A stretch of DNA of 64,000 nucleotides. It comes from an uncultured Thermomicrobiales bacterium (lineage in GTDB: Bacteria; Chloroflexota; Chloroflexia; Thermomicrobiales; CFX8). Location of the stretch: contig CAYWXR010000007.1 in the NCBI GenBank assembly GCA_964462545.1, positions 1,581 to 65,580 of the forward strand, read 5' to 3'. The notes beneath the pieces are model-generated. The model was not told where the DNA came from and ran no database searches. It worked only from the letters and a program-made list of their open reading frames with translations. Shown here in pieces: positions 1 through 64,000 of the stretch. Positions within the stretch are counted from its first letter, which is position 1. Each line of letters opens with the position of its first letter. Both the position numbers and the translations under genes were made by a program.

Positions 1-912
1 AAACAGTAGCGCTCCGGAAAGTGCACCGGCGCCGCTGGCTGCCATCAACATGCCAAGGCCGGTTGAGCCAATCTCGAGAACGTCACGCGCAAACACCGGC
101 AGCATCTGGAGATACGGCATCGCGATGACGGTCGGAACAGCCGCCATCAGGATCAGACCTGAAAGAATCGGCAGCGACCTGATGTAGCTAAACCCGTCGA
201 CGACATTCTGGACAACGCCAGCCTTGACCCGGTGTTGGTCATTGCCTTTGCCGAGATCCATCTGGTAGCTGGTGATCAGTGCCCAGATGAAACCAATGGT
301 CTGGATCAGGAAACAGATCGCGGTACCGACTGCAGCAATCAACACACCGGCCAGTGACGGCCCGACGATACGGGTGGCATTCTGGCCGGCAGAGTTCAAC
401 GCTATGGCGTTCGCGATGTTGTCCCGCGGCACGACGCTCGGCACCAGGGCCTGCCGGACCGGGGAGACAAATGCCATCGCTGTGCCACCAAGAATTGACA
501 GCACGATCACGTGCCAGGGCTCGATGATGTCCAGGAAAACCAGTGCAGTCAACACCAGGGCCACAACGGCTGCTGCTGCCTGGGAGAGCATCATCAGCGC
601 CTTGCGGCTCATCCTGTCGGCCAGAACACCGGCCGGCAGTGAAAAGAAGAGCATCGGGATGCCACGTGCAAACCCGACATATCCGAGGAACGCAGGGGAG
701 TCGGTTAGCTCAAGGACCAGCCAGCCCAGCGCGATCTGCTGCATCCACTGACCGTTTTGGGTAACAACGGTGCCTGTCCAGAGCAGACGGTAGTTGCGAT
801 GGGCAAAGGCGGCGAGGATTCCGCGGGTGAATCTCCCTGCGGGCCACTCGCCGCGTGGAGTCGCCTTCGGACTCCGGGACGTTCCTGTGTGTGGTTCATC
901 TGTTCCTGTCAC
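1..912 (-). CDS. MFS transporter (EntS/DUF894-like), C-terminal part cut by left window edge
   Basis: Absent from the ORF track because it runs off the edge. Manual reverse translation from GTG 912 (GGAGAGG about 10 nt upstream) is open for 304 codons to position 1: ..FTRGILAAFAHRNYRLLWTGTVVTQNGQWMQQIALGWLVLELTDSPAFLGYVGFARGIPMLFFSLPAGVLADR.. This is the typical MFS N-terminal TM pattern. The plus-strand ORFs 272-751 and 543-764 are its shadows. Confidence 0.8.
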   Translation of the reverse strand, partial: MTGTDEPHTGTSRSPKATPRGEWPAGRFTRGILAAFAHRNYRLLWTGTVVTQNGQWMQQIALGWLVLELTDSPAFLGYVGFARGIPMLFFSLPAGVLADRMSRKALMMLSQAAAAVVALVLTALVFLDIIEPWHVIVLSILGGTAMAFVSPVRQALVPSVVPRDNIANAIALNSAGQNATRIVGPSLAGVLIAAVGTAICFLIQTIGFIWALITSYQMDLGKGNDQHRVKAGVVQNVVDGFSYIRSLPILSGLILMAAVPTVIAMPYLQMLPVFARDVLEIGSTGLGMLMAASGAGALSGALLF

Positions 913-999
913 GGCCTCATTTCCTCTCCGCGACAATACCGCGAGAGTCTAGCATGAGTCCGTCAGGAGTGAACGTATATCTTCGGGAATCGTGACAAT

Positions 1000-1500
1000 C
1001 TATTCCGGTTGCAGTTCCGCATAGTAGGTCTGCTGGGCTTCGAGGTAGTCATCAAAGTTGGGCAGTGGCAGGTTGTCGCGGGATGCTGTCAGCATGTCGA
1101 GGTAGTACTCCCAGCCGGGGCCGACATATTCAACCGGGATGCCATCGTCCAGATGGTGGATCAGGACAAGGGTCGTTACGCCGTCTGATTCGCTGAGACG
1201 TACTTCCAGTCGCCAGTCGCCGTATTCGTCATTCATTGTGTTCAACGCGAGGTAGGTTGGAGCGTCGCAGTCGACGATCCTGACGGTGCTGACGTTGTCG
1301 CCCTCCTCGAAGAGCATGTTGACATGGATGATCCCGCCAGGACGTGCATCGCCGGTCCAGGAGCCGAACCAGCGGGCAGTGCGTTCGGATTCGGTGATGC
1401 TCGCCCAGACATCCTCGATTGGCGCACGGTAAACGCGCTCGAGTGCAAGGTCACGGCCATCGACCGTCGAAAGAATCCTGCCAGTGGGGGCGAGTTTCAT
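1000..1500 (-). CDS. SRPBCC/AHSA1 (Aha1-like START-fold) domain protein
   Basis: 166 aa. The RVYRAPIEDVWASITESERTARWFG..WEYYLDML pattern is typical of Aha1-domain proteins. Its start overlaps the upstream ArsR stop by 4 nt, the classic ArsR-AHSA1 pair. Confidence 0.8.
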   Translation of the reverse strand: MKLAPTGRILSTVDGRDLALERVYRAPIEDVWASITESERTARWFGSWTGDARPGGIIHVNMLFEEGDNVSTVRIVDCDAPTYLALNTMNDEYGDWRLEVRLSESDGVTTLVLIHHLDDGIPVEYVGPGWEYYLDMLTASRDNLPLPNFDDYLEAQQTYYAELQPE

Positions 1501-1862
1501 GCGGTGCTCCTTTTCGAATCGGTCTTTCCGGCCTCATGCGCCATCCGTTCGCGCCGTGTACGGTGGACTTCAGTTTCCAGCGCATCCAGTGCTGTTGACC
1601 AGTCAACCCGGAACCGCAAGAGCCAGTTTTCGATCTCGGCAAATGCGGCCGGGTTCAGGCGATACAGCCGTTCCCGTCGATCGGGTTGTTCCGGTGCAGC
1701 TACCACCAGGCCACTCTCACGCAACAGGCGCAGGTGGCGGCTGATGGCAGGGCGACTGATCGGGAACGTTGCCGCAATTGCACCCGCCGTTAGCGGTCCC
1801 TTGCGGAGGAGTTCCAGAATGTCCCGTCTCACGGGGTCGGCGATGGCTGAAAACGTGTCCAT
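1497..1862 (-). CDS. ArsR/SmtB family transcriptional regulator
   Basis: 121 aa. Winged-HTH signature FSAIADPVRRDILELL..GPLTAGAIAATFPISRPAISRHLRLLRESGLV. Confidence 0.9.
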   Translation of the reverse strand: MDTFSAIADPVRRDILELLRKGPLTAGAIAATFPISRPAISRHLRLLRESGLVVAAPEQPDRRERLYRLNPAAFAEIENWLLRFRVDWSTALDALETEVHRTRRERMAHEAGKTDSKRSTA

Positions 1863-1868
1863 GGTAGA

Positions 1869-1897
1869 AATGTAACCGATTGGTTACATATTGGCAA
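1869..1897 (-). promoter_or_regulatory. Candidate leaderless promoter of arsR (TTGCCA-17-TACATT) with embedded 8-4-8 palindrome (candidate operator)
   Basis: Minus strand: TTGCCA (1897-1892), 17-nt spacer, TACATT (1874-1869), then 6 nt to ATG 1862 with no SD. A perfect inverted repeat ATGTAACC-N4-GGTTACAT at 1870-1889 fills the spacer and the -10. Confidence 0.5.
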
Positions 1898-2001
1898 ACG
1901 AATGTCAGAAAGGATCTGCCGGGGAAAGTTCCGGGTTATCATTGACATAGTTGCCGTTTCTGCACTCCCTCGGAAGGGGACACGTTACAACGGGTGACAA
2001 G

Positions 2002-2382
2002 ATGACGACGGACCTGTATGCATTTGAGGAACTTTGCCGGGAAATCCTCTCACCCGGTGCAGTCGGCACGTTGGGAAGACTGCAGGACGAGATTCTGACG
2101 ATCTACGATCTGCCCCACCTGCTTGATGCCCAGCTCCCGGCGCTCGACCGGCCCGAGCACGCCGAGAAACTCCGCAGCCGCCTGCAACGTGTAGTCAGGT
2201 TGCTTCCTGCCGGAGTTTCCCCGATGCCGAACGAAATCTTTACGGCGATCGAGTTTCTGGTCTATGAGGTCCACGAACGCCCGATCCGGATCGGTGAGGC
2301 GATCGTGCGTCTGGAACTGCTGGCCGAGGAGATTCGCGAACGTCCGCTGCTCCACGACCTGATCACCGGGCGGGCCAACTAA
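2002..2382 (+). CDS. hypothetical protein
   Basis: The ORF is open from 1951 (TTG) and the first ATG is at 2002 (MTTDLYAFEELCREIL..). I recognise no family. The opposite-strand ORF 2050-2355 looks like a shadow. Confidence 0.5.
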   Translation: MTTDLYAFEELCREILSPGAVGTLGRLQDEILTIYDLPHLLDAQLPALDRPEHAEKLRSRLQRVVRLLPAGVSPMPNEIFTAIEFLVYEVHERPIRIGEAIVRLELLAEEIRERPLLHDLITGRAN

Positions 2383-2391
2383 CCCGGAACG

Positions 2392-3291
2392 CTAGTCCTC
2401 AGGGAACGCCAGGGTGGTCTTCAGCCCCGGATATCCGATTTGTGCCAGCGAGAAGACTGCCGTGGCATTCTCCAGATGATCTTCCGGAACCTCAACCATC
2501 GGGCTGAAGTGGGTCATCCAGAGTTCCCGGCTGTTGCTGTCACGGGCGATAGTGGCTGCCTGGCGGAACGTCATATGGCCGCGTTCCAATGCCCGCTGTT
2601 CTTCGTCGTCGGTGCCAAACATTGCCTCGCAGATCAGGAGTTCGCTGCCCTCGACAAATGGCGCAATGCCATCGAACCAGCTGGTGTCGGTGATCAGGCT
2701 CATGGTGATGCCCTCACGCGGCGGCCCCAGGACATCTTCCGGCTTTACATCACCTACCGGTTCACCGCGTTGAAGGTGCTTCCAGTCGTCCATCGGTACA
2801 CCAAGCGCCTCGGCACGCTCCGGGTCAAAACGTGGTGCCCGGGGAATATCGATCCGGTAGCCCAGGCAGGGAATCTTGTGGACAAGTTGCAGTGTGGAAA
2901 TCCTGATGTCTTCGGTCAGGTCAAACTCCTGACCGCCGGTGATTTCTGCAACCCGTAACTCATAGGGAAGTCGTCCGACGATTGTAATGAGGTGCTGGAC
3001 AATCTCGGCAGTCCGTTCCGGGCCAAAGATGGTCACCGGTTCGGTACGTCCACTGTAGGCGATCTGGAAGAGCACACCCGGCAGTCCGGCGATGTGGTCG
3101 GCGTGGAGATGGCTGAGCAGCAGTGTGCCGAGATGCCGGTAGTTGAACTGGGATTTTCGCCAGTTTACCTGGGTCCCCTCACCGCAGTCGAAGAGAATGG
3201 TTTCGGAACCAACCCGGAACGCAACCGCCGAGAGCGGGCGGTCCGGCAGCGGCATCATCCCGCCATGACCGAGCAAACAGACATCCAGCAC
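2392..3291 (-). CDS. rnz: ribonuclease Z (MBL fold)
   Basis: 299 aa. LLGHGGMMPLPDRPLSA.., metallo-beta-lactamase motif SHLHADH, and a length and layout typical of short RNase Z. Confidence 0.85.
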   Translation of the reverse strand: MLDVCLLGHGGMMPLPDRPLSAVAFRVGSETILFDCGEGTQVNWRKSQFNYRHLGTLLLSHLHADHIAGLPGVLFQIAYSGRTEPVTIFGPERTAEIVQHLITIVGRLPYELRVAEITGGQEFDLTEDIRISTLQLVHKIPCLGYRIDIPRAPRFDPERAEALGVPMDDWKHLQRGEPVGDVKPEDVLGPPREGITMSLITDTSWFDGIAPFVEGSELLICEAMFGTDDEEQRALERGHMTFRQAATIARDSNSRELWMTHFSPMVEVPEDHLENATAVFSLAQIGYPGLKTTLAFPED

Positions 3292-3417
3292 GAACCAACA
3301 TCCGATCCGGAAACGACTCTACCGGCTCTGATGCTAACAGACGCGGGAGTCTCTGGCGCAGCCTGCCGATTCCGGGTACTGTAGACGTCGCTGAAGATGA
3401 TCTGACGGAACAGGGGC

Positions 3418-5010
3418 GTGAGGATGACCGGCCGGCCGAATACCTATGCAGAGAACGGGATTGTGGCAACACCGCACTACCTGGCAAGCCAGGCGGGCCT
3501 GCGGATGTTGCAGGAGGGCGGCAACGCCGTTGACGCCATCATTGCCGCCAACGCAGTGCTGAATGTGGTCTACCCCCACCAGTGTCACATCGGTGGCGAC
3601 CTGTTTGCGATCGTCTGGAACCCGGCCGACCAGACGCTGATCGGTCTGAATGCTTCCGGTCCGGCTCCTGTCGGGGAAAGCATCGACCGGTTACGCTCGA
3701 TGGGGCATGAAGAAATGCCGCTTCGCGGAGCATTGACGGTCAGCGTTCCGGGCACCGCCGGGGGATGGCAGGAACTCTCCAATCGCTTCGGACGGTTTGG
3801 GCTGGACCGGGTGCTGGCACCGGCAATCGGATATGCGCGTGACGGTGCCCCGATGTCGCGTCTCTTCGTTGAGGCAGTTCAGGTCAATACCGAATTGCTA
3901 AAGCAAAACGCCGGGGCAACTGACCTGTTTCTCGGCAAGGTGAGTCGCGGTGGAGACGTATTCCGGCAGCCGAACCTTGCGAAGACGTTCATGCGGATTG
4001 CCGCCAACGGACGCGATGGCTTCTATACCGGCGAGACTGCCGAGGATGTTGTTCGCACACTGCAGGCGAATGGCTCGGCGATGAGTCTCGAAGACCTGGC
4101 TTCCTACCAGCCGGAGTGGGTGACACCGGTCCGGACGACCTACCGCGATATCGAGTTGCTGGAGATGCCGGCCAACACCCAGGGGCCGGCGGCGCTGATG
4201 CTGGCCAATATTGTCGAAGGCTGGCCGGTGAGTGAAATGGGACACACGACGGCAGCCGGTGTTCATGCATGGATCGAGGCGAAGCATTGCGCCTGGCACG
4301 AGCGCGATACACACATCGCTGATCCACGTTTCCATGACGTTCCGACCGACCGCTTCCTCGACAAGCAGGTTGCGGCTGCCTACCGGGAACGCATCGATCT
4401 GGAGCGCGCCAGCGACCCGGCACTGCTGGCCAGTGAAGACGGCGATACCGTCTACCTTTGTGCTGTTGACCGCGACGGGATGGCTGTCTCGTTGATCCAG
4501 AGCGTCTACCACAACTTCGGTTCGGGCATCGTCGCGCCGGAAGCCGGAGTACTGTTCCAGAACCGCGCAGCGGCCTTCTCGCTTGATCCGAAAAGCTCCA
4601 ATGCCCTGCAACCGGGCAAGCGTCCTCGACACACACTTATTCCGGCCATGATTCTTCGGGATGGTATTCCGGAGGTGGTATTCGGCACGATGGGTGCTGA
4701 CGGTCAGGCCCAGACGCACCTGCAATTGCTGCTGGGCATGGTCGATTTCGGGCTGGAACCACAAGATGCTATCGAGGTTCCGCGCTGGCGCTCGACGGTC
4801 GACCCGGATGGTCGGGTCTGGGTGCTGGTAGACCAGCACATGAGCCAGGAAACCGTCGAGGGGCTAACCGCAATGGGCCACGAGGTGGTTCGTGGACGGA
4901 TGTGGGACTCGGCACTTGGCCACGCCCAGGCGATCCGGATCGACCGTCAGCGCGGCATCCTGATTGGCGGGGCCGACCCGCGTGGCGATGGTATTGCGGC
5001 TGGCTGGTGA
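3418..5010 (+). CDS. ggt: gamma-glutamyltransferase family protein
   Basis: 530 aa. N-terminal GIVATPHYLASQAGLRMLQEGGNAVDA and the autoprocessing/nucleophile region GDTVYLCAVDRDGMAVSLIQSVYHNFGSGIVAPEAGVLFQNR. Start is 3418 (GTG) or 3424 (ATG). Confidence 0.9.
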   Translation: MRMTGRPNTYAENGIVATPHYLASQAGLRMLQEGGNAVDAIIAANAVLNVVYPHQCHIGGDLFAIVWNPADQTLIGLNASGPAPVGESIDRLRSMGHEEMPLRGALTVSVPGTAGGWQELSNRFGRFGLDRVLAPAIGYARDGAPMSRLFVEAVQVNTELLKQNAGATDLFLGKVSRGGDVFRQPNLAKTFMRIAANGRDGFYTGETAEDVVRTLQANGSAMSLEDLASYQPEWVTPVRTTYRDIELLEMPANTQGPAALMLANIVEGWPVSEMGHTTAAGVHAWIEAKHCAWHERDTHIADPRFHDVPTDRFLDKQVAAAYRERIDLERASDPALLASEDGDTVYLCAVDRDGMAVSLIQSVYHNFGSGIVAPEAGVLFQNRAAAFSLDPKSSNALQPGKRPRHTLIPAMILRDGIPEVVFGTMGADGQAQTHLQLLLGMVDFGLEPQDAIEVPRWRSTVDPDGRVWVLVDQHMSQETVEGLTAMGHEVVRGRMWDSALGHAQAIRIDRQRGILIGGADPRGDGIAAGW

Positions 5011-5013
5011 CCG

Positions 5014-5487
5014 CTAGTGGGGCAGGTGTCCGTTGCTGTGCTGACGGGCACCTGACGTTACTGTCCGCCGGATTTGTAATGCCAGCGCACCTGACTGCTC
5101 AGGCGTGATGTGGCAAACAAAACTCGGGTTTTCGTCGTCTTCGTCGGTGATTTCGTGCGCGAGGATGGTAATCAGGTTACGCTCTTCATCGAACCCGACA
5201 GCAAGGCGCCCAACCTGATATTCGGATGGGCCGAAAATCACCGGCCGTTCCGGTTGTTCGGCAGTGATCGGTACAAGGTCGGCAACCACGCCGGCACCTT
5301 CGAGTTGGGTCAGAATCTGCTCGAAGGCGATACCCAGCGCCTGAAGTTGCTGCTTTTCCATCCAGAGGAGGGCGGCCTGGGACATGGTGGAAACAACCAG
5401 CCGGAAGCGACGGCGGCCGGGAGGTCCAATTGCTTCGGCCTCGACGCGGACAACATCATCAAATTCGCGGCGTTGCAATGGTTGCAC
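5014..5487 (-). CDS. DUF3090 family protein (short C-terminus)
   Basis: 157 aa. ..VEAEAIGPPGRRRFRLVV..ALLWMEKQQLQALG.. matches my memory of the DUF3090/TIGR03847 family. The C-terminus ends ..SGARQHSNGHLPH without the usual Cys-rich segment. Confidence 0.65.
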   Translation of the reverse strand: MQPLQRREFDDVVRVEAEAIGPPGRRRFRLVVSTMSQAALLWMEKQQLQALGIAFEQILTQLEGAGVVADLVPITAEQPERPVIFGPSEYQVGRLAVGFDEERNLITILAHEITDEDDENPSFVCHITPEQSGALALQIRRTVTSGARQHSNGHLPH

Positions 5488-5602
5488 TTCTTTCCTGCTG
5501 ACGGTTCTGCCGGCGCAATCCCTGCCGGCGCCGGTTCTGACAGGATACTATACTGGCTGATTGTGCCCTCAACGGTCGTTTGAACCCCGGACCGGGAAGG
5601 TG

Positions 5603-6574
5603 ATGTACATGCACATCGTGGTGATCGGTGCCGGCGCAATGGGCGGATACTTCGGCGCACGGCTCGCTGCTGCCGGCCATGATGTTGTCCTCTATGACAC
5701 CAACACCGAACATGTCGAGGCGATCCAGCAACGTGGTCTGTTCATCGAAGGGCCGGATGGTACCCAGGTGCGGTACCAGGTTGCGGCAACTGCTGAACCG
5801 CCTGTGTCGTTGCGTGGTGCCGACCTGATCCTGTTGCACGTGAAGGGCTACCAGACCCAACAGGCATTGATGCCGCTTGAACCGCGTATCAACCCGGAAA
5901 GCATGATTCTCTCGATGCAGAACGGGTTGGGAAACCTCGAAGCAATGGAGCGGACGCTTCCCAACCACCAGCGCCTGCTGGTGGGAACGACGGCTCACGG
6001 CGCCTCGATGATCGCGCCGGGCAAGATCCGGCATGCAGGTAGTGGGCCGACAGCGATCGGTGACCCGATGACCAACCGGCATCCCAGGCTCAACCTGACG
6101 CCTATCCAGGACGCGTTCAACGAAGCAGGGATCGTTACGACGATCAGTGACAACATCTTCGCCCAGATCTGGCAGAAACTGGCTGCCAACGTGGCCATCA
6201 ACCCGATCTCGGCGATTACCGGTATTCGCAATGGCCAGGTGCTGAACGATCCTGCCTTGCTGGAACTGGCAGACGCTGCCGTCGACGAACTGACTGCCGT
6301 TGCCGAGGCCGCCGGAATTGAGGTTGCGCCGAACAGTTATCACACGTTTGCCCGGCAGGTGATGCGTGATACTGCCCAGAACTATTCATCCATGCTGATT
6401 GACCTGCGCAACGGACGGCGCACGGAAATCGACTCGATTTGCGGTGCGATTGCCGCAATCGGTGCAGAACTCGGTGTCCCGACGCCGGTGAATCGCTGGT
6501 TGACCGCGTTGGTCAAGAACAGGGAGAAGGCCAACCGGGAATCGAATCAGGAAAGGACTGCTGGACGTGAGTGA
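5603..6574 (+). CDS. panE: 2-dehydropantoate 2-reductase
   Basis: MYMHIVVIGAGAMGGYFGARLAAAGHDV Rossmann N-terminus and ApbA/PanE layout. The ORF is open from 5561. ATG 5603 follows GGGAAGG. The stop overlaps the panB start by 8 nt. Confidence 0.85.
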   Translation: MYMHIVVIGAGAMGGYFGARLAAAGHDVVLYDTNTEHVEAIQQRGLFIEGPDGTQVRYQVAATAEPPVSLRGADLILLHVKGYQTQQALMPLEPRINPESMILSMQNGLGNLEAMERTLPNHQRLLVGTTAHGASMIAPGKIRHAGSGPTAIGDPMTNRHPRLNLTPIQDAFNEAGIVTTISDNIFAQIWQKLAANVAINPISAITGIRNGQVLNDPALLELADAAVDELTAVAEAAGIEVAPNSYHTFARQVMRDTAQNYSSMLIDLRNGRRTEIDSICGAIAAIGAELGVPTPVNRWLTALVKNREKANRESNQERTAGRE

Positions 6575-7418
6575 GGCACGCCGTAAGCTGACAGCCCCCG
6601 ACATACGGGAGATGAAGTCCGAGGGCCGCAAGATTGTCATGGTTACTGCCTACGACTATCCAACGGCAAGAGCAGTCGATGCCGCCGGACTTGAAGCGAT
6701 TCTGGTAGGCGACTCGCTCGGGATGGTGGTGCTTGGCTATGACTCAACCGTTCCGGTGACGATGGAGGACATGCTCCACCACACCCGGGCGGTGATGCGT
6801 GGTGTTGAGACGGTGCATGTCGTTGCTGACCTGCCGTTCATGTCCTACCAGATTTCCGATGAGCAGGCCGTCGAGAATGCCGGTCGCCTGATCAAGGAGG
6901 GTGGAGCCGACGCGGTCAAACTGGAAGGCGGCGAAGTTGTTGCCTCACGGATCCGTGCAATTGTTCGATCCGGCATTCCGGTGATGGCACATATTGGTTT
7001 GACCCCGCAATCCGCTGCATCACTCGGTGGGTTCCGGGTGCAGGGACGTTCACTGGAAGCCGCCCGGGCAATACTGAACGATGCATTTGCTGTCCAGGAG
7101 GCCGGCGCGTACAGCGTTGTCGTCGAGGCTGTTCCACGTCAATTGGGCCGGATTATCACCGAGCGTCTGGACATTCCGACCATCGGGATCGGGGCCGGCG
7201 TGGATTGCGATGGCCAGGTGCTGGTGAACGCCGACATGCTTGGCGCCTACGACAAGTTCACGCCGCGCTTCGCCAAACGATATGCCGGGATGCAGGACGT
7301 GATGCAGGCTGCCTTCAGGGAGTATGCTGAAGAGGTGCGCGCGGGTGTGTTCCCTGCGAACGAACATGGGTTCGCGATGAATCGCGAGGTCGTTCAGCAA
7401 CTGGAACAATCCGGGTAA
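6567..7418 (+). CDS. panB: 3-methyl-2-oxobutanoate hydroxymethyltransferase
   Basis: 283 aa. KIVMVTAYDYPTARAVDAAGLEAILVGDSLGMVVLGYDSTVPVTMEDMLHHTRAV.. is the canonical PanB sequence. Confidence 0.95.
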   Translation: MSEARRKLTAPDIREMKSEGRKIVMVTAYDYPTARAVDAAGLEAILVGDSLGMVVLGYDSTVPVTMEDMLHHTRAVMRGVETVHVVADLPFMSYQISDEQAVENAGRLIKEGGADAVKLEGGEVVASRIRAIVRSGIPVMAHIGLTPQSAASLGGFRVQGRSLEAARAILNDAFAVQEAGAYSVVVEAVPRQLGRIITERLDIPTIGIGAGVDCDGQVLVNADMLGAYDKFTPRFAKRYAGMQDVMQAAFREYAEEVRAGVFPANEHGFAMNREVVQQLEQSG

Positions 7419-7544
7419 CCAACGTACCCGGTGCGAGATTACATCCACATCGGGTTCTGTATACTCGCGGGCTGACGGTGGGCAGGCCACCATCTTGACC
7501 CGACCGAGATCTGCCGGTGTGACCGGCTGCAAAATGGAGATGGC

Positions 7545-8906
7545 ATGAAGAGATTCAGCCGGATATTTCTGCTGACAGGTGTCCTGGCGTTGATGCTGCC
7601 GCTGCTGGTTGCGTGCGGAGGGGATGACGATGACCCGACGACTGCGCCAACCGTAACGCCCGTAACAAGTGCCCCGACCGGGACGGAAGCGGAAGATCCA
7701 ACCGCGACCGACGAACCTGCTGCCGATGAACCAACCGCGACAACTGCTTCGTCAGAACCAACCTCAACGACAGCGCCTGAACCGACGGCGACAACAGAAG
7801 CAGCAGACCCGACTGCGACCGAAGGCACCGCTGCCGATCCAACCGCAACCCAGGCGCAGCAGCCCACCGAGCCACCGGCAATAGGAACATTTGCCTACGG
7901 CTGGAACGTTGCCCTGCGTGGTGATGAGGATGGCCGCAACCACAACTTCGGCACCAACATTCTTGTGCAGCAGAGTGGGTTCGGCTGGGTCCGTTTCCAG
8001 ATGGAGTGGAGCCAGTTCCAGCGTGGTCCGGAATCATGGGACCCGCTGCCAATGGACCGCGTCATCCAGGACGTGTACTCAAGTGGTTTGAACATTCTGG
8101 TGACGGTTGCCAAGGCGCCGGACTGGGCGCTCGATCCCACCGGGGAGCAACTTCTATCGGATTACTCCACATTTGAAGAGTTTATGGCCTTCGTTTCGGA
8201 TCGCTACAAGGGCCGCGTGCAAGCCTGGGAGATCTGGAACGAGCAGAACCTTGCCCATGAGGTGAATGGAACAGTCCGGGCGCAGGATTACCTTGATTTG
8301 CTCCGGGCAGGACATGCCGGCATCAAGCGCGGCGACCCCAATGCCCTGGTAGTCTTTGGCGGTCTGACGCCGAACGGCGTCAACGATCCGTCCATTGCCA
8401 TTGACGATGTGCAGTACATGGAAGAGATCTACGCCCTGAATGACGGGGAGATCAAGCAGTACTACGACATCATGGGTGTCCACGTTTCGGCTACCCAGAC
8501 CTCGCCGGACCACGATTGGCCGGACAATCCGGGCCCTGAAGCATGGGGCGACCACCCGAGTTTCTACTTCCGGCGAGCCGAGGACCTGCGTGAGGTGATG
8601 CTGGCCAACGGTGATGGCGACACGAAGATGTGGCTGACCGAATTTGGCTGGACCACCGAGAACCAGGCTCCCGGCTATGAATATGGCCAGTTCAATACGG
8701 AAGAAGATGTCGCCAACTACCTCGTGCGGGCGTTCGAGATCATGACCACCGAGTGGGATTTTGTCTCCGGTGCGTTCGTCTGGAACCTCAACTGGTCGAC
8801 ACTGGTTGATCCCGCGGACGAGAAGTACCCATGGTCGGCGGTGAATAACGACTGGTCGCTACGACCTGCCTACGAGGCCGTCCGCGATATGCAGAAACTG
8901 CCGTAA
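7545..8906 (+). CDS. secreted lipoprotein, clan GH-A (GH5-like) glycoside hydrolase with Thr/Pro/Ala/Glu-rich tether
   Basis: Signal peptide plus lipobox LLVAC-G. A low-complexity linker of about 90 aa carries repeated DPTAT/EPTAT. The TIM-barrel motifs are WEIWNEQN (acid/base NE) and MWLTEFGW (nucleophile E). Confidence 0.75.
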   Translation: MKRFSRIFLLTGVLALMLPLLVACGGDDDDPTTAPTVTPVTSAPTGTEAEDPTATDEPAADEPTATTASSEPTSTTAPEPTATTEAADPTATEGTAADPTATQAQQPTEPPAIGTFAYGWNVALRGDEDGRNHNFGTNILVQQSGFGWVRFQMEWSQFQRGPESWDPLPMDRVIQDVYSSGLNILVTVAKAPDWALDPTGEQLLSDYSTFEEFMAFVSDRYKGRVQAWEIWNEQNLAHEVNGTVRAQDYLDLLRAGHAGIKRGDPNALVVFGGLTPNGVNDPSIAIDDVQYMEEIYALNDGEIKQYYDIMGVHVSATQTSPDHDWPDNPGPEAWGDHPSFYFRRAEDLREVMLANGDGDTKMWLTEFGWTTENQAPGYEYGQFNTEEDVANYLVRAFEIMTTEWDFVSGAFVWNLNWSTLVDPADEKYPWSAVNNDWSLRPAYEAVRDMQKLP

Positions 8907-8931
8907 TTCACACAAACATTCCAGAAGGTCC

Positions 8932-8973
8932 ACATCGCCCGGACGCATGCCGCGTCCGGGCGATGTGTTTGTT
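8932..8973 (+). terminator. intrinsic terminator after GH lipoprotein gene
   Basis: Perfect 15-bp stem ACATCGCCCGGACGC / GCGTCCGGGCGATGT with a 5-nt loop, followed by GTTTGTT. Confidence 0.7.
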
Positions 8974-9047
8974 ATCAACGGGGAAGAAAGTCGTTTGTTC
9001 CGCTATGATCGTGCAAACTGACGTTGGACAGGACAAGCGGAGGCGGA

Positions 9048-9848
9048 ATGGATCTCGGACTACGCGGCAAGGTAGTGCTGGTAGCGGCGTCAAGCAAGGG
9101 GTTGGGCAAGGCGTGTGCCATGGGGTTTGCCCGGGAAGGGGCTGATGTTGTCATCAGTTCACGCAACCCGGACAGACTGGCGCAGACAGCCACCGAAATC
9201 CGGGGTGAAACCGATGCACGGGTACTCGAAGTGCCGGCTGATATGGGCAACCCGGAGGACATTGAGCGCCTCGTGCAGGCTGCCGTCGACGAATTTGGCG
9301 GTCTGGATATTGTCGTCGCCAACGCCGGGGGGCCACCTCACGGCTATTTCTCCACACTCGACGAGCAGGCCTACCTCGATGCCATCAACGTGAACCTCAT
9401 GGGAACCATCCGTCTGATCCGGGCTGCAGTTCCACATATCGAGGCGAGGGGAGGTGGCGCGATCACCACCATCACCTCGGCAGGTGTGAAGCAACCCATT
9501 GATAACCTGATCCTGTCAAACACTGCACGGCCGGGAGTTGTCGGCTTTGTCCGGTCGATTGCAACTGAACTCGGGCCGAAGAATATCCGCGTGAATAACG
9601 TGGGGCCGGGTGCAACCAACACCGATCGAATCCGGGAATCGGCCGAGGCAGCCATGGAGCATGCCAGGCAGACCGGTGGCGACCCGGAAGAAGTCCTGCG
9701 ACGACGAGGCCGGGGAATTCCACTCGGACGTATCGGTGAGCCGGAAGAGTTCGCAAACGTGGTCGTCTTCCTGTCGTCTCCGGCAGCGAGCTATGTCACC
9801 GGTGCAACGGTTGTAGTCGATGGTGGACGGACCCAGACCCTGCTCTGA
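9048..9848 (+). CDS. atypical SDR-family oxidoreductase (BKR-like, catalytic Tyr/Lys not conserved), paralog 1
   Basis: MDLGLRGKVVLVAASSKGLGKA.. after GGAGG. NAGG motif present. Where classical SDRs have YxxxK this protein has LSNTAR. About half of its residues are identical to the ORF at 33477-34283. Confidence 0.8.
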   Translation: MDLGLRGKVVLVAASSKGLGKACAMGFAREGADVVISSRNPDRLAQTATEIRGETDARVLEVPADMGNPEDIERLVQAAVDEFGGLDIVVANAGGPPHGYFSTLDEQAYLDAINVNLMGTIRLIRAAVPHIEARGGGAITTITSAGVKQPIDNLILSNTARPGVVGFVRSIATELGPKNIRVNNVGPGATNTDRIRESAEAAMEHARQTGGDPEEVLRRRGRGIPLGRIGEPEEFANVVVFLSSPAASYVTGATVVVDGGRTQTLL

Positions 9849-10047
9849 TGCCCGTTGACAAGCGTATTCCCTTGCAATTGTGCGGATTTTGCGGTACAAG
9901 ATTCCCACACAGATGTTGCGTGTTGATGTCGATGGTTGGCAGAAGACGAGCCGGCGGTGTACGTCCCGATGACGTGTAGCCGGGGCCATTCGCATACCCG
10001 CAACCGGTTGACCGTGATGTCGTTGGAGCGACGAACAGGATCGAACT

Positions 10048-10266
10048 TTGGTGGATCATTGGTCATCAGAAGAAGATCTCGATCTTCTTGAAGAGGATTT
10101 CGCCGAACTGGTTCCGGTAGCTACCCGGGGCCGGCGAGATCGTAAGAAAACGCCGCCGCGCATTGAGGACGAAGGCCTGGTTGACGAACGGAAAGAAGAT
10201 CGTCGCCGGCGCCGACGCTGGGATGCTCCGCCGCACAAGCGGGTAAACGATTACGACGCCAGCTAG
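10048..10266 (+). CDS. hypothetical small highly charged protein (acidic N-half, Arg/Lys-rich C-half)
   Basis: 72 codons from GTG with a weak SD, followed directly by a good terminator (10283-10318). No family recognised, so coding status is uncertain. Confidence 0.3.
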   Translation: MVDHWSSEEDLDLLEEDFAELVPVATRGRRDRKKTPPRIEDEGLVDERKEDRRRRRRWDAPPHKRVNDYDAS

Positions 10267-10282
10267 ACTGCCTGGCGTGTCC

Positions 10283-10318
10283 GACGGGCAACCGGCACTG
10301 GTTGCCCGTCTTGTTATC
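10283..10318 (+). terminator. intrinsic terminator (possibly bidirectional, also behind pgl)
   Basis: GACGGGCAACC-ggcact-GGTTGCCCGTC followed by TTGTTATC. It lies between the convergent small ORF and pgl. Confidence 0.65.
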
Positions 10319-10330
10319 TGCCGTTGCCTG

Positions 10331-11050
10331 TTACTCCTCGAGCCCTGCCGCTGCCGGTGCGTCCAGCAGCCAGTGGAGTGTGCCATTCAGCGGCTTCACC
10401 AGCCCCGCAGGTGTCGTGCCAGCGAGTGACTCGACGACTTTCGGTGCCTTGTCCGCACCAGCCACAAGGAAGATGACCGTTCTGGCGTTGTTCAGTACCG
10501 GGTAGGTGAGCGTGATGCGCGTCGTTTCGAGGGCTGGAACCTCGTTCGCCGTAGCCAGGCGCTTGTTCTCGGTGAGTGCCCCGGTTCCCGGAAACAGTGA
10601 CGCCGTGTGTCCATCAGCTCCCATCCCCAACAGGACAATATCCAGCACCGGGAGACCGTTGCTCTCAGGAAGCGTCCTGAGGTGCTCCTCATACCGCCGG
10701 GCGGCATCTTCCGGTTCGAGTTCACCCTCCATGCGGTGGATATTCTCTTGCGGGACACCGGCCGGTTGCAGCAATGTCTCCATCGCCATCCGGTAGTTGC
10801 TCTGGTCATGGTCCGGTGGCACGGTGCGTTCGTCTCCCCAGAAGACCTGAACATTTGACCAGTTGATCCCGGGCATCGCTGCCAGGATCTCGTGCATTCG
10901 CCGGGGCGTCGAACCGCCGGAGAGGGCGATGCTCACCGTCTGCCCTTCGGCTGAAGGCGCCAGCAATCCGGCGATCATCCTTGCTGCCTCATGTTGCAAC
11001 TTCTCAACTGATTCGAACACAGTAACCGGAGTTGCAGGAGTATCAGTCAT
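10331..11050 (-). CDS. pgl: 6-phosphogluconolactonase
   Basis: 239 aa. ..VSIALSGGSTPRRMHEILA..VQVFWGDERTVPPDHDQSNY.. canonical Pgl motifs. Start shares a nucleotide with the opcA stop. Confidence 0.92.
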   Translation of the reverse strand: MTDTPATPVTVFESVEKLQHEAARMIAGLLAPSAEGQTVSIALSGGSTPRRMHEILAAMPGINWSNVQVFWGDERTVPPDHDQSNYRMAMETLLQPAGVPQENIHRMEGELEPEDAARRYEEHLRTLPESNGLPVLDIVLLGMGADGHTASLFPGTGALTENKRLATANEVPALETTRITLTYPVLNNARTVIFLVAGADKAPKVVESLAGTTPAGLVKPLNGTLHWLLDAPAAAGLEE

Positions 11051-12168
11051 CAGGGTTGTTCCCTCTCGTTCAGCAGGAATCCGGCGAAGGCAGCAGCCTG
11101 GTCGAGCGCCTCAATGAACATCGGGTCGCCCGAGAAGAGTGCCAGTTCCTCACCCAGCAATTGAACCTCGTCGCATTTCAAGCAACTCACAATTCGTTCC
11201 TGACGCGGCTGGCCCGTAATGTCCACATTTACCACCGCTCGTTCGTGGTCCAGGGTTCGGATAGTAACCCGAGAGGACCTGCTGGCCGAGTGGGCGGTGA
11301 TCCGGACTGATTGCAGGCCGTACTCCTCGCTGCTGGCCAGCAATCGTATCTGGACTGGTATTTCCGCAGCATTCAAGGCGGTCAGGACAATTGCACCGGG
11401 AGCACTGGTTGCCGCAGATGGTTGCAACCCCAGACGCGCAGACATCCAGCAGGCGGCCAGAATAGCCGAAGATTCCCAACCTGAGGACGCCGATATTTCA
11501 ATCCGGCGGATGTCCGGGATGATCGACCGGGCAGCTTCGATGTCAAACGACTGGGCAATCAATTCCCGGAAGGTGATCAGACGCCCCCAGGCGAGATCGG
11601 CCCCGGCGACATCCGTTGCCGGGTCGTTCAGGAACCTGTTGAAGGCGGCAAGCGTTGCCGGTGCGTCCGGTGATGCCATGGTGTCGACGATCACCCGGTC
11701 TCCTGCGTTGGATATGCGACGGAATGCCGGATCATCGAAATCTACCGGACTGGTCCACCAGATACAGGTCTCCAGATCCGAGATAGCCAGACGGGTGATG
11801 ACGCTGGGGATTGCGGGCATATCCTGCATTCCTGCGTTGATATTGATGATTTCGTAGCAGGTGTGCCGGTGTTTGCTGGTAATCGGGCAATGCGCAGAGG
11901 CGGTCGCTGCCAGCCCCTCGGCCTCGTCTAAGGTAATGTGGATGACCCGGGATGGCAGGGATTCGGCCAGGTGCTCGAAGACGGCCCGGGATCGGGCAGC
12001 GTCGCTGGCACCGAACGACACCACGACCAGATTCATCAGGTGAGAGCGGATTGGCGGCGGCAGCCCCTGCTCCTCGGCCGACGCGCCGACTTCCATCCAT
12101 GCTTGCCGAAGACGCTTCTCGATAGCTTCAGGGTCGATACCGGTCCGGATGGTGGCTTGCTGGCTCAT
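11050..12168 (-). CDS. opcA: glucose-6-phosphate dehydrogenase assembly protein OpcA
   Basis: 372 aa, directly downstream of zwf with a 4-nt overlap. The N-terminus IEKRLRQAWMEV..IRSHLMNLVVV is typical of OpcA. Confidence 0.85.
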   Translation of the reverse strand: MSQQATIRTGIDPEAIEKRLRQAWMEVGASAEEQGLPPPIRSHLMNLVVVSFGASDAARSRAVFEHLAESLPSRVIHITLDEAEGLAATASAHCPITSKHRHTCYEIININAGMQDMPAIPSVITRLAISDLETCIWWTSPVDFDDPAFRRISNAGDRVIVDTMASPDAPATLAAFNRFLNDPATDVAGADLAWGRLITFRELIAQSFDIEAARSIIPDIRRIEISASSGWESSAILAACWMSARLGLQPSAATSAPGAIVLTALNAAEIPVQIRLLASSEEYGLQSVRITAHSASRSSRVTIRTLDHERAVVNVDITGQPRQERIVSCLKCDEVQLLGEELALFSGDPMFIEALDQAAAFAGFLLNEREQP

Positions 12169-13733
12169 GGTTCTCTCCAGGCGAAGCCGTCCCGGTTCAT
12201 GAAGGCGTTTGCCTCGATGGGTCCCCAGGTGCCGGCTTCGTACTGCGGCAACGGCCTGGCTGGTTCCATCTCCCAGCCCTGAAGAATGCGGCTCACGGTC
12301 TTCCAGGCGGATTCCACCTCATCACGCCGGGTGAAGAGTGTCCCGTCGCCGAGCATGGCATCCAGGAGCAGGCGTTCATAGGCATCCGGTGAGCGGACGT
12401 TGAAGGCGGAACCATACTCAAAGGTCATGTTGACCGGCCGTAGCTGCATCATCGGGCCGGGGACCTTCACGGCAAACTTCAGCGCGATGCCTTCATCCGG
12501 CTGAATCTCCAACACCAACAGGTTCGGTTCCAGATCTCTGGATGCCGTCGGCGAAAAGAGACGGTGAGGAACCGGCCGGAAATGGATGGCGATTTCGCTG
12601 ACCCGCCTGGCCATGCGTTTTCCGGTGCGGAGATAGAACGGAACATCCGCCCAGCGCCAGTTGTCGACAAAGAGTTTGAGCGCCACATAGGTTTCGGTGC
12701 GAGAATCCGGCGCCACCCGTTCCTCTTCCCGGTAACCGGGAACCGGACGTCCGCCGATGAACCCTTCCGAGTATTGCGCCCGGACGGTGGAGCGTGCGAC
12801 GAGTTCCGGGTTGATTGGCCGGAGTGCCTGGAGAACCTTGACCTTTTCATCGCGCACGGCATCAGCCTGCAGGCTGCCGGGTGGTTCCATCGCCACCAGG
12901 CTCAACAACTGGAGCAGGTGGTTCTGGAGCATGTCTCGTGCGGCTCCGGTCTGGTCGTAGTAGCCACCGCGACCTTCGATGCCGATAGACTCTGCCACGG
13001 TGATCTCGACATGGGAGATGTATTGCCGGTTCCAGACGGGTTCGTAGATGCCGTTGGCGAACCGCAACGCCAGGATGTTCTGGACCGTTTCCTTGCCGAG
13101 GTAATGGTCGATGCGGAAGACATCCTGCTCCGGGAAGACCTCGTTCACCGAAAGGTTCAGCGACCGGGCAGATTCAAGGTCCGAGCCGAACGGCTTCTCC
13201 ACGATCACCCGGCGCCAGGAGTCGTCGCTGCCCCGGTTGAGGCCCGCTTCGTTGATCTGGTGAAGGATGTCGTCGTACACCTCCGGTGGTGTGGCCAGAT
13301 AGAACATCCGGTTGCCGGCAGTACCACGCTCCCGATCGAGACGTTCCAGTTCGACCGCGAGCGCCCGGTAGACATCGGGATCGGTGAAATCGCCTCGGAC
13401 ATAGCTGATCCCGGCGGCGAATGATTCCCAGATACGTTCATCAAACTGACCGGGGCCGGCGTATTCCATGACGCCTTGCTTCAGGTGTTCACAGAACTCC
13501 GGGGTAGTCATTTCCCGCCGGGCGACGCCGGCAATGCTGAACCCGCTGGGCAAGAGCCGTTCGCGGGCAAGGTTGTAGAGCGCCGGCACGAGTTTGCGAT
13601 AGGTAAGATCGCCGGACGCTCCAAAGATCACCATTGCGTTCGGGTCGGGCGTGCGCTCGATGCGTAACCCTTCCCGGAACGGATTGGGAGCCGGTTGTGC
13701 GGTTGCGGTCGTCTGCGTCGATGCGAGCGTCAT
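12165..13733 (-). CDS. zwf: glucose-6-phosphate dehydrogenase
   Basis: 522 aa. VIFGASGDLTYRKLVPALYNL and the active-site RIDHYLGKE. Confidence 0.97.
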   Translation of the reverse strand: MTLASTQTTATAQPAPNPFREGLRIERTPDPNAMVIFGASGDLTYRKLVPALYNLARERLLPSGFSIAGVARREMTTPEFCEHLKQGVMEYAGPGQFDERIWESFAAGISYVRGDFTDPDVYRALAVELERLDRERGTAGNRMFYLATPPEVYDDILHQINEAGLNRGSDDSWRRVIVEKPFGSDLESARSLNLSVNEVFPEQDVFRIDHYLGKETVQNILALRFANGIYEPVWNRQYISHVEITVAESIGIEGRGGYYDQTGAARDMLQNHLLQLLSLVAMEPPGSLQADAVRDEKVKVLQALRPINPELVARSTVRAQYSEGFIGGRPVPGYREEERVAPDSRTETYVALKLFVDNWRWADVPFYLRTGKRMARRVSEIAIHFRPVPHRLFSPTASRDLEPNLLVLEIQPDEGIALKFAVKVPGPMMQLRPVNMTFEYGSAFNVRSPDAYERLLLDAMLGDGTLFTRRDEVESAWKTVSRILQGWEMEPARPLPQYEAGTWGPIEANAFMNRDGFAWREP

Positions 13734-13763
13734 GTTCCTCCGCTTCCGTTAGCCGGAACTGGT

Positions 13764-14666
13764 TCAGTCGGACGCTGTCTTGACGGCGTGCCCTCCGAAT
13801 TGCTGGCGGAGTGCGGCCAGCACCTTGTTGCCAAAGGTGTCTTCCTTGCGCGACAGGAACCGGCCGGCAAGCGACATGTAGATCACCGGAGCGGCGACAT
13901 CCAGGTCGATCGATTCGAACACTGTCCAGCGGCCTTCGCCGGAGTCAGAGACATAGCCACGCAACTGGTCGAGGTTCGGGTCTTGCTCAAATGCGTTGGC
14001 AGCCAGTTCCAGCAACCAGGAGCGGACCACCGAACCGTGCATCCAGAGGTTGGCAATGGCGTGCAGGTCGAGGTCGTAGCGAGATTCGTGGAGAATCTCG
14101 AATCCCTCGGCCATAGCTGCCATCATGCCGTACTCGATGCCGTTGTGGATCATCTTGACGTAATGCCCGGCACCGCTCGGTCCGACGTGCAGGTAGCCAT
14201 TCTCCGGGGCGAGCGCGACGAACGCCGGTTCGACCAGGGCGACGGCTTCTTCCGGCCCGCCGACCATCATGCAATAGCCGTTCTCCAGCCCCCAGACGCC
14301 GCCACTGGTGCCGGCATCCAGGTAATGGAAGCCCTGCTCCTTGAGCTTCTCGCCACGGGCGATGGTGTCGGTATAGCGGGAGTTGCCGCCGTCGATGATG
14401 ATGTCGCCCGGGTCGAGGAGTGGAGTCAGCGCCGCAATCTGGTCATCCACCGGCTGACCGGCCGGCACCATCAACCAGACCACACGAGGAGTCTGGAGCG
14501 CGTCAACCAGGGCTTCCAGCGTGTAGGCGGGCACTGCGCCTTCGCCTGCCATCTCGTCGATTGGTTCACGGCTCCGGTTGTGGACAACCACCCGGTGGCC
14601 GGCGAGGATCAGGCGACGGGCCATATTGGCACCCATCCGCCCGAGACCGATCATTCCCAGTTCCAT
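13764..14666 (-). CDS. gnd: 6-phosphogluconate dehydrogenase, decarboxylating (short form)
   Basis: 300 aa. MELGMIGLGRMGANMARRL.., ..IIDGGNS.., GHYVKMIHNGIEYG. Confidence 0.92.
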   Translation of the reverse strand: MELGMIGLGRMGANMARRLILAGHRVVVHNRSREPIDEMAGEGAVPAYTLEALVDALQTPRVVWLMVPAGQPVDDQIAALTPLLDPGDIIIDGGNSRYTDTIARGEKLKEQGFHYLDAGTSGGVWGLENGYCMMVGGPEEAVALVEPAFVALAPENGYLHVGPSGAGHYVKMIHNGIEYGMMAAMAEGFEILHESRYDLDLHAIANLWMHGSVVRSWLLELAANAFEQDPNLDQLRGYVSDSGEGRWTVFESIDLDVAAPVIYMSLAGRFLSRKEDTFGNKVLAALRQQFGGHAVKTASD

Positions 14667-14696
14667 GCAGGTTCGCTTTCCGTTGGGCGAGTGGTG

Positions 14697-17444
14697 TTAC
14701 TCGCTGGTCATCTGATCACAACTGAGCATAATCTCCCGGACCAGTTCCGGAAGGTCGCCGTTGGCGTCGACCGTCACCAAACGGCGGTTGTGCCGGTTGA
14801 GGGTGATGGCATCGCCAATGGCCTGGGCCATGAAGAGTTTTCCGAAACTGAACGCTTCGCCGGGAATGTCGAGATCATCGGTGCCGCTGTCAACGACCAA
14901 CATGTAGATGCCGTTCGCCGCGCCACCCTTGTGCAACTGGCCGGTGGAGTGCAGATAGCGCGGGCCATAACCCAGCGTCGTCGCCAGTCCGGTGTGCGCC
15001 CCGAGCAGGTCACGCAGGTTTTCGAGTGCCCGGTCGTTGACACCATTGCGGTCGGCAAACGCCAGAATTGCGATGTAATCGCCTGGCGATGCCCACTCAA
15101 TGATCCGGGTTACGGCATCCTTCGCAGCGACCGTTTCCGGGTTGGCATCAACTTCGCCACGCAGTACCGCGTTGGTTGCGTCCTTGGCTTCCTGAACACT
15201 CGGTTCGTCGAACGGGTTGATCCCCATCAGGGCGCCAGCGACGGCGGTGGCAATTTCCCACAGGAGGAAGCTGGAACCCAGGTCAAACGGCGATTCCACG
15301 TTGAGCGAGACCACCGGGTGTCCCTGATCCTGAAGTGCCGGAGCAAGCAACGGTGCGCGGCTGTTGCGCTCCGAAAGTTCGACAAAGAGTCGGTCGTCTC
15401 CATAGTCTGCCGGGTTGCGTGGTGTTTCCCGGACAACCGGCAGGATACCGGTTCCATTCTTGCCGGTACTTTCAGCAATCAGTTGCTCCAGCCAGTCGCC
15501 GAGTGATTGCCATGCGCCGGGCGCAAACAACGTCAGTTTGTCGCGCCCCTGTTCACGTGCAGCGGCCATTACCGCACCAAGCCAGACGCCGGGATGGTTC
15601 GCGGAATGGATCGGCAGCAGGTTGGCAGCGTTCCTGAGCAAACGGGTGACGTCGATGCCGACGGCAGCAGCCGGGATGAGTCCAAAGAACGACAGTGCGG
15701 AGTACCGGCCGCCAATATCCGGCCGATTGGTAAAGACTCGCCAGCATCCTGCCGCCCGTGCATCGACCTCGAGCGGCGAACCCGGATCGGTAATCACCAC
15801 CACGTCGGCTGCGATCCCGTTCCGGGAAGCCAGGAAGTGCTGGAAAAGTGTGCGGGTTTCGATCGTTCCTCCGGACTTGCTGGAGACGATCAACAGCGTG
15901 CGGTCGTCGCCCGTCTGCCGGGTGATGCGTTCCACGGTTTCCGGATGGGTACTGTCGAGGACGATCAGTTCCGGGAAACCTTCACGCTGGCCGAAGACGG
16001 TTGCCATCACCTCCGGTGCGAGCGAGGAGCCGCCCATTCCGAGGAGCAGCGCATAGCGATATCCGCGACGGGAGACCTCATTGGCGAAACTTTCGAAGAG
16101 GCCCGATTCCGCATGATCGAGCATCTCGGCGACGGTAGGTAGCCATCCCAGACGTTGGGAAATCTTCGCCTTTACCGACCCGTCATCTGTCCAGATGGAT
16201 GCGTCAAGCTTGCCGAGACGGGCCGGGATATCGTCCGCTTCGAGCCGGCCAAGCGTCTCCCGAACCGGCTCAGCGACTTTTCCCAGGGCGGCAGATCGTT
16301 CGGCATCCAGTTCCGCTGCGAATCGCTCAATCTTTTCTTCCAGCCCGGACATCAGCGAGTTGAACGATTTGGCGAAACTGTCGATACCCTGATCGATCAA
16401 CACCTGCTCGACTTCATCGAAGTCAATGCCGGCTTCGTCCAGCGCGGTCATCACGTCGTAGGCGCCCGGAACGTCGGCTTCCAGCGTTGGCCGGACCGTA
16501 CCGTGGTCGCCGAATGCCTCGATCGACGCCGGCGCAAGTGTCTGAACGGTGTTCGGGCCGATCAGGGTATCAACGTAGAGCGTGTCGGAGTAGGCAGGGT
16601 TCTTGGTGCTGGTGCTGGCCCAGAGCGGTCGCTGGAAGCGTGCTCCACGTCCGGCGAGGACATCAAACCGGTCGCTGTAGAACAGTTCACGGAAGACCTG
16701 ATAGGCGAGCTTGGCGTTGGCGACGGCCACCTCTCCCAACAGCGAGCGGGCAAGAATGGCTGCGTCGCTCTCTTCGTCGTTGTCGATGATTGCCTGCAGG
16801 CGCTTGTCGACTTCAGTATCCACCCGGCTGACAAAGAATGAGGCGACCGACGCAACCGAATCAACCGGTTTGCCATCGGCTACCCGGCGTTCAAGTGCCC
16901 GGATGTACGCCTCTGCTACCTGCCGGTAGGCACCAAGGGAGAAGAGCAGGGTGATGTTGATGTTGATGCCCTCGTAAAGCATCTGCTCGATGGCGGGCAC
17001 GCCCTCTTCAGTACCGGGAATCTTGATCATGAGATTTGGCCGGTCGACCAGGTTCCAGAGACGGCGGGCATCCTCGATGGTTTTTTCGGTGTCGCGGGCC
17101 AGGAGTGGCGACACTTCCAGCGAGACGAACCCGTCAGTCTTGTTCTGACGGTCATAGATCGGCCTGAGGATGTCACAAGCCATCTGGATGTCGCGAACGA
17201 CCAGTGCTTCGTAGGTTTCTTCGGTATTACGGCCCTTTGCCACCAGTTCCCGGATCATGTCGTCATAATCGTCGGACTTCGAGATGGCGGTATCGAAGAT
17301 GGTCGGGTTCGACGTGACGCCGACGACTCCGCTGTTGTCGATCAGATCCTGGAGACCGCCCGAGACAATCAGGTTCCGGCTCAGGTTGTCGTTCCAGACA
17401 CTTTGGCCGTAGTCCTGTAGCCGTTGCAAGGGGTTGCGTTCCAT
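14697..17444 (-). CDS. bifunctional transaldolase / glucose-6-phosphate isomerase
   Basis: N-terminal transaldolase (QSVWNDNLSR..GVTSNPTIF..) fused to a PGI domain (..LLLGMGGSSLAPEV.., ..SKSGGTIET..). The ORF is open to 17567, but ATG 17444 (MERNPLQRLQDYG) is preceded by GGGAGG. Confidence 0.9.
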   Translation of the reverse strand: MERNPLQRLQDYGQSVWNDNLSRNLIVSGGLQDLIDNSGVVGVTSNPTIFDTAISKSDDYDDMIRELVAKGRNTEETYEALVVRDIQMACDILRPIYDRQNKTDGFVSLEVSPLLARDTEKTIEDARRLWNLVDRPNLMIKIPGTEEGVPAIEQMLYEGININITLLFSLGAYRQVAEAYIRALERRVADGKPVDSVASVASFFVSRVDTEVDKRLQAIIDNDEESDAAILARSLLGEVAVANAKLAYQVFRELFYSDRFDVLAGRGARFQRPLWASTSTKNPAYSDTLYVDTLIGPNTVQTLAPASIEAFGDHGTVRPTLEADVPGAYDVMTALDEAGIDFDEVEQVLIDQGIDSFAKSFNSLMSGLEEKIERFAAELDAERSAALGKVAEPVRETLGRLEADDIPARLGKLDASIWTDDGSVKAKISQRLGWLPTVAEMLDHAESGLFESFANEVSRRGYRYALLLGMGGSSLAPEVMATVFGQREGFPELIVLDSTHPETVERITRQTGDDRTLLIVSSKSGGTIETRTLFQHFLASRNGIAADVVVITDPGSPLEVDARAAGCWRVFTNRPDIGGRYSALSFFGLIPAAAVGIDVTRLLRNAANLLPIHSANHPGVWLGAVMAAAREQGRDKLTLFAPGAWQSLGDWLEQLIAESTGKNGTGILPVVRETPRNPADYGDDRLFVELSERNSRAPLLAPALQDQGHPVVSLNVESPFDLGSSFLLWEIATAVAGALMGINPFDEPSVQEAKDATNAVLRGEVDANPETVAAKDAVTRIIEWASPGDYIAILAFADRNGVNDRALENLRDLLGAHTGLATTLGYGPRYLHSTGQLHKGGAANGIYMLVVDSGTDDLDIPGEAFSFGKLFMAQAIGDAITLNRHNRRLVTVDANGDLPELVREIMLSCDQMTSE

Positions 17445-17532
17445 CGTGTTATTCCTCCCGGTTGGTGTGATTTCGGCGAGAAGAGGGGCCGGCGACACCG
17501 CTTCAGGAGCGGTATTGCTACCAGATTCAATC

Positions 17533-19539
17533 CTACCCCTCGTCAGAGACCCTTGAAATACGTGCAATTTCGGAAACTGCGTCCGGATTCTCCAGGGCAG
17601 TCAGATCTCCCGGCGCCTCTCCCAGATAGGCCGCCCGGATAACCCTTCGCATGATCTTGGCGTTTCGGGTTCGGGGCAGGTCGGAAACAATGTGTGCTCG
17701 CTCCGGTTTCAACGGCCGGCCAAGATGGCGCGCGACCGTTTCCAGTACTTCAGCCTCGACATCGCCGACCGCTTCCCCGGAAAGGATGATGAAGACGACA
17801 ATCGCTTCGCCCTTGACCGGATGGGGGACACCGATGGCGGCTGCCTCCCGGACGAGCGGGTGCGAAACGGCGGCCGATTCAACCTCGGCCGGCCCAACCC
17901 GCTTGCCGGCGATATTGAGCGTGTCGTCCGAGCGGCCCAGGATGTACCAGAAGCCGTCGTCGTCGATCATCGCCCAGTCGCCATGCACCCAAAGGCCGGG
18001 AATCTTCGACCAGTAACTGTCGAGATATCGTTCGTTGTCTTGCCAGAACCCGCGAGTCATCCCGACCCATGGCTGACGAATGACCAGTTCCCCGACAACA
18101 CCTCGAACGGGATTTCCCTGTGGATCGACCACGTCGGCCGCTGTGCCGGGCGTCGGCCCGGAAAAACTGCAGGCACGTTCTGGATGAATCGTCGAGGAAA
18201 TCAGAATCCCGCCACCGATCTCGGTGCCGCCTGAGTAGTTCACGATCGGGCAGCGTGATTTACCGACGTGCTCCAGCGTCCACTTCCACGGTTCAGGGTT
18301 CCACGGCTCACCGGTGGAACCAATTGCCCGGAGCGATGGCATGTCGTGACGGTCGGCCCAGTCGTCACCCCGGGGCATCAATGCCCGGATCGCAGTCGGC
18401 GAGATGCCGATGATATTGACCTCGTGGTCTTCCACCAGTTGCCAGAGACGGTCCGGTTGGGGGAAGTCCGGCGTGCCTTCGAACAGCATCACCGATCCGC
18501 CGGCAATCAACGTACCGGAAATGGCCCATGGGCCCATCATCCAGCCGAGGTCGGTCAGCCAGAAGAGCGTGTCGTCCTGGTGAAGGTCAAAGCAGAACGC
18601 AATGTCCATTGCTGCCTTCAACGGAAACCCGGCGTGCGTATGCACGGCACCTTTGGGACGCCCGGTCGTTCCTGAGGTGTAGATCAACATGTAGGGATCA
18701 TTCGCAGCGGTATCGGCTGCGGTGAAGTCATTGGAGGCGGCAGCAGTGATCTCGTTCCAGTTATGGACGTTATCCGGCAGCGATTCGGGCAGCGTTCCGA
18801 GACGGGGAACGACGGTGATCGATTGCATGCCGCCGGCTTCCTGTGCCGCTTCGAGTGCTGCTTCCAGGAGAGCGACCTGTCGGCCACGCCGCAGGAAACC
18901 ATCTGCCGTAATCAGGTGCGTAGCTCCCGCATCGCGGAGACGATTGGCAGCCGCGTCGGCACCAAACCCGGAGAAGATCGGGACGATAATGGCTCCCATC
19001 TTGCCGCAGGCAAGTTTGGCAATGGCTGTTTCCGGGATCATCGGCAGGAAGATACCCACCCGGTCTCCCTGTTTGACGCCGAGGGCTTTCAACGCATTGC
19101 AGGCCCGGTTGATTTCTTCTGCCAGTTCGCCAAATGTCAGATTACGCCGTGCCCCGTCGTCACCTTCCCAACGCAGGGCGATGCTGTCCCGCCGGGTCGC
19201 CAGGTGACGGTCGACGGCGCTGGTGACGTAGTTCATCCGGCCGCCCGGATACCACTCGGGCCATTCGATGCCGTTTCCCAGGTCAAGGACGCGCTCATAG
19301 GGTTGGGTCCAGATCACGCCCAGATGCTTCTCAACCGCGCCCCAGAACCAGGCAGGATCATCGACCGACTTCCGGAAGAAACTGTCGTAGGTATCGAGTC
19401 CGTGTTCGCGGGCGAAGGCGAGCATCCGGCTGCGGGCGATGATGTCTGGCCCGGGTCTCCAGTCGACATCGATATTGATATCTTCGAAGGTTCCCAATGC
19501 CTGCGCCTTTCCGCTTGTTACCTTGTGGCCGTTTACCAT
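17533..19539 (-). CDS. AMP-forming acyl-CoA synthetase (acetyl-CoA synthetase family)
   Basis: 668 aa. DPAWFWG.. N-terminal region, AMP-binding motif YTSGTTGRPKG, C-terminal ..LPRTRNAKIMRR.. GGAG lies 7 nt upstream of the ATG. Confidence 0.88.
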   Translation of the reverse strand: MVNGHKVTSGKAQALGTFEDINIDVDWRPGPDIIARSRMLAFAREHGLDTYDSFFRKSVDDPAWFWGAVEKHLGVIWTQPYERVLDLGNGIEWPEWYPGGRMNYVTSAVDRHLATRRDSIALRWEGDDGARRNLTFGELAEEINRACNALKALGVKQGDRVGIFLPMIPETAIAKLACGKMGAIIVPIFSGFGADAAANRLRDAGATHLITADGFLRRGRQVALLEAALEAAQEAGGMQSITVVPRLGTLPESLPDNVHNWNEITAAASNDFTAADTAANDPYMLIYTSGTTGRPKGAVHTHAGFPLKAAMDIAFCFDLHQDDTLFWLTDLGWMMGPWAISGTLIAGGSVMLFEGTPDFPQPDRLWQLVEDHEVNIIGISPTAIRALMPRGDDWADRHDMPSLRAIGSTGEPWNPEPWKWTLEHVGKSRCPIVNYSGGTEIGGGILISSTIHPERACSFSGPTPGTAADVVDPQGNPVRGVVGELVIRQPWVGMTRGFWQDNERYLDSYWSKIPGLWVHGDWAMIDDDGFWYILGRSDDTLNIAGKRVGPAEVESAAVSHPLVREAAAIGVPHPVKGEAIVVFIILSGEAVGDVEAEVLETVARHLGRPLKPERAHIVSDLPRTRNAKIMRRVIRAAYLGEAPGDLTALENPDAVSEIARISRVSDEG

Positions 19540-19620
19540 CAGTCTACTCCGGCGTTAGACTAAGGGCGCTTGCTTCGGTGTGCAACAGCGCAATGGTGAA
19601 AAGATGTCAGGAGATTGTTG

Positions 19621-20532
19621 ATGGCCGTCGTTCCGGAACCGGTCGAGACCTATACCTGTACAAACTGCGGTGCGACGACGTCGTTTGATCCCGGTACCCG
19701 GACACTGCGTTGTCCCTTCTGTGGCACCGAAATGGCCGTCCGGGCAAGTGCGGCGGCTAAGGATATAGATGCCGACCGGTATGTCCTGCCCTTCAAGATC
19801 CAGAAAGAGCAATCAGAGCAACGTATCCGGGACTGGCTGGGGAGTTCGATGTGGTCGCCGGGCGACCTGAAATCCCGTTCCGGTCTTGACCGCGGCCAGG
19901 GAATCTATGTCCCGTTCTGGCGCTTTGATGCTGATGCGTCATCGGTTTGGGAAGGTGAGGTATCGAAGACACATTCCCGGCCGGTGCAGCGCACCCGCAC
20001 CAATTCCGAGGGCCGTCAGGAGATGTACACCGCCACCGAGACCTACCAGACCTGGCACCCACGCAGCGGTACCCACAAGGGCAAGCATCGAACGTTTGTG
20101 GTTGCCTCGACCGGCCTTGCCCAGCAGGAGAGCGACCGCCTCATGCCCTTCCCGGAAGAGGCGATGATGACATTTTCGCCGGATCTGCTGGTTGGTTTCT
20201 CGGCCGAGGACCCTGGCATTGACGAGGCCGGCGCGTGGTCGATCGGCGAGCAACGCATCAAGGAGATGGAGCGGGAGGCCTGTTCGCTCGAGGTCGAACG
20301 GTTAACCCGTGCCGACATCACCCTGAGCAACATCCGCTCGGCGATTTGCTATCTGCCGATCTGGATTTACACCTACACCTACCAGAACCAGCAGTACCGG
20401 GTACTGGTGAATGGTTACACCGGTGGCGTGATTGGTGACCGCCCTGTCTCCAGGGGCCGTGTCGCTGTCGCCGTCATCCTCGGCATCCTGCTGCTGGTGA
20501 TTTGCATTGTGATCTTTGCCGTTTCCCGGTAG
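19621..20532 (+). CDS. hypothetical N-terminal zinc-ribbon protein with C-terminal transmembrane anchor
   Basis: AGGAG 8 nt upstream of ATG 19621. CTNCG..17 aa..CPFCG ribbon, a soluble domain of about 230 aa, and a terminal hydrophobic helix VAVAVILGILLLVICIVIFAV. Confidence 0.7.
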   Translation: MAVVPEPVETYTCTNCGATTSFDPGTRTLRCPFCGTEMAVRASAAAKDIDADRYVLPFKIQKEQSEQRIRDWLGSSMWSPGDLKSRSGLDRGQGIYVPFWRFDADASSVWEGEVSKTHSRPVQRTRTNSEGRQEMYTATETYQTWHPRSGTHKGKHRTFVVASTGLAQQESDRLMPFPEEAMMTFSPDLLVGFSAEDPGIDEAGAWSIGEQRIKEMEREACSLEVERLTRADITLSNIRSAICYLPIWIYTYTYQNQQYRVLVNGYTGGVIGDRPVSRGRVAVAVILGILLLVICIVIFAVSR

Positions 20533-20572
20533 GTAGCTCCCCAACAGGCTCAGTGGCCAAATCCCATATGCC

Positions 20573-20706
20573 TGTCATGCCGGAGCAAGCCGAGCCGTGT
20601 CCGGTCCCAGAGGTGCTCGGGGGCCGGGAAGCGTTCGGGCGGTTTGCAGGTGCAAGGATTCGACAGGGCGGACTCGTGTATTTGTCATCCCGAGCGAAGC
20701 CGAGGG
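20573..20706. repeat. two direct copies of a ~24-nt REP-like motif (TGTCATSCCGRAGCRAGCCGAG)
   Basis: Copy A is at 20573-20596 and copy B at 20683-20706. ATGCCTGTC also recurs at 20568 and 20732. Translated, the motif gives the VIPSEAEGS / LGFARDDK pseudo-peptides that I recall as a dispersed intergenic repeat in Chloroflexi-type genomes. Confidence 0.45.
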
Positions 20707-20807
20707 ATCTCGACGGACGAGGGAGATGAGTCATGCCTGTCGCCCGTCACGACCCACATCCGGTGCATTTCAACCTGCATCGGCAAGAGGCGGGCCATCA
20801 CGGTGCA

Positions 20808-20836
20808 TTGACAGAACCGGGGCGAGCGGATACTAT
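20808..20836 (+). promoter_or_regulatory. sigma-70-type promoter of the trp/aro operon leader
   Basis: TTGACA (20808-20813), exactly 17 nt, then TACTAT (20831-20836). Predicted TSS near 20843. Confidence 0.7.
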
Positions 20837-20842
20837 CAGGCG

Positions 20843-21150
20843 CAAATCGAATACCGATACGATGATGATCGGAACGAGTAATTCCCGAAGCGGGTTGCAG
20901 AGAGCCGGCTGGTTGCTGAAATGCCGGTAGCAGCGCAGGGAATGAATGGATCCGGGAGTTGCGCTCCGAACGGGTAATACCAAGTAGGCGGCGCCGGGGA
21001 CTCCGCCGTTACATGGGAGCGGGATATCGGATAGTCATTGAGCTATCCCGTATTCGCAGAGTGGGCCGTTTCAACAGCGGTCAACAAGGGTGGCACCGCG
21101 GAAGTGTCGAAAGCGCCTCCGTCCCTGTTTTCGGGACGAGAGGTTTTTTT
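20843..21150 (+). promoter_or_regulatory. T-box riboswitch leader, tRNA-Trp specific, with intrinsic terminator
   Basis: - Stem I: UGAUGA region, and a specifier loop closed by CGGA/UCCG and AUUCCC/GGGAAU.
- The 5' side of the specifier loop is ACGAGUA; the 3' side is GAA-UGG-A (UGG at 20947-20949).
- AGAGAG box at 20899-20904.
- T-box sequence GGGUGGCACCGCG at 21088-21100.
- Terminator CCUCCGUCCC-ugutttc-GGGACGAGAGG plus U7 at 21116-21150. Confidence 0.85.
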
Positions 21151-21301
21151 ATTGCTTTCGCACAGGAGATCAGGTTGCCATGACAGGAATACGTGACCGC
21201 AGGGAGCGCACACCGGCCGGGTTGTACCGGGCGCGTTGGCGCCGCCGGATTTCCTGAACCTTTCCCGATGTTGAGAACCTGTTGAAACGGATTGAACAAA
21301 C

Positions 21302-22873
21302 ATGACAACTGCAACACCCGACAGGGCAACCCGCCCACGATATTCGCTCACCGTCGAAGAAGTTGATGCCCTCCGTGGCCAGGGCAACATGGTGCCGATC
21401 TACCGCGAGATCATGGCCGACATGGAAACCCCGGTCAGCGCGTACCTGAAGATTGCCGAGGGGCCGTATTCCTTCCTGCTGGAAAGTGTCGAGGGAGGAG
21501 AACGTCTGGCCCGCTATTCGTTCATCGGCACCGATCCCTATCTGACCGTCCGCCTTGAAGATGGCGTTGCCTACGCCAATCACGCCGGCTACAAGCAGGA
21601 GATTCCTTATACCGACCCGCTGGTGGCACTTCAGACCTTCCTGGCGCCGTACAAGCCGGTCGATATTCCCGACCTGCCGCTGTTCCTGGGTGGTGCTGTT
21701 GGCTACCTCTCTTATGAGGCAGTGCGGTACTTCGAAAACATCCCGGTGGCCCGGAACAACCCGAACAATGATCCGGATGGCGTCTACATGTTTGTCGACA
21801 CGATGATCGTGTTCGACCATCTCCAGCGACGGGTCAAGGTAGTTGCCCACGTCCATCTTGACGACTCTACTCCGGTTGAGCGGGCCTACGATCAGGCAAC
21901 CGCCCGGATCGAGGCGCTGGCCGCACGTCTGGTTTCCGGCCGGCCAAATGTGCCGGTGACCGACATCGAGTTTCACGAGACATCGGTTCGCGAACGGGCG
22001 GTGCATAACATCTCCCGCGAGTACTACGATGAGATGATCGCCCGGGCGAAAGAAGACATCACCGCCGGCGACATCTTCCAGGTGGTGCTGTCGCAGCGCG
22101 TCGAGGTTGATACCGCCGCCCATCCTTTCACGCTCTACCGGGCGTTGCGCACGGTCAACCCGTCGCCATTCATGTTCTACCTCCAGGTTGGTGATGAGCA
22201 GATCGTCGGCGCGTCTCCGGAAGCGCTCATCCGTCTCGACCATCGCACGCTCACTACGCATCCGATCGCCGGAACCCGGCGTAGAGGCGCAACCGAAGAG
22301 GAAGATACCGAACTCGAGGCAGACCTGCTTGCCGACGAAAAAGAGCGTGCCGAACATGTCATGCTGGTTGACCTGGCTCGCAACGACATCGGCCGCGTAG
22401 CCAAACCCGGTACGGTGAAGGTTCCGGTGTTGCTGCGGACCGAGCGCTTCTCCCACGTGATCCACCTGGTCAGCCATGTGACCGGCGAACTGCGGGACGA
22501 CCTGAACGCCGTGGACGCGCTGCGGGCCTGCTTCCCGGCCGGCACGGTCAGTGGTGCGCCGAAAATCCGGGCGATGCAGATCATCTCCGAACTTGAGCCG
22601 GATCGGCGCGGATTCTATTCCGGCTGTGTTGGCTACGTTGCCTATACCGGCAACATGGACATGGCCCTCTCGTTGCGGACCGTCGCTGTCCGCAATGGCC
22701 GGGTCTACATGCAGGCCGGGGGCGGTATTGTCTACGACTCGACTGCCGACTTCGAGTACCAGGAGACGCTCAACAAGATGGGCGCCGCGATGCGGGCAAT
22801 TGAACTTGCTGAAGAGATCGAACGTGACGAGCGGGCCGCCCGCCTGATCGCCGGAAACGAGGTATCTGCATGA
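21302..22873 (+). CDS. trpE: anthranilate synthase component I
   Basis: 523 aa. ..[18 protein letters not shown].., ..GAVGYLSYE.., ..[18 protein letters not shown].. canonical TrpE. Confidence 0.97.
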
Positions 22874-23463
22874 TCCTGCTGATTGATAACTACGATTCGT
22901 TTACCTACAACCTCTATCAGTATCTCTGCGAACTCGGTGCAGATGTCGTCGTACGGCGCAATGACAAGATCACGATCGAGGAGATCCGGGAGATGGCGCC
23001 GGAACGGATTGTGATCTCGCCGGGGCCCTGCACCCCGAACGAGGCCGGCGTTTCCGTTGATCTGGTGAAGGAACTCGGTGGCGAGATCCCGATTCTCGGT
23101 GTCTGCCTGGGCCACCAGTCAATCGGTGCCGCCTATGGTGGCGAGGTCATCCGGGCCGGCAATGTCATGCATGGCAAGACCAGCCGGATCAGCCACAACG
23201 GACGGGACATTCTCGCCGGCCTGCCAAATCCGTTCACCGCAACCCGCTATCACTCGTTGATTGTTGAAGAAGAGACTCTTCCGGAGTCTCTGGAAGTCAC
23301 CGCACGCTCCGAGGATGGGACGATCATGGCGTTTCGGCATCGCAAGCATGAGGTGTATGGCGTCCAGTTCCATCCCGAGTCAATCCTGACCGAGGGCGGT
23401 CACCGGCTGCTGGCCAACTTCATCGGTGCGGCTGCACCGGTGGGGGCGGTGCGCGGCTACTAG
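22870..23463 (+). CDS. trpG: anthranilate synthase component II (glutamine amidotransferase)
   Basis: [19 protein letters not shown].., catalytic GVCLGHQ, ..VQFHPES.. 4-nt overlap with trpE. Confidence 0.95.
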
Positions 23464-23476
23464 AGGGGCACTTTCC

Positions 23477-24529
23477 ATGTTACGAGCATCTATCCAGGCT
23501 GTCGTCGATGGCCGCACGCTGAGCCGGGAGGAAGCCCGGCAGGCGATGGACATCATCATGAACGGGGAAGCCTCTCCGCCGCAGATCGGTGCGTTTCTCA
23601 CAGCAATGCGGGTCCGTGGCGAGACTGACGAGGAACTTGCCGGTTTCGCCGAGGGCATGCGCTCCAAGGCGATCAGGGTCCCGGTCGATAGCGACACGCT
23701 GATCGTTGACACTTGCGGCACCGGGGGTGATGTCAGCGATTCATTCAATATCTCGACCACCGCTGCCTTCGTTGTCGCCGGCGCAGGGGTCAAGGTGGCA
23801 AAGCACGGTAACCGGGCAATGACCAGCCGGTGCGGCTCGGCAGACGTGCTGGAAGGGCTGGGGGTGCGGATTGAACTGGCACCGGAAGAGGTGGCCGAGT
23901 GCATCGACCGGGTAGGAATCGGGTTCATGTATGCTCCGGCTTTCCACCCGGCCATGCGGTTTGCCGGTCCGGTTCGCCGCGAAATCGGAATCCGGACGAT
24001 GTTCAACCTGCTCGGGCCGCTCGCAAACCCGGCCGGAGCACTCCATCAGGTGATCGGCGTGCCGGATGACGAAACCGCGCTCCGGATGGCTCGAGTGATG
24101 GGGCTGCTTGGTTCGAAGCACGTACTGGTCGTCCATGCCCACGAAGGGTTGGACGAGATCGGCGTAGCCGGTCCGACGACCGTTGCCGAGATGGAGATGC
24201 GGGAAAGCGCCTGGGTAACCAGTTACCAGGTTGACCCCACACGATTTGGATTGAGCCAGCATCCCGCCCAGGCGATCAAGGGTGGGAGCGTAGCCGACAA
24301 TGTCCGTATCACCGAGGCTGTCCTCTCCGGTGAGCCAGGTGCACCTCGTGACATCACGTTGATGAACGCAGCGGCAGCACTCTATGCTGGCAACGCAGCG
24401 GGGTCGTTTGAAGAAGGCGTGGCCATGGCCGCCGAATCAATTGATAGCGGAGCGGCACTGGCCAGGGTGCGACACCTCGCCGAGATGACCAGCCGGATGG
24501 GTGCAAACCGGGAAGTGGGAGTTTCATGA
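23477..24529 (+). CDS. trpD: anthranilate phosphoribosyltransferase
   Basis: From ATG 23477 (AGAGGGG upstream): ..PPQIGAFLTAMRVRGET.., ..DTCGTGGD.., ..KHGNRA.. Confidence 0.95.
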   Translation: MLRASIQAVVDGRTLSREEARQAMDIIMNGEASPPQIGAFLTAMRVRGETDEELAGFAEGMRSKAIRVPVDSDTLIVDTCGTGGDVSDSFNISTTAAFVVAGAGVKVAKHGNRAMTSRCGSADVLEGLGVRIELAPEEVAECIDRVGIGFMYAPAFHPAMRFAGPVRREIGIRTMFNLLGPLANPAGALHQVIGVPDDETALRMARVMGLLGSKHVLVVHAHEGLDEIGVAGPTTVAEMEMRESAWVTSYQVDPTRFGLSQHPAQAIKGGSVADNVRITEAVLSGEPGAPRDITLMNAAAALYAGNAAGSFEEGVAMAAESIDSGAALARVRHLAEMTSRMGANREVGVS

Positions 24530-25335
24530 CCTCACGCCAGAAGAGCGGAACCTACCTCGATACCATTCTCGAAAACACGGTGATCGAGGTGCAGCAACGC
24601 AAGCGGCAGATTCCGGAAGCGGATATCCGCTACGTTGCCCGCGAACGGTCGGGTGGTGTTTCGCTGGCCGAATCCCTCCGCAAACCGGGTATCAGCGTGA
24701 TCTCGGAAATCAAGCGCGCGTCGCCGTCAAAGGGCGAGATAGCACCTGGTGTCGAAGCGGTTGATGTGGCTGCGGATTATCTTGCGGCCGGTTGCTCGGC
24801 CATCTCGGTGTTGACCGACCGGAAGTTCTTCGGTGGCTCGCTTGATGACCTGCATCAGGTTTCTCAACTTGCTCACTCTGATGCACTGCCCCGCCCGGTG
24901 CTCCGCAAGGATTTTGTCGTCGACAAATACCAGATCTACGAGGCACGGGCTGCCGGGGCCGATGCGGTACTGTTGATTGTCGCTGCGCTTGACGATGCCG
25001 AACTCAAGGACCTGCATCGTTGCGCCCGCAACTACGGCATTGATGTTCTGGTCGAGGTTCACGATGAGGATGAACTTCGCCGGGCATTGCGTCTGGACCC
25101 CGAGATCGTCGGGATCAATAATCGTAATCTACGGACCTTCCAGGTCGATCTGGCCATAACCGAACGTCTGGCGCCGATGATTCCGGATGGCATCGTGATT
25201 GTTGGCGAAAGCGGGATCGGGTCACGGGCCGACGTCAAGCGGCTTGAGGCTGCCGGGGTAGATGCAATTCTCGTCGGTGAATCGTTGATGAGGAGTGCAG
25301 ACCGGGGCGCCGCGCTGAAGGAGTTGATTACATGA
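24526..25335 (+). CDS. trpC: indole-3-glycerol phosphate synthase
   Basis: 269 aa. ..VISEIKRASPSKG.., ..ISVLTD..FF.G.., ..IGINNRNL.TF.. 4-nt overlap with trpD. Confidence 0.95.
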   Translation: MTSRQKSGTYLDTILENTVIEVQQRKRQIPEADIRYVARERSGGVSLAESLRKPGISVISEIKRASPSKGEIAPGVEAVDVAADYLAAGCSAISVLTDRKFFGGSLDDLHQVSQLAHSDALPRPVLRKDFVVDKYQIYEARAAGADAVLLIVAALDDAELKDLHRCARNYGIDVLVEVHDEDELRRALRLDPEIVGINNRNLRTFQVDLAITERLAPMIPDGIVIVGESGIGSRADVKRLEAAGVDAILVGESLMRSADRGAALKELIT

Positions 25336-26048
25336 GCGAAACCATCCATACCCCGTTGGTCAAGATCTGTGGCATCCGGGATCCGCACCACGCGCTGGTC
25401 GCCCTTGATGCCGGAGCAGATTTCATCGGGTTGATGTTCGCGACAAGTCCCCGGCGTGTGACCCTTGAGGAAGCAAAGCATATCGCCGAAGTCGTCCGAC
25501 TGGCTGACCCCGACAAGAAGATGCGACTCGTTGGTGTATTCGCCAATGAGTCAGCCCAGGCGGTTAACCATATCGCCGAGACGGTCGGACTGGACATGAT
25601 TCAACTTTCCGGCGATGAACCGGCGCAGGTCGTCTTCAGGATTCCCTATCCAACAATCGGCTCTGTCCGGATACGGCATGGTGACTGGAAGGCGGCTGGT
25701 CTCCGGTTGCGAGACTGGATTATGGTAACGCCTTCTGCTGTCATCGTGGACTCTCATGTTCCGGGGAAATATGGTGGTTCAGGTACGGTCGGTGATTGGG
25801 AGATTGCCGGCCAGATCGCCCAGCGATACCGGACCTTCCTGGCCGGTGGACTAACCCCGGCGAATGTCGCCAAAGCCATCGAAACCGTCAAGCCATATGC
25901 CGTTGATGTCTCCACAGGCGTTGAAACGCTCGGGAAGAAGGACGAAGACAAGATCCGGGCGTTTATCCGGAACGCCAAGGCAACCACATTTGAGCTTCCG
26001 GAAACTCCGCAAATTCCGCTGCCAACAATGACAGGACCAACCGAATGA
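25332..26048 (+). CDS. trpF: phosphoribosylanthranilate isomerase
   Basis: 238 aa. VKICGI.., ..[11 protein letters not shown].., ..GGLTPANV.. 4-nt overlaps on both sides. Confidence 0.9.
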
Positions 26049-27271
26049 CCATTACCAACCAGACCGCACATCCGGATCGGGAAGTGCTGCCGGATCGTTT
26101 CGGACGCTTCGGGGAATTCGGTGGCATCTATGCCCCGGAGACGTTGATGCCGGCCATCCGTGAACTGATCGCGGAGTACACCGTCGCAGCCGATGACCCG
26201 GAATTCATTGCCGAGTTCGAACGTCTCCAGGCGGAATATGTCGGCCGTCCGACTCCGCTGACGCTGGCTGCCAACCTGAGCGAAGCCTTTGGCAAGACCG
26301 CTATCTATCTCAAGCGGGAAGACCTCGCCCACACCGGTGCGCACAAGATCAACAATGCGCTTGGCCAGGGCCTGTTGGCAAAGCGAATGGGCAAGCCACG
26401 GCTCATCGCCGAGACCGGAGCGGGCCAGCACGGGGTAGCGACTGCAACTGTCGCCGCGCTGCTCGGTCTCGAATGCGTCGTCTACATGGGTGAGGTGGAC
26501 GTCGAGCGACAATCATTGAACGTCTTCCGGATGAAACTGCTCGGCGCGGAAGTCCGCCCGGTGAGTAGTGGATCGCGGACGCTCAAGGACGCCATGAACG
26601 AGGCCATCCGTGACTGGGTGACCAACGTCGAGACGACCTACTACCTGATCGGTTCTGTCTCGGGCATGCACCCGTATCCGATGCTGGTACGGGATTTCCA
26701 GTCGGTGATTGGACGCGAGGCTCGCCAGCAGATTCTGAAGATGACCGGCGAGTTGCCGGATGCTGTGGTTGCCTGCGTTGGTGGCGGCTCAAACGCCATG
26801 GGCATGTTCTACGAGTTTGTGCCGGACAAGGGCGTTGCATTGGTTGGAGCCGAGGCCGCCGGCCACGGTCTGGAGTCAGGCCAGCACGCGATGAGCCTCT
26901 CCGCCGGCAAGGTCGGTGTGCTGCACGGCACAAAGTCCTACATTCTTCAGGATGAGCACGGTCAGGTTATCGAGGCACACTCGATTTCGGCCGGCCTGGA
27001 TTATCCCGGCGTTGGCCCGGAGCTTTCCTATCTGAAGGATTCCGGCCGGGCGCAGTTCGAAGGCATTACCGATACCGAGGCCCTTGATGCGCTGCAGTTG
27101 CTGTGCCGGACCGAAGGCATTATCCCGGCGCTTGAATCGTCGCATGCCATTGCCCTCGCCGGGAAATACATTGCCCGCAACCCTGATCTGAAACAGATCA
27201 TCATCAACCTCTCCGGACGTGGAGACAAGGATATGCACACCGTGGCGCAGGCGTTTGGAGTGACACTATGA
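26045..27271 (+). CDS. trpB: tryptophan synthase beta chain
   Basis: 408 aa. ..[14 protein letters not shown].., ..[16 protein letters not shown].., ..GGGSNAMG.. Confidence 0.97.
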
Positions 27272-28086
27272 CGGCAACCACCATCCCACAGATTGTTGAT
27301 ACACGGATCACCCGCGTGTTTGAAAAGACCCGTGCCGAAGGCCGGGCTGCGATCATGCCGTTCATGACCGCCTGCTACCCGGAAGTGGATAGCACCCCGG
27401 AAATGCTCAAGGCGCTGATCGACGGTGGGGCTGACCTGATCGAACTCGGTATCCCGTTTAGCGACCCGATTGCCGACGGGCCAACCGTACAGCGCTCAAG
27501 CCAACGGGCGTTGGATAACGGGTTTACGCCGGACAAGGCGTTTGCCGCTGTAGAGCAGCTCAGGGCAGAGGGTATTGATACTCCGATTGTGTTCATGGGA
27601 TACTACAACCCGGTGTATGCCTACGGGCAGGAAGCGTATGTTGCAGAGTGTGCGAGAGTTGGCGTAGACGGGCTGATCATCCCGGATTTGCCACCAGAGG
27701 AAAGTGACCAGCTACTTGAAGCCTGCAGCAGGCACAATGTCCACCTCATCTATCTCCTCGCTCCGACGAGCACGCCGGAGCGGATGGAAGCAGTCTTGCA
27801 ACGCGCAAACGGCTTCATCTACCTCGTTGCGGTCACCGGAGTCACCGGAGCTCGAAGTGAACTTCAGGCTGGACTCGCCGACTATGTCGCGCGCGTGCGG
27901 GGGAACACCAGTCTACCTTTAGCCATCGGATTCGGAATCTCGACCCGTGACCATGTGGTTGCTGCCGAGAAACTGGCCGATGGCGTGATTTGTGCCAGCG
28001 CGTTGATCGATAGATTGGAACGCGCACCGTCTGATGAGCTGCTGGTGGAAGCGCGAGACTTTGTCCGTTACCTCCGCGGCAGCTAA
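27268..28086 (+). CDS. trpA: tryptophan synthase alpha chain
   Basis: 272 aa. ..[22 protein letters not shown].., ..GFGIS.. Confidence 0.95.
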
Positions 28087-28128
28087 TGCCAGCGGGCGAA
28101 ACTGCCCGTGGAGAGGTACACAGATTTC

Positions 28129-28512
28129 ATGACCTGCCGGGCTATTCGCGGGGCAACTACCGCGAAATCGAACACCGCCGAGGATATTCACGAAGCGACC
28201 ACCGAAATGTTGCGGACGCTTCTGGCGCTTAACGAACTTGAGACGGATGACCTGGTGAGCCTTTGGTTCACGACGACCGTTGACCTGAATGCGACCTTCC
28301 CGGCAGTCGCGGCACGAGAACTTGGCCTGGATCAGATTCCGCTGATGTGCGCTCATGAGATGAACGTTCCGGGCGCACTCGACCATGTGGTGCGGGTGCT
28401 GGTCCATGTGAACAGCGACAAGAAACCATCCGAGATTCGACACGTCTATTTGCGCAGGGCGATTGAACTGCGTCCTGAGTGGGGAGTGGAACCGGTACCG
28501 GCTGACGCCTGA
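28129..28512 (+). CDS. aroH: chorismate mutase, AroH class
   Basis: MTCRAIRGATTAKSNTAEDI..VDLNATFPAVAAREL..IRHVYLRRAIELRP aligns along its length with my memory of Bacillus subtilis AroH (MMIRGIRGATTV..). The ORF is open from GTG 28108, so the start is uncertain. Confidence 0.85.
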   Translation: MTCRAIRGATTAKSNTAEDIHEATTEMLRTLLALNELETDDLVSLWFTTTVDLNATFPAVAARELGLDQIPLMCAHEMNVPGALDHVVRVLVHVNSDKKPSEIRHVYLRRAIELRPEWGVEPVPADA

Positions 28513-28545
28513 GCCTCCGGGAACCGCGTTGAGAGGGAATAACCC

Positions 28546-29592
28546 GTGATAGTCATTATGAAGGCCGGCTACGACCGGAACGAACTGGACGCCGTGGTGT
28601 CCAGGATCGAGGAGGAGGGGCTGCGGACCCACCTGTCCATCGGGGACAACACTGCAATCGTCGGTGTGGTCGGCATCCCGATTCCGCCGGAACTCCAGGA
28701 ATCACTGGAGACGATGGGTGGCGTCGAGAGCGTCCTCCGCGTGACCAAGCGCTACAAACTGGCCAGCCGCGAGTTCCACCCGGCACCGACGACATTCACC
28801 GTGCGGGATGTCACCATCGGTGGCGATGAAGTGGTTGTCATCGGCGGCCCATGCTCGGTTGAGTCGGAAGAGCAGACGATGGAGACAGCCAAGGCAGTCA
28901 AGGCTGCCGGCGCCCGGATCCTCCGGGGTGGCGCCTTCAAGCCGCGCACCTCGCCCTACGAGTTCCGTGGTCTTGGCATCGATGGTCTGAAGATTCTTGA
29001 CAACGTGCGTGCCGAAACCGGCCTGCCGATCATCACCGAGGTGCTGACTCCGGCCGATGTCGAGGCTGTGGCCGAGTACTCGGACATTCTCCAGATCGGT
29101 GCTCGAAACTGCCAGAACTACCTGCTGCTTGAAGAGGCCGGCAAGACCAATCGCCCGGTGATGCTCAAGCGCGGTATGAGTGTCCAGATCGAGGAGTGGC
29201 TCTCCGCTGCCGAATACGTGATGGCCCAGGGCAATCCGAATGTCATCATGTGCGAGCGCGGCATCCGCACCTTCGAACCGATCACCCGCAACACCTTCGA
29301 CGTTTCTGCAATTCCGGTGATCAAGCGCCTGAGCCACCTTCCGGTGTTTGGTGACCCGAGCCATGGAACTGGCAAGTGGTATCTGGTGCCGGCAATGGCA
29401 ATGGCGGCGGTTGCCAGCGGTGCCGACGGCCTGATGATTGAGGTTCACCCGAACCCTGACCATGCCAAGTCCGACGGCGCCCAGTCGCTCACCTTCGAGA
29501 ACTTTGCCGCCCTGATGCCGCAGTTGCGGGCTGTTGCCCACGCTGTCGGCCGCGCCTTTGCCGAGGAATCGGAACTGGCATACGCAGACTAG
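28546..29592 (+). CDS. aroF: 3-deoxy-7-phosphoheptulonate (DAHP) synthase, type I-beta with N-terminal ferredoxin-like regulatory domain, paralog 1
   Basis: 348 aa. The N-terminal [26 protein letters not shown].. domain (as in Thermotoga DAHPS), then ..[10 protein letters not shown].., ..[19 protein letters not shown].., ..GDPSH.. Confidence 0.93.
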
Positions 29593-29618
29593 TTCTCCGG
29601 GAACGCAAGATCCAGACG

Positions 29619-29651
29619 AAGGGGGCAGGCGATCATCGCCCGCCCCCTTTT
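29619..29651 (+). terminator. intrinsic terminator ending the trp/aro operon
   Basis: AAGGGGGCAGGCGA-tca-TCGCCCGCCCCCTT stem (one mismatch) followed by TTTT. Confidence 0.75.
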
Positions 29652-29690
29652 CATGTTCAACAGAATGTTCAACGGCCCCAACGGGAACGG

Positions 29691-29718
29691 AAAAGCCGGC
29701 CACAAAGGGCCGGCTTTT
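29691..29718. terminator. bidirectional hairpin terminator
   Basis: AAAAGCCGGCC-acaaag-GGCCGGCTTTT. There are U-runs on both strands (plus: TTTTCGGGTTTTT). It serves as the 3' end of the minus-strand mini transcription unit. Confidence 0.65.
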
Positions 29719-29752
29719 CGGGTTTTTGGGCAATCACCGCGAGGTGACAGAC

Positions 29753-29797
29753 TTAGCTGGCAGCCTCCACGGTGATGCCCGTACCATGACTACTCAT
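29753..29797 (-). CDS. candidate 14-codon micro-ORF (MSSHGTGITVEAAS) inside an orphan small transcription unit; may instead be a non-coding RNA
   Basis: Extended SD GAAGGAGGTGAT (complement of 29807-29818) sits 10 nt upstream of ATG 29797. The unit has its own promoter (29857-29885) and terminator (29691-29718). The peptide has no recognisable features. Confidence 0.3.
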   Translation of the reverse strand: MSSHGTGITVEAAS

Positions 29798-29856
29798 TAC
29801 TTGGCATCACCTCCTTCGCCCTGCTTGGTCTATGCGAAAGAACGCCGATAGCAGGT

Positions 29857-29885
29857 AGCTTATCAACCGGTGGGGGGTCTGTCAA
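29857..29885 (-). promoter_or_regulatory. promoter of orphan small transcription unit
   Basis: Minus strand: TTGACA (29885-29880), 17 nt, TAAGCT (29862-29857). It starts 8 nt after the LysM gene stop. Confidence 0.5.
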
Positions 29886-29892
29886 TGGCAGA

Positions 29893-30285
29893 TTACTGTG
29901 CCTGTTCAGGCGGGATAATCAACTCTTGTCCAACCCAAATGTCATTCGGGTCAGAAAGCCCATTTACTTCAACAAGTGTGGCAATATCCAGTCCAAACTT
30001 CACGGCAATTCCATAGAGCGTATCGTTCTCGGCAACGATATATGTCTCCGGGCGTTCCTGGGTTGGGGCCGCCTCGGTGGCCACCGCAACGGCAGTTGGA
30101 TCGACCGGCGTTGGCGTCACGATAGTGATCGGTGGGGCATTCGTTGCTGTCGCCACGGGGTCGGATGCACCGGGTGTTGCCTCGCCCTCATCATCCGAGA
30201 GGGGGTTGCTGCAACCGGCAAGCAGCAAACCTGTGAATACGAGGAGCAGTACTGTACGGGTGAGCAGCGGGTGGAATCGGATCAC
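29893..30285 (-). CDS. LysM domain lipoprotein
   Basis: Signal peptide with lipobox LLLAGC-S, a Pro/Thr/Ala linker, and a C-terminal LysM (TYIVAENDTLYGIAVKFGLDIATLVEVNGL..VGQELIIP). GTG 30285 has GGAG 6 nt upstream. The ORF is open to 30312. Confidence 0.8.
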   Translation of the reverse strand: MIRFHPLLTRTVLLLVFTGLLLAGCSNPLSDDEGEATPGASDPVATATNAPPITIVTPTPVDPTAVAVATEAAPTQERPETYIVAENDTLYGIAVKFGLDIATLVEVNGLSDPNDIWVGQELIIPPEQAQ

Positions 30286-30359
30286 GAAACACTCCGTCGG
30301 GGCAGGGATCAACCTTCGAGTGTCAAGGATAGATCAGCAGGGTGCTGCTTGCCACCGCT

Positions 30360-30608
30360 CTAGTCGCCAAACAGACGACGTTGCAGTTCGGAAATGCGAT
30401 CCAGACGGCGTTGACGTTCGTCCGGCTCCTGTTCAAACGAAGCCAGCAGCACATCACCAACCTTCGTGCCATCCGGTAGCAGGTGCAACGGAATGTAGAG
30501 AAGATCACCCTCATCGGTCACCAACGCTGCCAGCGACTGATCGTCCGGGTCGGGCCCGATCTCGTCGACTGTCAATCTGAGGCGGCTGTTCGTGGCGTCA
30601 GTTTCCAT
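30360..30608 (-). CDS. DUF3006 domain protein
   Basis: From ATG 30608: METDATNSRLRLTVDEIGPD..DEGDLLYIPLHLLPDGTKVGDVLL.. matches the DUF3006 pattern. It overlaps the upstream MBL gene by 11 nt. The longer ORF to 30746 would overlap that gene heavily. Confidence 0.65.
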   Translation of the reverse strand: METDATNSRLRLTVDEIGPDPDDQSLAALVTDEGDLLYIPLHLLPDGTKVGDVLLASFEQEPDERQRRLDRISELQRRLFGD

Positions 30609-31581
30609 CTTCAGATGTCCTGTCGACTGTCGTGGTAAAGCGTTCGCCGTCGGTGATGAACTCGATGGTGCCGTCGAAATCCGTCCGGTGAATGACCAGT
30701 CCGCGGAAGCGCAAGCGCACCATGACCTCGTCGTGCGGGTGACCATACGGATTGTTGAACCCGACCGGGATTACCGCAACGCTGGGCTTTACTGCGTCGA
30801 GGAAGGCAGCAGAACTGGATGTCCGGCTGCCATGATGAGCAACCACCAGCACATCCGATTGCAGTTGGTCGTTGGTGTAACGCTCGACCAGCGTTGCCTC
30901 GGCTTCACTCTCGATGTCACCGGTCAGCAGGAACCTGACGTCTCCGAACGAGATCTGCAGCACGGCGCTGTTCTCGTTTGAGTCTGGTTCGCCCGAGTCC
31001 ATGATGAATGGCTGCTCCGGCCAGAGGAATTCGGCTCGTACTCCCGGCCCGAGGTCCAGGGTAAGTCCCGGCACTGCCCTGATCGGGTTAACGTTGTCGC
31101 GGATGATTCGCTCCAGCACGTGTTGGTAGGTCTGGCTGGTAGTGGGGATGACCGGGTCTACAAAGTTGTGGACTGTCATCCGGTCGAGCAAGCGTGGCAT
31201 TCCACCGATGTGGTCCTGATCCGGATGTGACAACACGAGATAGTCGATCTCATCAACGCCCAGTTCATGCAGGTAGGGAATCAGCAGCGACTCTACCCGG
31301 TCGCCCGATCTACCGGCGTCGTAGACAAGCGACGTGCCATCCGGTGCAACCACGACAACCGAGAGCGCCTGACCAACATCCATCACCGCAACGGTCATCA
31401 GGTCCTGGGTAACCTCGACGGTTCCCTGGCGGTCGGGTGGCTGGGTTGGTGGTTGGGGGATGATGTCAACCGGCAGGAGCGCCAGCGCGACGATGACGCA
31501 GACGATCAGGCTCAGGATGCCGATAACGGCCGCGGCGGCCAGACAGGTTCTCGCCGCGGAGGCGTTTTCCGATGGTCTCAC
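30598..31581 (-). CDS. membrane-anchored MBL-fold hydrolase, ComEC C-terminal-domain-like
   Basis: 327 aa. N-terminal TM helix, ..VMDVGQALSVVV.., metal motif SHPDQDHIGG, ..LLTGDIE.., ..VAHHGS.. It is paired with DUF3006, as is often seen. Confidence 0.8.
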   Translation of the reverse strand: MRPSENASAARTCLAAAAVIGILSLIVCVIVALALLPVDIIPQPPTQPPDRQGTVEVTQDLMTVAVMDVGQALSVVVVAPDGTSLVYDAGRSGDRVESLLIPYLHELGVDEIDYLVLSHPDQDHIGGMPRLLDRMTVHNFVDPVIPTTSQTYQHVLERIIRDNVNPIRAVPGLTLDLGPGVRAEFLWPEQPFIMDSGEPDSNENSAVLQISFGDVRFLLTGDIESEAEATLVERYTNDQLQSDVLVVAHHGSRTSSSAAFLDAVKPSVAVIPVGFNNPYGHPHDEVMVRLRFRGLVIHRTDFDGTIEFITDGERFTTTVDRTSEDGN

Positions 31582-31594
31582 ACGGCCTCGCTTG

Positions 31595-32191
31595 CTAATG
31601 ACTGGCTGGGTCGGACTTCATGACCTTCCAGACGTGGAACAGCCGGTGTGCCGCCGTCAACTGGGTCAGGATAGCCAGTGCCCACATGCCCCACTCCGGG
31701 CGGGAGAAGATCAACGCCACAGCCAGGATGATGACACGTTCGAGGCGTTGGGCGAACCCCACGTTTCCCTGGATGCCGATCAATTCGGCTTTTGCCCGGA
31801 CGTAGGAGATGATCAGCGAACCACAGATCGCGATGTAGGTGAGCAGGATTGGCGTTGTGCCGGCGTCATTCAGCGTGAAATACACCAGCACACCGCCCAG
31901 GACAACGGCGTCTGAATACCGGTCGAAGGTGCTGTCGAGGAAGGCGCCGAAGCGGGTGGTTTGACCGGTGGCACGTGCTACCGCGCCATCCAGTGCATCC
32001 CATCCTCCGGAGACCAGCAGCATTACCCCGCCAAGGATCAGGTTGCCCGAAGCAATGATGGCTGCCACCACCACGTTCAGTCCCAGTCCAATGAATGTCA
32101 GTGCGTTTGGCGTGAGATGGGTTCGGGCAACGATACGGCCGAGGCCGCCGATCCGGTCGCGGAACTTGTTCGCAAACCTGGTACTAACCAT
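31595..32191 (-). CDS. CDP-alcohol phosphatidyltransferase (phosphatidylinositol-phosphate synthase-like)
   Basis: 198 aa polytopic protein. The signature is DALDGAVARATGQTTRFGAFLDSTFDRYSD, matching D(x2)DG(x2)AR..G(x3)D(x3)D. It overlaps the upstream GT4 gene by 8 nt. Confidence 0.88.
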   Translation of the reverse strand: MVSTRFANKFRDRIGGLGRIVARTHLTPNALTFIGLGLNVVVAAIIASGNLILGGVMLLVSGGWDALDGAVARATGQTTRFGAFLDSTFDRYSDAVVLGGVLVYFTLNDAGTTPILLTYIAICGSLIISYVRAKAELIGIQGNVGFAQRLERVIILAVALIFSRPEWGMWALAILTQLTAAHRLFHVWKVMKSDPASH

Positions 32192-33368
32192 CGGAGGCCA
32201 CCAGATCTGCCGGAGCCTGGGTCAAGACCGGGCGATCAGATGTTGCCCTGGCGCGGATGGCGTTGTCATAAACATCCAACAACCGGCCCGCAACCCGGTC
32301 CCAGTTATATTGCTGTACGTCATCGAGAGCTTTGGTAATAATGCTCGTCCTCAGTTCGGTATCGGAGAGCAGCCGCACCAGCCCGAGAGCCAGGCTGTAT
32401 TCATCTTTCGGCTCAACCAGAATGCCGGTCTCGCCGTTGCGGATGACTCCCTTGAATCCGGTGATTGCCGAGGCGACCACCGGCGTGCCGGATGCCATTG
32501 CCTCGACCAGAATAATTCCAAAAGATTCCTGCCCTGTGTTTGGCGCACAGAACACATCGGCAGTGGCGTAATACCGGGCCTTGGTAGCGGCATCGGTGAA
32601 TCCGGTGAACACTACGTCTTCCGGGCCGATGCCGTTCTGCCGCATGAAGCGGTCATGCCGGTCGGTCGCACCCTTGCCGACAACGATTAGCCTGGCATCG
32701 GGGAACTGCTCACGCACGAGAGGGAACGCTTTCAGGAGATAGCGGAAGCCCTTGCGTGACTCGTTGAAACGGCCGACAAAGAGGATATTCTTGCGACCAT
32801 CCCTGAACTTCTCGATCGGGGTCAGATTCGGGCTGAACTCCTCGAGATTGATGCCGTTCGGCACGATCTGGTAGTCCCCCGGAAAATGGTTATCGGCAAA
32901 TTCGCGTGCAGCTTCGGAGACCGCGACCAATCCGTCGAGTTTGTCGAAGAACATGTCGAGGATCGCCTTGGTGTAGAGATAGAGAACGTTGGACGATCGC
33001 GCTGCATGGAATGTGCCAACGTTGGCAGACCGGGAAAAGAGCAGGGTAGCCAACGGCAACATCGGGGCGAGCGGTTCGTGCAAGTGGATGACATCGAACT
33101 GCTCGTTGTCCAGAAACTGCCGAACCTTGTTGATCACCAGCGGTGACAGGGTGACACGGGCCGTCGAACCGTTTGACGGAATTGGCACTGCATGGCCTAC
33201 GCGATAGAGGTGTCCATCATCATCCTCGCCGTGTTCGATCGTCGTTGGTGCAAGGATACGTGTCTGATGACCCATCGCCTGAAAGCGTCGGTCGAGTTGG
33301 ATGATGTGCTCGTTGACACCGCCAGCAGAGCTGAAGTCAAACGGCGATACAAACAGGATTCTCATCAA
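32184..33368 (-). CDS. GT4 family glycosyltransferase (PimA-like)
   Basis: 394 aa. MMRILFVSPF.., GT-B layout, C-terminal E..FGIILVEAMASGTPVV motif. Confidence 0.85.
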   Translation of the reverse strand: MMRILFVSPFDFSSAGGVNEHIIQLDRRFQAMGHQTRILAPTTIEHGEDDDGHLYRVGHAVPIPSNGSTARVTLSPLVINKVRQFLDNEQFDVIHLHEPLAPMLPLATLLFSRSANVGTFHAARSSNVLYLYTKAILDMFFDKLDGLVAVSEAAREFADNHFPGDYQIVPNGINLEEFSPNLTPIEKFRDGRKNILFVGRFNESRKGFRYLLKAFPLVREQFPDARLIVVGKGATDRHDRFMRQNGIGPEDVVFTGFTDAATKARYYATADVFCAPNTGQESFGIILVEAMASGTPVVASAITGFKGVIRNGETGILVEPKDEYSLALGLVRLLSDTELRTSIITKALDDVQQYNWDRVAGRLLDVYDNAIRARATSDRPVLTQAPADLVASDG

Positions 33369-33476
33369 CGGCCCATCGAAGTTGTAGCGGCCATGCCGGC
33401 TCCTGGTTCAGCCAATGTCCGGAACAGGAATTCTCCCGGCTCCATTATAGCCGGGATGATGCCGGCCGGTGCCGGG

Positions 33477-34283
33477 CTACATCAGGCCTTTATGTGCCCC
33501 GCCGTCAATCTGCAGTGTGATACCGGTCACATAGCTGGCTGCCGGCGATGCCAGGAAGGTGACAACGTTAGCGAATTCTTCAGGTTCACCAACCCGGCCC
33601 AGAGGAATGCCGGCGCCCTGATTGGCGATGGCTTCATCCAGCGGAATACCCTGTGATTCGGCCTGCTGGCGTGCGAGGTTGATAATCCGGTCGGTGCGGG
33701 TCGGGCCGGGGCCGACGCTGTTCACCCGGATGTTGTAGACGCCGAGCTCATTGGCCATCGACTTTGCCAGACCAATGACGCCGGCACGGGCGGTATTGGA
33801 GAGGATCAAACCACCCAGTGGCTGCTTGACTGCCAGCGAGGTGATGTTCACGATGGAACCGCCACCCTGCTCCTTCATCGAGGGCACGACCGCCTTGCAG
33901 AGCCGGACGGTGCTCATGAGGTTGAGGTTGACTGCTGCCTCGAAGTCATCCGGGTTGAAGGTTTCAAACGAACCAGGTGGCGGGCCGCCTGCGTTGGTGA
34001 TGAGGATGTCGATCTTGCCAAATCGTGAGATCGTTTCGTTGACCAGACGATCAATGTCTTCCTGCCGGGTCACATCGGCAACGATCCCGATTGCGTCGCC
34101 ACCATTTTCGTAGCGGGTTGCTTCGGCCCGGACCTCTTCAGCGGCCGCCTCGATAGCTTCAGCCGTGCGTGAGCACATGACAACGCGGGCACCCTCACGA
34201 GCCAACTGGATAGCCGTGGCCTTGCCCAGTCCCTTGCTCGATGCCGCGACGATTGCGACTTTTCCCTGCAACCCGAGATCCAT
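33477..34283 (-). CDS. atypical SDR-family oxidoreductase (BKR-like), paralog 2
   Basis: 268 aa. MDLGLQGKVAIVAASSKGLGKA.., NAGG, and LSNTAR in place of YxxxK. Paralog of 9048-9848. Confidence 0.8.
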   Translation of the reverse strand: MDLGLQGKVAIVAASSKGLGKATAIQLAREGARVVMCSRTAEAIEAAAEEVRAEATRYENGGDAIGIVADVTRQEDIDRLVNETISRFGKIDILITNAGGPPPGSFETFNPDDFEAAVNLNLMSTVRLCKAVVPSMKEQGGGSIVNITSLAVKQPLGGLILSNTARAGVIGLAKSMANELGVYNIRVNSVGPGPTRTDRIINLARQQAESQGIPLDEAIANQGAGIPLGRVGEPEEFANVVTFLASPAASYVTGITLQIDGGAHKGLM

Positions 34284-34431
34284 TGGATTTGTGCCCCTTC
34301 GTTACCCGACTTCGTTTCCGGACATACGGTAGCAAGGACCGCCGGATTTCGCCATGCTTTCTGGCAGAAGCGGAAAGGGCCGGTCCCTGGTTTCCCGGGT
34401 TCCGGCCCTTTGCCTTGTTGAGTGGATGAAT

Positions 34432-35973
34432 CTAGATGTGCGTGCGGTAGTTCGGCGCTTCCTTGGTGATCATCACATCGTGCGGGTGGCTCTCGCGGAG
34501 ACCAGCCGAGGTGATGCGCACGAACTGGGTCTTGGTCATCAGATCCTCGATGGTGCGGGACCCGGTGTAGCCCATCGACGAGCGCAGTCCGCCGACCAGT
34601 TGATACACAATGTTCGAGAGCGTGCCCTTGTAGGCAACACGGCCCTCGATGCCCTCCGGCACGAACTTCTGGATCGACTCGATATCCTGCTGGTAGTAGC
34701 GGTCCTTCGAGAACGATCGGGTCTTCATGGCACCGAGTGATCCCATGCCCCGGTATTCCTTGTAGCGCTCGCCCTGGTAGAGGACGACTTCGCCCGGGCT
34801 TTCATCGGTGCCGGCCAGCAGGCTGCCGAGCATCACCGAGCTTGCGCCGGCTGCGATGGCCTTGGCAATGTCGCCGGAATACTGGATGCCGCCATCAGCA
34901 ATCAGCGGGATGTTGTTGCGGGCGGCAACGTTGGCGCAATCGAGCACCGCCGAGATCTGCGGGACACCTATTCCGGCCACGATGCGGGTGGTGCAGATCG
35001 ATCCAGGGCCAACGCCAACCTTCACGGCATCGGCGCCAACCTCGATCATCGCTGCGGTACCCTCGCCGGAGATCGCGTTGCCGGCGACCACATCGACATT
35101 CCAGCGCCGCTTGATCTCGTAGACGGTTTGCAGCACCGACTCGGTGAAGCCATGAGCCGCGTCGACGATCAGTACGTCAACATTGGCGGCGCAAAGTGCC
35201 TCGGCCCGGCGCAAACCCTCTTCCGGGCCGACACCGACTGCAGCAGCGACGCGGAGGCGTCCCTGGGCGTCCTTGGTGGCATTGGGATAGAGGATGCGCT
35301 TCTGGATGTCCTTGGTGGTGATCAGGCCGCGCAGGCGTCCCTCTTCATCGACGACCGGGAGTTTCTCGACCTTGTACTTGTGGAGGACTTCCTTGGCCTC
35401 ATCGAGGGTGGTTCCGACAGCAACCGTGATCAGGTTTTCGCTGGTCATCAGATTTGAGATCGGCTGGTCGACGTTGTCCTCGAACCGCAGGTCACGGTTG
35501 GTGAGAATGCCAACCAGCATGCCCCGTTCGTCGGTAATCGGCACACCGGAGATGTGATAACGCTCCATGACGGCCAGCGCATCGGCAACCTTGTCATCGG
35601 CCCGGAGAGTTACCGGTTCGACGATCATGCCGGATTCACTGCGCTTGACCTTGTCGACCTCGGCTACCTGGTCCTCGATCGAAAGGTTTCGGTGGATGAC
35701 ACCGATTCCGCCTTCGCGGGCGAGGGCGATCGCCATCCGTGCCTCGGTGACGGTGTCCATTGCTGCGGAAACCAGCGGGATGGCGAGTCTGATATTCGGG
35801 GTGAACCATGTTGACGTATCCACCTGGCTGGGCATGATATCGGAGCGAGCCGGCAGCAGCAGGACGTCGTCAAATGTCAGACCGGTGCCGACAATGCGCG
35901 AGGATAGCTGCGAATCGGCAGCGTCCCGGGCATACCCGGTGAATTGAACGTCTGGTTCGTTGATGATCTTCAT
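34432..35973 (-). CDS. guaB: IMP dehydrogenase
   Basis: 513 aa. ..[10 protein letters not shown].., ..[12 protein letters not shown].., CBS pair, catalytic ..[11 protein letters not shown].. Confidence 0.97.
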
Positions 35974-36015
35974 CCGGCGGTCTCCATTCGGTTGAAAGCC
36001 ACGAGCACCTGCAAA

Positions 36016-36837
36016 TCAGCCGGTTAGTCTCGACGCCGGCTCGTCGTGTTCTACATCCGAATTGACGGTCGGCAAGCCGACCCGTGCAGCGATTTCATCG
36101 CCGAGGGCCCGATATGCCGCTGCCCCGGCGGACCGGGGATCATACTCCAGAATCGTCTGTCCGTGCGATGGCGCTTCGGCCAATCGCACCGAACGCGGCA
36201 CCAGGGTCTGGAACATCCGGTTCGGGAAGAACCTCCGGACGTTTTCGACAACCTGGTTGGACAGCCGGGTCCGGGCGTCATACATCGTCATCACTACACC
36301 CAGTACATCGAGCGCCGGATTCAACCGGCGCTTCACCAGGTCCATCGTGTTGATGAGTTGCATCAACCCTTCCAGTGCCAGATATTCGCACTGGATCGGG
36401 ACCACAATATGGCGCGACGTTGCAAAGGCGTTCACCGTCAGCAATCCGAGCGACGGCGGGCAATCGATGATGACGAGATCGTACCGATCCCGCACCTCGC
36501 CCAGCGATTCTCCAAGCCGCTGTTCGCGGTTGGGCATCTGCACCAGTTCAACCTCTGCGCCGGCAAGCGAACTGTTCGCGCCGAGGACATCCAGGTTCGG
36601 ACGGACCTCCGGCAGGATTGCCTCGTCAGCATCCACACCCTGAATCAGGACGTCGTAGCTGGACGCGGCAAGCGCTCGCTTGTCGAGACCGAGTGAACTG
36701 GTTGCATTTCCCTGGGGATCAAGGTCGATCAGGAGGATACGATGGCCGATAGAGGCAAGATAGGAGGACACGTTTACAGCTGTCGTGGTTTTCCCGACTC
36801 CACCCTTCTGGTTTGCTAAGGCCAGAGTGTCTGTCAA
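36016..36837 (-). CDS. parA: ParA/Soj family ATPase (no adjacent parB)
   Basis: Deviant Walker A NQKGGVGKTT, ..LLIDLDPQGN.., ..VIIDCPPSLG.. The ORF is open to GTG 36882. A TACAAT -10 box inside that extension, plus GGGAG 8 nt upstream of TTG 36837, favours the shorter form. Confidence 0.85.
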   Translation of the reverse strand: MTDTLALANQKGGVGKTTTAVNVSSYLASIGHRILLIDLDPQGNATSSLGLDKRALAASSYDVLIQGVDADEAILPEVRPNLDVLGANSSLAGAEVELVQMPNREQRLGESLGEVRDRYDLVIIDCPPSLGLLTVNAFATSRHIVVPIQCEYLALEGLMQLINTMDLVKRRLNPALDVLGVVMTMYDARTRLSNQVVENVRRFFPNRMFQTLVPRSVRLAEAPSHGQTILEYDPRSAGAAAYRALGDEIAARVGLPTVNSDVEHDEPASRLTG

Positions 36838-36916
36838 GCCCCACTCCCACTCATCGAGCCAATACGAGATTGTAACAACCACCGTACTGCCCGGACAACC
36901 GGACAGAACCTACCTG

Positions 36917-36945
36917 TTGACAGAATCGGGAAGAGCGGATATCAT
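36917..36945 (+). promoter_or_regulatory. sigma-70-type promoter of the DAHP synthase-2 leader
   Basis: TTGACA (36917-36922), 17 nt, TATCAT (36940-36945). 24 of 29 positions are identical to the trp leader promoter at 20808-20836. Confidence 0.7.
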
Positions 36946-36952
36946 GCGTCGC

Positions 36953-37066
36953 ATGAAAGAAACGGTGCGGACAGACAACCGACTCGAAGCCATGACCAAG
37001 TTTGGTTATTGGTTTTATTTTACCCCTCCGGCGACGCTGGTGGGGGATTCGGTGTTGAGTCCGTAA
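36953..37066 (+). CDS. aromatic-amino-acid leader peptide (37 aa, MKETVRTDNRLEAMTKFGYWFYFTPPATLVGDSVLSP)
   Basis: ATG 36953 lies 7 nt after the -10 box (leaderless geometry). The alternative internal ATG is at 36992. Codons 17-23 (37001-37021) read Phe-Gly-Tyr-Trp-Phe-Tyr-Phe. The stop is at 37064-37066, 29 nt before the terminator stem. Confidence 0.65.
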   Translation: MKETVRTDNRLEAMTKFGYWFYFTPPATLVGDSVLSP

Positions 37067-37094
37067 CCCCCAGAAAAACCAGTGAAGGCGCCGG

Positions 37095-37125
37095 AGCAGA
37101 GGTAGAAACCTCTGCTTTTTTGTTT
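37095..37125 (+). terminator. attenuator terminator upstream of DAHP synthase-2
   Basis: AGCAGAGGT-agaa-ACCTCTGCT followed by TTTTTGTTT, 54 nt upstream of ATG 37179. Confidence 0.8.
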
Positions 37126-37178
37126 GGTTCGATATCCACCGGAGGAACCGGGGAGCTACCTGAGGGGAACAGGCCACG

Positions 37179-38216
37179 ATGATCGTCACAATGCGCGAAG
37201 GCAGTCAGGACTCGGAACGTCAGCAGGTGATTGAGCACCTGCGACTGCGCGGCTACCAGACTCACCTGCTGACCGGCTCCGGCCCGGCAGTGATCGGCGT
37301 CAACGGCCGGGCAATCGTCGATGGCCTGACTGCCGAAGTAGCAGCTCTCCCCGGTGTGGAAGTAGTGAACCGGTCCAGCAAGCCCTACATGCTGGCCCAG
37401 CGGACGGCTCGCCCGGAAGGCAGCATTGTCAGGGTTGGAAACGTCGAAATCGGCGGTAGTGAACCGGTCATTATGGCCGGCACCTGTGTTATCGAAAGCC
37501 GCGAAATCACGCTGCAGGCTGCTGATATCGTCAAGGCCGCCGGCGGAACGATCCTCCGCGGTGGTGCCTTCAAGCCGCGTACTTCCCCGTACTCGTTCCA
37601 GGGCCTGGGCGAGGAAGGCCTCCGGATTCTGGCGGAAGCCCGTGATTACTCCGGCCTGCCGGTCGTCACCGAGGTGATGGAACCGGAACAGGTAGAGATG
37701 GTTGCCCATTACGCCGACATGCTCCAGATCGGCTCCCGTAACATGTCGAACTTCCCTCTGTTGCGGCGTGCCGCCGCTGCCGGCAAGCCGATCCTGCTCA
37801 AGCGTGGGTTCTCGGCAACGATCGAGGAGTGGTTGATGTCCGCAGAATACATCCTGGCCGGCGGCAACGATCAGGTTGTACTGTGCGAGCGTGGTATCCG
37901 CGGATTCGACACGGTAACCCGGTTCACCTTCGATCTCAACGCGGTGCCAGTGGTGAAGGAACTGACCCATCTGCCGATCATTGTTGACCCGAGCCATGCA
38001 ACCGGTCGTCGTGAACTGGTGGCACCGATGGCGCTGGCCGGCATTGCAGCCGGGGCACATGGCCTCATTATTGAAATGCACCCGGACCCGGATGGCGCGC
38101 TCTGCGATGCTGCCCAGACGATTTCCCCATCGACCCTGCATGAGATCACTGCGTCAACGCGGGCGATCAGCCAGGCGCTGGGTAACGTCAAGCCACAACT
38201 GGTTGCGGTGGCATAA
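37179..38216 (+). CDS. aroF: 3-deoxy-7-phosphoheptulonate (DAHP) synthase, type I-beta with N-terminal ferredoxin-like domain, paralog 2
   Basis: 345 aa. MIVTMREGSQDSERQQVIEHL.. N-domain, ..[19 protein letters not shown].., ..VDPSH.. Roughly half its residues are identical to 28546-29592. Confidence 0.93.
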   Translation: MIVTMREGSQDSERQQVIEHLRLRGYQTHLLTGSGPAVIGVNGRAIVDGLTAEVAALPGVEVVNRSSKPYMLAQRTARPEGSIVRVGNVEIGGSEPVIMAGTCVIESREITLQAADIVKAAGGTILRGGAFKPRTSPYSFQGLGEEGLRILAEARDYSGLPVVTEVMEPEQVEMVAHYADMLQIGSRNMSNFPLLRRAAAAGKPILLKRGFSATIEEWLMSAEYILAGGNDQVVLCERGIRGFDTVTRFTFDLNAVPVVKELTHLPIIVDPSHATGRRELVAPMALAGIAAGAHGLIIEMHPDPDGALCDAAQTISPSTLHEITASTRAISQALGNVKPQLVAVA

Positions 38217-38347
38217 CACAGCCGGTTGGCTGTGTCTGAACTGAATCCGAGACACCCCTCTCTTCCATGCAGACGCAAGGAGGGATCCAGTTTCTATCGA
38301 GGAACACGGGTCCCTCCTTGCTTCTGTCTACGAGAAGTTCTCCGGAA

Positions 38348-38962
38348 TCAGGTTCCCGTTCGGGCAACCGGTTCGTAAACCATAAAGCCATCGGCAAGAT
38401 CGAAGAACCGGGCTCCGCGAGGCGTGCGGACAATGCGGTAGATCATCCAGATATCGCCGATGGCACCGGTGGCATTGAAAATGGCAGTAAACGCCAACCA
38501 GCCAGCCATCGAGGGAATCAGCAATGCGCCGGCAACGCAGATGATCGAGATCACCACAAGTGGACTGGCACCGATCAAGACAAAGGCTGCCTTGTTGACG
38601 GGCTGGAAAAAGGTGGTGTAGGCGAATCCGGGCCCGATTCCAAAGGCAGGTTTGGCACCTACCATCAATCCGGCAAGTCCATGTACCGCCTCGTGGATCA
38701 GTGTGACGACGATCACTACCAGCACCATGCCGATTAGCCCGCCGACAAGCCCGGTCAGGTCGAAGGTGAACTCGAACGAGTCACGACCACCGAGCAAACT
38801 GATCAGTGACAGGAAGATGAAAACCCACATCGGCAGCAGGACCAACGCGACCAGCGACAGTTTTCCCAGTTCCATGCGTTCCATCCGGAGTTTGCGATAG
38901 CCGGGAATCTCCGGCGCCCGGGTTTCCGGTGGCGGCCCAAACCACGGTTTCATCTGCTGCAT
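38348..38962 (-). CDS. DUF3267-like membrane protein (putative zincin, HExxH)
   Basis: GGAGAGG 6 nt upstream of ATG 38962 (MQQMKPWFGPP..). Multiple TM helices and HEAVH. The ORF is open to 38992. Confidence 0.65.
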   Translation of the reverse strand: MQQMKPWFGPPPETRAPEIPGYRKLRMERMELGKLSLVALVLLPMWVFIFLSLISLLGGRDSFEFTFDLTGLVGGLIGMVLVVIVVTLIHEAVHGLAGLMVGAKPAFGIGPGFAYTTFFQPVNKAAFVLIGASPLVVISIICVAGALLIPSMAGWLAFTAIFNATGAIGDIWMIYRIVRTPRGARFFDLADGFMVYEPVARTGT

Positions 38963-39030
38963 GCTGATCCTCTCCACCTGCATTAGTTGCAAGGTTCATG
39001 ATCGTGTCATGACGTTGCTATACTGCCAGG

Positions 39031-40923
39031 ATGATCGAAAGCAGTATTGGACACCAACGAAGAACATTTGTTATTGGCACAGCCGGCCATGTTGACCACG
39101 GCAAGTCTACGCTGGTTCGCCGGTTGACCGGCATCGACCCCGACCGCCTGCAGGAAGAAAAGTCCCGCGAGATGACAATCGACCTCGGGTTCGCCTGGCT
39201 GGATCTGCCGGGAGATCTCAGGGTGAGCATCGTCGATGTGCCGGGTCATGAGCGGTTCATCAAGAACATGCTGGCGGGTGTTGGCGGTCTGGACGGTGCG
39301 ATGTTGATTGTCGCCGCCGACGAAGGGCCAATGCCGCAGACGCACGAGCATCTGGCCATCCTCGACCTGCTCGGCGTTACGACCGGATTGATTGTCATTA
39401 CCAAGTCGGACATGGTCGACGAGGAATGGCTCGACCTGGTGATCGAGGAGACTCGCGAGGCTGTCCAGGGATCGACGTTTGCTGACGCACCGGTTGTGGC
39501 TGTTTCGGCAGTTACCGGCGATGGTATCGACCGGTTGCTGGAGCAACTTGCCGCCTTGCTGGAAGCAACTGAACCAGACCACCGCACCGGCATTGCACGG
39601 CTGCCGGTCGACAGGGTGTTCAGCGTGACCGGATTTGGCACGGTGGTTACCGGAACACTTCTTGGCGCTCCGGTATCAATCGGGCAGGAACTGGAGGTCG
39701 TCCCGCCGATGTTACGCGGGCGGGTTCGAGGGCTGCAGAGCCACGGGCAAAAAGTGGAAACAGCTTTTCCGGGCTCACGGACTGCCATCAACCTGACCGG
39801 CATCGACCGGGAAGACATCCAGCGCGGCGATGTGTTGACGGTCCCCGGGAGGATCAAGCCAACCCGACTCATTGATGCCCGATTGCGGATTATTGCGAAT
39901 GCGCCCCAGCCAATCGAGCAGAACCATCCGGTGGATCTGTTCTCGGGCGCAGCGGAATCTCCAGCGCATGTCACGCTACTCGATAGCGAGCAGATTCCGC
40001 CAGGTGGCGAAGGCTGGGTGCAGATTCGCCTTGACCGAGAACTGGCACTGGTTGAAGGTGACCTTTTCATTATTCGCCAGGCATCGCCGTCGCTCACGAT
40101 TGGTGGTGGCACCATCCTGAACACCAGACCCCGGCGCCATCGCAGGTTCCGCCCGGATGTGATCCGTGAACTGGAAACTCGTGAGAGTGGCACACCGGGA
40201 GATCGTCTGCTCCAGGCATTGGCCGATGGGCCGGCCCAGGTTGCTGCTGCATGTGAGGCAGCCGGACTGACCGGAGACGAATCCGGGTCCGTCATTACAG
40301 ACCTGGTTGAGCAAGGTCAGGTTGTCCGGCTCGGCGCTTCGTTCATCGCCCGGTCCACCGACGTCTCCCGCTTTGGACAGGTCATCACCGAGAGCCTGGA
40401 CCGGTATCACCAGGAATTCCCGTTGCGGGGTGGGATGCCCCGGGAAGACGTGCGCCGGCGAACCGGTCTCGCTGCAAGGGTATTTGACGCAGTGGTCGAC
40501 TACTTCGTGGGCCAGCAAACTATCCGCGAGGCAGCAGGCGTACTGGCGAGAGCAACATTTGAGGTGCAGCTCACACCCAAACAACAGCAACTGGCCGACC
40601 GGTATGTCGCGGCGCTGGATGCCAACCCGGTAGCACCGCCGTCACCATCGACATTCGATATTGATGCCGAACTGCTGGGTGCGCTGGCCGCCAGCGGACG
40701 GGTTGTCCGGATGGCGGATAATGTGGTGTACAGCACCGGCACGCTGGACACGATCCGTGCCGAGACGCTCCGGTTAATTGATGAACGTGGCCAGATTACG
40801 TTGGCCGAGTTCCGGGACCACTTCGGGAGCAGCCGGCGGTATGCCCAGGCAGTGCTGGAACATTTCGATCAGGAACGCGTTACGAGAAGGGTAGGCGATG
40901 CACGGGTCCGGGGAAGTGGCTGA
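39031..40923 (+). CDS. selB: selenocysteine-specific translation elongation factor
   Basis: 630 aa. [21 protein letters not shown], ..TKSD.. GTPase motifs, an EF-Tu-like core and a long winged-helix C-terminal extension. TATACT ends 6 nt before the ATG and there is no SD. Confidence 0.92.
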
Positions 40924-41704
40924 TCATGGCTGGGTATTTGTCTCGCCACATCTGGATGATGTCATCCTCTCCTGCGGGGGCACGGTTGCCCGTGCCGCGC
41001 GGGTGGGCCGGCCAACTATCGTGACGGTATTCGCAGGTATCCCGGAAGGCGAGATGAACGAGTTCGCCCGGTACCAGCACGATCGGTGGCGGCTCGACCA
41101 CGAAAATGCGGTGGCCAGCCGGCGCGAAGAAGACCACCGGGCTGCAAAATGCATCGGTGAGAGCGTCGAGGTGAAGTGGCTCGATTATCTGGACGCAATC
41201 TATCGCGATCCGGGCTACGCATCCGACGACGCCATTTTTGGCCAGATCCTGCCGGGTGACCTGCTGCTGGCCGAACAGATTTACAACGATCTCTCAAGTA
41301 TGGGCAGCCAGCGCTTTGTTATTCCGATGGGGTCGGGAAATCACGTCGACCACCAGATCGTCCGGGAAGCCGGGCTGATGTTGCTGGCTGATGGGAACGA
41401 GGTGTGGGGCTACGTCGAGATTCCCTACGCTCTGGATTCCGACCGGCGGCATGCTGCTATCCAGAACACGGATTTCGACGAAGTTGCCCGCATACCGCTC
41501 GATGACGATGCGATGCGCCGTAAACTCAAGGCAGTGTCGCAGTATGCCTCACAGTTGCCGGTGCTTTTCCGTGACCGCGGACATCCGGATGTGGAACTGA
41601 CGGGGTTTGCGCGGGAACTTGGCAATGGCCGGGCAATTGAAATGCTCTGGCGTCTGCGGCGCGACTCGGTTGCTGAACTCGACCTGAAAAGCTTCGACGC
41701 CTGA
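40898..41704 (+). CDS. PIG-L/LmbE family deacetylase
   Basis: 268 aa. ..[16 protein letters not shown].. (PHxDD motif) and a later ..HVDH.. motif. Overlaps the selB 3' end by 26 nt. AAGGGTAGG lies upstream of the ATG. Confidence 0.8.
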
Positions 41705-41729
41705 GCGCCGCGCTCCAGAAGGACCAACA

Positions 41730-41969
41730 ATGCGTCAACTACTACTCTGGATGATTCGTGGGTATCAGAAGGCGATCTCGCCGTTGTTCCCGGCATCCTG
41801 CCGGTTTGTTCCCACCTGCTCGCAATATGGTTACGAAGCGATCCAGCACTACGGCGCAATCCGGGGCGGCTACATGGCGGTCCGTCGCATCCTTCGCTGT
41901 CACCCGTTCCATCCCGGCGGGTACGACCCGGTACCGCTCCCGGAGCAGGAGTCCGGCAGCGGTTCCTGA
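41730..41969 (+). CDS. yidD: membrane protein insertion efficiency factor YidD
   Basis: 79 aa. ..[58 protein letters not shown] is the canonical YidD sequence. Confidence 0.93.
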
Positions 41970-41984
41970 AATCGAAACGTCTAC

Positions 41985-42854
41985 CTAGGCGGTTGTTGCC
42001 GCTGCTCTGGTGCTGTTGATGCGATCGCGAAGGTCTATCGCCACGGCCCGCGCCGCGTCCTGGAAATCTTCCCCCTGCGATGCATAGGAGATGGCGCGGC
42101 TGGCGTTGATAAACAGGCCGGCACCGCGGCTGTCGATTCCCGCTGCGACCGAGGCTTCCAGTTCACCCTCCTGCGCCCCGACACCGGGGACAAGGATCGG
42201 CAGGTCAGGAGCAACCTCGCGGATTGAGCGCATTTCGCCGGGCCAGGTGGCACCGACGACCAGACCGATGTTGCCATCGACGTTCCACTCGACAGCGGTC
42301 CGGGCAACCATATGGGAGATGCGTTCGCCGGTCCCGGTGATTTCCTGATCCTGCAGGAAACCGGAACCCGGGTTCGAGGTCTTGGACAGGAGATAGATAC
42401 CCTTCTCGCGGTAGGCGAGGAGCGGCTCGATCGAGTCCTTGCCCATGAACGGGTTGACCGTTACACCATCGAAATTCCAGGCGTCGAAATAGGCCTGGGC
42501 ATAGGCGGCGGTGGTGGTGTTGATGTCGCCAACCTTGGCGTCCAGCAGTACCGGAATGTGGGACGGCACGCTCTTGCGCAGGTCGATCAGGGCATCGATA
42601 CCGTGATACCCGTGATGAAGATAGAAGCCGAGGTTCGGCTTGTAGCAGCAGGCGAGATCACTGGTAGCTTCAATAATTGCGCGGTTAAAGGCGATAATGC
42701 TGGAGGAGTCCGGCTTGCTGCCGTTAATCGAAGGAAATCGGGAAAGATCCGGATCAAGCCCGACACAGAGGAGCGAGTTGTTGCGCTGTTGCGCTTCGAT
42801 CAGCATCTGGGTGAACGCGGTGCAGGTCGTTTCGATCATCTCAGTCGCTTTCAT
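41985..42854 (-). CDS. pyrF: orotidine 5'-phosphate decarboxylase (type 2)
   Basis: ..NSLLCVGLDPDLSRFP.., ..LDAKVGDI.. Start uncertain: TTG 42875, ATG 42854 or ATG 42839. Confidence 0.88.
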   Translation of the reverse strand: MKATEMIETTCTAFTQMLIEAQQRNNSLLCVGLDPDLSRFPSINGSKPDSSSIIAFNRAIIEATSDLACCYKPNLGFYLHHGYHGIDALIDLRKSVPSHIPVLLDAKVGDINTTTAAYAQAYFDAWNFDGVTVNPFMGKDSIEPLLAYREKGIYLLSKTSNPGSGFLQDQEITGTGERISHMVARTAVEWNVDGNIGLVVGATWPGEMRSIREVAPDLPILVPGVGAQEGELEASVAAGIDSRGAGLFINASRAISYASQGEDFQDAARAVAIDLRDRINSTRAAATTA

Positions 42855-42970
42855 TTCCCCGTCGAGCCGACACAATCGTCTTGCATGGTATCGGTTTTGG
42901 GGTAGATTGACAAGGCAGTTGGTGTAGACTCACAGGCTGCCGATTCGTACGAAACAGATGGAAGATCATC

Positions 42971-43951
42971 ATGTCTGAACTGGTTCCCCCGACATTGGTG
43001 GATGTGCTGGCTGCCCGGAAAGTTGTCCGCCAGTATCTCGATCCAACCCCGGTCCTTCGCCCGGACGGGATGGCCGAATTGCTGGGATTTGAACCGGTTC
43101 TCAAATGCGAAAACCTCCTGCCCACCGGTGCCTTCAAGGTACGCGGCGGCATCAACTTCATGCACAACCTCGATCCTGAGTCCCGGGCACGTGGCGTGGT
43201 GACAGCTTCAACCGGCAATCACGCCCAGTCGATTGCCTATGCTGCACGTGCATTCGGCGTGAAGGCCATCATCTACATGCCGGAGATCAATAACCCGGCC
43301 AAGGTGGCAGCCACCCGGCGACTTGGCGCGACCGTTGTCGAGCAGGGCGCTGATTTTGATGAGGCCCGTCTTCGCGCCGATGAGCATGCGCGTTCCGAAG
43401 GAATGCGGTACATTCACTCATCCGATGAACCGTGGCTGGTTGCCGGGGTGGGAACCTACGCCCTTGAACTGATCGAGGCCGAGCCGAACCTGGACGTGGT
43501 GATCGTCCCGGTTGGCGCGGGTTCCGGCATCTGCGGAACAGGTATTGTGGTCAAGACGATCAGTCCGCACACACGGGTTATTGGAGTGCAATCCGAGAAC
43601 ATGCCGGCAGCATACCGGTCGTTCAAGGAGCAGAAGCTGATCGCGCTTGAAGGTGGCTCGACCTGGGCCGAAGGGCTGGCAACGCGGGTTGCCTTTGCAT
43701 TTCCACAGGAAATCATGCGCCGTACCGTCGACGATATGGTGCTGGTGAATGAAGAGGAGATGCGCCAGGCAATGCTGTTGCTGATGGATCAGGCGCATTT
43801 GCTGGCAGAGGGCGCAGGATCGGCAGCAACCGCAGCCGCAATCAAGCTGAAGGATGAGCTTGCCGGCAAGCGGGTTGGTATCGTTGTCAGCGGGGGGAAT
43901 GTTACGCTGGAAACCGTGCGCCGGGCGTTGACCGACACAGGTTCCTGGTAA
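42971..43951 (+). CDS. PLP-dependent threonine/serine dehydratase family enzyme
   Basis: 326 aa. ..KCENLLPTGAFKVRGG.. (Lys-PLP motif), ..ASTGNHAQSIAYAA.., ..GAGSG.. No C-terminal ACT-like regulatory domain. Confidence 0.85.
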   Translation: MSELVPPTLVDVLAARKVVRQYLDPTPVLRPDGMAELLGFEPVLKCENLLPTGAFKVRGGINFMHNLDPESRARGVVTASTGNHAQSIAYAARAFGVKAIIYMPEINNPAKVAATRRLGATVVEQGADFDEARLRADEHARSEGMRYIHSSDEPWLVAGVGTYALELIEAEPNLDVVIVPVGAGSGICGTGIVVKTISPHTRVIGVQSENMPAAYRSFKEQKLIALEGGSTWAEGLATRVAFAFPQEIMRRTVDDMVLVNEEEMRQAMLLLMDQAHLLAEGAGSAATAAAIKLKDELAGKRVGIVVSGGNVTLETVRRALTDTGSW

Positions 43952-43996
43952 CCGACAACAGGCGGGTGTTGACAGGGTAAGGGAGACGCACAGCAC

Positions 43997-46078
43997 ATGC
44001 TGGAGCACTTCAGCCGTTGGCTGCGGCGTTACAAGGGAGTCGAAGCTAATCCGGTCTACCGGCTAGCTGTCGACGTTGCCACCGGGCGAACCACGTTCGA
44101 GCGTGCCATGGCTGCCGTACAGTCCTATACCGTCATTGCCGGTCTGGCAGACGGTGATCTGATCGAACTCGACAGGCAGGCAGAATTCGAGACTCGCTCC
44201 AACTTCGAGTTCGGATTATTGCTCTCCCAATTGAACGCAGCCGCTGCCCGGGCAAAAGGTTTTGAAAAGGTCTACGTCGATCTCTGCCTGCGAGTGGCAG
44301 ACCTCTTTGAAAGCGTCGCCCGGCTCCCGGAGCGTGATTACTATTTGCGCGAAGCGGTTAACGCCGCCCAGCGAACGTCCTACATTTCCGGAGAGCGCCG
44401 GGTAACCGGTCGGCTGGCACGTCAGGCTTACGAGCGTGGCGATATTGCTGAAGCGCGCCGTCTCTGGACATCCCAGCTCGAGGCCGGACGTGATGACGCC
44501 GACGGCAGGGACGAGGTCGAGACCGCACTTTTGCTCGCGAACCTCGCGATGACCGAAGGTGATACCGCCACTGCTTACGATCTGTACAACCGGGCCGGGA
44601 AATCGGCACGCCGGCTGGGGTTGCATCCCGAGGTTGTCGAGGCCCTGCTTGCCCAGGCAACCATCAGCCGCGAACGTGGCGAGATGGACACTGCGCTGAT
44701 GCTGCTTCACCAGGCGCAGGAGGCTGCCGAACGTACCGTCGATGTCCGCCTGCGAGGGCAGGTTGAGTATCGCACCGGTGCGTTGCTCTGCGACATGAAC
44801 CGACCTTCGGAAGCACTGCCCATCCTGGAACGCGCCATTGAACTGGCGGTCGAGGAGGGAGACCCGACTCTTGAAAGCAGCGCGCTGAACCTGGTGGCGA
44901 ATATCGCCCAACAGGCTGGTGATCACCGCGAGGCTCGCCGGCATTACGAGCGACTGGCGCAACTGGAAGAAGGCATCGGCAACCGGGTAGAGGCCGGCCG
45001 TGCCCTTTGTCAACTTGGCGCCCTTCACTTTGATGCCAACCGTCTGGATGAGGCGTACCGGGTGCTGGTGGATGCCCGGGCAATCGCGTCTCACGCCAAT
45101 GACCAGGATTTCACGATCCAGGTGCATGGCTTGTTGGGGAGCGTGCTGGCAGCGCAGGGGCGTGAGCGCGAGGCGCTCGAGGCTCTGGAGGTTGCTGTTG
45201 CCGGCAGTCATCAGGCCGGAGATTACATCGCCGAGGCTCGTTGGCTGGTTGCGGCCGGTGAGGCAATGTTGCGATTTGGTGGCACTGACGAGGCCGCATC
45301 GTTGGCTTCCCAGGCCGAGCAACTTGCCAGAATGGATGACAACCTGATTCTTCAGGCACAGATTCATGCCCTGAATGGTCAGATTGCGCTGGCACGTGGA
45401 TTGCTTTCCGACGCGACCGATGCCTATCAGGATGCAGTCTATGCGTCCAATATGGCCGGGCAACCACGGGAGACACTCCGGTACTTGCCATTGCTGGCCC
45501 GCCTGACACTGGAATCCGGTGCGGTGGACAAGGCACTTGAGCACCTTGCAGCGGCCATCGAAGTTGCGGAGCAACTCGGCGAGCAGCGGACGCTTTGCTC
45601 GCTGTATGGCCAGACCGCACGTATTCACCAGCGTCGAGAGAACTACGATGAAGCGGTGATTTTCTACCGGAGCGCTCTGGATGTCGCTACCGAATTGAAT
45701 GACGACCGGTTGATCGCCCGTGCGACCCAGGGACTGGCTACGTCGTTGGATACCGCCGGGCGCACCGACGAGGCAATCGAGAATTATCGTCTGGCAATCG
45801 AGGCGACCGAGCGTATCGGCGACTTGCGGGCAGCGTCGCGGATTCACTACAACCTTGGCGCGATCTATGCGGATAACAGCCGCGATGACATGGCTCGGCG
45901 GCACCTGGTGCGCGCTCGTGACAGCGCCGAATCCGTCGGTGATGTTGATCTGGCAGACCTGGCAGAGAGCCTGCTGGGGATGCTGGCTCCGGTGGGAACG
46001 TTCTATGACCACTATCCCGAAGACCTTGCTGTAAGCGAGGAACCGGCCCGCCCCCGTGACTACCCGATGCTTCACTGA
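43997..46078 (+). CDS. large TPR-like repeat protein, function unknown
   Basis: 693 aa. Ala/Leu/Glu/Arg-rich with helical repeats of about 40 aa (..AL.L.G.....G....A...Y..AL..A...GD..). The 645-aa antisense ORF is a shadow. Confidence 0.7.
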   Translation: MLEHFSRWLRRYKGVEANPVYRLAVDVATGRTTFERAMAAVQSYTVIAGLADGDLIELDRQAEFETRSNFEFGLLLSQLNAAAARAKGFEKVYVDLCLRVADLFESVARLPERDYYLREAVNAAQRTSYISGERRVTGRLARQAYERGDIAEARRLWTSQLEAGRDDADGRDEVETALLLANLAMTEGDTATAYDLYNRAGKSARRLGLHPEVVEALLAQATISRERGEMDTALMLLHQAQEAAERTVDVRLRGQVEYRTGALLCDMNRPSEALPILERAIELAVEEGDPTLESSALNLVANIAQQAGDHREARRHYERLAQLEEGIGNRVEAGRALCQLGALHFDANRLDEAYRVLVDARAIASHANDQDFTIQVHGLLGSVLAAQGREREALEALEVAVAGSHQAGDYIAEARWLVAAGEAMLRFGGTDEAASLASQAEQLARMDDNLILQAQIHALNGQIALARGLLSDATDAYQDAVYASNMAGQPRETLRYLPLLARLTLESGAVDKALEHLAAAIEVAEQLGEQRTLCSLYGQTARIHQRRENYDEAVIFYRSALDVATELNDDRLIARATQGLATSLDTAGRTDEAIENYRLAIEATERIGDLRAASRIHYNLGAIYADNSRDDMARRHLVRARDSAESVGDVDLADLAESLLGMLAPVGTFYDHYPEDLAVSEEPARPRDYPMLH

Positions 46079-46108
46079 TCTCCACACTTGCCAATCAGCA
46101 AACAGATC

Positions 46109-46140
46109 GACACCCGCCACCGGCGGGTGTCTTGCATTGT
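46109..46140 (+). terminator. intrinsic terminator after TPR gene
   Basis: GACACCCGCC-acc-GGCGGGTGTC followed by TTGCATTGTGT. Confidence 0.55.
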
Positions 46141-46417
46141 GTCCCTGCGACAAGACAATTCTTGCTGTTGCTGGCCGGTATCTGTGAGAACGATGAACGG
46201 TCTTGCCGATAGATGCAAGTTCTGATCGCTGGCAAAAGATCCTCTTGCAGAGAATCGAAAATTGAAACCGGAATCACCGGCAAAAACGGTAGACGATACA
46301 CCCCCTGTCGGGCTATGATGTGACTACTGGGAACAGGCGGGGTGCAGGGTCCGACTAACCGGAACCTTTCATTCAACAACTTCGATCGTCCGGCGACATT
46401 GTTGACGCAGGCTTGCG

Positions 46418-48874
46418 TTGGCTGCTCGACCGATGCCGCTTGCGCCTTTTTCCGGAATGGCAGCAGGTGGTGGCGTCGAAAGTCGGTTCATGTCATTGGT
46501 TCAGTTGGCTGGTGGGAGTTTCGCTGTCGAGGCAAACGGACTCGGTGATCATTCACCGTTTGTCTGGGCAGCCTCGGGTGCGCAATCCGATTCCATCCCC
46601 AGCCCGCTGCTCGTCCTGGCCGACGTTGTGGACGCAGTGCCAGATGCGGCAACCATTGCCCAGGAAATCGTTCGCGGTGTCAGCGTCTACCTGCAGCATG
46701 TTGACCACTCCAGCCCGCAGGAAGCGTTGCAACGCTGTTTCGCAACAGCGAACGAGCGGGTGCTGGAAGCAAACCGCTTCCGGACCGGGATGCGACGGCT
46801 GCACCTCGGCCTCACCTGTGTCATGCTTGATGGCCCGGGCCTCTATGTGGCCCAATGCGCGCCGAGTCAGCTGCTTGTCTGGCAGGATGACCATCTGGTT
46901 GAACTGCCGGCACTTTCGACCTGGTCGGCGCGTGATATCACCGGAACGTTTACATCTCTCAGCTATCCCTTGGGTTTCCAGCGAGATCTGGAGCCTAGAA
47001 TCTCGTATACGGAATGGGAACCAGGTGATGTGGTTGCCGCGGTGTCGTGGCAATTCGCCCGGCATCTGAACGATGCCGGCTTGCTGGAGCACGGTTCAGG
47101 TTCGGACGTACTCCATGCTGCTCTTTCAGACGAGGGGCTGGTTTCAGCCGGACGGTACATTCATGGTGCTGTGTTCCGGCTCGGTGTCCCCGAGACTGTT
47201 GGCGTCGCAGAGGCGGGAGCCCGCGATCCGCGACGAACGTCCGAACCGGATTCCCGAACTGGCCTGAAATTGACTAGCCGGAGCGTACCGGCATCGGCTA
47301 GGCTTGAACCAGGACTCCTTCCTGATACTGATACTGAAGAACTTCCGACCATTCGCTCTGAAGTTCCGTCTTTCCGGCATGATGCAGCGGTCGTGGACCT
47401 GTCTGCAGCAACGCCAACGTTTGCCGGTCGTCAGCATTCTCCACAGCACGCTGAACGAGGCGACCAACGAGGGAAAAGCCGCGAAGGAAAGACCGGGGCA
47501 AACCGGGGCGGGTCTGGTCGGCCACCAGCGCGTAGAGGGCACATTGTGGAGATACTTGCAGGGTTGCTATTGAGCCTGTCAGCCGCTGTGGTCGGCGTCT
47601 GGCAGATTAACAAGCGTGACCGACCAATTCATGGCCCCCGGGATGACGGGACATTGGGACTCCCGCATCTCCAGAAGTGGTCGCCTTCCTATCAGGCACC
47701 AAGGTTTCATACGGTGCGCAGAGTGTCACCCCGCATGCAGGTGAATCGCTTTCTTGCGGTAGGCGCTGCGTTGGTGCTGGTCGTCATTGCGGCCATTATG
47801 GCGATGAACGTGCTCGACCGGCAGGGGGAAACCGACACCAGTGACTTCCAGACCCGCCTGAACGAGATCTCGACGATTCGGGCGAGCGTTGATACCTCGA
47901 TCACCAGCGACGTGAACTTCCAGGCGTTGCAGGGCGCACAAGGCGCCCTCGCCGAACTGGAAGCAGAAGCTCCGAACGATGAGATGAAGGCTGCCGTTCT
48001 GGAAGAGCAGATGGCGGTTGCGACGGCGCTGAGCGAATTGACCGGCTCGACGACGATTGGTCAGGTGCAGGTGATGGGTTCCCTGCCGCCGATCGAGGAA
48101 GGCGTGACTCCACGTCTCTTCACCGGAGGTGGGCGAACCTTTGTCATCGGCAGCGGGCTGTATGAACTCGACCAGATCAACGGCAATCTGGTGCAACTAC
48201 TTGCACCGGGCCAGGAAGTCGGCGGAGCGCCAATCGGCACCATGCTGGCGGCTACCTGGAACGAGGACCGCCTGATGGTGGTCGACAGCCTGAACGTCTT
48301 CATCCAGAACCCGGGTACCGGCGAATGGCAACGGGTGCCGCTCGGGACAATCACCGAAGGCGGCTTTAGTGACATAGCGGCTGTGGCGGCCTTCGACCGC
48401 AACCTCTATTTTCTGAGCGCCGGCATGGGCAAGATCTTCAAGTACGACGCACTCGATTTCAGTGGCTCACCGGAAGACTGGGCAAGTGCCTCGACCCGCG
48501 ATGCGCTGGCAGACGCGGTGGATTTCCACATTGATGGGTATATCCATGTGCTGGGTTCCGACGGCCGTGTGATGTCGTTCTTCCGTTCAACGATTGACCG
48601 CACCATCGAGCCGATCGTACGCCCGGCAGAAATCCAGGCGACGGCATTCCAGCCAGTGCTGGGCGGCAAGTATTTCTACATCGTGGACAGCGGAAATGGC
48701 CGGATCATCGCTATCGATAACGAGGGCAAACTGTACCGGCAATTCGTAACCACGCCGGATCAGCCGTCCCTGCGTGGCGCGACTGACCTGGTGGTGAATG
48801 AGACAAACGGACTGGCACACGTTCTGGTGAATAACACTCTGGTTACTGTTCGGCTTTCACTGCCGGCCGAGTAG
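46418..48874 (+). CDS. large membrane protein: degenerate PP2C-like N-domain, disordered linker, 2 TM helices, C-terminal beta-propeller-like repeats
   Basis: 818 aa as listed. The start may instead be ATG 46433, 46457 or 46490. The N-domain resembles PP2C/SpoIIE (..LHLGLTCVMLDGPGLYVAQCAPSQLLVWQDDHLVELP..) but lacks the metal-binding Asp motifs. TM helices are ILAGLLLSLSAAVVGVW and FLAVGAALVLVVIAAIMAM. The C-terminus has repeated strand-rich units (..YFYIVDSGNGRIIAID..). Confidence 0.65.
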   Translation: MAARPMPLAPFSGMAAGGGVESRFMSLVQLAGGSFAVEANGLGDHSPFVWAASGAQSDSIPSPLLVLADVVDAVPDAATIAQEIVRGVSVYLQHVDHSSPQEALQRCFATANERVLEANRFRTGMRRLHLGLTCVMLDGPGLYVAQCAPSQLLVWQDDHLVELPALSTWSARDITGTFTSLSYPLGFQRDLEPRISYTEWEPGDVVAAVSWQFARHLNDAGLLEHGSGSDVLHAALSDEGLVSAGRYIHGAVFRLGVPETVGVAEAGARDPRRTSEPDSRTGLKLTSRSVPASARLEPGLLPDTDTEELPTIRSEVPSFRHDAAVVDLSAATPTFAGRQHSPQHAERGDQRGKSREGKTGANRGGSGRPPARRGHIVEILAGLLLSLSAAVVGVWQINKRDRPIHGPRDDGTLGLPHLQKWSPSYQAPRFHTVRRVSPRMQVNRFLAVGAALVLVVIAAIMAMNVLDRQGETDTSDFQTRLNEISTIRASVDTSITSDVNFQALQGAQGALAELEAEAPNDEMKAAVLEEQMAVATALSELTGSTTIGQVQVMGSLPPIEEGVTPRLFTGGGRTFVIGSGLYELDQINGNLVQLLAPGQEVGGAPIGTMLAATWNEDRLMVVDSLNVFIQNPGTGEWQRVPLGTITEGGFSDIAAVAAFDRNLYFLSAGMGKIFKYDALDFSGSPEDWASASTRDALADAVDFHIDGYIHVLGSDGRVMSFFRSTIDRTIEPIVRPAEIQATAFQPVLGGKYFYIVDSGNGRIIAIDNEGKLYRQFVTTPDQPSLRGATDLVVNETNGLAHVLVNNTLVTVRLSLPAE

Positions 48875-48896
48875 GGGACCTGCTCCATACAGGGCA

Positions 48897-48936
48897 AAGA
48901 GAAAGGCCGCTCCGAAACCGGAGCAGCCTTTCTCTT
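48897..48936. terminator. long hairpin between convergent genes (bidirectional terminator candidate)
   Basis: AAGAGAAAGGC(C)GCTCCG-aaac-CGGAGC(A)GCCTTTCTCTT, about 17 bp. Confidence 0.55.
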
Positions 48937-48959
48937 GTATCGGAAATGCGTGATGTTTG

Positions 48960-49205
48960 CTAGCGGGTCTGGAAGAACTCGGCGTTCAGGCCGAGGAACC
49001 GTGACCAACGTTCCGGCAGGTCATCTTCGAAGAAGATGGCTTCCACCGGGCACACTTCAGCACACACACCGCAATCAATGCATTCGTCTGGATCGATAAA
49101 GTACTGTTCGCGGTCATCATCCGTGTGAATGCAGTCGACGGGACACACTTCGACGCAAGAGGCGTCTTTTACGCCGATACAGGGTTCGGCAATAACGTAG
49201 GTCAA
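48960..49205 (-). CDS. ferredoxin (7Fe-type, 3Fe-4S + 4Fe-4S)
   Basis: From TTG 49205 (GGAAGGAG 7 nt upstream): (M)TYVIAEPCIGVKDASCVEVCPVDCIH..IDPDECIDCGVCAEVCPVEAIF.. The ORF is open to 49295. Confidence 0.88.
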   Translation of the reverse strand: MTYVIAEPCIGVKDASCVEVCPVDCIHTDDDREQYFIDPDECIDCGVCAEVCPVEAIFFEDDLPERWSRFLGLNAEFFQTR

Positions 49206-49301
49206 CCGTTGACTCCTTCCAGCCTCGTTTTGGGGCGCATGAGATATCTGCCGTGCGACCCTAGTCTGACGTTGAGTATAGCACGGCGATAGCAAATCCC
49301 A

Positions 49302-50984
49302 TCAGGTCAACTTGCTGCTCGCCCGCGCCGCCTGTCCATGGATCAGGATGTTATCTGTCGCTTGCCAGATCCGGTTGAGCACCGGATTTGCTTCCCATGG
49401 GTCCATGATTCTTGGACGGTGTTCCTGCTCGATAAAGACCGGAACCAGGTCTATCGAAAGCACCTGCGAACCCTGCATCCAGACGTGGGCAATCATGCCT
49501 TGCTGGGTCTCGATCGACCATGCCTGATCGAAGATGAAATTTCCGAGTGAATAGACAATCGCCTTGCCCTGATAGGTTTCGACGGCCTGCACCCAGTGCG
49601 GGTGTGACCCCATCACCAGCGCGGCTCCGTGATCAATTGCAAGGTGGGCGAAATAGCGCTGTTCCTCGGTCGGGTCGGCAACATACTCCACACCCCAGTG
49701 GAAGTAGGGGATGACTACATGGCCGGCGGCAAGTTCCCGTTCGATGTCCTGGATAACGTAGTCCGGCTCCATCGGCATGGTACCGGCCCAGTCCGGCCCG
49801 GCGCCATCCCAGTGGTCGGTCACACCGTTGTAGCCGATGAAGGCGTAGGAGACGCCGTTGAGTTCAACCACGACCGCCTTGCGGGCTGCATCGAGATTTT
49901 CCCCAATGCCGAAATGCTTGATGCCGGCAGCATCCAGTGCGGCAGCCGTGTCGTTCATTCCCTGAATGCCGAAATCCATGGTGTGGTTGTTGGCGCGGGA
50001 AAGGACATCGATCTGGGCCAGTTTCAGACCCTCAACCGCTGCCGGATAGGTCGAGAACGAAAAGGTATCGCGATTCACCGGCGGGACGATGTTCTCCGAG
50101 ATCGAGCATTCCAGGTTGCCAATGGTTAGATCGGCCCAGGTGAGTTCGTGGTGGACATCCCGGAACGGAGCCGAGAAATCTCCTACCCGCTCCATTGCTG
50201 CGTGAACATATCGCCCGAAAATGATGTCGCCAACCCAGGTCATCGACACCGGTTGCGGCAGGCTCTGCTGGTCCGCGGAAAGGTCGAACAGACCAGAATC
50301 GCGAGGATCGATGATCATCTTCTGACGCAGCGGATTTCCACTTCCATCCGAGACCAGATAGTCGACGTCATCCACCTTCAAATGCCGGTATTTGAAATCT
50401 ATCCGTTGTTTCGGCAGGAGGGCGATGGTGCCGGTCTCAAAGTGAAGGAACTCTTCAAGATCATCAAGCGAGGCAATGTTCAGGTCTGCCTTTGCCGGGT
50501 CGAGCGGGCCGGACGAGCCTTCGACGGTCACCCGCTTGATAATGTGTGAACCGGGTTCACCGAGGTCTGCCCAGTCGGTGACCTCACCGTTCCAGACAGC
50601 ATGCAGTTGATCGAGCGAGATATTTCTGATTTGCAGCCTTCGGGAAACAACCGGCACATAATCGATCTCGATCTCGGTCGGCTCCCGTGTGCTGGTCACT
50701 GTTGCCTGCGATGCGCCGTCCGGCGGCGTTGCGTCGGGTCCGGCAGGTGTCGTTGGGCCGGCCTGCTGGTCTTCCCGCCCTGGTTCGATGGTGGCAGTGC
50801 TGGTAGCGTCGCGGGCCGCAGGACGGGATGTTGGTGTCGGTTGCGCTGATGTTCGAGTTGGCTGTGGCTCGACCAGTTCGTCCGGTCCGGTGCATGCGGC
50901 CAGCAAACCGGCGAAACCGACGCCTGCCCCGAGGAGCAGTGCGCGCCGGGAGAGTCGGTAATGGTTTGGGGCAGGATCTGCCAT
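49302..50984 (-). CDS. CapA (PGA_cap) family metallophosphatase-like lipoprotein
   Basis: 560 aa. Tat-like RRALLLGAG signal with lipobox LLAAC-T, a Pro/Thr-rich linker, then CapA motifs ..DLTIGNLE.., ..SRANNHTMDFG.., ..GSHPH.. Confidence 0.8.
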   Translation of the reverse strand: MADPAPNHYRLSRRALLLGAGVGFAGLLAACTGPDELVEPQPTRTSAQPTPTSRPAARDATSTATIEPGREDQQAGPTTPAGPDATPPDGASQATVTSTREPTEIEIDYVPVVSRRLQIRNISLDQLHAVWNGEVTDWADLGEPGSHIIKRVTVEGSSGPLDPAKADLNIASLDDLEEFLHFETGTIALLPKQRIDFKYRHLKVDDVDYLVSDGSGNPLRQKMIIDPRDSGLFDLSADQQSLPQPVSMTWVGDIIFGRYVHAAMERVGDFSAPFRDVHHELTWADLTIGNLECSISENIVPPVNRDTFSFSTYPAAVEGLKLAQIDVLSRANNHTMDFGIQGMNDTAAALDAAGIKHFGIGENLDAARKAVVVELNGVSYAFIGYNGVTDHWDGAGPDWAGTMPMEPDYVIQDIERELAAGHVVIPYFHWGVEYVADPTEEQRYFAHLAIDHGAALVMGSHPHWVQAVETYQGKAIVYSLGNFIFDQAWSIETQQGMIAHVWMQGSQVLSIDLVPVFIEQEHRPRIMDPWEANPVLNRIWQATDNILIHGQAARASSKLT

Positions 50985-51045
50985 TCAGTCCTTCTTCAGT
51001 GCATGTTCGATGTTCGGCCGTCCTGCCCCAGATTGTACCGCCCGT

Positions 51046-52107
51046 TTACATCAAACCATCAGCCAGCAGCATTTCGGCGTTGAGAATCGACGCGCCGGCA
51101 GCACCACGGATGGTGTTGTGACCGAGCACGACAAACTTGATATCCAGCACCGGGCACTCGCGAACCCGGCCGACAACCGAAGCCATCCCGCGTTCGACGT
51201 CGCGGTCCAGGATTGGCTGCGGGCGATCCGGAAGGTCGCTGACGATGATCGGGGCCGACGGGGCAGAGTGCAGGTTCATTTCCTGCGGGCGTCCGCGATA
51301 GGCACGAAGGACTTCGATAACCTCTTCCGGGCTGGCCTTCTTGCCCAGTTTGAGGTTGACCGTTTCCATGTGGCCGTGGCGCACCGGAACCCGATTGCAC
51401 TGGGCGCTTATCTTCAGATCGGCTTCCTCGAAGCCGGAGCCGTTGAACGTACCGAGCAACTTGCGCGACTCGGACTCCATCTTTTCTTCCTCGCCACCGA
51501 TGTATGGAACGACGTTGTCGATCATGTCCAGCGAGGGAACGCCCGGATATCCGGCGCCGGAAACAGCCTGCATCGTTGATACCAGACAGGTCTCGATGCC
51601 AAAGGCATCCCAGATCGGCTTGAGCGCCAGCACAAGATGAATCGTCGAGCAGTTCGGGTTGGTAACGATAAAGCCCTTGTCGAAGCCGCGATTGCGCTGC
51701 TGGAGTTTGATGGCCGCAGCATGGTCAGCGTTGACTTCCGGGATCATCAGCGGCACATCGTCTTCCATGCGGTTGTCACGGGCGTTGGAGAAGACGTAGT
51801 GACCATCCTTTGCAAGGCGGAGTTCTGTCTCGCGGGCAATGCCGCCCGGCAGAGAGGCGAAGACGACATCAGCGGTCAGCGAGTCTTCCGGGTGCTTGAT
51901 GGTCATCCCGGCGACTTCGTTTGGTGGGGCGGCGCTGAGTTTCCAGTTGGTGTATTCGCCGTAGATCTTGCCGGCGCTGCGTTCGCTGCCGACAACTTCG
52001 GTCAGTTTGAAATTCGGGTGGCCATCGAGAAGTTCGACATAGCGCTGGCCCACGCTACCTGTTGCGCCGAGAACGGCAACGCTCAACTGCTTGCCCATGG
52101 ATTGCAT
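51046..52107 (-). CDS. asd: aspartate-semialdehyde dehydrogenase
   Basis: 353 aa. ..VAVLGATGSVGQRYVELL.., ..NPNCSTI.. (active-site Cys). Start is ATG 52107 or ATG 52098. Confidence 0.93.
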   Translation of the reverse strand: MQSMGKQLSVAVLGATGSVGQRYVELLDGHPNFKLTEVVGSERSAGKIYGEYTNWKLSAAPPNEVAGMTIKHPEDSLTADVVFASLPGGIARETELRLAKDGHYVFSNARDNRMEDDVPLMIPEVNADHAAAIKLQQRNRGFDKGFIVTNPNCSTIHLVLALKPIWDAFGIETCLVSTMQAVSGAGYPGVPSLDMIDNVVPYIGGEEEKMESESRKLLGTFNGSGFEEADLKISAQCNRVPVRHGHMETVNLKLGKKASPEEVIEVLRAYRGRPQEMNLHSAPSAPIIVSDLPDRPQPILDRDVERGMASVVGRVRECPVLDIKFVVLGHNTIRGAAGASILNAEMLLADGLM

Positions 52108-52141
52108 TCCCTTTCTGCCCGCCCATCAGGGGCCGGGGCAC

Positions 52142-52167
52142 AAAAAAACAGGAGCCCTTGCTCCTGC
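52142..52167 (-). terminator. attenuator terminator upstream of asd
   Basis: Minus strand: CAGGAGC-aagg-GCTCCTG followed by T7 (A-run 52142-52148 on the plus strand), 35 nt upstream of the asd ATG. Confidence 0.8.
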
Positions 52168-52199
52168 TGCCGGTACACCTGTCACGTTTCTGGAAGTCG

Positions 52200-52289
52200 C
52201 TAACACCTCCCCCCACGTGACGCCGCACCGGCGCCCGCGGTAGTGGTAATAATGGTGTTCATGATGCTGGCCAGAAACTGGTCGCGCAT
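52200..52289 (-). CDS. Thr/Ile-rich leader peptide (29 aa, MRDQFLASIMNTIITTTAGAGAASRGGRC)
   Basis: GGAG 9 nt upstream of ATG 52289. The run Thr-Ile-Ile-Thr-Thr-Thr is at 52256-52239. The stop at 52202-52200 lies 33 nt before the terminator stem. It resembles E. coli thrL (..[17 protein letters not shown]). Confidence 0.6.
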   Translation of the reverse strand: MRDQFLASIMNTIITTTAGAGAASRGGRC

Positions 52290-52367
52290 TGATGGATACT
52301 CCATCATCTGGTGAGATCATGCGAGCGCCGGGTGAACTCCGGAACCCGCAACCATTCAACAGTGGGG

Positions 52368-52396
52368 ACAATAGCAGCGAAATGCGTAAGCGTCAA
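52368..52396 (-). promoter_or_regulatory. candidate promoter of the asd leader
   Basis: Minus strand: TTGACG (52396-52391), 17 nt, TATTGT (52373-52368). The -35 box overlaps the SD region of divergent hom. Confidence 0.5.
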
Positions 52397-52408
52397 GGGG
52401 AGGACATC

Positions 52409-53389
52409 ATGGGCGGTCAGCCGATCGGGTTGGCGATTCTGGGTTTGGGGACGATTGGCAGCGAGGTTGCACGCGCTGCGATGGCTGATGACCGTCTGCG
52501 TCTGGTTGCGGTGCTGGACCGTGGTCCGGAACGCGCGGAACGCGCCGGCATTGCCCCTGCGTTGATCCTGACAGATGGCAACGAGGTGGTGGATCACCCG
52601 GATGTTCAGGTCGTTGTCGAGGTACTGGGCCGGGAGCAACCAGCCGGTGACCTGATGGTACGTGCCTTGGCAAATGGCAAGCACGTGGTAACTGCCAACA
52701 AGGAAGCCGTGTCGAAACAGTTGCCATCCATCCTCGCGGCAGCCAGGGACGGAAAGTCCGGTTTTCTTTGCGAGGCGAGCGTCGGTGGTGGTATCCCGCT
52801 GTTTGTGAGCCTGAAAGCTGTGATGGATTCCAATCGCATCGAGCGGGTGCGTGGCATCGTCAACGGCACCACGAACTATATTCTCTGGAAGATGGAAACC
52901 GAGGGCGCCGGGTATGACGAGGCACTGGCGCAGGCCCAGGAACTGGGTTACGCCGAGCCGGACCCGACTGCCGATGTTGAGGGCTTCGACGCCAGCTACA
53001 AACTGGCGATCATCGGTTCGCTGATTTCCGGGCGGCATATCCGGCCGGAAGAGATTGACCGCACCGGCATCTCGGGTGTCTCCTCGGCCGACATCGAGGA
53101 CGCAAAGCAGCGCGGAGGGACAATCCGTCTGATTGCGTCGGCCGAACGGGATGGTGATGATATCCGGTTGAAGGTCGCACCGACGTTCGTATCGGGTGAT
53201 GACCTGTTCTCGCGGGTTTCCGCGAACTATAACGCACTGGAGATCGTCGGCGATCGGGTTGGACCGGTGTTGCTCCACGGTCAGGGAGCGGGACCGGCTC
53301 CGACATCCAGCGCGATTCTGTCCGACGTATTCGAGGCCGTTCGTACCGGTGCGGCCGCAACTCCGGCGGTTAATCTGTCCACGACTTGA
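52409..53389 (+). CDS. hom: homoserine dehydrogenase (no C-terminal ACT domain)
   Basis: From ATG 52409 (GGGGAGGA upstream): ..LAILGLGTIGSEVAR.., ..NGTTNYIL.., ..LAQAQELGYAEPDPTADVEG.. The ORF is open from 52289. Confidence 0.9.
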   Translation: MGGQPIGLAILGLGTIGSEVARAAMADDRLRLVAVLDRGPERAERAGIAPALILTDGNEVVDHPDVQVVVEVLGREQPAGDLMVRALANGKHVVTANKEAVSKQLPSILAAARDGKSGFLCEASVGGGIPLFVSLKAVMDSNRIERVRGIVNGTTNYILWKMETEGAGYDEALAQAQELGYAEPDPTADVEGFDASYKLAIIGSLISGRHIRPEEIDRTGISGVSSADIEDAKQRGGTIRLIASAERDGDDIRLKVAPTFVSGDDLFSRVSANYNALEIVGDRVGPVLLHGQGAGPAPTSSAILSDVFEAVRTGAAATPAVNLSTT

Positions 53390-54152
53390 TCGGGACGGAA
53401 AAGTCCGTCTGGAATAGTTCGAACGCGTCATCCTGCGGTTGGTATCCAAGCACTTCCCGTGCCTGGGTGAGATCCATCCGCAGGAACCGGTTGTTGGACA
53501 GACCGGCGACGATGGCGAACTCAATGTCCGGAGTGGTGATGCAGAGCTCCAGCATCTGGTTGAGGTCACGTTCGGAAACGTATCCGGCGAGGTTTTCCGG
53601 CGTCAGCTTTTCGTGGAACCACGGCGCGTCATACGAACCGATCCTCACGCAGATCGTTGAGAGTCCCAATGTCCGGGCATAGTAGCTACCGGTTGCTTCG
53701 CCAAAGCACTTGCTGACGCCGTACATGTTGACCGGCCAGTATGGCGTCTTCTCGCTCGACTGAATCCGGGGTGGATAACCAATCACGGTGTGGACGCTGC
53801 TGGCGAAAACCACCCGCTTGCAGCCTGCTTCGTAGGCTGCCTGAAAGATGTTCCAGGTGCCCTTGATGTTGTTGTCCAGCAAGGATTCGTAAAAGCCGGA
53901 ATCAGGTGATGCCGAAGCCGCGAGGTGGATGACAGTATCAATGTCCCTGCAGGCATCGCGGCAGGCGTCCAGGTCGGAAACATCGAGTGTCAGGACCAGG
54001 TCACCTTCGGCGGCGGATTCGTAGAGGGGAGCGCTGTTGATGTCTGCAAGCCGGAACTGGAACATGCCGCGGGCGTGGTTGTAGAAAGCGGTGCCGATCC
54101 GGCCCGCGGCTCCGGTCAGGAGTATCCGTCTGGATGCACCCTGAGCGTCCAA
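53370..54152 (-). CDS. NAD-dependent epimerase/dehydratase family protein
   Basis: 260 aa. ILLTGAAGRIGTA.. Rossmann motif, ..HLAA.., ..YGVSK.. (YxxxK). The 3' end overlaps the hom 3' end by 20 nt (convergent). Confidence 0.85.
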   Translation of the reverse strand: MDAQGASRRILLTGAAGRIGTAFYNHARGMFQFRLADINSAPLYESAAEGDLVLTLDVSDLDACRDACRDIDTVIHLAASASPDSGFYESLLDNNIKGTWNIFQAAYEAGCKRVVFASSVHTVIGYPPRIQSSEKTPYWPVNMYGVSKCFGEATGSYYARTLGLSTICVRIGSYDAPWFHEKLTPENLAGYVSERDLNQMLELCITTPDIEFAIVAGLSNNRFLRMDLTQAREVLGYQPQDDAFELFQTDFSVPIKSWTD

Positions 54153-54160
54153 TCTGGCTC

Positions 54161-54463
54161 CTACATCAGCCCCGGGATCTTGATGCCGCCGGTGAGTTCG
54201 GCCATCTTGTTGGCGGAGAGTTCCTCGGCGTTGGTCATGGCGTCCTGAACGGCGGCCAGGATCATGTCTTCAAGCATCTCGACATCGTTCGGGTCGACCG
54301 CTTCCGGTGCAATCTTGATGCCGTGCATCTGGCGCAGACCGGTCACCTGAGCGGTCACCATGCCGCCGCCGGCACTGCCCTCGATGATCGTCTCGGCCAA
54401 TTCTTCCTGGATTTTCTGCATGCGGTTCTGCATCTGCTGGATCATGCGCGGGTTAATGTTCAC
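54161..54463 (-). CDS. ybaB: YbaB/EbfC family nucleoid-associated protein
   Basis: 100 aa. ..MIQQMQNRMQKIQEELA..EGSAGGGMVTAQVTG....I.I.PE.VDPNDVEMLEDMILAAV.DA.. Confidence 0.92.
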   Translation of the reverse strand: MNINPRMIQQMQNRMQKIQEELAETIIEGSAGGGMVTAQVTGLRQMHGIKIAPEAVDPNDVEMLEDMILAAVQDAMTNAEELSANKMAELTGGIKIPGLM

Positions 54464-54524
54464 CTGGAACTCCTCAACTGGTTATTCAAAGACATTCCGG
54501 CAATTGTATCAGCGGGCATTGTTG

Positions 54525-56282
54525 CTACTGCCGGCGATGGGCATCTATCCAGGCAGCAACCCGTTCCAGTAGCGCAATCGCGTTGGCGCGTGATTCGGGG
54601 CTAACCGGACGGCCATCGAACATCATCGCCAGTTCATCAGTGCGCACATCTCCGGTTACCACTTTCGCAACAGTTTCGGTGCGTTCGCCGTCGTCCTGTT
54701 TCACCATGACGGTGTGCCGGTCAGCGAAGGCGGCGATCTGGGGCAGATGAGAGATGACGATCACCTGATGGGTTTCGCTCAACCCCCAGAGTTTCTCGCC
54801 GACTACCTGTCCACTGCGTCCGCCCACACCGACGTCGATCTCGTCGAAGACGAGTGTTGGCGTCTCATCAGCGTCCGAGAGAATCGATTTCAGGGCAAGC
54901 ATGAAGCGGGCCGTTTCACCACCGGATGCAACCCGCGCAAGCGGCCGCAACTCCTCGCCGGCATTGGCCGCAAGGTAGAAGGTCACCCGGTCGACACCGG
55001 TGCGATCGACCGCAACCATCTGGTCTTCAAACCGGATGCCCTCCGGGTCCGGTTGATGGTGGAAGCGCACTTCAACGTTGGCACGACCCATGTTGAGCTC
55101 ATGAATTGCCTGCTCGGTCCGCCTTGCCAGGTCGATTGCTGCTGTCTGGCGCAGACGGGACAGTTCCGCTGCTGCCTCTTCCAGGGCTTCACGCGCGTCC
55201 CGTTCCTGACGACGGAGCGAATCGACATCCCGGTCCTCCCGCTCAAGTTGTTCGATTTCCGCCTGGATCTCCTCGCCGTGGGCGATGACCGCAGCGAGAT
55301 CCGGGCCGTATTTGCGTTTCATCGTCCGGATGAGTTCGAGGCGTTCATCCACCTCGGCAAGACGTTCTGGCTCGGCCCGCAGGGACTCTGCGTAGTCGCG
55401 GATTTCGGCCGCAACGTCCTCAAGGGTGAACAGCGCATCTTTCAGACGGGTGGCGGTTTCCTGAAGGGCCGGGTCCACCTCGGCAATGGAGTCGAGCGCG
55501 GCTTCTGCACGACGGATCAGATCGAGACCACCTGCGGCGGCTGTCGGATCGGCAAGGTCACCTTCGAGCGCGGCGAACGTTTCAGCGGCAGCAAGTGCCA
55601 ACCGTTCGACATTCGCCAATCTCGCGCGCTCTGCTCGCAGCAGTTCCTCTTCGTCTGGTTGAAACTGCGCGGCGAAGATCTCTTCCGATTGAAACCGGAG
55701 TGCATCCAGACGTTGGGCTCGTTCGCGTTGCTCTTCGTCGAAACGCGTCAACCGGTGCCTGATGCCAGACCATGCGTCGTACAGGTTTGCCACCTGAGCG
55801 CGCAGCCCGGTGGTGCCGGCGAACCGGTCAAGCATTTCGAGCTGGGCGATGCCTCGTAGCAGTGAGAGATGGTCACTCTGGCCATGGATGTCTACCAGTA
55901 GTTCGCCGAGACGGGTCAGGGCAGAGGCTGTGAGTGCCCGCCCGTTGACACGGGCAGTTGAGCGTCCGGATGCCGAGACATCCCGGGAGAGGATCAGCGG
56001 GTCTCCCGGTTCGAGTTCAACGCCCAGTTCTGCCAGTATCGGGTCAATTTGATCACGGTTGGGGACGCACTGAATATCGAAGACGGCTTCCACGTAGGCC
56101 GAGGATTCGCCGGTTCGCACGAAATCAGACGATGTGCGTGCGCCGAGCACAGCGCCAAGTGCATCGATGACAATGGATTTACCGGCGCCGGTCTCGCCGG
56201 TGAGGGCATTGAAGCCGCTAACCAGTTCGATTCTTGTGTCACGGATCACCGCGAAATTTCGAATAGTGAGTTCGACCAGCAT
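54525..56282 (-). CDS. recN: DNA repair protein RecN
   Basis: 585 aa. MLVELTIRNFAVI.., Walker A LTGETGAGKSI, a long coiled coil, and the C-terminal ..LVFDEIDVGVGG.. Confidence 0.96.
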   Translation of the reverse strand: MLVELTIRNFAVIRDTRIELVSGFNALTGETGAGKSIVIDALGAVLGARTSSDFVRTGESSAYVEAVFDIQCVPNRDQIDPILAELGVELEPGDPLILSRDVSASGRSTARVNGRALTASALTRLGELLVDIHGQSDHLSLLRGIAQLEMLDRFAGTTGLRAQVANLYDAWSGIRHRLTRFDEEQRERAQRLDALRFQSEEIFAAQFQPDEEELLRAERARLANVERLALAAAETFAALEGDLADPTAAAGGLDLIRRAEAALDSIAEVDPALQETATRLKDALFTLEDVAAEIRDYAESLRAEPERLAEVDERLELIRTMKRKYGPDLAAVIAHGEEIQAEIEQLEREDRDVDSLRRQERDAREALEEAAAELSRLRQTAAIDLARRTEQAIHELNMGRANVEVRFHHQPDPEGIRFEDQMVAVDRTGVDRVTFYLAANAGEELRPLARVASGGETARFMLALKSILSDADETPTLVFDEIDVGVGGRSGQVVGEKLWGLSETHQVIVISHLPQIAAFADRHTVMVKQDDGERTETVAKVVTGDVRTDELAMMFDGRPVSPESRANAIALLERVAAWIDAHRRQ

Positions 56283-56578
56283 CTGCCCGTCCTGAACCTC
56301 CGGTGAACGATCGGATCGGCATCAGTCTATCGCAGACCAGATACCCGAAAGACCCTCCGACAGTTTCCAGATTTGTGCACTTGTCCTAGAGTAGCGGGAG
56401 CAGAACCACCGTCAGGTGGATTGCCTTGATTGACTACAGAAACCGTTTGGATAGAACTACGGAAACTTCACCTCGCAACGTGCAGGCCGGGAAACGTCGA
56501 TACCGTCCGCGAGGCAGCCCGAACGGGTTGCAGACAAGGGACTGATTCGTTGCCGGTTGCACAATAGAAAACCAGATC

Positions 56579-57601
56579 ATGAACAAGAAAATCGTTGCGA
56601 TGGTGCCGGGCCTGGTCCTGGTTGCCGTGATTGCTGTGATTGCCCGCACGCTGGCATCACTCTTGCCGCTGCCGATCAGTGAGGTGACGATTGGTGTCAT
56701 CCTCGGATTGATCGCCGGCTCGCTCCTGCCGTCAATTCCGTCCACTTTGCCGGGCCGGAAGTTTGCGATGGCGTCGCTGTTGCGCATCGGTATCGTCCTG
56801 CTCGGCGCACGTCTGGCACTGGATGATGTGCTGCAGATTGGTCTCGGCACGATCCTTGCGATCCTGGCAGGCATAACCCTGGTGTTGCTGATCACCCTTG
56901 CCGGCGGGTGGGCAATCGGTCTCCCGCCGAAACTCTGCCTGCTTCTCGGGGTCGGGGTCTCGATTTGCGGCAACTCGGCAATTCTGGCAACTGCACCGGT
57001 TGTTGATGCCCGCGAGCGCGATGTCTCCTTCTCGGTCGGCACAATTACCTTCTTTGGCACGCTGGCAGTGCTGATTTATCCACTGATCGGTGGATTGTTC
57101 GATATATCGGACCAGGTCTTCGGTTACTGGACCGGACTGTCGGTGAGCGATACCGCGCAGGTGGTTGCCGCCGGATTCGCCTACAGCGAACCGGCAGGTG
57201 ACCTGGCAACGGTCGTCAAACTGGTCCGGAACACGCTGATGGGACCATTGATCCTGCTCGTCGGCATCGCCTACAGCCGGCTTGCTATTGACCGGGTCGA
57301 TGACCGGAAGGCCTCGCGGTCGTTCATCGGTTCGATCACCCGGGTGGTGCCGGCGTTCGTCATCGGGTTCATCCTGATGGCGGTGCTCAATACCCTGGGA
57401 GTCTTCCCCGAGCAGGTGACCAGGGCGTTCAGCCAGATATCCCAGGCGCTGATTCTGATGGCGCTGGTGGCGGTTGGCCTGAACACCAATCTTCGGGATG
57501 TTGTGAAGGTTGGTCTGCCGTCGCTGTTGCTGGGTCTGGTAGCCATGATCAGCCTCAGCCTGCTGGCAATCACCCTGACGACGGCATTCCTGGCTTCCTG
57601 A
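56579..57601 (+). CDS. YeiH/UPF0324 family membrane protein (putative sulfate exporter family)
   Basis: 340 aa, about 10 TM helices. ..LLRIGIVLLGARL.., ..GVSICGNSAI.. motifs. Confidence 0.8.
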   Translation: MNKKIVAMVPGLVLVAVIAVIARTLASLLPLPISEVTIGVILGLIAGSLLPSIPSTLPGRKFAMASLLRIGIVLLGARLALDDVLQIGLGTILAILAGITLVLLITLAGGWAIGLPPKLCLLLGVGVSICGNSAILATAPVVDARERDVSFSVGTITFFGTLAVLIYPLIGGLFDISDQVFGYWTGLSVSDTAQVVAAGFAYSEPAGDLATVVKLVRNTLMGPLILLVGIAYSRLAIDRVDDRKASRSFIGSITRVVPAFVIGFILMAVLNTLGVFPEQVTRAFSQISQALILMALVAVGLNTNLRDVVKVGLPSLLLGLVAMISLSLLAITLTTAFLAS

Positions 57602-58543
57602 TTACGGGTCGTGCCGGCTGAGGAACCCGGTCATGCAGTGGATACCGCCGCCGGCCTTGATCAGTTCGGAAACGTCGACCTCGATGCAGGTTACACCGTG
57701 TTCTTCATAAATTGGCCGCATTGTGTCGCATCCGGACGGAATCAGGATTTTCCCCGGTTCCAGAGCGACAAAGTTGAGCGGTAGCTTGTGGTGGCCCTCG
57801 TCCTCGTCCTGCACCGCGATGATCCGGAAGCCGCGTTCCTGGAGGGTGTGGACAATCGGGTACGGTGTCCGGCGCGGCCAGGCGACGGCCAGGTCGCGAT
57901 CGAGGAAGTTCAGCAACCCATCCAGGTGCATTGCACCCCACGGCAACTGCACCCGGATAACATCGCGGACGCCAATCTCGCGCAGCATCCGTTCTACCTG
58001 ATTGGCGCCTTCAGTGTTTGTACGCAGCCCCTCGGCCAGGAAACAGAGGTCCTTGTTGACCCACATGACGTCGGCGCCCTCGAAGGTCCCCGACCCATGG
58101 ACACTCATCAGGATCGGAACACCAATCCTGGCCAACGCCTCGGCGACGAAGCGTTCCTCGCCAGCCCGAACGGTAGATGCCGGCCGGGTGATGATCGCAC
58201 CCTCCGGAGTCATCAGCATCAGGTCGCGAATGAAGAAACTGTTCGGCTTGTCGAGACGGCCGTTCTCGACGTAAAAGACCTGCACGCCATGCGCCTCGTA
58301 GGCGTCAGACATCGCATCATGCTGTTTTCGGGCGAGTTCCGGATTCAGGTCCGAGCGCATCTGGACTGCATCGTAATCCTCGATGTTGTCCAGTTCCGGG
58401 CCAGGACGCTTCAGCAGCACGGCGGAAAGCTTGCCGTGCTCGGAGGATGATCCCCAATTGCCCCACCATTGGGGCATATCAGTACGCATGTCATCGACAC
58501 GGGGTGACCACTTTGCTCCGCCGTACGCGGCTCTGAGACTCAT
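57602..58543 (-). CDS. guanidino-group-modifying enzyme superfamily protein (amidinotransferase / DDAH / arginine deiminase-like)
   Basis: C-terminal nucleophile motif GGGIHCMT, and ..FIRDLM.. The first ATG is at 58543 (MSLRAAYGG..) and the ORF is open to TTG 58582. Confidence 0.75.
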   Translation of the reverse strand: MSLRAAYGGAKWSPRVDDMRTDMPQWWGNWGSSSEHGKLSAVLLKRPGPELDNIEDYDAVQMRSDLNPELARKQHDAMSDAYEAHGVQVFYVENGRLDKPNSFFIRDLMLMTPEGAIITRPASTVRAGEERFVAEALARIGVPILMSVHGSGTFEGADVMWVNKDLCFLAEGLRTNTEGANQVERMLREIGVRDVIRVQLPWGAMHLDGLLNFLDRDLAVAWPRRTPYPIVHTLQERGFRIIAVQDEDEGHHKLPLNFVALEPGKILIPSGCDTMRPIYEEHGVTCIEVDVSELIKAGGGIHCMTGFLSRHDP

Positions 58544-58642
58544 CTTCCTGCGCTCCCGGTTCCTGATTCCGGTTCGTGGCAAGTACCGTTGCCGGGCGAA
58601 CCGCTGCCTGCAATGACGTGTAATTTGTTCGCGGACAGTGTA

Positions 58643-60175
58643 CTACCCGTCCGGCCACTCCACGTCGAAGAGGGTCAGATGGATGCCGTTCAGGACGTGT
58701 TCCTCGACGATTTGGCTGTGTTCGGTTAGCCAGCGTTGCAACGTGGCGTCCGGATCTTCGTGGGGAACCCGATCCGGCGATGCGACCAGCCAGATCCTGT
58801 CGGGTTGCCCGACACGGTTGGTTATCCAGAGAACCATGTTTTCCTCGGTGAGCCAGCGTACGTTGAACGACGGGATGGTAATGGTCCCGAACTCCTGCAG
58901 ACCGGGTTCACGTTGGCTGTAGTAATCGTAGGTCGATTGAATGTATCCGGGGTGCGGCAGGATGATGTCGCCCGGTTCGGCATGCCGGGCAATCAACGCA
59001 TAGGCGCTACGCCAGTCTTCCTTTTCGGCGTCGTGGGAGAGGTTGACATCGCGAATAGTCGCCCAGGAGTAACTGAAGATCATCACCAACGCAACTACGC
59101 CAACCGGCCACAGCCAGCGATGGCGCCAGAGCAGGACGATTCCGGCACTGACCAGGATCAGGTACGCCGGCAGGGCGACGATGACATAGCGGTCGGAGAA
59201 GACCGAGTTCCGGATCGACACAAGCCAGATACCGAGCACGGGGACGACGGTCAGGGTGAAGAGCAGTGCGCCGGACTCGTTGAGTTTGCGCTGGATAATC
59301 AGGGCGAATGCGCCGATCAGCGCAAGAACAGCGAAGAGAATAGCCGCCCGCTGCTCGATGATGAGATCGGAGCGGTTGACCGCGAACTTGATTCCGACAA
59401 TCCGGATTGCGTCCAGCAGCGTAACGTCCGGTTGCCAGGTGCGAGCCTTGCCACTCACCACCCGAAGCGCCCAGATAGCGATGGGTATGTAGGGCAGGGT
59501 CAACGCTGCAACCGAGATTGCGAGCGGCCGGAGGCGATGTCGCCAGGTTGCAAAGGTTGCGACCACAAAGACAATCTGCGCAACAAAGATGAGGACCGTC
59601 GTCACGTGGGTATAAAACATCAACGAGGTGACAACCACGTAGCCAACCCAGTGCGACGTCTGGTTGCGGGTTAGCGCCTCGACGAACAGCAGCGACGAGA
59701 GAATCGCCAGTAGCACGACGATGGCGTACATCTTGGCTTCCTGCGAATACCAGATGTGATACGGATTCATCGCCAACAGCAACGCTGCTACCAGCCCGGC
59801 AGATTGTCCCGCCACCCGGCGTCCGAGCAGGTAGATCAGAGGGATTGCCAGAGACCCCGCAACGGCTGAAGGAAACCGCACTGCAATTTCGGAGATGCCG
59901 GCAATCCTCACCCACCCCCAGAGAAACAGGTTGTAGAGCGGGCCGTTCTCACCGGCGGCGGTGAACGTATCCAGTATGTCGCTGAGCGGTCGCTGGGCAC
60001 GGACGACAATATCCGCCTCGTCGAACCACAGGCTTTGCCGGGATAGCCCGGTGAGGCGTACGACTGTGCCGGCGACGATGATCAGACCGAGGACGACATA
60101 GTGGATGCCCGGGCCAATCATCGTCCGGTTGGGCCGGAGAAGTCGCAACCTCTCCCGGGAGATAACCTGCATCAT
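58643..60175 (-). CDS. GT-C fold membrane glycosyltransferase (GT39/GT83, PMT/ArnT-like)
   Basis: About 510 aa, many TM helices. The first-loop motif is ..SLWFDEADIV.. (DE), then ..PLYNLFLWGW.. ATG 60175 overlaps the upstream stop (ATGA). Confidence 0.8.
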   Translation of the reverse strand: MMQVISRERLRLLRPNRTMIGPGIHYVVLGLIIVAGTVVRLTGLSRQSLWFDEADIVVRAQRPLSDILDTFTAAGENGPLYNLFLWGWVRIAGISEIAVRFPSAVAGSLAIPLIYLLGRRVAGQSAGLVAALLLAMNPYHIWYSQEAKMYAIVVLLAILSSLLFVEALTRNQTSHWVGYVVVTSLMFYTHVTTVLIFVAQIVFVVATFATWRHRLRPLAISVAALTLPYIPIAIWALRVVSGKARTWQPDVTLLDAIRIVGIKFAVNRSDLIIEQRAAILFAVLALIGAFALIIQRKLNESGALLFTLTVVPVLGIWLVSIRNSVFSDRYVIVALPAYLILVSAGIVLLWRHRWLWPVGVVALVMIFSYSWATIRDVNLSHDAEKEDWRSAYALIARHAEPGDIILPHPGYIQSTYDYYSQREPGLQEFGTITIPSFNVRWLTEENMVLWITNRVGQPDRIWLVASPDRVPHEDPDATLQRWLTEHSQIVEEHVLNGIHLTLFDVEWPDG

Positions 60176-61230
60176 GTTCCCACCAGGTCTGCATACAACG
60201 CACGGTGCTTCCGGGCAATTGTGCTCCATTGGAAGGGATCAGGAAGGTCTTCCCGGATAGATGGACGTTCCAGCGCCTGTGTGATTGCCAGGACCAACAG
60301 ATCCGGGTCGGTGGCGTCGACCGTCAGCAGGTTGGGCATGTGTTCCAGCACATCGAGATGTCCCGGTGGGTTCGGTCGGACGGTAATCACCGGTCGACCG
60401 CAACGCAGGGCCGCGATCAGGGCACTGCTCCGCAACGTCGCGCCGGCCGGGAACGGGAAGGCAACAGCACCGGTGGAGGCCATCCGGTTGATCGCTTCCT
60501 GAGGTTCGAGATACCCGGTCCATTCAACATGAATCGACCGCGAGGCTGTCATCTGCCGTACGGTTTCGACGGAATGGAACCCGTGACTGCCATGCGTCGG
60601 TGGTTGGCGTCCGATGATGACCAGTCGCGGACGTTCGGCTTCCGGAACCCGTCCAAGTGCATTGATCAGCAGGTCGAAGCCTTTCTGGGTCGAGGGATAG
60701 CCAAAGAACCCGATGGAACGTTCCGGATCAACTTGCCTGTCAGGGAGAGGAAGACTCGGGCCGAGCCGTATTTCATGCACCGGGATCGAAGCCCTTACAA
60801 GGATGTTCGCATCAACCGGGTTGGAAACGATGACTGCATCCGACGATCGTGCCATGCGTTTCATCGCGGCATAGCGGACCCTTCCCGCTTTCGGGAAGAG
60901 GTAGGGAACCCGGAGGTCGTGAAATGTGGTGACCACCGGAAGATCGCCGAGCATGGCGGGTAGCAGGTTCGCGGCGGGATGCATATCGAATGCACCGGCC
61001 TGATACTGGATGTGGACCAGATCACATCCATGCTCACTCGCGGCACGACGGACCCTGCGGGCAAGGTTCCACGACCAGCCACTAACCCGGATGTCGGCTC
61101 CGGTGTCATCGCCGGAAAGCGTAACCGTTGTAACGCGTTCCTGCTCCAACGCCTTGTTCAACAAATACGTGTAATCGGAGATGCCACCACCTGCTGGTGG
61201 GTATTCGCCGGTAACCATCAGCACTCTCAT
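60172..61230 (-). CDS. GT4 family glycosyltransferase
   Basis: 352 aa. MRVLMVTGEYPPAGGGISDYT.., GT-B layout. 4-nt overlaps on both ends. Confidence 0.85.
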   Translation of the reverse strand: MRVLMVTGEYPPAGGGISDYTYLLNKALEQERVTTVTLSGDDTGADIRVSGWSWNLARRVRRAASEHGCDLVHIQYQAGAFDMHPAANLLPAMLGDLPVVTTFHDLRVPYLFPKAGRVRYAAMKRMARSSDAVIVSNPVDANILVRASIPVHEIRLGPSLPLPDRQVDPERSIGFFGYPSTQKGFDLLINALGRVPEAERPRLVIIGRQPPTHGSHGFHSVETVRQMTASRSIHVEWTGYLEPQEAINRMASTGAVAFPFPAGATLRSSALIAALRCGRPVITVRPNPPGHLDVLEHMPNLLTVDATDPDLLVLAITQALERPSIREDLPDPFQWSTIARKHRALYADLVGT

Positions 61231-62165
61231 GGCTTTCCGGCTCCCTGCCGGAGTCCGGCGCGCATCAGGCGGAGATACTCCCTGATCCGTTGCTTCCGTA
61301 CATCTCGCCGGTGACCGGCGGTGAGTTTCAGGAGTTCCATCAGCACTTGCAGGAAGTAGCCTGCCTGGATGCCTGCGGCAACGATATTAGCGGTGGTGTT
61401 TCCATAGATGCGCCGTTGAAGTTGAACCCGGCTGCGGTCGAAAGCGAGTTGCCGCCGGCCGATATTCTGGCTGGTACTCGCAGCTTCGTGGTGGACAATC
61501 TCGACTTCCGGGATGTAGACCGTCGTCCATCCATGCCGGCGCAGACGCCAGCACCACTCCACTTCCTCGCAGTACATCCAGAATGACTCGTCAAACCCAC
61601 CGGCCTGGTTGATTGCCTCCATCCGCACCAGCATGCAGGCGCCAACGACCCAGTCAACCCGCTGGACCTGGTCTTCCTCGACGTCTTCCATCCGGTAATG
61701 CCTGGCCCAGGGATTTCCGGGAAACCATTGCGACAGGATGGTGCTCTCGAAGACCGGTGTCAACCGGCGGGGGAAGCGACGACGCGATGGTTGCAGGCTG
61801 CCGTCGGGATAGCGCATTCGTGGAGCGGCAACTGCGACACCAGGATTCTCGTCGAGATATTGCGCCAGACAGGAAATCGTCTCTGCCGGTACAACGGTAT
61901 CCGGATTGAGCACCAGCACGTAGTCAGTGGTCGTCTGCTCGATACCCCGGTTCGCTCCGGCTCCGTAGCCGTTGTTGGGCGCTTCGATGATCTCGGTTTC
62001 AGGGAAATGTTCACGCACAGCCTCGACGCTGTCGTCGTCACTGTCGTTATCCACGACGATGATGCGGTCAAGGGTTCCTCTTTGCCGGGCTGCTTCCAGA
62101 GAGGTGAGACCTTGCAGCAGCAAGTCGCGGACGTTGTAGCTCACAACGACGGCGGTCACGCTCAT
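61227..62165 (-). CDS. GT2 family glycosyltransferase
   Basis: From ATG 62165 (ATGA overlap): MSVTAVVVSYNVRD..IIVVDNDSDDDS..NNGYGAGANRG..LNPDT.. Confidence 0.85.
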   Translation of the reverse strand: MSVTAVVVSYNVRDLLLQGLTSLEAARQRGTLDRIIVVDNDSDDDSVEAVREHFPETEIIEAPNNGYGAGANRGIEQTTTDYVLVLNPDTVVPAETISCLAQYLDENPGVAVAAPRMRYPDGSLQPSRRRFPRRLTPVFESTILSQWFPGNPWARHYRMEDVEEDQVQRVDWVVGACMLVRMEAINQAGGFDESFWMYCEEVEWCWRLRRHGWTTVYIPEVEIVHHEAASTSQNIGRRQLAFDRSRVQLQRRIYGNTTANIVAAGIQAGYFLQVLMELLKLTAGHRRDVRKQRIREYLRLMRAGLRQGAGKP

Positions 62166-62923
62166 GGTCGCGCCTTTCGCCGGGTGAGGGCACATCCCCG
62201 GAATTCCTCGAGCGCCATCACAGCTGCAAGGAACAACCCGTCAAGCCCGTCACGGTAACCGCGCAACCGGAAAAAACGGCGGATGAACTCGCGCGCCGGT
62301 CGGGTGACCCAGGAGACCGGCTTCGGCGGTGGAATCATCCCGGCGCGGGCTTGCTGCAGGGTATAGGAACGTTGTCGTTGGAGTACCTCCAGTCGTGAAT
62401 CGTAGTTGATGTGAATCATTGGCTCGGTCAGACGGCCGGTTTCCCCATCAAACTGCACTACCTCGTGGACTTCCCTCTGCGGGTCGTAGCGTCCACGGCC
62501 GGCACGGATCAACCTGGCCTGATAGTCGGGCCACCATCCGCCGCCGCGGAGTTCACGGCCGAAGGCGATGTTTCGCCGCGGGATTGAGTAGCCGGCCATG
62601 TCGTCTCCGGCGGTTGCCAGCGTTGTCCGGATTTCATCAACCAGTGCCGGGGTAAGCCGTTCATCCGGATCGATGAAGAGAATCCAGTCGCTGTCGCGGG
62701 CATGATCCAGGGCAACGTTGCGCTGTGAGGCGAAACCCCTGAAAGCATTGAAGACCACCTCGGCACCGAGACTCGATGCGATCTCCTGTGTGCCGTCGGT
62801 CGAACCGGAGTCCACGACCAGCGTCCGGTTGGTCAGCGGGCGTAAGGACTCAATGCAGCCGGAGATGTGCCGGGCCTCGTTCCGGGCGAGCATGATCGCG
62901 GTCAGGGTTGGCGTGTCGTTCAT
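62162..62923 (-). CDS. GT2 family glycosyltransferase
   Basis: 253 aa. LTAIMLARNEARHI..LVVDSGSTDGT..FIDPDE.. Confidence 0.85.
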   Translation of the reverse strand: MNDTPTLTAIMLARNEARHISGCIESLRPLTNRTLVVDSGSTDGTQEIASSLGAEVVFNAFRGFASQRNVALDHARDSDWILFIDPDERLTPALVDEIRTTLATAGDDMAGYSIPRRNIAFGRELRGGGWWPDYQARLIRAGRGRYDPQREVHEVVQFDGETGRLTEPMIHINYDSRLEVLQRQRSYTLQQARAGMIPPPKPVSWVTRPAREFIRRFFRLRGYRDGLDGLFLAAVMALEEFRGCALTRRKARP

Positions 62924-63840
62924 CCGGCGTTCCCGCCCGAGAAGAGTCCCCGTATATGCCGGTTTCGAATACGGTTTGACGGGTTGCGCCGGTCGTCGAT
63001 GGCGGTAGCGGCACGCACCGCTAGCTTCTCCAGGCGATGCTGGCCCGGCGAGGACCAGCGTTGCAGATACCGGGCACGGCTTTGCCAGAGAGCTGCTTCC
63101 ATGTCAGCAGGTCGCTGACTGGTTGATTGACCTCCGAGATGAATGATCCGGGCAGCCGGTGCAAGGAGGCGTGTCCAGCCCGCATCTGCCAGGCGGCGTT
63201 GCAGGTCGACTTCCTCACTGTACATAAAATACGACTCGTCAAACCCGCCTACCTGCTCAAAGGCACTCCGGCGGATCATCAGGGCAGCGCCGAGAGCGTA
63301 GTCAATTGCGTAGGGGAGTTCGCCATTCCCGGTGTGAATCCGCCCGTTGAGGGGAGATTCATAGAGCCGTGCCGGCAGCGGCAGCAGGTCGAACAGCAGG
63401 TTGGCAACACCGGGAAAGCGATACCCGGCGGATTGCAGCGTGCCATCCCGGTTCAGGAGCATCGGTGCGACCAGTCCGATGTGAGGTGCAATCTGCATGG
63501 TGTTCCAGAGCAGGTCGAGCGACCCGGGCAGGAGGAATGTGTCCGGATTCAGAAGGAGAAGTGCTTCGCCTCGGGCCGCCGCGGCACCGGCATTGCAGGC
63601 CGCGCCGTACCCCAGGTTGGTTTCCAGTTCGATGAGGCGGTCGACCGGATGATTCTCGACGACTTGCCGGTAGTCCCGTTCATCCGAACCGTTGTCGACG
63701 ACGATTACCTCGACACTGGAATCACTGGCTTCAGTTCCCTGGAAGATTGAGGCAAGACAACCATCGAGCAGACGGGCGACGTTCCAGTTGATGATGACAA
63801 TCGAGATGTCAATTCTGGCTTGTGGATGCGGCATTGTCAC
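62920..63840 (-). CDS. GT2 family glycosyltransferase
   Basis: 306 aa. ISIVIINWNVARLL..VIVVDNGSDE..NLGYGAACNAG..LNPDTF.. First gene of the five-gene chain. Confidence 0.85.
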   Translation of the reverse strand: MTMPHPQARIDISIVIINWNVARLLDGCLASIFQGTEASDSSVEVIVVDNGSDERDYRQVVENHPVDRLIELETNLGYGAACNAGAAAARGEALLLLNPDTFLLPGSLDLLWNTMQIAPHIGLVAPMLLNRDGTLQSAGYRFPGVANLLFDLLPLPARLYESPLNGRIHTGNGELPYAIDYALGAALMIRRSAFEQVGGFDESYFMYSEEVDLQRRLADAGWTRLLAPAARIIHLGGQSTSQRPADMEAALWQSRARYLQRWSSPGQHRLEKLAVRAATAIDDRRNPSNRIRNRHIRGLFSGGNAG

Positions 63841-63933
63841 CGGATACCCCCGTTTGTGATGGTTCCGGTGCTCATGCTACACTCTCGCCACGGAGAGAGC
63901 GCCTGGAGCGCGTCAATTGTCTGCGCACGTTTC

Positions 63934-64000
63934 ATGAAATTGACACAATCTTCCTTTATCATTCCGGCGCTCGACGGGGCGCACGGCACTAATTGTATGA
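63934..64000 (+). CDS. possible 5' end of a divergent gene running off the right edge
   Basis: The frame is open from ATG 63859 or 63934 to the window end. MKLTQSSFIIPALDGAHG.. is vaguely reminiscent of nucleotide-sugar transferase N-termini, but it is too short to call. Confidence 0.2.
   Translation, partial: MKLTQSSFIIPALDGAHGTNCM

Follow-up and report, generated by a model that had tools for sequence, protein, structure and literature searches.

A probable leader-peptide transcription attenuator upstream of a DAHP synthase gene in Chloroflexota

Leader-peptide attenuators of enterobacteria have 6 to 11 residues that are common to the antiterminator and the terminator (PMC3064811). In the TRAP-controlled trp leader of Bacillus subtilis, the two structures have only three basal residues of the terminator stem in common (PMC3064811), so a very short overlap is also used in a real attenuator. 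For DAHP synthase genes, accounts of Corynebacterium glutamicum describe aroR, a leader with Phe-Tyr-Phe codons located 5′ of aroF (Neshat et al. 2014; PMC11802643; PMC4046766), which is the leader ORF that an earlier note on the locus described here had correctly pointed to. According to the account in PMC11802643, ribosome stalling raises aroF transcription, and Phe limitation was the only limitation to have an effect. A second motif upstream of aroF, uORFC-13-1 of Acholeplasma, is a predicted upstream ORF known from comparative genomics only (PMC8632094). Leaderless leader peptides have been described in Deinococcus deserti (PMC4007540) and as polycysteine small ORFs in mycobacteria (bioRxiv 10.1101/834739), and one is reported for ilvB of Corynebacterium (Morbach 2000, as cited in PMC4046766). 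Finally, the pLS20 conjugation operons carry a zipper-type attenuator, in which the flanks of a long stem are complementary and the stem zips into the terminator (PMC13401043).

The element described here lies on the forward strand of a 64-kb window from a Thermomicrobiales (Chloroflexota) bacterium, by which we mean the whole stretch of DNA that was analyzed. The putative regulated gene (positions 37179 to 38216) encodes a type I-beta DAHP synthase (3-deoxy-7-phosphoheptulonate synthase) with an N-terminal ferredoxin-like domain. Its protein product matches the Pfam models PF00793 (DAHP_synth_1) and PF18152 (DAHP_snth_FXD, N-terminal ferredoxin-like) as well as the NCBIfam model NF006421 (3-deoxy-7-phosphoheptulonate synthase, 459 bits), and the names attached to its homologues are Thermomicrobiales, Nitrolancea, and Sphaerobacter. 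Upstream of this gene, a promoter is predicted at 36917 to 36945, with a -35 box TTGACA (36917 to 36922), a 17-nt spacer, and a -10 box TATCAT (36940 to 36945). This site matches the consensus at 11 of 12 positions and ranks first among the three promoter-like sites found in a 4-kb scan, where 1.2 were expected. The scan revealed no promoter-like site at 37125 to 37179, the interval between the terminator described below and the ATG of the DAHP synthase gene.

A leader ORF of 37 codons plus a TAA stop codon (37064 to 37066) extends from 36953 to 37066 and would encode the peptide MKETVRTDNRLEAMTKFGYWFYFTPPATLVGDSVLSP. Its ATG is only 7 nt past the -10 box, and the mRNA is therefore predicted to be leaderless or nearly so. 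Two further in-frame ATGs are present, one internal (36992) and one inside the -10 box (36944). Codons 17 to 23 of the ORF (TTT GGT TAT TGG TTT TAT TTT, 37001 to 37021) encode F-G-Y-W-F-Y-F, in which six of the seven residues are aromatic. When all six frames of the 64-kb window were searched for seven-codon stretches with at least five aromatic codons, this run was the single occurrence. Across related loci totaling 1.65 Mb, such runs occur at a rate of 0.1 per kb per strand, a value in which the leaders themselves are counted. Furthermore, rare U-ending codons are enriched in the leaders, such that UUU accounts for 72% of leader Phe codons versus 23% in the long ORFs of the window.

To assess conservation, the locus was compared with about 48 related Chloroflexota loci, from which subsets of 35 to 37 were used for individual counts. 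Close relatives were found by a metagenome scan with the single DAHP synthase protein; a genome-collection scan with a DAHP synthase alignment returned, among the matches listed, mostly representatives of distant phyla. All 35 relatives with enough upstream DNA have TTGAC(A/T/G)-17/18-TAnnnT at the equivalent position, and in all of them the leader ORF is open as far as the aromatic run. The first in-frame start lies 6, 7, or 9 nt past the -10 box (about 10 nt, judged by eye, in the loci L099-L111), figures that leave out loci where the script chose an in-frame ATG or GTG overlapping the -10 box. The sole spacing exception is L102, where the start is 18 nt past the -10 box and is accompanied by a Shine-Dalgarno-like GGGAGA. 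Leader lengths range from 28 to 51 amino acids, and the N-terminal part of the peptide is conserved in neither length nor sequence.

Where upstream DNA is available, the aromatic run itself is retained in frame by all relatives with a DAHP synthase of 57% identity or more. Phe, Tyr, and Trp occur together in 36 of 37 leaders, and their order shuffles among loci while the aromatic class is kept (variant runs include WYYFYF, WFYFYF, YWWFYFYF, WFAYYF, FYYWF, and others). In all Thermomicrobiales-like relatives for which upstream DNA was available, the run is located 90 to 190 nt 5′ of the DAHP synthase start and is followed by a terminator. In the alignment check that the earlier note had proposed, the run is conserved with changing order and compensatory changes are present in the helices.

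The leader ORF is followed by a predicted intrinsic terminator (37093 to 37125; stem GGAGCAGAGGU / ACCUCUGCUUU, loop AGAA, U-tract UUUUUUGUUU). Its stem, at 37093 to 37118, comprises 11 pairs closed by the AGAA loop, after which the sequence reads TTTTTTGTTTGG. With a G+C-rich core of 7 to 8 bp and a U6 stretch, the terminator looks strong. The distance from its end to the DAHP synthase ATG is about 54 to 55 nt in the window and 31 to 118 nt across the related loci. Terminator-like sites are not significant by themselves (4 per 4 kb versus 2.8 expected); unlike the lone site, the recurrence of a hairpin with a T-run in this location throughout the 37 relatives is significant. Stem sequences vary by subgroup (GCAGAGG, CCGAGGC, CAGCGG, and CCCGAGG), and compensatory changes affect 5 to 6 of 10 pairs. 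Since no promoter-like site lies between the terminator and the ATG and the spacing in relatives is as short as 31 to 38 nt, expression of DAHP synthase must occur by read-through.

A long-range helix, here called A:B, is predicted between the aromatic run and the terminator. Segment A (37023 to 37041), the 5′ arm, lies inside the leader ORF and begins 2 to 5 nt past the last aromatic codon; it includes CUCCGGCG (37026 to 37033) and GCUGGU (37036 to 37041). Segment B (37078 to 37096), the 3′ arm, includes ACCAGU (37078 to 37083) and CGCCGGAG (37089 to 37096). Positions 37026 to 37033 pair with 37089 to 37096, and 37036 to 37041 with 37078 to 37083. The last four nucleotides of B (GGAG, 37093 to 37096) double as basal 5′ nucleotides of the terminator stem. 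An apical hairpin, C (37041 to 37072), is formed by UGGGGG (37041 to 37046) and CCCCCA (37067 to 37072) with an inner CGG/CCG pairing, and the stop codon UAA sits in the 3′ internal loop of this predicted structure. A hairpin is predicted at the same place in every relative that was folded, with differing sequences. The promoter, both downstream start codons (36953 and 36992), the 37-codon ORF, the aromatic codons, the stop codon with its following terminator, and the two hexamers that bracket the stop had all been pointed out in the earlier note, and all were found as described.

Support for A:B comes from the RNAalifold consensus and from pair counts with shuffled and slid controls. On an unfitted MAFFT alignment, 94.8% of the cells are paired, compared with 87.7% for shuffled alignments and 32 to 65% for slid controls. 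Double-sided changes are observed in 10 of 21 pairs on this alignment and in 15 of 21 on a model-fitted alignment of 48 loci. Folding of the segment 36946 to 37130 gives z = -4.15 relative to dinucleotide shuffles. Some of the compensatory changes fall at codon positions and alter the peptide (TPPATLVG becomes APPVSPVG or TSPALLAG) while the pairing is retained, which argues that selection acts on the RNA. The antiterminator helix proposed in the earlier note held in part: the pairing of 37026 to 37033 with 37089 to 37096 is real, extends further, and covaries, whereas the additional pairing of cagaGGT with ACC, which would reach into the terminator arm, does not exceed chance and shows no conservation.

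The position of the helix relative to the aromatic codons is also conserved. Helix 1 of A:B begins 20 to 32 nt (median 23) past the first aromatic codon, which places it just past the leading edge of a ribosome that has stalled early in the run. The Ktedonobacteria have their stop codon within A, where a terminating ribosome masks A, and A:B is lost in the masked folds. In Thermomicrobiales, a terminating ribosome would occupy the apical 40 to 56 nt between the arms of A:B. Because in the window and in most Thermomicrobiales both A and B lie outside the stretch covered by a ribosome at the stop codon, blocking of A:B when amino acids are replete would rely on timing or sterics. A leader-peptide attenuator is recognized by a short translatable ORF in the 5′ leader of a biosynthetic gene, by clustered codons for amino acids of the regulated pathway, by an intrinsic terminator between the leader ORF and the structural gene, and by codons whose placement leaves the antiterminator arm free when the ribosome stalls and keeps it from pairing when the ribosome runs on. 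As far as can be judged from sequence, each of these appears to be present here.

A further mark of such attenuators is an antiterminator that excludes the terminator. Across 36 relatives, the end of B and the terminator are separated by a linker, or joined by an overlap, of 0 to 4 nt (median 1). The earlier note had suggested a folding check for mutually exclusive terminator and antiterminator structures, and no such exclusivity was found: the two structures share only 0 to 4 basal nucleotides and coexist in the minimum free energy fold of the window, in the RNAalifold consensus, and in ribosome-masked partition functions. Likewise, both are present in full-length folds of the Ktedonobacteria sequences. 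For the masked folds, a ribosome mask of 27 to 29 nt was moved codon by codon through 37 loci and the pair probability of the terminator was computed. In 36 of these loci, the mean pair probability of the terminator stem is 0.7 to 0.99 at every ribosome position. The same procedure gives a clean switch in the Geobacter DAHP synthase leader L021, where the terminator probability changes from about 0 to 0.9 depending on ribosome position, and also in L143 and L121, so the mask test is able to detect classical attenuators.

A kinetic proxy, the pairing of the terminator 5′ arm in transcripts that end before the 3′ arm, gave no effect of stalling (0.59 with a stalled ribosome versus 0.57 with a ribosome on A and 0.66 with shuffled upstream sequence). 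For the window alone, the corresponding values are 0.59 and 0.13, with shuffles at 0.53. We also considered whether A:B zips on into the terminator arm or loop, and rejected this because such an extension is at chance level (mean z -0.27 and +0.31). The duplex energy of the 14 nt located 5′ of helix 1 with the terminator arm and loop is -5.9 kcal/mol, and shuffles give -5.4 and -6.4 kcal/mol. In one subgroup only, L095/L099-L111, A:B takes three G-C pairs off the terminator base, and its formation there would shift the hairpin 3 to 4 nt from a poor U-tract. As there is no extensive overlap, any inhibition of the terminator by A:B would have to act via the 0 to 4 shared basal nucleotides, via the zero-length junction, or via both.

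Two other roles for A were examined and set aside. On one idea, A would be the equivalent of segment 1 of trp, masked by the stalled ribosome, and B would serve as the antiterminator. This was rejected because B abuts the terminator without being complementary to it; masking A only raises the terminator probability. An anti-Shine-Dalgarno role, in which CCUCC in A would pair with GGAGG in B or with the B-like sequence CCACCGGAGG (37137 to 37147), was rejected by eye. GGAGG changes to GGCG and A changes in compensation, the motif is not followed by a start codon, and the downstream B-like copy is, again by eye, not conserved.

We conclude that the element is probably a ribosome-mediated (leader-peptide) transcription attenuator of the DAHP synthase gene, which is by far the best reading and the one put forward in the earlier note. 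This reading is well supported because the promoter, leaderless ORF, aromatic run, A:B helix, and terminator form a conserved module in the comparison with about 48 related loci. Transcription would begin at the leader ATG (36953) or no more than a few nucleotides away, and a ribosome would load once the 5′ end emerges. With charged Phe-, Tyr-, and Trp-tRNAs available, the ribosome would pass the run, unwind A, and occupy the apical region up to the stop codon. Its presence there while the polymerase makes B and the terminator would prevent A:B from forming. Without A:B, the hairpin at 37093 to 37118 and its U-tract would form, and the transcript would end about 55 nt before the DAHP synthase ATG. 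If any single aromatic tRNA is poorly charged, the ribosome would instead stall at the first such codon (F17, Y19, or W20). Its leading edge would then halt just before A, and A:B, together with C, could fold as B emerges. The resulting hairpin would end directly at the terminator base, and the predicted outcome is less termination and more full-length DAHP synthase mRNA.

Several other explanations must be weighed against this one, and the nearest of them differs only in the final step. The element could be a leader-peptide attenuator in which A:B is no structural competitor of the terminator and the signal takes another route. For example, A:B might, across junctions of 0 to 4 nt, tether the terminator 5′ arm to the point where mRNA enters the stalled ribosome and thereby sterically block the exit channel of the polymerase, or it might speed the polymerase past the U-tract pause. 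In either case, the element would be an unusual design of three segments, with no counterpart of the 1:2 "protector" hairpin known from enterobacteria. The thermodynamic coexistence of A:B and the terminator fits this reading, as do the short and conserved junctions on both sides (run to A, and B to terminator at 0 to 4 nt), the same abutting layout in a Thr/Ile leader upstream of asd, and the report that in B. subtilis trp an overlap of three residues is not enough on its own to prevent terminator formation completely (PMC3064811). The proposal is conjecture throughout, however, and the loss of three terminator G-C pairs to A:B in L095/L099-L111 indicates that plain competition may be enough in that subgroup; we regard it as rather unlikely. 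A broader idea, to which we give somewhat more credence but hold only tentatively, is that Chloroflexota have a distinct three-segment attenuator design for several amino acid pathways (in the window, Phe/Tyr/Trp for DAHP synthase and Thr/Ile for asd), with an abutting antiterminator and a steric block. A leaderless leader ORF would couple the first ribosome tightly to the polymerase, and a protector hairpin would be absent. The long hairpin would abut the terminator base (0- to 4-nt junction) without sequestering a terminator arm, and termination would be blocked not by base-pair competition but sterically, with the terminator possibly tethered to the stalled ribosome.

The remaining explanations depart from attenuation by tRNA charging altogether. 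The aromatic run and the T-P-P-A-x-L-V/A-G tail could form a TnaC-like arrest peptide that senses free aromatic amino acids in the ribosome tunnel, given that the tail is widely conserved (FSPPA plus stop in Ktedonobacteria, FTPPAxLVG in Thermomicrobia) and that Ktedonobacteria have a Pro-Pro pair near the peptide end. We consider this very improbable: the conserved tail is exactly the 5′ arm of A:B, its variants (TSPA, APPV, SPPV, TNPPA, and TEAR) are matched by compensatory changes in B, the order of aromatic residues is not conserved, and stalling under plentiful amino acids would have the wrong regulatory sign for a biosynthetic gene with such geometry. Equally improbable is the view that the small ORF and terminator are an independent short gene for a small protein or sRNA, with DAHP synthase transcribed separately and linked by synteny only. 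The terminator is strong and predicted in all states, and freed attenuator RNAs or leader peptides act in trans in other bacteria (PMC6614838, PMC7298713), but the interval 37125 to 37179 holds no promoter-like site, several relatives have merely 31 to 38 nt between the U-tract and the ATG, the N-terminal part of the peptide varies in length and sequence, and the association with DAHP synthase spans at least five Chloroflexota lineages and recurs in non-homologous form in other phyla. The least credible explanation is a riboswitch-like or protein-binding RNA (a T-box or a TRAP/PyrR-type target) in which the ORF is incidental. A long conserved hairpin beside a terminator is the usual layout of an expression platform, and TRAP-regulated trp leaders share only 0 to 5 residues between antiterminator and terminator (PMC3064811). 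Against this, the nucleotides vary but the frame, the 5′-terminal start codon, and the aromatic class are conserved, and the sequence of the apical hairpin varies, which would not be expected of a ligand pocket. Furthermore, a cmscan of 36700 to 37300 on both strands against Rfam 15, with E values up to 10, gave only a spurious 10-bit match to a mammalian lncRNA; no match was obtained to the leader families (Trp_leader, Phe_leader, Thr_leader, His_leader, and Leu_leader), T-box, or riboswitches, which excludes T-box elements and known riboswitches.

A covariance model of the probable attenuator finds matches 5′ of DAHP synthase genes (E values of 1e-28 to 1e-5) in Ktedonobacter racemifer and Dictyobacter kobayashii, and likewise in an uncultured Chloroflexia bacterium, Ca. 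Limnocylindrales, Sphaerobacteraceae, and Thermomicrobiaceae. The model represents an RNA family that is absent from Rfam 15 and can be used for annotation, and carriers include cultured strains (K. racemifer DSM 44963 and D. kobayashii). Geobacter and other phyla have independent aromatic-run leaders 5′ of DAHP synthase with classical, strongly overlapping antiterminators. A second attenuator candidate with the same layout as the DAHP synthase leader, including its abutting arrangement, carries Thr and Ile codons and is located 5′ of asd in the 64-kb window and in six relatives. Because the very short overlap recurs in this asd candidate of the same genome, it raises the question of the minimum overlap for ribosome-mediated antitermination.

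To our knowledge, almost no gene regulation has been characterized in Chloroflexota, and the element offers a concrete, testable model for control of entry into the shikimate pathway in this phylum. One peptide can report on three amino acids simultaneously, and such a single sensor suits an enzyme that supplies all three branches and also has an allosteric ferredoxin-like domain. Attenuators of this kind are well known; what is new is the description for Chloroflexota, since our literature searches found no published account of such an element in this phylum (Chloroflexi). To this extent, the earlier note's claim of novelty stands, whereas the leaderless start that it had also counted as new does not represent a new combination (PMC4007540, bioRxiv 10.1101/834739). 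For a leader ORF before a DAHP synthase gene, aroR-aroF is an experimental precedent and the Acholeplasma motif a predicted one.

Among the known systems, the C. glutamicum aroR-aroF leader likewise places consecutive aromatic codons before a DAHP synthase gene, and leaderless transcripts, as suggested by the geometry here, are widely used in the clade of that organism. It differs in phylum and in that aroR is described without a Trp codon, whereas Phe, Tyr, and Trp are all present in 36 of the 37 Chloroflexota leaders; judged from the descriptions of aroR (PMC11802643), the likeness is functional only. The uORFC-13-1 motif shares Phe codons and an adjacent terminator before a 3-deoxy-7-phosphoheptulonate synthase gene, but it has a ribosome-binding site and a U run coding for at least one Phe and is limited to Acholeplasma, and no relationship to the Chloroflexota element is evident. 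The leaderless leaders of Deinococcus, mycobacteria, and Corynebacterium ilvB are similar in having a small regulatory ORF at the transcript 5′ end without a Shine-Dalgarno sequence, yet they concern other genes, amino acids, and phyla, and none precedes a Chloroflexota DAHP synthase gene.

The zipper-type attenuator of pLS20 also has a long imperfect hairpin directly before an intrinsic terminator, although in our element the stem extension is no better than shuffled and an ORF predicted to be translated covers the 5′ arm. In the B. subtilis trp leader, the sensor is the TRAP protein, which itself promotes termination, and the terminator is weak, whereas the terminator here looks strong. The enterobacterial trpL, pheL-pheA, thrL, and hisL attenuators likewise combine a short ORF containing cognate codons in tandem with an intrinsic terminator ahead of the gene and with RNA that lies just past the stalled ribosome and pairs with downstream RNA. 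They are built from four segments (1:2, 2:3, and 3:4) with a Shine-Dalgarno-led ORF, whereas the Chloroflexota element has three segments (A, B, and terminator), 0 to 4 shared residues, no protector hairpin, and a leader ORF that is predicted to be leaderless.

Direct reading of the window recovered, at the same positions, every sequence feature that the earlier note had listed for a putative attenuator sensing aromatic amino acids. On the plus strand, a promoter that matches the consensus at 11 of 12 positions (TTGACA, 36917-22; a 17-nt spacer; TATCAT, 36940-45) precedes a 37-codon leader ORF (MKETVRTDNRLEAMTKFGYWFYFTPPATLVGDSVLSP), whose ATG (36953) lies 7 nt past the -10 box and whose TAA occupies 37064-66. 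Codons 17-23 of this ORF (37001-37021) encode the aromatic run F-G-Y-W-F-Y-F. A terminator-like hairpin (37093-37118; 11 pairs, loop AGAA) followed by TTTTTTGTTTGG then leads to a gene for a type I-beta DAHP synthase with an N-terminal ferredoxin-like domain (37179-38216; Pfam PF00793 and PF18152; NCBIfam, 459 bits), and the upstream neighbor of the leader is a divergent ParA/Soj ATPase gene (Pfam). The feature goes beyond chance because at least five aromatic codons per seven-codon window occur only once in the six frames of the 64-kb window (60% G+C), the leader folds with z = -4.15 relative to shuffled sequences, and a search of the leader against Rfam 15 matched no family.

The closest DAHP synthase homologues are metagenome proteins (92-70% identity), followed by those of Thermomicrobiales, Nitrolancea, Sphaerobacter, and Thermorudis (73-61%). 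Close relatives were obtained from a metagenome scan with the single DAHP synthase protein; a scan of a genome collection with a DAHP synthase alignment yielded, among the matches listed, mostly distant phyla. An in-frame run of aromatic codons precedes the gene by 90-190 nt in all loci that have upstream DNA and a DAHP synthase at least 57% identical, and in two of these loci (L104 and L117) it has only four aromatic codons per seven. The runs vary (WYYFYF, WFYFYF, YWWFYFYF, WFAYYF, WYYVYF, FYYWF, FYYYWF, and others), and Phe, Tyr, and Trp occur together in 36 of 37 leaders. The aromatic class is retained while nucleotides and residue order vary, a pattern expected if the codons are regulatory but not if the run were an RNA motif or a structural peptide. 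UUU accounts for 72% of Phe codons in the leaders versus 23% in the long ORFs of the window, and the N-terminal part of the peptide (28-51 aa in total) varies in sequence and length.

The leaderless geometry proposed in the earlier note is conserved in these relatives, as judged from the short distance between the -10 box and the ATG. A TTGAC(A/T/G)-17/18-TAnnnT promoter is present in 35 of 35 loci, and the spacing from the -10 box to the ATG is 6, 7, or 9 nt (unambiguous script calls), or about 10 nt in the L099-L111 group (by eye). The sole exception is L102, where 18 nt and a Shine-Dalgarno-like GGGAGA intervene.

The tail that follows the run, T-P-P-A-x-L-V/A-G, resembles a conserved peptide, yet it overlies the 5' side of a long-range helix. 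We call the arms of this helix A (37023-37041) and B (37078-37096). Its outer part pairs CUCCGGCG (37026-33) with CGCCGGAG (37089-96), its inner part pairs GCUGGU (37036-41) with ACCAGU (37078-83), and it encloses an apical hairpin, C (37041-46 with 37067-72), that contains the leader stop codon. RNAalifold recovered both A:B and the terminator from 27 loci aligned by MAFFT without model fitting, where 94.8% of A:B cells are paired (87.7% when shuffled; 32-65% in slid controls) and 10 of 21 pairs show double-sided changes. The corresponding values for a 48-locus alignment fitted to a covariance model, and therefore biased towards the structure, are 93.9% (80.8% shuffled; 36-53% slid) and 15 of 21. 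Variants such as CCGCC/GGCGG, CCGGU/ACCGG, and UUUCGCC/GGCGAGA alter the amino acids (TSPA, APPV, and VSPV) and leave pairing intact, which indicates that selection acts on the RNA. A terminator stands at the equivalent position in all 37 loci examined, with stems that differ by subgroup (GCAGAGG, CCGAGGC, CAGCGG, and CCCGAGG).

Two further pairings were observed on the plus strand. At 36985-37016, a 13-pair hairpin (GAAGCCAUGACCA with UGGUUAUUGGUUUU) with AUUUU after it can be drawn from the internal ATG (36992) and the first aromatic codons. It may signal polymerase pausing or be due to chance; only a short ACCA...UGGU pairing was seen again, in some relatives. Downstream of the terminator, CCACCGGAGG (37137-37147) repeats the core of B and, in a transcript that reads through, could pair with A (CCUCCGG) as well. 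L085 and L001 have similar copies, and most relatives lack one.

These comparisons bear on what else the leader might be. That it acts as an arrest peptide is unlikely, since peptide changes are tolerated where pairing is kept and the order of aromatic residues varies among loci. Likewise, it is improbable that the small ORF is an independent gene, because no promoter-like site was found from the terminator to the DAHP synthase ATG, the terminator lies as little as 31-38 nt from the gene in relatives, and the association with DAHP synthase covers several classes. A riboswitch or protein-binding site would have to be reconciled with a conserved reading frame and 5' start codon, a variable apical region, and the lack of an Rfam 15 match, and we consider it unlikely as well. 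The feature is real, and its reading as a leader-peptide attenuator of DAHP synthase is well supported by the comparison of loci.

For such an attenuator, the position of the ribosome would determine whether A:B forms. The first helix of A:B begins 20-32 nt (median 23) past the first aromatic codon, so that stalling of a ribosome where Phe, Tyr, or Trp is first encoded (F17, Y19, and W20 in the window) would leave A free, whereas a ribosome continuing past the run would unwind A, as this arm is part of the ORF. The stop codon is within A in Ktedonobacteria and Chloroflexia, directly after P-P-A, and in masked folds a terminating ribosome there covers A and eliminates A:B. In most Thermomicrobiales, the stop codon is 26 nt past A, and a terminating ribosome would occupy the apical 40-56 nt separating A from B. 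With both arrangements, formation of A:B would require a stalled ribosome or none at all, which for a biosynthetic gene would mean that A:B must favor read-through.

The earlier note anticipated mutually exclusive terminator and antiterminator folds, but A:B and the terminator coexist in the MFE, consensus, and full-length Ktedonobacteria folds. A:B ends 0-4 nt (median 1) ahead of the terminator stem, and in the window the two share only GGAG (37093-96), basal nucleotides that pair with CUUU. With a ribosome mask shifted one codon at a time, the terminator stem kept a mean pair probability of 0.7-0.99 in 36 of 37 loci, and the value was slightly lower with A free. This method does detect switches: in a DAHP synthase leader from Geobacter, the terminator rises from ~0 to 0.9. 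Pairing of the terminator 5' arm before its 3' arm is made was not above the control (0.59 stalled, 0.57 with the ribosome on A, and 0.66 shuffled). The antiterminator pairing proposed earlier, ACC with GGT, is part of an extension in the window (UUUUACC with GGUAGAA) that, across the family, does not exceed chance. Only in the L095/L099-L111 subgroup does A:B cost the terminator three G-C pairs at its base, a loss that would separate the hairpin from a poor U-tract by 3-4 nt. The signal step may be competition for basal pairs, steric hindrance by a rigid helix that lacks a linker, or a tether between the terminator and the stalled ribosome. This unusual architecture merits experiment.

The covariance model built here (R1) matches sequences upstream of DAHP synthase in Ktedonobacter racemifer DSM 44963 (67.6 bits), Dictyobacter kobayashii (71.3 bits), an uncultured Chloroflexia bacterium, Ca. 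Limnocylindrales, Sphaerobacteraceae, and Thermomicrobiaceae. Matches upstream of remoter DAHP synthases (51-53% identical; E = 1e-5 to 5e-2) were observed in peat or soil metagenome contigs (L137, L144, L139, L131, and L135) with a shorter run, RYWFTF, that falls below a 5-of-7 screen. The family may therefore extend past the named lineages.

A weak R1 match on the minus strand of the window (52136-52266) lies upstream of asd, the aspartate-semialdehyde dehydrogenase gene (51046-52098/52107, minus; NCBIfam, 462 bits). Here a promoter-like TTGACG-17-TATTGT (52396-52368), a small ORF with a Thr/Ile run (MNTIITTTAGAGAASRGGRC, 52262-52200), and a terminator with T7 (52168-52147) are all on the minus strand, and a homoserine dehydrogenase gene (52289-53389, plus) is the divergent neighbor. 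A long hairpin, whose 5' arm begins directly past the Thr/Ile run, joins the terminator without a linker. Thr-rich leaders also precede asd in six relatives (SITTTAGAGAAS, SITTTITADAGAAS, QETTTAHADAAS, EMTTTGAEMAS, MTGTTTASAG, and RTTTGTTATR). We read 52140-52396 (minus) as a second, candidate leader-peptide attenuator, and the abutting design thus appears to serve a second pathway. A distance of ~100 nt separates its putative promoter from the downstream Thr/Ile ORF, so the leader seems not to be leaderless. Another frame (52126-52371, minus) holds QHHEHHYYHY, with five His in nine residues, in an 81-aa ORF crossing the terminator; this is probably an incidental consequence of the ACC/AUU/ACU codons. 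The Thr/Ile run recalls E. coli thrL.

Outside Chloroflexota, aromatic-run leaders are likewise found ahead of type I-beta DAHP synthase, in Geomonas/Geobacter (L012, L021), Syntrophia-like bacteria (L005, L039, L078), Ca. Methylomirabilis (L017), and metagenome contigs; further such loci are L143/L154, L141, L121, L122, L151, and L159. Their ORFs and terminators lie ~90-160 nt upstream of the gene start (e.g., MKTNRFYIAFSFYFWFGFYFRPSARVVV, MGKTFFNFISNFWFSFYYYYFLPVCPSLRRM, and MTLDRTARYYFWFSFPGLCPLGSGCRMR). In several, the 5' arm of the terminator pairs directly with the sequence that follows the run, a classical overlap, and masked folds of L021, L143, and L121 show a clean switch. Their RNA structures are unlike the Chloroflexota element and their R1 scores are weak (E = 0.03-0.6), which suggests that such leaders evolved repeatedly and independently.

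Leader-peptide attenuators as a kind are already well known, and our literature search found no description of this one in Chloroflexi/Chloroflexota. In C. glutamicum, aroF is attenuated by aroR (Phe-Tyr-Phe), with an effect under Phe limitation only (PMC11802643, PMC4046766, PMC3890552), and a uORF motif precedes aroF in Acholeplasma (PMC8632094). Leaderless leader peptides occur in Deinococcus deserti (PMC4007540), in mycobacteria (bioRxiv 10.1101/834739), and, as cited in PMC4046766, at Corynebacterium ilvB. The zipper-type attenuator (PMC13401043) has a similar layout, but its defining complementarity is at chance level in the Chloroflexota leader and we rejected this identity. As for the overlap between alternative structures, 6-11 residues are common to both in enterobacterial leader-peptide attenuators, ~7 are common to antiterminator and terminator in T-box elements, and the B. 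subtilis trp leader has a three-residue overlap that does not fully prevent terminator formation (PMC3064811).

Follow-up and report, generated by a model that had tools for sequence, protein, structure and literature searches.

How the expression of asd, a trunk gene of the aspartate pathway, might follow the supply of threonine and isoleucine is the question raised by a short intergenic region within 64,000 nt of DNA from an uncultured Thermomicrobiales bacterium (hereafter, the window). A sequence-only reading of this region had described, on the minus strand, a promoter, a small ORF in which Thr and Ile codons are clustered, a long imperfect hairpin and an intrinsic terminator ahead of asd, and had proposed that the gene is attenuated by Thr/Ile availability. 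All of these features are present at, or a few bases from, the coordinates first assigned to them, and the proposal itself survives as the best reading: the asd leader is quite probably a ribosome-mediated (leader-peptide) transcription attenuator responding to charged tRNA-Thr and, in this lineage, tRNA-Ile. The case is built from comparative sequence analysis and is carried by a conserved ORF, its regulatory codons, a stop codon held in a loop, and a covarying hairpin and terminator. A conserved Thr/Ile upstream ORF joined to a terminator is most likely a familiar type of amino-acid-sensing switch, here with a gene and a bacterial group that are both new to it.

The regulated gene, which encodes an aspartate-semialdehyde dehydrogenase of the EA type, lies on the minus strand at 52098..51046 and matches TIGR00978 (437 bits) and NF006416 (462 bits). 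Orthologues, a Shine-Dalgarno (SD) sequence at proper spacing and automatic gene calls all place its start at the ATG at 52098 (MGKQ...) and not at 52107. The U-run of the terminator therefore ends 43 nt before asd and not 35 nt, as had been calculated, and a consensus scan found no promoter-like site between the two. Divergently oriented on the plus strand is hom, encoding homoserine dehydrogenase (52409..53389; NF004976, 331 bits), with a 5′ region that extends over the promoter and leader of asd. This sharing of the intergenic region had been recognized from the outset, and the divergent hom/asd order is kept in orthologues. One detail needs correction, namely the claim that the hom SD overlaps the asd -35 box: the SD (GGGGAGG, 52397-52403) and the hexamer (52391-52396) adjoin, and the coordinates show abutment without overlap.

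The asd promoter itself (minus strand, 52396-52368) consists of a -35 hexamer TTGACG at 52396-52391, a 17-nt spacer and a -10 hexamer TATTGT at 52373-52368. A consensus scan returned the proposed TTGACG-17-TATTGT as the sole σ70-like match in 2.5 kb, where 0.7 would be expected by chance, and the match count by itself is not significant. The same arrangement, TTGAC(N)-17-TA(T/C)(C/T)GT, occurs at the same place in all 20 asd leaders for which upstream sequence was available. The opposite strand of the asd 5′ UTR also carries an apparent hom promoter, and the two core promoters overlap. It takes the form of a TTGCCA-like hexamer, 17-18 nt and TA(C/G)NCT in about a dozen orthologues and is weak in the window; its presence on the other strand probably explains why the asd leader begins with such a long untranslated stretch. 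Three metagenome contigs carry the identical locus. Among metagenome contigs with an identical asd protein the leaders are the same save for one SNP at 52211, and these contigs therefore carry no population signal.

Within the leader, an ORF of 29 codons plus TAG runs on the minus strand from the ATG at 52289 to the stop codon at 52202-52200 (52289-52200) and would encode MRDQFLASIMNTIITTTAGAGAASRGGRC. It is preceded, 9 nt before the ATG, by the SD-like GGAG at 52302-52299, read directly from the sequence, and an automatic gene caller reports the ORF on two of the three metagenome contigs with the identical locus. The regulatory codons, ACC ATT ATT ACC ACT ACC (Thr-Ile-Ile-Thr-Thr-Thr), occupy 52256-52239 on the same strand. 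Both the ORF with its GGAG and the Thr/Ile run thus stand where they had been read before. The Gly/Ala tail of the peptide simply encodes the GC-rich 5′ strand of the hairpin described below.

Orthologous leaders were gathered through the asd protein from Thermomicrobiales and Chloroflexia genomes at 57-80% identity, to which a metagenome scan added a few more. The comparison set holds 23 leaders from about 12 Thermomicrobiales lineages (grouped by eye), 21 of them before asd and 2 before an aspartate kinase-asd pair. All 21 Thermomicrobiales loci with their own asd upstream region share the ORF with its Thr/Ile codons, a stop codon placed in the loop, and the terminator. A covariance model built from the asd leaders recovers every one of them together with two more (L017 and L020), in which the leader stands upstream of an aspartate kinase gene followed by asd. 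The more distant Chloroflexi examined do not have the element. Absence of a Thr/Ile-rich mini-ORF from orthologous regions had been named as an outcome that would speak against the proposal; the ORF is in fact retained in all 21 asd leaders and in both aspartate kinase-asd leaders. It is in frame in all 23, with a length of 24-36 codons (24-29 in the 21 asd leaders, 34 and 36 in L017 and L020). A purine-rich SD-like motif lies no more than 18 nt before the start in most of the 20 orthologues with upstream sequence, the motif being weak in a few.

What is conserved in the peptide is the Thr/Ile block and not the N-terminal sequence. Thr or Ile is encoded at this position in 23/23 leaders, and in the 21 asd leaders these codons stand directly before a conserved GCCGG. 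Together, Thr and Ile account for 2-8 of the last 10 codons before the hairpin across the 23 leaders, against a background of about 11% in the long ORFs of the window. All four Thr codons are used, with variation at third positions. The ACT codon is present in every leader and makes up 39 of the 122 leader Thr codons (32%), compared with about 10% in the ORFs of the window, an enrichment of about threefold. At the low end, two lineages (L008 and L010) have just two Thr codons. Counted by eye, the usual place for GCCGG to begin is 13 nt past the first base of an ACT codon; for a ribosome footprint of ordinary size, the start of GCCGG would fall at about the leading edge of a ribosome holding ACT in its A site.

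The end of the ORF is equally constrained. The leader stop codon lies within the apical loop of the long hairpin, and TAG, TGA and TAA are all used at this one structural place. From stop codon to U-run the distance is 50-60 nt in the 21 asd leaders, which fits a ribosome resting on the stop codon while polymerase makes the terminator. Since the Thr/Ile codons are kept in spite of third-position variation and the stops fall in one place, ribosome-mediated Thr(/Ile) attenuation is the best reading of the element. Read in either of the other two frames, the leaders yield stop codons or residues that shift among H, Y, D and N. One of these frames (..HHEHHYYHY..) was considered as the frame that is actually translated, in which case the leader would sense His or Tyr. 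It is open in the window as an 81-codon TTG ORF (52371-52126), but it arises automatically as a by-product of the ACN repeats, the residues it encodes differ from lineage to lineage (H, Y, D or N), and it lacks an SD before its start. Neither its end nor its stop position is conserved, and the window's copy of the frame passes straight through the terminator. Moreover, asd has no link to His or Tyr, and a His/Tyr-sensing leader is almost certainly the wrong interpretation.

The Thr/Ile ORF leads into two RNA structures, both on the minus strand. The longer is an imperfect hairpin at 52234-52166, a candidate antiterminator obtained by MFE folding and in the RNAalifold consensus. Its 5′ strand starts with GCCGG (52232-52228) and its 3′ strand ends with CCGGC (52173-52169), with a possible 2-bp extension to 52167-52166. 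When the hairpin that had been noted in the sequence was checked by folding, the 236-nt leader gave -103.2 kcal/mol (z = -3.57), a stability reached by 0 of 200 shuffles. Immediately downstream is the intrinsic terminator (52168-52142), for which the terminator scan gave a stem of (AG)CAGGAGC / GCTCCTG(TT), a loop of AAGG and a T7 run at 52148-52142. The scan thereby returned the CAGGAGC-AAGG-GCTCCTG core plus T7 as originally described, the core stem spanning 52166-52149 and, with A-U and G-U pairs included, reaching 9 bp from 52168. A small local hairpin, GGCGCCG-GTG-CGGCGTC (minus strand, 52235-52219), was also read from the sequence; it ties up GCCG and might serve as a protector or pause hairpin. 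Local GC hairpins over GCC(G) occur in most lineages in differing registers, and the small hairpin appears together with the full terminator in the terminator-enforced optimum of two leaders (L011 and L015).

Comparative evidence for the two main helices is considerable. In the RNAalifold consensus, a basal helix GCCGG(NNN):(NNN)CCGGC closes the long hairpin, and the terminator starts at the very next nucleotide, leaving a 0-nt linker. The basal helix covaries, with UA/CG/AU at column pair 27:92 and UG/GC/AU/GU/UA at 28:91. Compensatory changes are likewise found in the terminator, at three pairs (AGGAGC:GCTCCT, AGAGGC:GCCTCT and AGGGGT:GCCTCT), where 99% of cells pair. For the structure as a whole the figure is 90%, against 28-51% with slid partners, and the covariation score of both helices was reached by 0 of 500 shuffles. 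The interior of the long hairpin is not conserved in sequence.

Taken in order along the transcript, these elements suggest the following scheme. Transcription would start about 7 nt after TATTGT, and some 70 nt of untranslated RNA would precede the 29-codon ORF, whose Thr/Ile codons come just upstream of GCCGG and whose translation would cross the 5′ strand of the hairpin and stop in its apical loop. When Thr and Ile are plentiful, the ribosome would follow RNA polymerase through the 5′ strand and come to rest at the stop codon, with the U-run 50-60 nt further on. Formation of the long hairpin would then be blocked, the small local hairpin may recapture GCCG, and the full terminator would form, ending the transcript at 52142. 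When they are scarce, the ribosome would stall at the Thr/Ile codons, with its leading edge placed by the conserved, rare ACT codon near the first G of GCCGG, and the whole long hairpin could form before the 3′ arm of the terminator is made. The base of the hairpin would take the basal nucleotides of the terminator stem, which would be weakened and displaced from the U-run, allowing more read-through into asd.

The antiterminator step is the least secure part of this attenuator reading, and the sequence-only reading had named no antiterminator. In 20/20 aligned rows, the basal C:G pair of the terminator uses a C that also closes the basal helix of the long hairpin. Overlap beyond that point is limited to 0-4 nt, with GC in 12/20 at the next pair and 8/20 at the one after, and CG in 6/20 at the fourth. 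If the long hairpin is made to hold CCGGC and the shared C, the stability of the terminator falls in 18 of 21 leaders from between -14 and -22 to between -6 and -10.6 kcal/mol, a loss of 5-15, and in most of these 18 a gap of up to 5 nt opens before the U-run. In none of the 21 leaders do the states with antiterminator and with terminator enforced differ by more than 4.7 kcal/mol, the values for the window leader being -51.8 and -54.9 kcal/mol, respectively. The clade of the window is a special case: its shared basal C comes from an inserted AGC, this 3-nt insertion lets the core helix and the terminator coexist, and competition requires the 2-bp extension, that is, two extra G-C pairs across a bulged A.

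Unlike the situation in E. coli trp or thr, the long hairpin leaves the 5′ arm of the terminator unsequestered. A search with RNAduplex for other partners of this arm over the whole leader in 21 orthologues gave a sole recurrent partner, the segment just after the Thr codons, and matches elsewhere (5′ UTR, early part of the ORF, apical region) were not conserved among them. Two individual candidates were rejected. In the window, 8 bp of perfect complementarity link GTTTCTGG (52278-52271) to CCAGAAAC (52193-52186); chance alone would give about 0.4 matches of this kind, and this one is not conserved in L001 or L002. Pairing of window codons 4-7 with the terminator arm, at -11.6 kcal/mol, is not conserved.

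Folding was then repeated with ribosome footprints placed on the ACT codon, the last Thr codon or the stop codon, on full-length RNA, on nascent RNA and with ribosome-spanning pairs forbidden. These runs did not clearly separate a starved from a replete state, and the terminator was kept in nearly all conditions. At equilibrium with ribosome masks, its upper stem had a probability of 0.9-1.0 in nearly all leaders and conditions, L003 and L005 being the exceptions, and in nascent RNA the first C of its 5′ arm was the only reliably paired base. Because the hairpin does not cover the terminator 5′ arm, no other conserved partner was found and the terminator persists in folding, we infer both the direction of the response and the sufficiency of basal competition for read-through. 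Three further considerations count against the attenuator reading. Stalling at the last of the Thr codons would leave GCCGG covered by the ribosome and favour termination, L008 and L010 have no more than two Thr codons each, and a brake on asd specific for Thr/Ile would also limit Met and any DAP/Lys synthesis.

The persistence of the terminator in nearly all folding conditions is what would be seen if it were simply constitutive, yielding a short leader transcript or shielding asd from the region of interleaved hom and asd promoters, with asd mainly under promoter control. The apparent hom promoter that overlaps the asd core promoter from the opposite strand agrees with such a role. Yet asd is an essential biosynthetic gene for which no second promoter is visible, and a strong constitutive terminator directly ahead of it would shut it off, and the conserved Thr/Ile ORF with its fixed stop position would go unexplained; this alternative is accordingly very improbable.

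Another possibility is that the Thr/Ile-sensing leader peptide is real and that the switch works by obstruction, the rigid long helix and the stalled ribosome together sterically blocking closure of the terminator in the polymerase exit channel. Equilibrium folding revealed no sequestering antiterminator, the linker between basal helix and terminator is 0 nt with shared sequence down to one nucleotide, and GCCGG falls about where a ribosome reading ACT in its A site would have its leading edge, all of which would suit a blockade of this kind. The reasoning is purely geometric and speculative, however, and we know of no precedent for steric anti-termination by an abutting helix. In several lineages (L011, L013, L015 and L016), ordinary competition for 4-5 basal pairs already accounts for a switch. 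The same abutting design does recur in a second, aromatic leader of the window, described next, and steric obstruction still seems unlikely as the operating principle at asd.

This second leader lies before the gene for DAHP synthase, at 36992-37121 on the plus strand, and is built on the same scaffold as the asd leader. Its ORF, MTKFGYWFYFTPPATLVGDSVLSP, contains seven aromatic codons (Phe, Tyr and Trp) within FGYWFYF. The helix formed by CTCCGGCG and CGCCGGAG abuts a terminator made of GCAGAGGT/ACCTCTGC. Searched with the asd-leader covariance model, the DAHP synthase leader scores 27 bits (E about 1e-4), and the 3′ halves of the two leaders look about 70% alike when read by eye. The asd leader had been called the second leader-peptide device in the window, and an aromatic-codon leader does indeed precede DAHP synthase. 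The trpE gene, in turn, carries a T-box at 20856-21129, the sole T-box in the window. With a T-box at trpE and leader peptides at asd and DAHP synthase, the genome therefore mixes the two kinds of device, and the suggestion that leader peptides are used alongside T-boxes in this organism is borne out.

Recurrence of the scaffold invites a broader, rather doubtful conjecture: that the Thermomicrobiales may possess a modular design in which regulatory codons are followed by GCCGG, the ORF closes in the apical loop, and CCGGCAG leads to a terminator, the codons being exchanged between targets, with Thr/Ile codons at asd and aspartate kinase-asd and aromatic codons at DAHP synthase. Anti-termination would then come from the long helix with a ribosome stalled at its foot, abutting the base of the terminator and acting through hindrance of the basal pair or steric hindrance and not through sequestration of an arm.

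The near-invariant GCCGG and CCGGCAG, which recur in the DAHP synthase leader, could also mark a common binding site, and the hairpin and terminator would then be governed by an RNA-binding protein, a metabolite or a tRNA, the small ORF being incidental in DNA of 60% GC, where open frames are common. This view meets several obstacles. No Rfam family reaches its gathering score over the asd leader and no T-box is found there at E<=10, and the hairpin interior is not sequence-conserved and is thus without an aptamer-like core. The Thr/Ile codons vary in number and synonymously, the other frames give mixed residues or stops, and three kinds of stop codon occupy one structural position. A shared factor would, moreover, leave unexplained why Thr codons stand before asd/ask and aromatic codons before DAHP synthase. 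Control independent of translation thus appears quite improbable, and a translated, Thr/Ile-sensing leader remains the preferred interpretation.

If that interpretation holds, leader-peptide attenuation is extended to the Chloroflexota (Thermomicrobiales) and gains a new target in the trunk enzymes of the aspartate pathway, namely asd and, in sister lineages, aspartate kinase-asd. A brake on asd set by Thr/Ile only implies an aspartate pathway that mainly serves Thr, Ile and Met, and such control would also be a hint as to how lysine and the cell-wall diamino acids are made. There is a practical consequence for annotation as well, since genome pipelines are inconsistent in their handling of the 29-codon gene and the premature terminator, both of which become directly annotatable. 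The mechanistic puzzle is how a hairpin that barely overlaps a terminator can defeat it. Minimal overlap between hairpin and terminator is common to two unrelated leaders in one genome, which thus offers a natural test of the least competition able to defeat an intrinsic terminator.

Comparison with known systems begins with the RNA families themselves. At the gathering score, Rfam 15 reports only the T-box at 20856-21129 over the whole window and leaves the asd leader without a family. At E<=10 the asd leader region yields a sub-threshold match to Thr_leader (RF00506) and two chance matches, and no T-box (RF00230) match appears between 51900 and 52700 even at that threshold. The Thr_leader match covers model positions 15-57 of 118 and scores 14.6 bits (E = 7.2) against a gathering score of 55, by which membership in the thrL family was ruled out. 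Assignment to a T-box or riboswitch family was likewise rejected. T-box leaders, which sense uncharged tRNA, resemble the asd leader in controlling amino-acid genes by anti-termination. The asd leader lacks both a specifier loop and a T-box sequence, and in their stead it has a predicted translated ORF.

Closer parallels exist among the leader-peptide attenuators described outside the Proteobacteria. The Lys leader of the lysine cluster of Thermus thermophilus is one such attenuator. In the Actinobacteria, leader-peptide attenuators have been described for trp, ilvB, trpS and leuS, some with components of the classical scheme missing, and no conserved RNA element was found there upstream of threonine genes (PMC1262725). 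A survey from 2010 added the Firmicutes, with the His leader of hisS/hisZ in Bacilli, to a list of leader peptides until then known from Proteobacteria and Actinobacteria only (PMC2965389). These systems share with the asd leader a short ORF of cognate codons and a terminator, in Gram-positive or deep-branching lineages; none of those named concerns asd or the Chloroflexota. A literature search, conducted largely outside the subscription journals, found no report of such a leader element for Chloroflexi or for asd.

In trp-type attenuation (1:2, 2:3, 3:4), as is proposed here, the position of the ribosome selects between alternative folds ahead of a terminator. The small local hairpin of the asd leader could act as 1:2 and the long hairpin as 2:3. 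The difference is that the 2:3/3:4 overlap is minimal at asd and that equilibrium models keep the terminator. The comparison with E. coli thrL (RF00506) is more instructive. In thrL, the antiterminator engages the entire 5′ arm of the terminator, and the stop codon comes directly after that strand. By comparison, the long hairpin of asd shares only 1-5 basal nucleotides with its terminator, its leader ORF runs about 12 codons further, to the apical loop, and its host belongs to the Chloroflexota. Nor is there any homology of sequence or structure between the two leaders. Both nonetheless combine a short ORF of Thr/Ile codons with a GC-rich, Gly/Ala-coding 5′ strand of a hairpin and an intrinsic terminator, and both control an enzyme acting early in the aspartate pathway. 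E. coli has aspartate kinase-homoserine dehydrogenase in this position, the Thermomicrobiales asd or aspartate kinase-asd. The description of the leader as "thrL-like" thus holds for its apparent way of working and fails for family membership. On the evidence of its sequence and its orthologues, the asd leader is best read as a conserved Thr(/Ile) leader-peptide attenuator that would work much as thrL does, from outside the thrL family.

Across the 20 asd leaders of alignment A1, the 5′ side of the terminator carries an invariant CCGGCAG, and the sequence 3′ of the likewise invariant CTG (columns 121-125) forms a graded series of CCGG followed by T4, CCG with T5, CC with T5-6, C with T6, and T7. 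Judged from these aligned sequences, lineages evidently exchange basal G-C pairs in the terminator stem for U-run length. Three metagenome contigs with an identical asd protein differ at a single site in L162, at the equivalent of window position 52211, where a G to T change converts Gly to Trp in the tail of the leader peptide. This site lies within the G-run on the 5′ strand of the long hairpin, a stretch that is mostly internal loop.

Another potential pairing within the asd leader involves GTTTCTGG (52278-52271, minus strand; leader codons 4-6), a perfect 8-bp complement of CCAGAAAC (52193-52186, minus strand), which belongs to the long hairpin's 3′ strand. About 0.4 complements of this type would be expected by chance, and the pairing is not kept among the closest relatives.

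The asd 5′ UTR also contains a conserved box that, when read on the opposite strand in the sense of the divergent hom gene, forms a −35/−10 pair, with a TTGCCA-like hexamer followed after 17-18 nt by TACGCT, TAGGCT or TACCCT. The pair occurs in the window and at L001, L002, L003, L005, L006, L008, L010, L011, L013 and L021, and the candidate in the window (52309-52338, plus strand) is a weak version, TGGTGA-18-TGAACT. From its sequence, the box is probably the hom promoter. If so, the core promoters of hom and asd would be interleaved, with polymerases competing for binding.

The Thr/Ile leader is not always directly before asd. In two sister lineages it precedes an aspartate kinase gene that is followed by asd, at 1220-1395 of L017 (peptide MNDRGRTTTGTMAMTVISTTEITTIPPAGSGVRG) and at 40-215 of L020 (peptide MKSFVGHTTGMDMRMTTSMINIIETTICWPAVQGVR).

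Elsewhere in the window, a T-box leader (20856-21129, plus strand; 107.9 bits) lies upstream of trpE, encoding anthranilate synthase component I (21302-22870). The asd-leader covariance model weakly matched 44916-45011 (plus strand; 15.9 bits, E ~0.05) without its terminator part, probably by chance. The same model gave 27 bits for an element within 36917-37121 (plus strand), which by its sequence features is predicted to be a second leader-peptide attenuator of the window. Here, a TTGACA-17-TATCAT promoter precedes an ORF with aromatic codons (MTKFGYWFYFTPPATLVGDSVLSP; 36992-37066), a long hairpin (CTCCGGCG:CGCCGGAG) abutting the terminator, and the terminator itself (GCAGAGGT-AGAA-ACCTCTGC, then T6), all on the plus strand, with the DAHP synthase gene (37179-38213) downstream. 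Compared with the asd leader, this aromatic leader is built on the same scaffold.
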